This document shows, piece by piece, positions 1-18,976 of a DNA stretch of 18,976 nt. The stretch covers positions 1 to 18,976 of the forward strand of contig JBMFOP010000061.1 of NCBI GenBank assembly GCA_049969675.1. Reading direction: 5' to 3'. A program made the translations under genes and the position numbers. Source of the DNA: Myxococcota bacterium (GTDB lineage Bacteria > Myxococcota > SpSt-1050). The first letter of the stretch is position 1. Each line of letters starts with the position of its first letter. A model generated the notes under the pieces. That model was given only the letters and a program-made list of their open reading frames with translations, was not told where the DNA came from and did no database searches.

Positions 1-70
1 AGAAGATGGATTATAATCGGATTAATAGAAAGTAGTTTTTGTTCTAAAAATGAATATAACTAAATACCTA

Positions 71-204
71 TTACTTAAATTTTGGGATGTTACAGTTTAA
101 TCTACTCAACTCTCTGTGAGATGATAAGTCTACTGCATCTTTAAGCTGATTATATGATAGCAAATAATTCTCAAATCTATGTTTCCATTTTATATTTTTG
201 CCAC
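71..204 (-). pseudogene. Truncated remnant of an HI0074-family nucleotidyltransferase substrate-binding (HEPN-like) protein
   Basis: Manual translation gives NIKWKHRFENYLLSYNQLKDAVDLSSHRELSRL. This matches the HI0074-family N-terminus as I recall it (DIRWxQRFxN(F/Y)xxAxxQLxxAVxLxxxRxLSxLExQGLIQ). Similarity ends near nt 98 and a stop follows at 73-71. The candidate GTG (204-202) is one base out of frame across an A5 run. Confidence 0.65.
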
Positions 205-233
205 AATATTGTTTTCCTTAATCTACTCATACA

Positions 234-1409
234 TTAAGAATGCATCTTCATAATACCTTTTGCAGTATTCTGCAAGATCTTTGATACCCCGGCATTTTTG
301 GCAATATTCTTAAGGTCTGAGAGTCTAAGACTCCTGACAAATGCCATCGCCATTGGGACCGGTGTCTTGGGATTGAGTGCAAGCTTCAACTTGATATTAT
401 AGACCCTTATATAATCCCTGTGGGTGGCGATATACTTTATCGCCTCTGCATTTGCTGCCCTGTCCTGCGCAATTTTGTAAATATCATCTGGTGTTATATC
501 CTTATGTTTAACAGCGGCAAGTGCCACAGAACCAATTGGGGACTTTGCCATAATCTGTTTTACCCTATGTCTCCCTACCTCCACAAGTGCCATCTGCCTA
601 TCCTCACTCATATGTTCTATATCTTCAATCAACTTCTTCTCCATCTCCTCTGGCAGCGGAATACTCTCGTCATAAAACTCTCTCGGGATGTTAAATTTCT
701 TTATTAGTTCATCCCTATTAGAAGAGGGCTGAGGCTGGCTATCGCCGGACATCTTATTCTCAACTCTCTGAATCTCTGCCCCTTCCTCTTCTGTCTTCTG
801 TTCCTCCTCACTCTTCTTATTTGGTTCAAATAGCGACTCTACCTCTACACCCCCTTCCTCAATGGGTACCTTTTTAATTACCCCGAGTCTTTCAAGGTCT
901 ATTCTGGACTTAATTGCAAATTCATTTACCATACTCTTCTGAGAGGCAGTGGAGTTTGGATTTTCATTTATAGCCTTAATAATCTCTGGATATCTAAGTA
1001 TTCTCACCTGATTTCGGGCTATAATATCAATCAACTTTTCATCAGCAAATGAGGCAATCATTGCGAATGTCTCATCTGCTGTAGCATTATTAAATAGTAT
1101 CTTTTCAAGCACCACTGAATTTGATCGAAATACAACTGCCATTTTATGTAGAACCTCCGGAGGAAGCGATTGAGAGAGAACCGCATATAGAATCTTTTCA
1201 GGGAGACTGGAGAAGTTTATCTCCGCAAGTTTTTTCAATTCCTCATTCTCATCAAAAAGCATCTGATACAAATAGAGGACATAATCCACTGGCTTTAATG
1301 GCACCATCCCTTTTATCGCAAGCATCTTCAAGCCAGATGGACTCTGTGGATCTAAGAGCTTCTTAACACTTTCAGGAAGACCTTTTAATTCTATTCTCTT
1401 CTCTTCCAT
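234..1409 (-). CDS. Conserved hypothetical alpha-helical (ARM/HEAT-like) repeat protein, about 391 aa, deltaproteobacterial type
   Basis: Start moved to ATG 1409 (MEEKRIE): GGGGTGAG SD-like sequence overlaps the coaX stop, and this avoids a 41-nt overlap with coaX. Two helical domains are joined by an acidic linker. The C-terminal YNIKLKLALNPKTP...LRLSDL motif is typical of this family. Confidence 0.75.
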   Translation of the reverse strand: MEEKRIELKGLPESVKKLLDPQSPSGLKMLAIKGMVPLKPVDYVLYLYQMLFDENEELKKLAEINFSSLPEKILYAVLSQSLPPEVLHKMAVVFRSNSVVLEKILFNNATADETFAMIASFADEKLIDIIARNQVRILRYPEIIKAINENPNSTASQKSMVNEFAIKSRIDLERLGVIKKVPIEEGGVEVESLFEPNKKSEEEQKTEEEGAEIQRVENKMSGDSQPQPSSNRDELIKKFNIPREFYDESIPLPEEMEKKLIEDIEHMSEDRQMALVEVGRHRVKQIMAKSPIGSVALAAVKHKDITPDDIYKIAQDRAANAEAIKYIATHRDYIRVYNIKLKLALNPKTPVPMAMAFVRSLRLSDLKNIAKNAGVSKILQNTAKGIMKMHS

Positions 1410-1413
1410 AGTC

Positions 1414-2184
1414 TCACCCCAGATTCCTTTCATAGATATATCTAAGACCATCAAGTGTCAGGTCTTTATCTACTATATTGATGCTTGAGCTCTCATTTGC
1501 AATCACCTCTGCATACCCACCTGTCGCAATGACCAGAATATTCTCTTCATCCATCTCCTTCTTCATATTTTTGACGATATTTTCAACAATCCCAATATAT
1601 CCGAATACGGTTCCAGCCTGAATTGAGTTTACTGTATTCTTACCTATAATGGATGGGGGCTTTTTGAAATCAACGCGTGGAAGCTTACTGGTCCTCGTAA
1701 AAAGTGCCTCCATTGATATACCTATGCCGGGTGCAATTGCCCCACCAAGGTACCCTCTTTTACTACTCACCGCATCAAATGTGGTGGCGGTTCCAAAGTC
1801 AACGATGATACTGGAACTCTTATATTTTTCAAGGGCACCAACGGCATTTACAATTCTATCAGCCCCCACCTCTTTGGGATTTTCATAGAGTATCTGAATA
1901 CCGGTCTTGATTCCGGGTCCTACAATAAGCGGAACGCTCTTGAAATACCCTTCGCATACATTTACATAAGTATCCAGAACAGGTGGAACTACAGAGGCAA
2001 TAATTATCCCATCTATATCACTGAAATGGAGAGATTTGAGACCAAACATTGAATGCAGATAGGTGGCCACCTCATCAGCCGTAATATTCAGTGATGTCCT
2101 CTGCCTGAAAGCGGCTATAAGTTTATCCTTATTATAGATTCCAAATACTACATTTGTATTTCCAATATCAATTGCCAGAAGCAT
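1414..2184 (-). CDS. coaX: Type III pantothenate kinase
   Basis: Motifs LAIDIGNTN, ASVVP, YENPKEVGADR, IVDFGTATTFD, GGAIAPG, VIATGG, LTLDGL. SD GAGGTG overlaps the upstream stop. Confidence 0.96.
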   Translation of the reverse strand: MLLAIDIGNTNVVFGIYNKDKLIAAFRQRTSLNITADEVATYLHSMFGLKSLHFSDIDGIIIASVVPPVLDTYVNVCEGYFKSVPLIVGPGIKTGIQILYENPKEVGADRIVNAVGALEKYKSSSIIVDFGTATTFDAVSSKRGYLGGAIAPGIGISMEALFTRTSKLPRVDFKKPPSIIGKNTVNSIQAGTVFGYIGIVENIVKNMKKEMDEENILVIATGGYAEVIANESSSINIVDKDLTLDGLRYIYERNLG

Positions 2185-2193
2185 ATCTACACC

Positions 2194-3864
2194 TCAAAAG
2201 ACCTTTTTATATAATTTATACATTGGGAGACTCTTAATACCTTCAAGCTCTGCCTCCTTCTTTCTTAGTTCCCCAATCAGGATATCTCTCTTCTGTATCT
2301 CAGATTCAAGATTTACAATGGATTTTTTGAGCTCTACAACCTCATTTTTGAGTCTGATAATATCATCTTCTCTCAGTTCTTTCTCATTTTTTACTCTAAC
2401 CAGCTCATCTTCTAAAAATCCATTCTTCCTGATAAGTTCTGTAATTCTGGCATTCAGTTCTATCGCATCCTTCTCAAATCTATCTCTCTCATTTTTGAGT
2501 CTGAGATTCTCATCTTTAATTCTACCAACCTCCTCACCCAATCTCTTCAACTCATCCTTAATCCATCCCGCCTCTCTCATAATCTCTGTCTTTTCATTGT
2601 TGAGTCTCAGTATCTCAGAATCCTTCGCCACAATCCTCTCATTTAATCTAATATTCTCCGCCTCTAATTTTTTTAATTCTCTAATATATTCAGAATGTTC
2701 AACACCCTCTTTTACATATCTATCAACAATCCTGATGAGCCCCTGAATAAGCCCATCCCCTGTATCTATCTTCTTTGGACTATTGAGGATAGCTTGGAGT
2801 GGTTCAATATTCCTATTTACATCAAACTCCTTAATCACAAGCGCGGTCACATTGTCGCTCTTATGGAGCAGTATCTCATTATCAGAGAGAATTCTCTCAA
2901 TGGTATCTACAAAATCCTGCTCGTTCTTAACCACCCACCCCGCATCGTACTTCTTCACCAATTCACTTATGGTAAGATAATCATTTACAATGACCGGCAA
3001 TCCCGAGGCAAGATAATCAACTGCCCTGAAATTATAGGAGAAGTGCCTTTCAATATTCTTTTCAAAGCATAGAATGGCTGCACTCCCTTCACTATAACTA
3101 TTAAGTAGTCTTTCGTACGGTAAAACACCCATATATTTAATTCGTGGAGAATCTTTATAACCTTTCGAGATATTCTCTATGCGACTCTTTAGAGCAAAAT
3201 CCCCTCCATATATCCTTATCTCACCTGTATTATGTCTCATTAGAATATCTGCAAGTTGATTAATATAGGCAGTATCATCAGACCACGGCCAGTTAAATCC
3301 ACCGGCAATAAATATTGGCTCCTGTGGTATCTTTTTCTCAAGAGGCTTATACAGAACAATTTGTGGGATTACGAGTACCCTTGAGATTGCATCCCTGATA
3401 CCCGCCATTACAAGGAATGAATAGACAAAATCCCTCTGTCTCTGATTATTCACAATAAAATAATCAGCCCTTCTGAGCATATCTATCCTTAAAAAGAGAT
3501 CAGTTGTAAAATCCACATTCTCAAATAGGGATTCAACAAATCTATGGGCAAAGAGGTCAAGTATGACAAATGCATCAGATTTTTCAGGGATAAATTGTAA
3601 AAGTTCTGAGACATTTACAATAATGAAATCTGGTTTAAGAGATCCAATTATTCTTGGGATCTCAATATCTGTATTAAATGGTAGAATCTGAATTCCATTT
3701 ATAACACTCTCTATGTTTTGAAGCTCTGCCCCTCCCGAGAGGAAGAAACACTCTGCACCACTCCTCTTCAGAATTTGCAGAAGACTATATGCCCTTATTG
3801 CAGAGCCTACTGTAATTACATTATCTATTGGTGGTGCACCTCTTGTAATGGCAAGGATTCTCAA
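2194..3864 (-). CDS. GT-B (GT4-like) glycosyltransferase with a C-terminal coiled coil of about 170 aa
   Basis: GT-B C-domain motifs YMGVLPYERL...FRAVDYLASGLPVIVND...YDAGWVV. Heptad-like E/K/L/R-rich tail ends in the amphipathic IKSLPMYKLYKKVF. TTG start with AGGAGG SD inside the upstream gene's last codons. Confidence 0.8.
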   Translation of the reverse strand: MRILAITRGAPPIDNVITVGSAIRAYSLLQILKRSGAECFFLSGGAELQNIESVINGIQILPFNTDIEIPRIIGSLKPDFIIVNVSELLQFIPEKSDAFVILDLFAHRFVESLFENVDFTTDLFLRIDMLRRADYFIVNNQRQRDFVYSFLVMAGIRDAISRVLVIPQIVLYKPLEKKIPQEPIFIAGGFNWPWSDDTAYINQLADILMRHNTGEIRIYGGDFALKSRIENISKGYKDSPRIKYMGVLPYERLLNSYSEGSAAILCFEKNIERHFSYNFRAVDYLASGLPVIVNDYLTISELVKKYDAGWVVKNEQDFVDTIERILSDNEILLHKSDNVTALVIKEFDVNRNIEPLQAILNSPKKIDTGDGLIQGLIRIVDRYVKEGVEHSEYIRELKKLEAENIRLNERIVAKDSEILRLNNEKTEIMREAGWIKDELKRLGEEVGRIKDENLRLKNERDRFEKDAIELNARITELIRKNGFLEDELVRVKNEKELREDDIIRLKNEVVELKKSIVNLESEIQKRDILIGELRKKEAELEGIKSLPMYKLYKKVF

Positions 3865-3865
3865 A

Positions 3866-5983
3866 TTATTCCTCCTGAAAATAGGTTACAGGTAAACATA
3901 TTGTCCCTATCTTATCTATAAGTCTGCAGACAGTCAACGATTTCGTGCAATCAAAGTGGTCTCTACATCTCTCTGTGCAAAATGAATTCTTCTCATCAAC
4001 ATTGGCACAGAGGCCCGAATCACAGACATAGGGATTATTACTACAACTCTGACCAACATCTGCATCAGCAGGCTTTCTGGCACATACTCTAACAGCCTTT
4101 GCATAATCCCTGCTCAAATAAAATGGAACAATCCTACATATATCAGGATTACTACAATCGGAATCAATTGCACAAAATCTTGTACATTTCCCGATATAAT
4201 TGATTGAGGCATCTGTATCTTTGTCGGGGAGACATACCCCACTCTCACACTCCTCATTTGAAGAACATTCATCTCCATATTTCTTCAGTTCAGTATATAC
4301 CTTCATACACAAAGGCTCAGCCTCTCCGCTCCTCTTATCAAAGGATATACGACAGACCTCTCCCTCAGGACAACCTTCATCTCTAACACATTGATAAAGG
4401 GAGCCCGGATGCGGGATACATAGCTTCTTAATTATATCCATATTAAAACCGACATTCAATGTAAAGAAGGCGCAGATATATCCATCTGGACAATCGGATT
4501 TATCAACACAAAAGGCGGAACATCTGTTGTATTCAAAAAGACATATTCCAGAACTACAGGGTCTATCACAGATCTCCCCGGGGAGTGCACTATCTGTATC
4601 AGACCTATAACATTGAACTCTTCCTTGCCCATCTGAATCAATGAGCGAGCAGAAGAGACCATCCGTGCAATCTCCATCCCTGTTGCAACCATCATCACTT
4701 AACTCCATCAAACAGAGCTGTTCATTCTCATAAAAATCACACACAAAATTTTCTGGACAATCAAGGGTGCTCTTACATATCTCTGAACAATACGGCAAAT
4801 CAGAATTTTTAACACAGATTGAACTTTTACACTCCTCATTTGAATAAGTACAATATTCACCTGTTTCCTTCTTTACATCCTTATAATTCACGCATCCCCT
4901 ATATAAAATATCATTTTCTGAACTTAAAAGCTCCTCACATACAAAACCCTCCGGGCAATCATAGTCCATCAGACATGGCATAGTGCATATATTTCTACAG
5001 CTGTCCTTACAATATTTCAGCCTGCCACACATTCCCCATCTACACTCATAGGAAGTATCACAATAATCTCTTGAAATAGCACCATTATTTAATATCCCGC
5101 AAAAGGTGGCAATAGAACTTTTATCATCTGAAAATGCATATCTGCATTTCAAACCATAATTACAATCTTTGCTGTTATTGCACCTCCTCGGCTCATACAT
5201 ACCCTTCTTAATGCATACATTCTTATCTGGATAGGTGGGGAAGATTCCACAATAAAAGTCATAGGGACAGTCCGAATCAGTTCTGCAGAGTCTGGAACAA
5301 TAAGAATAGGCATATCCATCGGCTTTGAGGCATAGTCCACCTGCACACTCCTTATATGGCTCCTCCCCTTCACAATACATCCCGGTCTCTGAGGGTGTCC
5401 TGGGTATACAGGCGAGTCTCCCCTGATAATCTCTGTCACAGATCTGATTTTTATCACAGTCCATATTTGAATTACACCCTCTACCACATCTCTCTATTGG
5501 GATACATCTTCCATCTACACACCGACGACAGGAACCACAGTCAGAGTCATCCTTACACAGAGTCACAACGCATATTGTGGACAGCTCACAGAGATTATTT
5601 ATACACAGGCCACAGGGTTCACACTCCTTATCATTACTGCAGACAGTGCGCGAATAGATACTCTTTATACAGAGTTTGTCAGAGCCAGCCTTAGAACAGA
5701 AATAGCCCGGAGGACAATCATAATCCTCTTCACACCTCTGTGTACAATACCTCTCACCATAATTATACATACAGAAGCCACCAATACAATCATCTGAGCC
5801 ATTACAACCAGTCCCAACGCTTACAAGACAGTAATCTCCTGATTTCAACGAACCAGCCGGGCAGTCCCCTCTCACAAGTTCTATCCTCTCGGGTCTCTCA
5901 CATGAAAGAGGAATGAATAAAGACAGAATTACAAAACCAGCGATAGGAATTAGTTTAAGATCTTTTGCAGATGAGAATAACAT
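3866..5983 (-). CDS. Cys-rich repeat lipoprotein (disulfide-rich surface protein)
   Basis: Hydrophobic signal ending in lipobox-like FIPLS|C. About 89 Cys by manual count, in recurring Cx5C...C[ST]xxCxxDxDCPxG[FY]xC modules. Confidence 0.85.
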   Translation of the reverse strand: MLFSSAKDLKLIPIAGFVILSLFIPLSCERPERIELVRGDCPAGSLKSGDYCLVSVGTGCNGSDDCIGGFCMYNYGERYCTQRCEEDYDCPPGYFCSKAGSDKLCIKSIYSRTVCSNDKECEPCGLCINNLCELSTICVVTLCKDDSDCGSCRRCVDGRCIPIERCGRGCNSNMDCDKNQICDRDYQGRLACIPRTPSETGMYCEGEEPYKECAGGLCLKADGYAYSYCSRLCRTDSDCPYDFYCGIFPTYPDKNVCIKKGMYEPRRCNNSKDCNYGLKCRYAFSDDKSSIATFCGILNNGAISRDYCDTSYECRWGMCGRLKYCKDSCRNICTMPCLMDYDCPEGFVCEELLSSENDILYRGCVNYKDVKKETGEYCTYSNEECKSSICVKNSDLPYCSEICKSTLDCPENFVCDFYENEQLCLMELSDDGCNRDGDCTDGLFCSLIDSDGQGRVQCYRSDTDSALPGEICDRPCSSGICLFEYNRCSAFCVDKSDCPDGYICAFFTLNVGFNMDIIKKLCIPHPGSLYQCVRDEGCPEGEVCRISFDKRSGEAEPLCMKVYTELKKYGDECSSNEECESGVCLPDKDTDASINYIGKCTRFCAIDSDCSNPDICRIVPFYLSRDYAKAVRVCARKPADADVGQSCSNNPYVCDSGLCANVDEKNSFCTERCRDHFDCTKSLTVCRLIDKIGTICLPVTYFQEE

Positions 5984-6016
5984 AAAAAATTACTCAGAAA
6001 ATAACTTCAGATGCAA

Positions 6017-6044
6017 ATTATATCTGAACTATCAGACAAGTAAA
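6017..6044 (-). promoter_or_regulatory. Putative sigma70-type promoter for the lipoprotein-GT-coaX operon
   Basis: Minus strand TTTACT-N16-TATAAT directly after the exbD terminator. The -10 lies inside the inverted repeat TTCAGAT-N9-ATCTGAA (6006-6028). Confidence 0.5.
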
Positions 6045-6073
6045 TAAAAAAATACCCCACCAATGGTGGGGTA
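6042..6073 (-). terminator. Rho-independent terminator of the exbB-exbD-exbD operon
   Basis: Perfect 9-bp stem TACCCCACC/GGTGGGGTA (6053-6061/6065-6073) with a 3-nt loop, followed by a T-tract on the minus strand, 26 nt after the stop at 6100. Confidence 0.88.
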
Positions 6074-6099
6074 CCTTATACAAAAGGCGATATTCCCTA

Positions 6100-6624
6100 T
6101 TATGAACCTTCCTTCACCACGGCAAACTCAATCTTATCAAATCCCGCCTGATTGCAGGTATACATTACCTTCTGCATCTGCTTGAAGGGAATACCTTTAT
6201 GCGCCTTTACTGTAACCAGATGTCCGGGCGTTGGTAACCCCGTTGTAGGGTCGTATGCCGGAGGCGCACCAGGCGCAGAAGCGAGTTTTTCAAGCTTCCT
6301 CCTCAATGCCTGATCAAGACCCGGGAGGAGTGGGACATCCTTGTCCTCATAGTCCTTAAATGTAGGTTCTACCAGCTCTCCATCCATATACACAGCCTTT
6401 TCTGTCACCGCCACCTCTGTCTCATAAGACATGGGGTCCTCCGCCCTGGATTTTGGCATAATGAGGTCCGGTGAATTAAATGAGGAGAATGTGGAGACTG
6501 CATTGGACATTATCAGGAAGACCACCAGTATTATCATAATGTCAATGAGATTAACTACATTGACTATCAGGTCCTCCGGTTTCTTCCCCTCCTTCATAGT
6601 CTGATGTTTCTTTGGGAATATCAT
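6100..6624 (-). CDS. ExbD/TolR family protein (AglS/AglQ-like)
   Basis: Single TM with the conserved Asp (NVVNLIDIMIILVVFL). C-terminal VTVKAHKGIPF...VMYTCNQAGFDKIEFAV is ExbD-like. GGAGG SD. Confidence 0.88.
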   Translation of the reverse strand: MIFPKKHQTMKEGKKPEDLIVNVVNLIDIMIILVVFLIMSNAVSTFSSFNSPDLIMPKSRAEDPMSYETEVAVTEKAVYMDGELVEPTFKDYEDKDVPLLPGLDQALRRKLEKLASAPGAPPAYDPTTGLPTPGHLVTVKAHKGIPFKQMQKVMYTCNQAGFDKIEFAVVKEGS

Positions 6625-6641
6625 AATCTGCCTCCACTTCC

Positions 6642-7187
6642 TTAATATGGCAAGTCAGTCAGAGCGACACTCTGAAATAGCGTATATTTCATCTTCTGGT
6701 CACCTGCACCTGTCACAACCTTCTCTCTGACCGCATCCATAGCCTTTACCACGAGTTCATATTCTATAGTCTTCTGAACCTCCAGAAGGATATCCTGCCT
6801 TGCCTCATAGACCAGCTTAATCTTATACAACTCCTCGGAGAGCTTCTCAAAATCAAATTCCTTATTCTCCTTGAGTGGCACATCTATTCCGGTTGGTGCC
6901 TCACCCGAGACTGTTACAACTATCTGGAATCCCGGGGCATCTCCCTCTTTCTTCATCCTTACTTCTAGATTCTGCAGGGTCTTCTTGTCGGGCTGTTCAA
7001 TAGGTTCGTCAGGTGGTTGCCCTCCAAAGACAGGCATTTTTGCTGGCATTGTAGTGATATCTTCAAATGTGGAGGTAGCAAAATTGGTCAGAAGGAAGAC
7101 GATAAGGATGATTAATATATCAATCAGGTTGACAACATTAACATGAATCGTTTCCTTCTTGCCGCCAGTACTAACAGCTCCAGCCAT
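6642..7187 (-). CDS. ExbD/TolR family protein (AglQ/AglS-like)
   Basis: TM segment NVVNLIDILIILIVFLL with the conserved Asp. C-terminal IEYELVVKAMDAVR. GGAGGT SD. Confidence 0.88.
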   Translation of the reverse strand: MAGAVSTGGKKETIHVNVVNLIDILIILIVFLLTNFATSTFEDITTMPAKMPVFGGQPPDEPIEQPDKKTLQNLEVRMKKEGDAPGFQIVVTVSGEAPTGIDVPLKENKEFDFEKLSEELYKIKLVYEARQDILLEVQKTIEYELVVKAMDAVREKVVTGAGDQKMKYTLFQSVALTDLPY

Positions 7188-7211
7188 TATAAACCTCCAA
7201 GATTTTGAAAA

Positions 7212-7847
7212 TTACATCTCTTCCTGTTTCTGCTCTTTAATTCTGAAGAGATTTACTGTCTGCTGAGAGACCGTCCTTATATCCTCAACCAGCTTCTGGC
7301 TCTTTGCCTGAATGAAAGAGTAGACTATAATCATAGGAACCGCTATGATGAGAGAGAGAGCGGTTGAGTTCATTGCCACAGAGATACCCTGCGCAAGAAT
7401 AGTTGCCTTCTTGGATGGTTCCACGCCAGCCACAGCCCTGAAGCAGAGGATCATTCCCATAACCGTTCCCAGAAGACCGGTCATTGTAGATGCGTTTGCA
7501 ACCATTGAGAGGTAGTGTGTCCTTCTCTCAATAAGAGGAATTACCTCTGTTGCCTTCTCGTTGATGGCAATCTCAACGGCCTCAACACCCATATCGTGCT
7601 TCATAAGACCGTGCTTAATCACCTGTGGAAGAGGGGCATCGCTGCAGAGTCGGATAGCATCATCTACCCTGTCCGCCATAACCCTCTTCTGCACCTCAGC
7701 AAAGAACTTCTTTGCATCCACGCTATACTTGAAATACAGCGTATAAATTCTGTCAACAATTACTGCGATACCAAATGCACCGAGTGCCAGAAGCACATAA
7801 AATTCACCCAATCCGAGTTGAAATAACTCTCTAAAAATCGTTACCAT
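7212..7847 (-). CDS. MotA/TolQ/ExbB proton channel family protein (AglR-like)
   Basis: Three TM segments; motifs TGLLGTVMGMILCF and GISVAMNSTALSLIIAVP. GGAGGT SD. Followed by two ExbD paralogues. Confidence 0.92.
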   Translation of the reverse strand: MVTIFRELFQLGLGEFYVLLALGAFGIAVIVDRIYTLYFKYSVDAKKFFAEVQKRVMADRVDDAIRLCSDAPLPQVIKHGLMKHDMGVEAVEIAINEKATEVIPLIERRTHYLSMVANASTMTGLLGTVMGMILCFRAVAGVEPSKKATILAQGISVAMNSTALSLIIAVPMIIVYSFIQAKSQKLVEDIRTVSQQTVNLFRIKEQKQEEM

Positions 7848-7872
7848 CTTCTTACCTCCGTGGTGATGAAAT

Positions 7873-7946
7873 TGTTATCATACAAAAAATCATTGCATTG
7901 CATAACAATGGTGTTATAAATAACATAGTTGACTTTTTGATGTCAA
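7873..7946. promoter_or_regulatory. Divergent promoter region (exbB / hutI) with clustered palindromic sites
   Basis: Four TGTTAT/ATAACA half-sites (7873, 7902, 7912, 7920) and the palindrome TTGAC-N8-GTCAA (7929-7946). The palindrome gives a -35-like hexamer on each strand. Confidence 0.4.
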
Positions 7947-7965
7947 GAACTTTTGGTATATCAAA

Positions 7966-9204
7966 ATGATTATTAAAAATATTAAAAGACTTATAACTCA
8001 TAAAACTGATGGCAAAGAGAAGAGACCTATTATACTTGAAAACCTCTCCCTGAAAATCAACAGGGACAAAATAGGCTATATAAACAGACATTTCAAGACA
8101 AATCGTTATTCAAAAGAAGAAGTTATTGATGCAACCAAAAAGGCGGTTCTACCCGGATTTATAGAGTGTCATACACATACAGTCTTTGGTGGTTCAAGAA
8201 TAGATGACTTTGAGAGAAGGAGCAATGGACTTTCATATCTTGAAATTCTAAAGGCTGGTGGAGGGATAAACTATACTGTTAGTTGTACGAGGAGAACAGA
8301 TGATACAACCTTAACAGAGCTCGGGATAAATAGGATTAAGGAATTTATTAAATACGGCGTTACCACCCTTGAGATCAAGAGTGGATATGGATTATCTGCA
8401 TATCAGGAGATAAGACTCCTCAGGGTCATCAATCAACTTAAAAGAATTTCAGAGATTGAGATTGTTCCAACATTTCTGGGTGCACACACATTTCCAAAGG
8501 AGTATAGAGATAAGAAAGAGGATTATATTGAAATAATTATTAATGAGATGCTCCCTCGGGTCAAAAGAGAGAGGCTATCAGGATTCTGTGATATATTCTG
8601 TGAGGATGGGGCTTTTGATATTACCCAGACAGAGAAGATATTGAGTTATGCCAAAAGAATGGGATTCAGGCTAAAGATTCATTCTGACCAGTTGACCAAT
8701 ACAGGCGCATCATTACTCGCAGCCCGATTGAAGTGCATATCTGCGGACCATCTGGATAAAATTGATGATAAATCCATAGATGCCTTAAAAAAGTCTAAAA
8801 CAACAGCCGTACTTCTCCCTTATGCTACATTGTTTACAGGGCAAAAGGAATATGCACCTGCCAGAAAGATGATAGATAATGGACTCAGGGTAGCAATATC
8901 AACTGATTTCAATCCGGGGAGTTCATATACATTCAATCTGCCATTCTGTGCTCTGCTCGGGATTACACAGATGAAGATGAGCGTTGATGAGGCATTGATG
9001 AGTATCACGATAAATGCCGCCTATGCACTCGGGCTCCAAAAGAGAAAAGGGAGTATTGAGGCTGGAAAAGATGCTGACCTTATTATACTCAACACAGATG
9101 ACTATCGGGAGATATTTTATCACCCCGACCCCTCTCTTATAAATACAGTAATCGCAAAAGGAAAAGTAATCTATAGAAACGAGTTGAGCGATTTTTTGTA
9201 TTGA
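7966..9204 (+). CDS. hutI: Imidazolonepropionase
   Basis: Motifs PGFIECHTH, FGGSRIDDF, GGGI, TTLEIKSGYGL, TFLGAH, DIFCE, IHSDQL, SADHL, STDFNPGS, GKDADL. Confidence 0.94.
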   Translation: MIIKNIKRLITHKTDGKEKRPIILENLSLKINRDKIGYINRHFKTNRYSKEEVIDATKKAVLPGFIECHTHTVFGGSRIDDFERRSNGLSYLEILKAGGGINYTVSCTRRTDDTTLTELGINRIKEFIKYGVTTLEIKSGYGLSAYQEIRLLRVINQLKRISEIEIVPTFLGAHTFPKEYRDKKEDYIEIIINEMLPRVKRERLSGFCDIFCEDGAFDITQTEKILSYAKRMGFRLKIHSDQLTNTGASLLAARLKCISADHLDKIDDKSIDALKKSKTTAVLLPYATLFTGQKEYAPARKMIDNGLRVAISTDFNPGSSYTFNLPFCALLGITQMKMSVDEALMSITINAAYALGLQKRKGSIEAGKDADLIILNTDDYREIFYHPDPSLINTVIAKGKVIYRNELSDFLY

Positions 9205-9454
9205 GTGGGATCTCTTATCCGATTCAAAGAGTTTTTAACTATAAAATCTCTTTTGTTTAGCCAACATCCCTTTCAATATAAGAACATATTTCATACCTAC
9301 TGAGATACCTTACAAAGAGGCTCAATACTCTCCTGTGATTGCCTCATTAGTAAATCTCAAGTCTTGAAAAACCTCCCACGCACTTTGCATAGAAGTTACA
9401 ATTAAAAAATCTAAATTTTACCCATTAGCTTGCAACTCTCAATAGAGAGAAGTC

Positions 9455-10456
9455 TCAGACCTGAATATCTCTCAGGTGTTGAGCTGCATTCTCTGGCGGT
9501 GTTGGATTTATATAAAACCCGGAACCCCATTCAAATCCAGCGACCTTGGTAAGTGATGGCATAATTTCAATGTGCCAGTGATAATATGGAATATTCTTCT
9601 CGGTAACTATTGGGGTATTGTGAATAATAAAGTTGTATGGCGGATTATTAAGGGCAATTGCGAGCTTCTTTAATGTAGTTCGCAAAGCCTTTGAAAGATT
9701 CTTATACTCCTTTACCTGCCCATCTTCATAGTGAGTCTGATGAGTCTTGGGGAGTATCCAGGTCTCAAATGGAAATTTTGGTGCAAATGGGCAGATGACC
9801 AGATAGTCATCATTCTCAAAGACGACTCTCGTCTTATCCATCTTCTCCTGTCTGACTATATCGCAAAAAATACACCGCTCTTTATAAGAATAATAATCTT
9901 TTGCCCCGCTCATCTCCTCTGTCACATATCTTGGGACAATGGGGAGTGCTATCAGTTGTGAGTGAGTATGTTCAAGCGACGCACCAGCAGCCTCTCCGTG
10001 ATTTTTAAATATCATAATGTATTTAAATCTTGTATCCTTCTTAAGGTCTATGATTCTATCACGATATGCCCATAATACAGATTCTACCTCATCATCTGAA
10101 AAATCCGAGAGCGCCTTATCGTGATTCGTCCCTTCAATAATTACCTCGTGCGCACCAACACCATTCATCTTATCATATATACCAAGTCCCTCTCTATTCA
10201 ATCCTCCCTCAATCATAAGGGCAGGGAATTTGTTCGGGACCACTCTCACAATCCAGCCCGGTGTATTTGGCTGTGAACCATTCTTCCTGTATGCCATAAT
10301 CTCCGGAGGTGTCTTATCCTCATTCCCTTCACAAAAAGGACAGAATCCGCCCTTTGGCTTCTCCTGGTTGACCTTAAAATCACTCGGTCTCTTTGCCCGC
10401 TCTGTAGCAATAATGACCCATCTACCAATTATAGGGTCTTTTCTGAGTTCTGGCAT
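9455..10456 (-). CDS. galT: GalT-family (HIT superfamily) hexose-1-phosphate nucleotidyltransferase; likely of the ADP-glucose phosphorylase-like branch
   Basis: Motifs PELRKDP...RWVII, CPFC zinc motif, RVVPNKFPAL, KNHGEAAGASLEHTHSQ (HxHxQ catalytic motif), HWHIEI, GFEWGSGFYINP. AGGAGGT SD. Confidence 0.88.
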   Translation of the reverse strand: MPELRKDPIIGRWVIIATERAKRPSDFKVNQEKPKGGFCPFCEGNEDKTPPEIMAYRKNGSQPNTPGWIVRVVPNKFPALMIEGGLNREGLGIYDKMNGVGAHEVIIEGTNHDKALSDFSDDEVESVLWAYRDRIIDLKKDTRFKYIMIFKNHGEAAGASLEHTHSQLIALPIVPRYVTEEMSGAKDYYSYKERCIFCDIVRQEKMDKTRVVFENDDYLVICPFAPKFPFETWILPKTHQTHYEDGQVKEYKNLSKALRTTLKKLAIALNNPPYNFIIHNTPIVTEKNIPYYHWHIEIMPSLTKVAGFEWGSGFYINPTPPENAAQHLRDIQV

Positions 10457-10483
10457 AAACTGACCTCCTAAAAAAGTTGAAAA

Positions 10484-10512
10484 ATTATATAAGACTTTTT
10501 TTGAGAGGTAAA
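10484..10512 (-). promoter_or_regulatory. Putative sigma70 promoter of the galT-like gene
   Basis: Minus strand TTTACC-N17-TATAAT, 27 nt upstream of the ATG. Confidence 0.6.
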
Positions 10513-10659
10513 TAAATTTTTCATCAATTTTTCAAACTATTAAGGTCTTTCTCTTATTATACAAACTATCAACTCCCATCCCTGAACTATTCGGCATTGC
10601 CAAAACCAAAAGCCTTGAAAATCTTATTAGCTTTTTGCGTGGAAGTTACGATTAAGGAT

Positions 10660-11343
10660 TTATATTTTTGCATTATAAGGGAGACGAAGATTGAATATAA
10701 TGTATCCCTGCACGATAAACCATATACTCTTATCAGGTTCTCCGGATTCAAGGATTGGAGAATTCTTTTCAATCTTCTGTGGGATATAAAAGTATGCATC
10801 TACCCCAAATGAGATGAGAAATTTGCGCGTCATTTTGGCTATATTATCAAATTGGAGATTTAAACCCGGCCGCAAAAAATTCATACTCCCCGAACCCTCA
10901 AATATCTTATCAGAGTGGATAAAAATATATGTGAGATTTAATCCAAGATTTAATCTGTTTTTGAAATTCACATACTTTAGTACAGGTAGCCCGATAGATA
11001 TCGGTCTGAAGTTGATTCCATACATCCCTGTATTATTGAGTTTTGGAGAGAAAATTATTGACTCTGGAATAAATATATAAGAGACTCTCAACTCATCCTT
11101 ATTTTCAACAAATCCCCTGTATTTTTTAGGGATTCTGGATTTATGTGATTCTATAAATTCTCTGTCAATCGCTGCATATATATCCAGCTTAAGTGAATAA
11201 TGTAGCAATTGGTCCTCAGAGATTATACTCGGAATATAATTTAGTGCTGGACCAACACCAATATTGAGAGGTATTTCCTCCCCGAAAGCGGGACTGATAA
11301 AGAGAACAATCAGTATAAATAGTATGTATAAAATTCTCTTCAT
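10660..11343 (-). CDS. Exported hypothetical protein, possibly an outer-membrane beta-barrel
   Basis: Sec signal peptide ending SPAFG. Alternating hydrophobic strands (LNLGLNLTYIFI, PGLNLQFD, ISFGVDAYFYI, VQGYIIFNLR). ATGA overlap with the upstream gene. Confidence 0.7.
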   Translation of the reverse strand: MKRILYILFILIVLFISPAFGEEIPLNIGVGPALNYIPSIISEDQLLHYSLKLDIYAAIDREFIESHKSRIPKKYRGFVENKDELRVSYIFIPESIIFSPKLNNTGMYGINFRPISIGLPVLKYVNFKNRLNLGLNLTYIFIHSDKIFEGSGSMNFLRPGLNLQFDNIAKMTRKFLISFGVDAYFYIPQKIEKNSPILESGEPDKSIWFIVQGYIIFNLRLPYNAKI

Positions 11344-12008
11344 TTCAGATATATAAATGCATCCGTAATTATGTATCCAAGCCCCTCACGATAAAGGAAT
11401 AGGGAACCAACATCTATCCTGCTGATGGAATCAAAGAGCGACCTTATAGATGAAAGAATAAGAAGCAGCATCCCTAATGCCTTTATATCATATTCCTCGG
11501 TCTCGGTGGCATTAAACAGAAATGTCTTTAGTGTATCCTTCTGTGAGAGGAGTTGCTCTACATTTAATATTGACGGCAAAAGGATATCTACTGCATTTTT
11601 TACATCAATAATCTTCATCTCCTGCTTATCAGATATAATTCTGAGCTTCAAATCATATGGTGCCGTCTCCTGAATCAGAAATGCAAATCCCTCTATCATA
11701 TCTACACTTCCCAGCGCAACATCCAGCACCTCCATAGTGCTATTAAGTCCTTTATGAACCTCTATTCCACCATCTAATATCCTGTCATACTGAATCTTCT
11801 TTAAGACAATCGGTGGTTCTACCTGAGAGGAGAATATCATTACCTCCTGAGAGTTGAGAGCCAGATATGAAGTTATTACAGAGGCACCGGATAGCCTGAG
11901 GATTCTCAACGCATCATAGTAGAGGACACCACTACCCCGTTCCTTTGCTGAGATTATAATTTTATTTATCTCTTCTCTATTTTTAGAACTGATATGAATC
12001 GCATTCAT
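11340..12008 (-). CDS. Degenerate ADP-forming acyl-CoA synthetase beta-subunit-like (ATP-grasp) protein
   Basis: The N-terminus (IIISAKERG...ALRILRLSG...PIVLK) and C-terminus (DIKALGMLL...ISRIDVGSLFLYREGLGYIITDAFIYL) parallel ACD-beta. The HK[ST][DE]xGGV and DPxFGP motifs are absent. Confidence 0.55.
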   Translation of the reverse strand: MNAIHISSKNREEINKIIISAKERGSGVLYYDALRILRLSGASVITSYLALNSQEVMIFSSQVEPPIVLKKIQYDRILDGGIEVHKGLNSTMEVLDVALGSVDMIEGFAFLIQETAPYDLKLRIISDKQEMKIIDVKNAVDILLPSILNVEQLLSQKDTLKTFLFNATETEEYDIKALGMLLLILSSIRSLFDSISRIDVGSLFLYREGLGYIITDAFIYLK

Positions 12009-12733
12009 CTCTTCTTATCACCGCTCTCCCACTGACCTGGCTGGTGCCCACTCTTCTCCTTATATCGTTCCTTCCTCTTTATTACAGATTCCTTCTCCTG
12101 ATTGATCTGCTCTCTGATAAGGGGCTTATTTGTAATATTGGCACATTTATCATAAATTGCAATAGCCTTATCAAAATGTTCCTTCCCGACAAGAAATGAT
12201 GCGGCCTTCAAACAGATATCAATATCTGTGTTATTCTCATATACAAATGCCTCGGTATATTGCTCAATCTTATCGTCCGGGACATTTGATAAAATGTCAA
12301 ATATCTTACCTATTGCAATCTTCTTAACCGGCTCAATTATCACAGCCTTCTTCAATACAGAAAGTGCCTCATCCCTTCTCCCCTGTTCAATATATTTTTT
12401 TGCAATGGTATAGTAGGTCTCAAGAAGCTCAATCTTATATCTTTCCCCCTCTGCCTCCAGATGCTGTGATAGGATCTCCCAGTCCTTCACATCTGTATGT
12501 CCACCACTACCTGCCTCAATGAAGAACTTTCGTGCATAATTAATCCTTGCATTTGAGAGTGATTCAACAACCTTTTTATTATCTGGTTTTTGCTTTAGCG
12601 CAGCCATATAGTATCTGATAGCCATCGCATAATCCTGTTTCGCAAACGCCTCATCCCCTAATTTCTCAGGCGATTTGGAGCAGGAGAAGAAAAGAAAAAG
12701 GACAGAAATTAAAATTATTGCATTTATCTTCAT
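12005..12733 (-). CDS. TPR-repeat lipoprotein
   Basis: Lipobox-like FFS|C. TPR-like LGDEAFAKQDYAMAIRYYMAALKQKPDN and further helical pairs. ATGA overlaps on both sides. Confidence 0.8.
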   Translation of the reverse strand: MKINAIILISVLFLFFSCSKSPEKLGDEAFAKQDYAMAIRYYMAALKQKPDNKKVVESLSNARINYARKFFIEAGSGGHTDVKDWEILSQHLEAEGERYKIELLETYYTIAKKYIEQGRRDEALSVLKKAVIIEPVKKIAIGKIFDILSNVPDDKIEQYTEAFVYENNTDIDICLKAASFLVGKEHFDKAIAIYDKCANITNKPLIREQINQEKESVIKRKERYKEKSGHQPGQWESGDKKR

Positions 12734-14361
12734 TTTACAACCTTCACATTTAATACAATATCAATCGGGAGCTTCTCAAGCCTCTTTAGATTCTGCCTTT
12801 CAACATCTTTGAGTGTCGCCATCTTCTCAATCAATTTTGATGCCTCATTGTAATCCCCGGTTGCCTCAATAGTAAGTAGATAGGTGCTGAGCGATTTGAT
12901 TGCATCTCTGAATCTATCTAAATTTACACCATATCTTCCGCTCTTTTCACTGTAAAAAATCCCACCATTCTCCATCAGGTAATAGAGTTGAATCACACAA
13001 CCCTTTGCATGGTCTTCTGTTGCACCGAATCTGATTGTTCTGAAGATGCTTGCCAGATGCGTCACATAGGCATTCATCTCTTCTTCTGGCTTAATTAATC
13101 CCTTTCTTATAAAAAATTGCAGATTGTACAACCCTAAAATATCAGCCTTTGCCTCCTCAATTGTTGAATATTTATCTTTTAAGGCGTTTCTTACTGTCTC
13201 TGTTGTAGGGCTTTTATCCTTTACTACATAGTTTGCCCCGAGAGGGTGTGCAAGCTCATGAAGAAGGGCATGCTGAAAGAATGAATCTTTATTCACATAT
13301 TTCGTCTGAGATTCATCTATAAGTTGACCTGCAATGGGTTTTAGAATCTTTTCAAATTTGGCGTCAATGACATTTCTAAACATTATTGTCTTTGCACCCT
13401 TCTGCTCTCTCACCTTCTCATCATTTGGCAATGATGCAGCAATTGATTTGATACCTGCGTTTGCCTGACCGCTATACTGCAATACATAATACACCCCGAT
13501 TGGGCTATGTTTACCTACTGTCTTCTTCTTAAATTCATCAGGAACCGGCAGTGCATTTTCAAGTTCAAGTGCATAGGAATCAAAGGTCTTTATATCCTCA
13601 GTCGCCTTCTTATCTATCATCATTATTACACCTTCATAACCCGCCTTATAACCAAATAACATATCGTCATAGGTCTCATAAGGTGCAATTACAGCATCTA
13701 CAAGGTGTCCAATCAGGTCCAGCCATGCCACATCTGAATCAAAATATTTATCATTGAGTATTGCCTCTGCCCTGAGCCTGAGATACTTCTTCAACGATTC
13801 ATTCGCTGTAAGCTCTGCGGCTTCATTCATTATCTTTGATATCGCCTTTACCTCCTCCTCATATTCTTTATTATACTGAACCGCATATAACCAGTTTTTG
13901 CTATCTCTTTTGACCACAGTAAATGGTGAGGTCAACTCCTCCTTCTTCTCGGGATGATTCTTTATAAAGGCCTCAAACTCCTCTCTTGAGATATCATCTG
14001 GATAAAATCCACCACCAGCTGGCCTCTGAAAATCTTTATAAAATGGCTTATTCTCCTCTGTCCTGTCAAATGGCCCATAGTGAATATTAAAAAGGGTCAA
14101 TAAATCTTTATTCTTACTCCTCTTTATCTCATCCAGAATTTCAAGACTCTTTGAAAAATTCTGTTTCAAAAATATCTTATCTATATAAGGTCCGGTCTCA
14201 AGCAATTTGAGGATACACCTCTTTTCAGAGTCGGGAAGGCCCCTTATGTCCACCGTTGAGTTATAAAAATCAAATTTCTTCATCAAGGCTTTCATATCCT
14301 CAGCACCTATAAACGATGAGATTAACAAAAAAATACAGATATACAATAAAATATTCCTCAT
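12730..14361 (-). CDS. Secreted peptidase family M49 (dipeptidyl peptidase III-like, HEXXH type)
   Basis: Signal peptide; motifs GGFYPDD, APYETYDD, ASLPNDE, KTIMFRNV, HELAH and EEAKAD, RTIRFG..EDH. AGGAGG SD. Confidence 0.88.
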   Translation of the reverse strand: MRNILLYICIFLLISSFIGAEDMKALMKKFDFYNSTVDIRGLPDSEKRCILKLLETGPYIDKIFLKQNFSKSLEILDEIKRSKNKDLLTLFNIHYGPFDRTEENKPFYKDFQRPAGGGFYPDDISREEFEAFIKNHPEKKEELTSPFTVVKRDSKNWLYAVQYNKEYEEEVKAISKIMNEAAELTANESLKKYLRLRAEAILNDKYFDSDVAWLDLIGHLVDAVIAPYETYDDMLFGYKAGYEGVIMMIDKKATEDIKTFDSYALELENALPVPDEFKKKTVGKHSPIGVYYVLQYSGQANAGIKSIAASLPNDEKVREQKGAKTIMFRNVIDAKFEKILKPIAGQLIDESQTKYVNKDSFFQHALLHELAHPLGANYVVKDKSPTTETVRNALKDKYSTIEEAKADILGLYNLQFFIRKGLIKPEEEMNAYVTHLASIFRTIRFGATEDHAKGCVIQLYYLMENGGIFYSEKSGRYGVNLDRFRDAIKSLSTYLLTIEATGDYNEASKLIEKMATLKDVERQNLKRLEKLPIDIVLNVKVVK

Positions 14362-14843
14362 AAATAACCTCCTGCCTCTTAATTCGGGATAGCGGAAAAT
14401 AAAATTATTGTGAGATCTCCTTCACATCTTACCGATAGGTTATAATTTGAGAATCCAATTAAATCATAGGTCACAATATTTATAAATCTGAATAATTTTT
14501 GGACTTTCATACACACAATAATCTATCATTCATTACCAATTGCAAAAAAAAATTAAATCTTATTTCTCAAAGATTGTCAAATTTTTTCCAATCATTCCAT
14601 AATCAGTGTAGCATAGGCCAAAATAGAAGAATAGATAAAAAACTAATGGGAGTAATTGAGATTACCTAACAATCAGGCATTTTACAATTCTGGTATCTCT
14701 TAAAAGAATTTGGGTAAATATAGGATACAAAAGAATCCAGTTGCCTATTTTTACTGTCTGTTTTAGGGAATCCTCAAATAGAGATTTGACAACAGCAAAC
14801 ACCTTATATATACCGGAGCAGGAAGTACTTATGAAAAAATTGA

Positions 14844-15026
14844 GGATATTCCATAAGTAAAACTACAGATGGAAATTATATCCTTGTAGGGACTACCTCC
14901 TCTTATCCTTATGGTGGAACTCCTGTATGTGATGAAATAAATAACGAGTCTCCTAATTTCATTGTAATGAAGGTTGATAAAGTACCTTTTGTGCCATTAC
15001 AGGTCTGCCGCACCACCGGTAAGTAA
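14844..15026 (+). pseudogene. Fragment of a beta-propeller repeat surface protein
   Basis: Open frame of 60 codons with no N-terminal start: GYSISKTTDGNYILVGTTSSY...NFIVMKVDK. It matches the common repeat GxSIxxTxDGGYIxxGxTxS...xxxxKxD. An in-frame TGA lies just before it (14841-14843). Confidence 0.6.
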
Positions 15027-15109
15027 ATTATCCATCAACCATTAGATTAAGCAAAGTTGTTTTTTACATAGCAAAATGGGTATTATAGTGTTATACATCC
15101 AGATTTGTT

Positions 15110-16675
15110 ATGAGCCTTGATATATTTGAAAAGGAGAAGATCGCAACTGAGAAGAGATACTGGTTGAGGACTACCAGAAGGTGTAACAACCACTGTATCT
15201 TCTGCCACGACTCAGAGATTCAGAATGGTGAGATCATTTCCACAAAGGATTTAAAAGCAGAGATTGATAAAGCCAGAAATGATGGATATACAAGACTTAT
15301 CCTCTCTGGCGGTGAGCCCACAATACACCCCGAAATAATTCAACTAATCAGATATGCAAAATCAATAGGTTTTGAATGGATTCAGATAATCTCAAATGGA
15401 AGGATGTTTGCATACCCCTCTTTCACCTCGGATGCCGCAAGGGCTGGACTAAATGAGGTCACAGTCTCATTTCACTCTCACATTCAGGAGGTCGCAGATA
15501 GACTTACTGATATAAAAGGCTCATATAAGCAGACAATTCTGGGCATTCAAAATCTAAAAAAATACAATCTTGTCATCTCAATAGATATCGTGCTCAATAG
15601 ATTGAATATCAATAAACTCACCGAGACGATTGAATTCTTTTACAAGAATTTTGGAATAGCAGAATTTGACCTTTTACACCTCACCCCATTTGGCAGGGCA
15701 CTTGAAAATTATGAAAGGTTGATTGTCCCGTTTGAAGAGGAATACGAGGCATTAAAGAAGGCAATTCATTTTGCACAGAAGAATAATATTGTACTCTGGA
15801 CAAACCGTGTTCCACCAGAGGTCCTGGAAGGGAATGAGAGTTTTATACAGGACCCACACAAGATACTGGATGAGATAAACGGAAGGAGAGAGATTTTTGA
15901 AGGATATTTAAGAGATGGGGTGATGGTGTGCAGGAAGAGAGAGAGGTGTGGGCATTGCTTTGTGAGGGATTTTTGCGAATTCCTGATTGAGATTAGAAGT
16001 ACTTTTTATAAAAATAGAATTGAGAGATTGGAGATTAATAACAATCTAAATTCAGAACTCCTATCACTGATATTTGACCACCTTACATACAATGCAACTA
16101 TATTGATTCGGCATAATCTCATTGAATCAATCTCAGATGAATTAATTGGGAGCAGCAAACGGGTTATAATTAAAACCGATACAACAAATAATCTTAAAGA
16201 ACTAATTTTTAGATATAATCTTCTGGCAATAATGACAGAAAATTTTGAGCTCACCAAATTTAAGGGCACAAAGGTAATACTTATTCTAAACAGGAAGAAT
16301 TTTCAGAGGCTCGCTTCTCAGAAAAATCTAACATTACTATTTCCAAATACCGAAAGCATCAGAGATGAGTTTGAAAATCTTCCTCAAATTGAAGATGTTA
16401 TGAAAGTAATAGATAGGTGCAATTTACGGGTTGCAAATCTGCCAAAGTGTATTTCAAAGAGTCACTACAAAGAGAATCCATACTTCTTTAAGGCAGAATT
16501 TATTACAGAGAGTGGCTTTGACCTCTTTGAGATAGCAAGAGACTTCATTCTAAAAAGGAATTATCACAGATCCCTCAGATGTAAAGATTGTATTCACTAT
16601 TCACAGTGCCCTGGTATGCATATAAATCACATAAGGAGGTTTGGCTTTGGAATTATGAAGCCAGTCAAATTATGA
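15110..16675 (+). CDS. Radical SAM protein with two SPASM/twitch-like Cys clusters (peptide-maturase-like)
   Basis: CNNHCIFC (CxxxCxxC), LSGGEPT, ISNG, VSFHS, HLTPFGRA. Internal CRKRERCGHCFVRDFC; C-terminal NLPKC...CKDCIHYSQCPG. Confidence 0.9.
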   Translation: MSLDIFEKEKIATEKRYWLRTTRRCNNHCIFCHDSEIQNGEIISTKDLKAEIDKARNDGYTRLILSGGEPTIHPEIIQLIRYAKSIGFEWIQIISNGRMFAYPSFTSDAARAGLNEVTVSFHSHIQEVADRLTDIKGSYKQTILGIQNLKKYNLVISIDIVLNRLNINKLTETIEFFYKNFGIAEFDLLHLTPFGRALENYERLIVPFEEEYEALKKAIHFAQKNNIVLWTNRVPPEVLEGNESFIQDPHKILDEINGRREIFEGYLRDGVMVCRKRERCGHCFVRDFCEFLIEIRSTFYKNRIERLEINNNLNSELLSLIFDHLTYNATILIRHNLIESISDELIGSSKRVIIKTDTTNNLKELIFRYNLLAIMTENFELTKFKGTKVILILNRKNFQRLASQKNLTLLFPNTESIRDEFENLPQIEDVMKVIDRCNLRVANLPKCISKSHYKENPYFFKAEFITESGFDLFEIARDFILKRNYHRSLRCKDCIHYSQCPGMHINHIRRFGFGIMKPVKL

Positions 16676-17799
16676 GAATAGCGCTTATTAATCACCTCTA
16701 TGAGGAGAATGGCGGATATTATTCTAATCTTGTTTTAAGAAGCAAAGAAGAGAACCTGAAAGACATTATTAACACTCTAAGGGAGGGCAGGATTTTTGAC
16801 AAAATTATACTTCAGACAAATAAGAGAGAGAGATATAAAAATTTGAGAGAGATAATTGTAGAAGACACCTCAAATATTGGAAACTTCGGTGAGAGGATTG
16901 AATGGGTATTTAGTAGATTCAAAGGTTGCTCACTATTTTACACCGGAAGTGGTTCATCAGTTTTCTTAAGACCCGATGATATAAAGAGATACCTCTCTCA
17001 CCTCAAAAGAGATTCAATTATTGCAAACAACCTCTATTCTGCGGATTACTTCTTTATCTACACATCAAAGAAGCGATTAAATATCAGGGATATTAAAACC
17101 GACAATACACTCCCCAAAATACTCATAGAGAGAAATGGATTTTATGGGATTGAGATAAGAAGAGATGAGTTTTCACTATTTGATATAGATGGTCCCCTTG
17201 ACCTTCTGGCACTGAAAATTTCTGAAAAAGGCGGAGTTCATCTTAGAAAGTTTCTATCAATTACGAGGCTCTCAAATAAGAATCTCAAGAGGGCACTAAG
17301 AAATTTTACAGAACGAGATGCAGAGGTGCTCTTCTGGGGGAGGATATCAGAGTTTCTAATACAGTTTTTAAGATATAGGACTGCCTGCAGGACAAAATTT
17401 GTGGTAGAGGGAAGGGGTCTTGTCTCACAGGGCGGGAAAGGATTTTACTCTATCTTTTTTGATGCATTCAATAGAGTTAATAAAAGATTTTTATTTGAAA
17501 AACTCCCGTATTATTGTGATGCACTCTTTCTGGATTCAAGGATACTCTTTGCACACTCTCAAATTGTGGTAAATAAAGAAGATAGATATGCACTTGATAT
17601 GTTGGATTATAAAAGGATTTTTGATACAAATATTAAGAATCTATGTAAGATGGCACTCTCTTCAGAGATACCTGTCTTATTTTGCAATCATTCATTTCTA
17701 AACTCTGGAATCCCTCTTCTAATAGATTATGAATGGAGAAGAAAGGGTTACAGGACAAGTAAATTTGGTAATGGGATAATTAAGGAAATTTTTCCATAA
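16672..17799 (+). CDS. Hypothetical protein with CofC/GT-A nucleotidyltransferase-like features, about 375 aa
   Basis: Start moved to ATG 16672 (ATGA overlap with the rSAM stop). Motifs NFGERI, YTGSGS, ANNLYSAD, FDIDGPLDL (CofC/MobA-like DIDxxxDL), DSRILFAH, IPVLFCNHS. Confidence 0.6.
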   Translation: MRIALINHLYEENGGYYSNLVLRSKEENLKDIINTLREGRIFDKIILQTNKRERYKNLREIIVEDTSNIGNFGERIEWVFSRFKGCSLFYTGSGSSVFLRPDDIKRYLSHLKRDSIIANNLYSADYFFIYTSKKRLNIRDIKTDNTLPKILIERNGFYGIEIRRDEFSLFDIDGPLDLLALKISEKGGVHLRKFLSITRLSNKNLKRALRNFTERDAEVLFWGRISEFLIQFLRYRTACRTKFVVEGRGLVSQGGKGFYSIFFDAFNRVNKRFLFEKLPYYCDALFLDSRILFAHSQIVVNKEDRYALDMLDYKRIFDTNIKNLCKMALSSEIPVLFCNHSFLNSGIPLLIDYEWRRKGYRTSKFGNGIIKEIFP

Positions 17800-18829
17800 T
17801 CAATCGTCTCATCTGTTCATATATTCTTCTGGATAAAAGATTATTAGCAAAGTCTGAGAAATGTCCATGATCTCCTCTATCAAGTTTGTCAATCTGCATT
17901 CCGCACAGGACATCAGATATATCAATTACATAAAGCCCAAGTTTCCTTGAATGGCTGATGAATATTTCGGTTACCTCCCTGATAAAATCATCTGGATTAC
18001 AACTGCTCATTGATTTGAGAGTGCCCAGTACAGAGACCACAAATAGTGAATTATCTTCTCCAGCCTCTGCTGCCATCATATCAAGATATTTAAGTTGAGA
18101 TGGATGGACTATATTGTAAGAAGATTTTTCCTTTATTTTCAAGGATTCTATTACAAAAAGGAGATATCTATAAAAATATGAATTCCTTGCAAGAAATGTT
18201 TCTATATTATATGGCAATAAATTTAATAAATCTCCACTATATTTGAGAGAGGGATATGCAATGAAAAATGTCTTGCCTGAACTATCCTGCGATGGATAAT
18301 AGATTGTCTCCTCAAAATCATTTGTATGAAACAGATAAAACAATATATCAGACTGTAACTGCCTGACCTTATAGTGATAAAAAAAATAAATACTCCTCAA
18401 ATTAAATGTAGGGATCCCGGCATTCACCACCTCAAACTTCTTACCAGATATCTTTTTCAATTCAAGGTCATTATTTAGGAAGATTTCAATCTGTTTGGGT
18501 ATTGTGTTCTCAAAAACCATTCCACCAAAGACATGTGAATCACCTATTACAGAGATCCTGAATCTCCCCTCAGGTTTTGGGATCTCTATCTCTTCATTTC
18601 TCATACCTAGTTTATTGAAATAAAAATCACAATGATTCCTGCATTCTTGACTGTTTGGTATAAATTCAAACGGCAGACCCTTTAATTCTGATTCCTTTAT
18701 ATTATTAAAATATAAAGGCGCCCTTACGTTATAAGATGTAATAAATATTCTTGAAAGCAGTTCAATCAGCAAGAGCGAGGAAAATATTGCAGTAAAAAGC
18801 AAAATAAAACTTACAACCTTCCCTCTCAT
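17780..18829 (-). CDS. Membrane-anchored SGNH/GDSL hydrolase (esterase/acyltransferase)
   Basis: N-terminal TM helix; block I VIGDSHVFG, block II VNAGIP, block III HTND, block V DHGH. The 3' end overlaps the convergent gene by 20 bp. Confidence 0.88.
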   Translation of the reverse strand: MRGKVVSFILLFTAIFSSLLLIELLSRIFITSYNVRAPLYFNNIKESELKGLPFEFIPNSQECRNHCDFYFNKLGMRNEEIEIPKPEGRFRISVIGDSHVFGGMVFENTIPKQIEIFLNNDLELKKISGKKFEVVNAGIPTFNLRSIYFFYHYKVRQLQSDILFYLFHTNDFEETIYYPSQDSSGKTFFIAYPSLKYSGDLLNLLPYNIETFLARNSYFYRYLLFVIESLKIKEKSSYNIVHPSQLKYLDMMAAEAGEDNSLFVVSVLGTLKSMSSCNPDDFIREVTEIFISHSRKLGLYVIDISDVLCGMQIDKLDRGDHGHFSDFANNLLSRRIYEQMRRLIMEKFP

Positions 18830-18847
18830 TTTTTAAATAACAAGGAG

Positions 18848-18886
18848 AAAAAATAAAAGGGGTAAAACTATTCTACCCCTCTTATT
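18848..18886 (-). terminator. Rho-independent terminator right after the 16-aa peptide gene
   Basis: Minus-strand RNA AGGGGUAGAA-UAG-UUUUACCCCU (10-bp stem with one G-U pair; 18880-18858) followed by UUUAUUUUUU. Confidence 0.85.
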
Positions 18887-18889
18887 CAA

Positions 18890-18940
18890 CTACTTCTTTG
18901 GTCTTATGCCCTTGGGTCTTGGATTTGGTCTCCAGTTCAT
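18890..18940 (-). CDS. Unannotated 16-aa Arg/Pro/Lys-rich peptide MNWRPNPRPKGIRPKK
   Basis: ATG AAC TGG AGA CCA AAT CCA AGA CCC AAG GGC ATA AGA CCA AAG AAG TAG. Preceded by TAAGGAGGT (18954-18946) with a 5-nt spacer; the terminator stem starts 9 nt after the stop. Confidence 0.75.
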   Translation of the reverse strand: MNWRPNPRPKGIRPKK

Positions 18941-18976
18941 AGCAAACCTCCTTATTGATGTTTATCTCTCAAGCCA

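Follow-up and report, generated by a model that had tools for sequence, protein, structure and literature searches.

A conserved 16-residue peptide gene in Myxococcota encodes a candidate precursor for an undescribed peptide family linked to B12-radical-SAM enzymes

The window analysed here, the entire 18,976-nt contig C61 of a Myxococcota bacterium, carries on its minus strand a genuine micropeptide gene under purifying selection (MNWRPNPRPKGIRPKK, 16 aa; 18890..18940, with ATG at 18940 and TAG at 18892-18890). We propose its product as a precursor in a so far undescribed peptide family associated with B12-radical-SAM enzymes; members of this peptide family share the core W-R-P-x-P-(R/K) and recur, in many uncultured bacteria, beside genes for one family of cobalamin-binding radical SAM enzymes, here called A. 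An orphan B12-radical-SAM family is thereby paired with a candidate substrate of 7-41 residues that gene callers have missed. If confirmed, the pairing would define a further class of RiPPs, made by uncultured bacteria and with an apparently cellular rather than antibiotic role, and would indicate that precursor genes can duplicate into unrelated operons where they are invisible to neighborhood mining.

The gene follows a 9-nt Shine-Dalgarno (SD) site, TAAGGAGGT (18954-18946, minus strand), with a 5-nt spacer to the ATG, and its core occupies residues 3-8 (18917..18934, minus strand) in the profile of 31 distinct peptides. Beyond the stop codon lie an intrinsic-terminator-like hairpin (18887-18851) and a T-rich tail, together spanning 18843..18887 on the same strand. 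This order of SD, spacer, ATG, 16 codons and TAG had been noted in a preliminary description and is borne out on the minus strand, as is the composition of one Trp, three Arg-Pro units, six basic residues and no acidic ones. The reported hairpin and U-tract are likewise present, but “GC-rich” overstated the stem, in which four of 17 pairs are G-C. A GGAGG-type site precedes all 11 peptide-gene copies compared. Folding of a 147-nt segment around the gene gave z = -2.3, a terminator scan of 5 kb returned three sites where 2.7 were expected, and an Rfam search of the gene region yielded weak matches only, far below gathering scores. The layout was also said to be unlikely by chance, which does not hold: 13 of 90 TAAGGAGG-N5-9-ATG sites in the same genome lead into ORFs of fewer than 50 aa, and two of those 13 are the copies of the peptide gene. 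The SD-ORF-hairpin arrangement is not rare in this genome and is weak evidence when taken alone; we accept the gene as real because of its conservation, specifically its synonymous bias.

The identical peptide is encoded a second time in the same genome with different codons (C44:17681-17731, minus strand). The window copy is found in all three same-genus genomes compared (G001-G003), and the second copy also in G002 and G003. Across nine distinct coding sequences, ten columns vary synonymously and one nonsynonymously (R13K in G002), with pS at 0.52 and pN at 0.006. The search anchor, matched by 11 of the 12 sources, fixes parts of codons 1-7 and constrains the nonsynonymous count there; the binomial P of ~1e-6 for the bias is overstated, as the sequences are related and some codons anchor-fixed. 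The four window-type copies are 86-96% identical in coding sequence and 27-57% identical in their 30-nt flanks, and both an SD and a hairpin are retained in every one. The hairpin sequences differ, and folds of the 65 nt after the stop contain hairpins of -14.8 to -20.5 kcal/mol in all four genomes. Frame and SD are thus kept in relatives with the synonymous-biased conservation that had been suggested as a check, and the objection that the region is only a 3' UTR fails on that bias and on flanks that diverge while coding sequence, SD and hairpin persist. DNA similarity located the gene in three of 40 other genomes, all of the same genus, and missed a more distant relative in G004, a member of another family.

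The surroundings of the window copy suggest that it is the last cistron of a minor-pilin/PilY1 operon. Its ATG lies 21 nt past the stop of a 1302-aa PilY1/PilC-like gene, whose last four codons and TAA (18962..18976, minus strand) close the window and which continues on contig C47; the upstream order was joined through 77 identical bases shared by the ends of C61 and C47. Matches of this gene to PF05567 (E 7e-5) and NF040838 (E 3e-8) are both below cut-off. The four genes before it look like FimU, PilV, PilW and PilX, labels that we presume from N-terminal motifs. The order of pilin-like genes, PilY1-like gene and peptide is kept in G001-G003, so that the pilus placement holds for four of four genomes of the genus. 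The hairpin had been regarded as the peptide gene's own terminator; its presence stands, but it would most simply end the whole operon. A 349-aa gene downstream (17780..18829, minus strand), with no Pfam or NCBIfam match, is kept in G002 and is probably outside the peptide system; in G001 and G003 a convergent gene lies 3' of the peptide. We rejected a general link between pili and peptide, as 80 metagenome loci chosen by A held zero pilin motifs and the pilY1 orthologue in G004 has no peptide gene behind it. As far as tested, the link is restricted to the genus, and the simplest account of the window copy would be a duplication at the level of the genus, with the duplicate then retained by selection. 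Its placement may reflect a pilus-related role, or merely a convenient transcript.

Gene B begins at a GTG that shares 1 nt with the second copy and is itself followed by A, and the peptide-B-A arrangement is kept in G002 and G003, which supplies the shared neighbors that the preliminary description had proposed to look for. A TTGACA-17-TAAATT promoter-like site 5' of this copy is a consensus match only (three found versus 1.8 expected). A and B contain Pfam B12-binding and Radical_SAM domains, and A, B and a further enzyme, C, carry CX3CX2C. All three missed every cut-off of the curated models tried, including TIGR03975 (82.5 for A versus 281.85) and ApyD NF050148 (68.4 for A versus 750), and their best matches were BchE/HpnJ-type. 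The nearest solved structures are distant (AprD4, CysS, OxsB, TokK and TsrM; E 6e-15 or weaker). No PqqD/RRE match appeared in 11 scanned segments, of which the three from A, B and C were C-terminal ends only. Family A comprises 515 proteins at E <=1e-60 among 8000 scored, with source names from Omnitrophota, Nitrospirae, Methylomirabilis, Myxococcota and Deltaproteobacteria. The peptide's own genome has 14 related B12-radical-SAM frames, and a single-protein search of genome contigs returned two close relatives only. In G004, at a locus of 64% GC, a 21-aa relative of the peptide stands directly 5' of A and B, whose order is swapped. The apparent absence of A, B and the second copy from G001 is best read as an assembly gap, because they would follow gene C at the end of contig C6, which stops inside that gene. 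G162 (98% complete) encodes A at 51% identity with no peptide adjoining and no convincing one elsewhere.

Linkage to A extends well beyond the genus. We surveyed 80 metagenome loci, the best 80 of 293, for short, ATG-led ORFs with W-[RK]-P-x-P near the start; the loci had been retrieved solely by homology to A, through an alignment built from 52 of the 120 listed A homologues. A W-x-P-x-P pattern predates retrieval of the loci, and its exact form was settled following an initial inspection. Such ORFs occurred in 43 of the 80 loci, two of which, L092 and L126, we set aside as chance; six scrambled motifs matched in 1-3 of 80 loci and shuffled loci gave 0-5 of 80. By position, 39 of 45 motif matches fell in the 3.5-kb stretches upstream of A, which total 202 kb, and six in the remaining 765 kb. 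The peptide accompanies 36 of 66 A clusters at 95% identity and eight of 15 at 60%, counts that drop L076 and L101 and include the looser members L140 and L089. In a quick tree that was left unfinished, peptide-bearing clusters are spread over many deep branches; the loci span 30-73% GC, and an SD precedes 35 of 41 peptide ORFs. A is the enzyme common to all peptide cases seen; the loci were chosen by A, so no tighter partnership is implied. A strict motif match is absent from 37 of the 80 loci. Among the 55 loci that extend 1.5 kb or more upstream, 20 lack a peptide nearby; they include an entire clade (L102, L108, L113-L115 and L138) that retains the methyltransferase described below. A distant peptide copy, as in the window, could explain some of these cases.

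Orientation is mixed, with 23 of 41 peptide ORFs on the same strand as A and 18 opposite; at least six face a convergent gene, from which we take the product to act in trans. Of the 41 loci, 27 contain a gene for a class I SAM methyltransferase, usually between peptide and A, and 18 contain B; three have neither in the available DNA. Peptide, class I methyltransferase and A thus form a module that recurs in unrelated neighborhoods. The ESM Atlas returned generic methyltransferases for this partner. No orthologue exists in the peptide's own genome, where the best match has E 1e-8 whereas members reach 1e-58 or better; a search of G001-G004 and G162, run without a positive control, likewise gave none. 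Among the 40 commonest neighbor families, about 12 of them run through Pfam, no protease or exporter was recognized. A U32-family gene is present in five loci; U32 proteins are known as Fe-S hydroxylases. Other neighbors include lpxC, UbiA, polyprenyl synthase and glycosyltransferase-like membrane protein genes. As a separate observation, the methyltransferases of L079, L080, L083, L093, L096 and L097 begin with an additional winged-helix-like segment that the other members lack, with HTH matches at E 3e-6 to 0.2 and no PqqD match. Clusters of at least eight B12-radical-SAM genes were also seen in L041, L057 (G002:C41), L052, L055 and L056 (G004:C105). Those of G002 and G004 hold membrane or glycosyltransferase-like genes, and that of G002 also holds UbiA prenyltransferase and polyprenyl synthase genes.

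The family now counts 31 distinct peptides of 7-41 aa, the 7-aa member at L134 being minimal. W, R/K, P and P of the core are fixed by the search pattern; among the choices that the search left free, Arg rather than Lys stands at +1 in 31 of 31 and Arg or Lys at +5 in 28 of 31. Between Met and Trp lie 0-4 residues, with Trp as residue 3 in 15 of 31. Several members are built of tandem cores of 7-13 residues, four in L093 and three each in L109, L135 and L140. Relatives consist of 33% Pro and 33% Arg plus Lys, with almost zero acidic residues. P-R-P, a motif of proline-rich antimicrobial peptides, is found in the window peptide and in 16 of 29 distinct relatives, and R-x-P-P in none of the 29. 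The statement that the peptide belongs to no recognized family agrees with our searches of curated families: Pfam and NCBIfam gave no meaningful match for four members of 21-41 aa, PDB held zero chains matching a 21-aa relative at E <=10, and the ESM Atlas returned nothing above 0.78 for a 41-aa member. No publication on a W-R-P peptide family was found in a search that mostly excluded subscription journals, and supplementary mining tables may list members. One looser ORF, at L089 (minus strand, near 570), points away from A and has Y-H-P in place of W-R-P, possibly as a variant core.

Searches beyond the A loci yielded candidates that we set aside. With a two-mismatch pattern in 301 genomes, matches outside the genus were about as frequent as for the reversed control, and the one examined further, in G043, runs antisense inside a flagellar-motor-like gene. 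A motif pattern, which left out Asn and so lacked a positive control, matched 24 of the 301 phylum genomes; the 25 loci inspected held no stand-alone peptide gene, and the matches looked like shadow frames in GC-rich genes. Viral scans gave zero and then three matches, two in long frames and one a 14-aa W-R-P ORF without SD (L168, viral contig, minus strand, 3030) that is probably chance.

From these sequence patterns we consider it somewhat probable that the gene product is a minimal RiPP-type precursor that is modified, probably methylated, by A with help from B or the class I methyltransferase. The W-R-P-x-P-(R/K) core near the N-terminus would be recognized in trans by A, whose most likely reaction is C-methylation of Pro, Arg or Trp; a Trp cross-link may also form, because cobalamin radical SAM enzymes also make rings and thioethers (PMC13331322). 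Further changes would be made by B in this lineage and by the class I SAM methyltransferase in others. The window duplicate, presumably gained in the genus, would add precursor whenever the pilin/PilY1 operon is transcribed, and, since no protease or exporter was seen to recur, the mature peptide may remain intracellular or membrane-associated. Linkage to one B12-radical-SAM family and the multi-core forms make a RiPP precursor the better supported of the two options offered in the preliminary description; counting against it are the A loci and G162 that lack a nearby peptide, the low scores of A, B and C with the RiPP methyltransferase models, the grouping of related enzyme genes with membrane, glycosyltransferase-like and prenyltransferase genes, which points to lipid or glycan substrates, the failure to recognize an RRE, protease or exporter in the segments and neighbor families scanned, and the distance of the window copy from the enzyme genes. 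A more specific version, in which an almost leaderless, A-matured W-R-P micropeptide has an unexported, housekeeping-type function across many uncultured lineages and its second gene in this genus ties supply to a pilus tip-adhesin operon for a role in pili or attachment, is speculative and rather unlikely.

Linkage, action in trans and optional presence would be accounted for equally well if the peptide, itself left unmodified, served as an accessory subunit or regulator bound to A or the methyltransferase while those enzymes modify an envelope lipid or glycan. The lpxC, glycosyltransferase-like, UbiA and polyprenyl synthase neighbors and the BchE/HpnJ-type matches favor such a role, and because B12-radical-SAM genes sit among membrane and prenyltransferase genes in G002 and G004, envelope substrates are suggested for at least some of these enzymes. 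Tandem cores of 7-13 residues and the 7-aa peptide, however, would better fit a cassette substrate, and we give the accessory role a low probability. Lower still is that of a peptide like the proline-rich antimicrobial or small ribosomal ones, unmodified and bound to the ribosome or nucleic acid, whose enzyme linkage would be historical. Its Pro-rich and basic composition, near-invariance in the genus and one copy apart from the enzymes would suit this; yet the ribosome-tunnel reading leaves unexplained why the peptide remains beside A despite inversions and altered neighborhoods, P-R-P is limited to about half of the relatives, PDB, Pfam and NCBIfam lend no support, and the phylum loci inspected contained no stand-alone gene. 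A modified peptide with such a role would still be compatible with the precursor reading.

Control of a downstream gene by a cis-acting leader or arrest peptide is very improbable. The C44 copy is coupled to B, the window terminator lies 18-21 nt before the next gene, the majority of peptide ORFs share the strand of A and a hairpin often stands before the next gene, all as a leader would have it; the ORFs opposite to A and those facing a convergent gene, as in G001 and G003, do not fit. Moreover, RAPP-type arrest motifs sit at the C-terminus (PMC12992588), in contrast to the N-terminal conservation of this family, and R-x-P-P is missing from the relatives. Finally, the frequency of short SD-led ORFs in this genome might recommend a chance ORF in the pilY1-like 3' UTR, a reading refuted by the 10:1 synonymous bias, the second copy and some 30 distinct relatives, and to which we assign a negligible likelihood.

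Compared with known systems, the proposed precursor would work like clavusporin and be laid out as minimally as myxarylin, yet it appears to fall outside both by membership features. Clavusporins (mpc cluster, Streptomyces; PMC10849626) have a short precursor beside a B12-radical-SAM enzyme that beta-methylates Pro in the core, and a physiological rather than antibiotic role, both of which resemble the system proposed here. The clavusporin precursor differs in being a 39-mer with a leader, a Val/Ile/Thr/Pro-rich hydrophobic core and an acidic follower, whereas the peptides here are 7-41 aa, basic and Trp-anchored; MpcB has CX7CX2C and needs DUF5825, in contrast to the CX3CX2C of A, B and C; and the mpc cluster, described there from Actinobacteria only, includes an S9 peptidase and a transporter. 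A DUF5825 search found no match in the peptide's own genome, and control genomes were likewise silent. Biarylitides and myxarylin (PMC12951456, PMC13417212) also have minimal precursors missed by gene callers; myxarylin has a two-residue leader, and its second enzyme is a class I SAM methyltransferase (PMC12951456). These systems differ in having five residues and a P450 cross-link, as opposed to a longer Pro/Arg/Lys peptide with a cobalamin radical SAM enzyme, and no P450 was recognized among recurring neighbors of A loci. Enzyme class and proposed chemistry are shared with other B12-radical-SAM RiPP methyltransferases (TIGR03975 and ApyD NF050148, and the bottromycin and polytheonamide enzymes named in PMC10849626), although A scores far below both model cut-offs. 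Proline-rich antimicrobial peptides and RAPP arrest peptides are similarly Pro/Arg-rich, cationic and short; the C-terminal motif and cis action ascribed to RAPP peptides (PMC12992588) were not seen in the W-R-P family.

Several other regions of this genome merit brief description. At 15110-17799 (plus strand) of the window, an HxsC-like radical SAM gene (TIGR03977, 119.8 bits, below cut-off) overlaps a 403-aa gene of no family, and the pair is syntenic in G002 and G003. A 705-aa cysteine-rich, lipoprotein-like ORF (3866-5983, minus strand) is followed downstream by what we take to be an ExbB/ExbD-like set. Contigs C4, C10, C15, C68, C73, C75, C88 and C123 carry repeated fragments of short ORFs whose N-termini resemble one another, as if left over from the decay of insertion-sequence ends, and an SD-led 23-aa ORF near 11790 of C57 (plus strand) is rich in Lys, Ala and Thr and resembles a histone tail.
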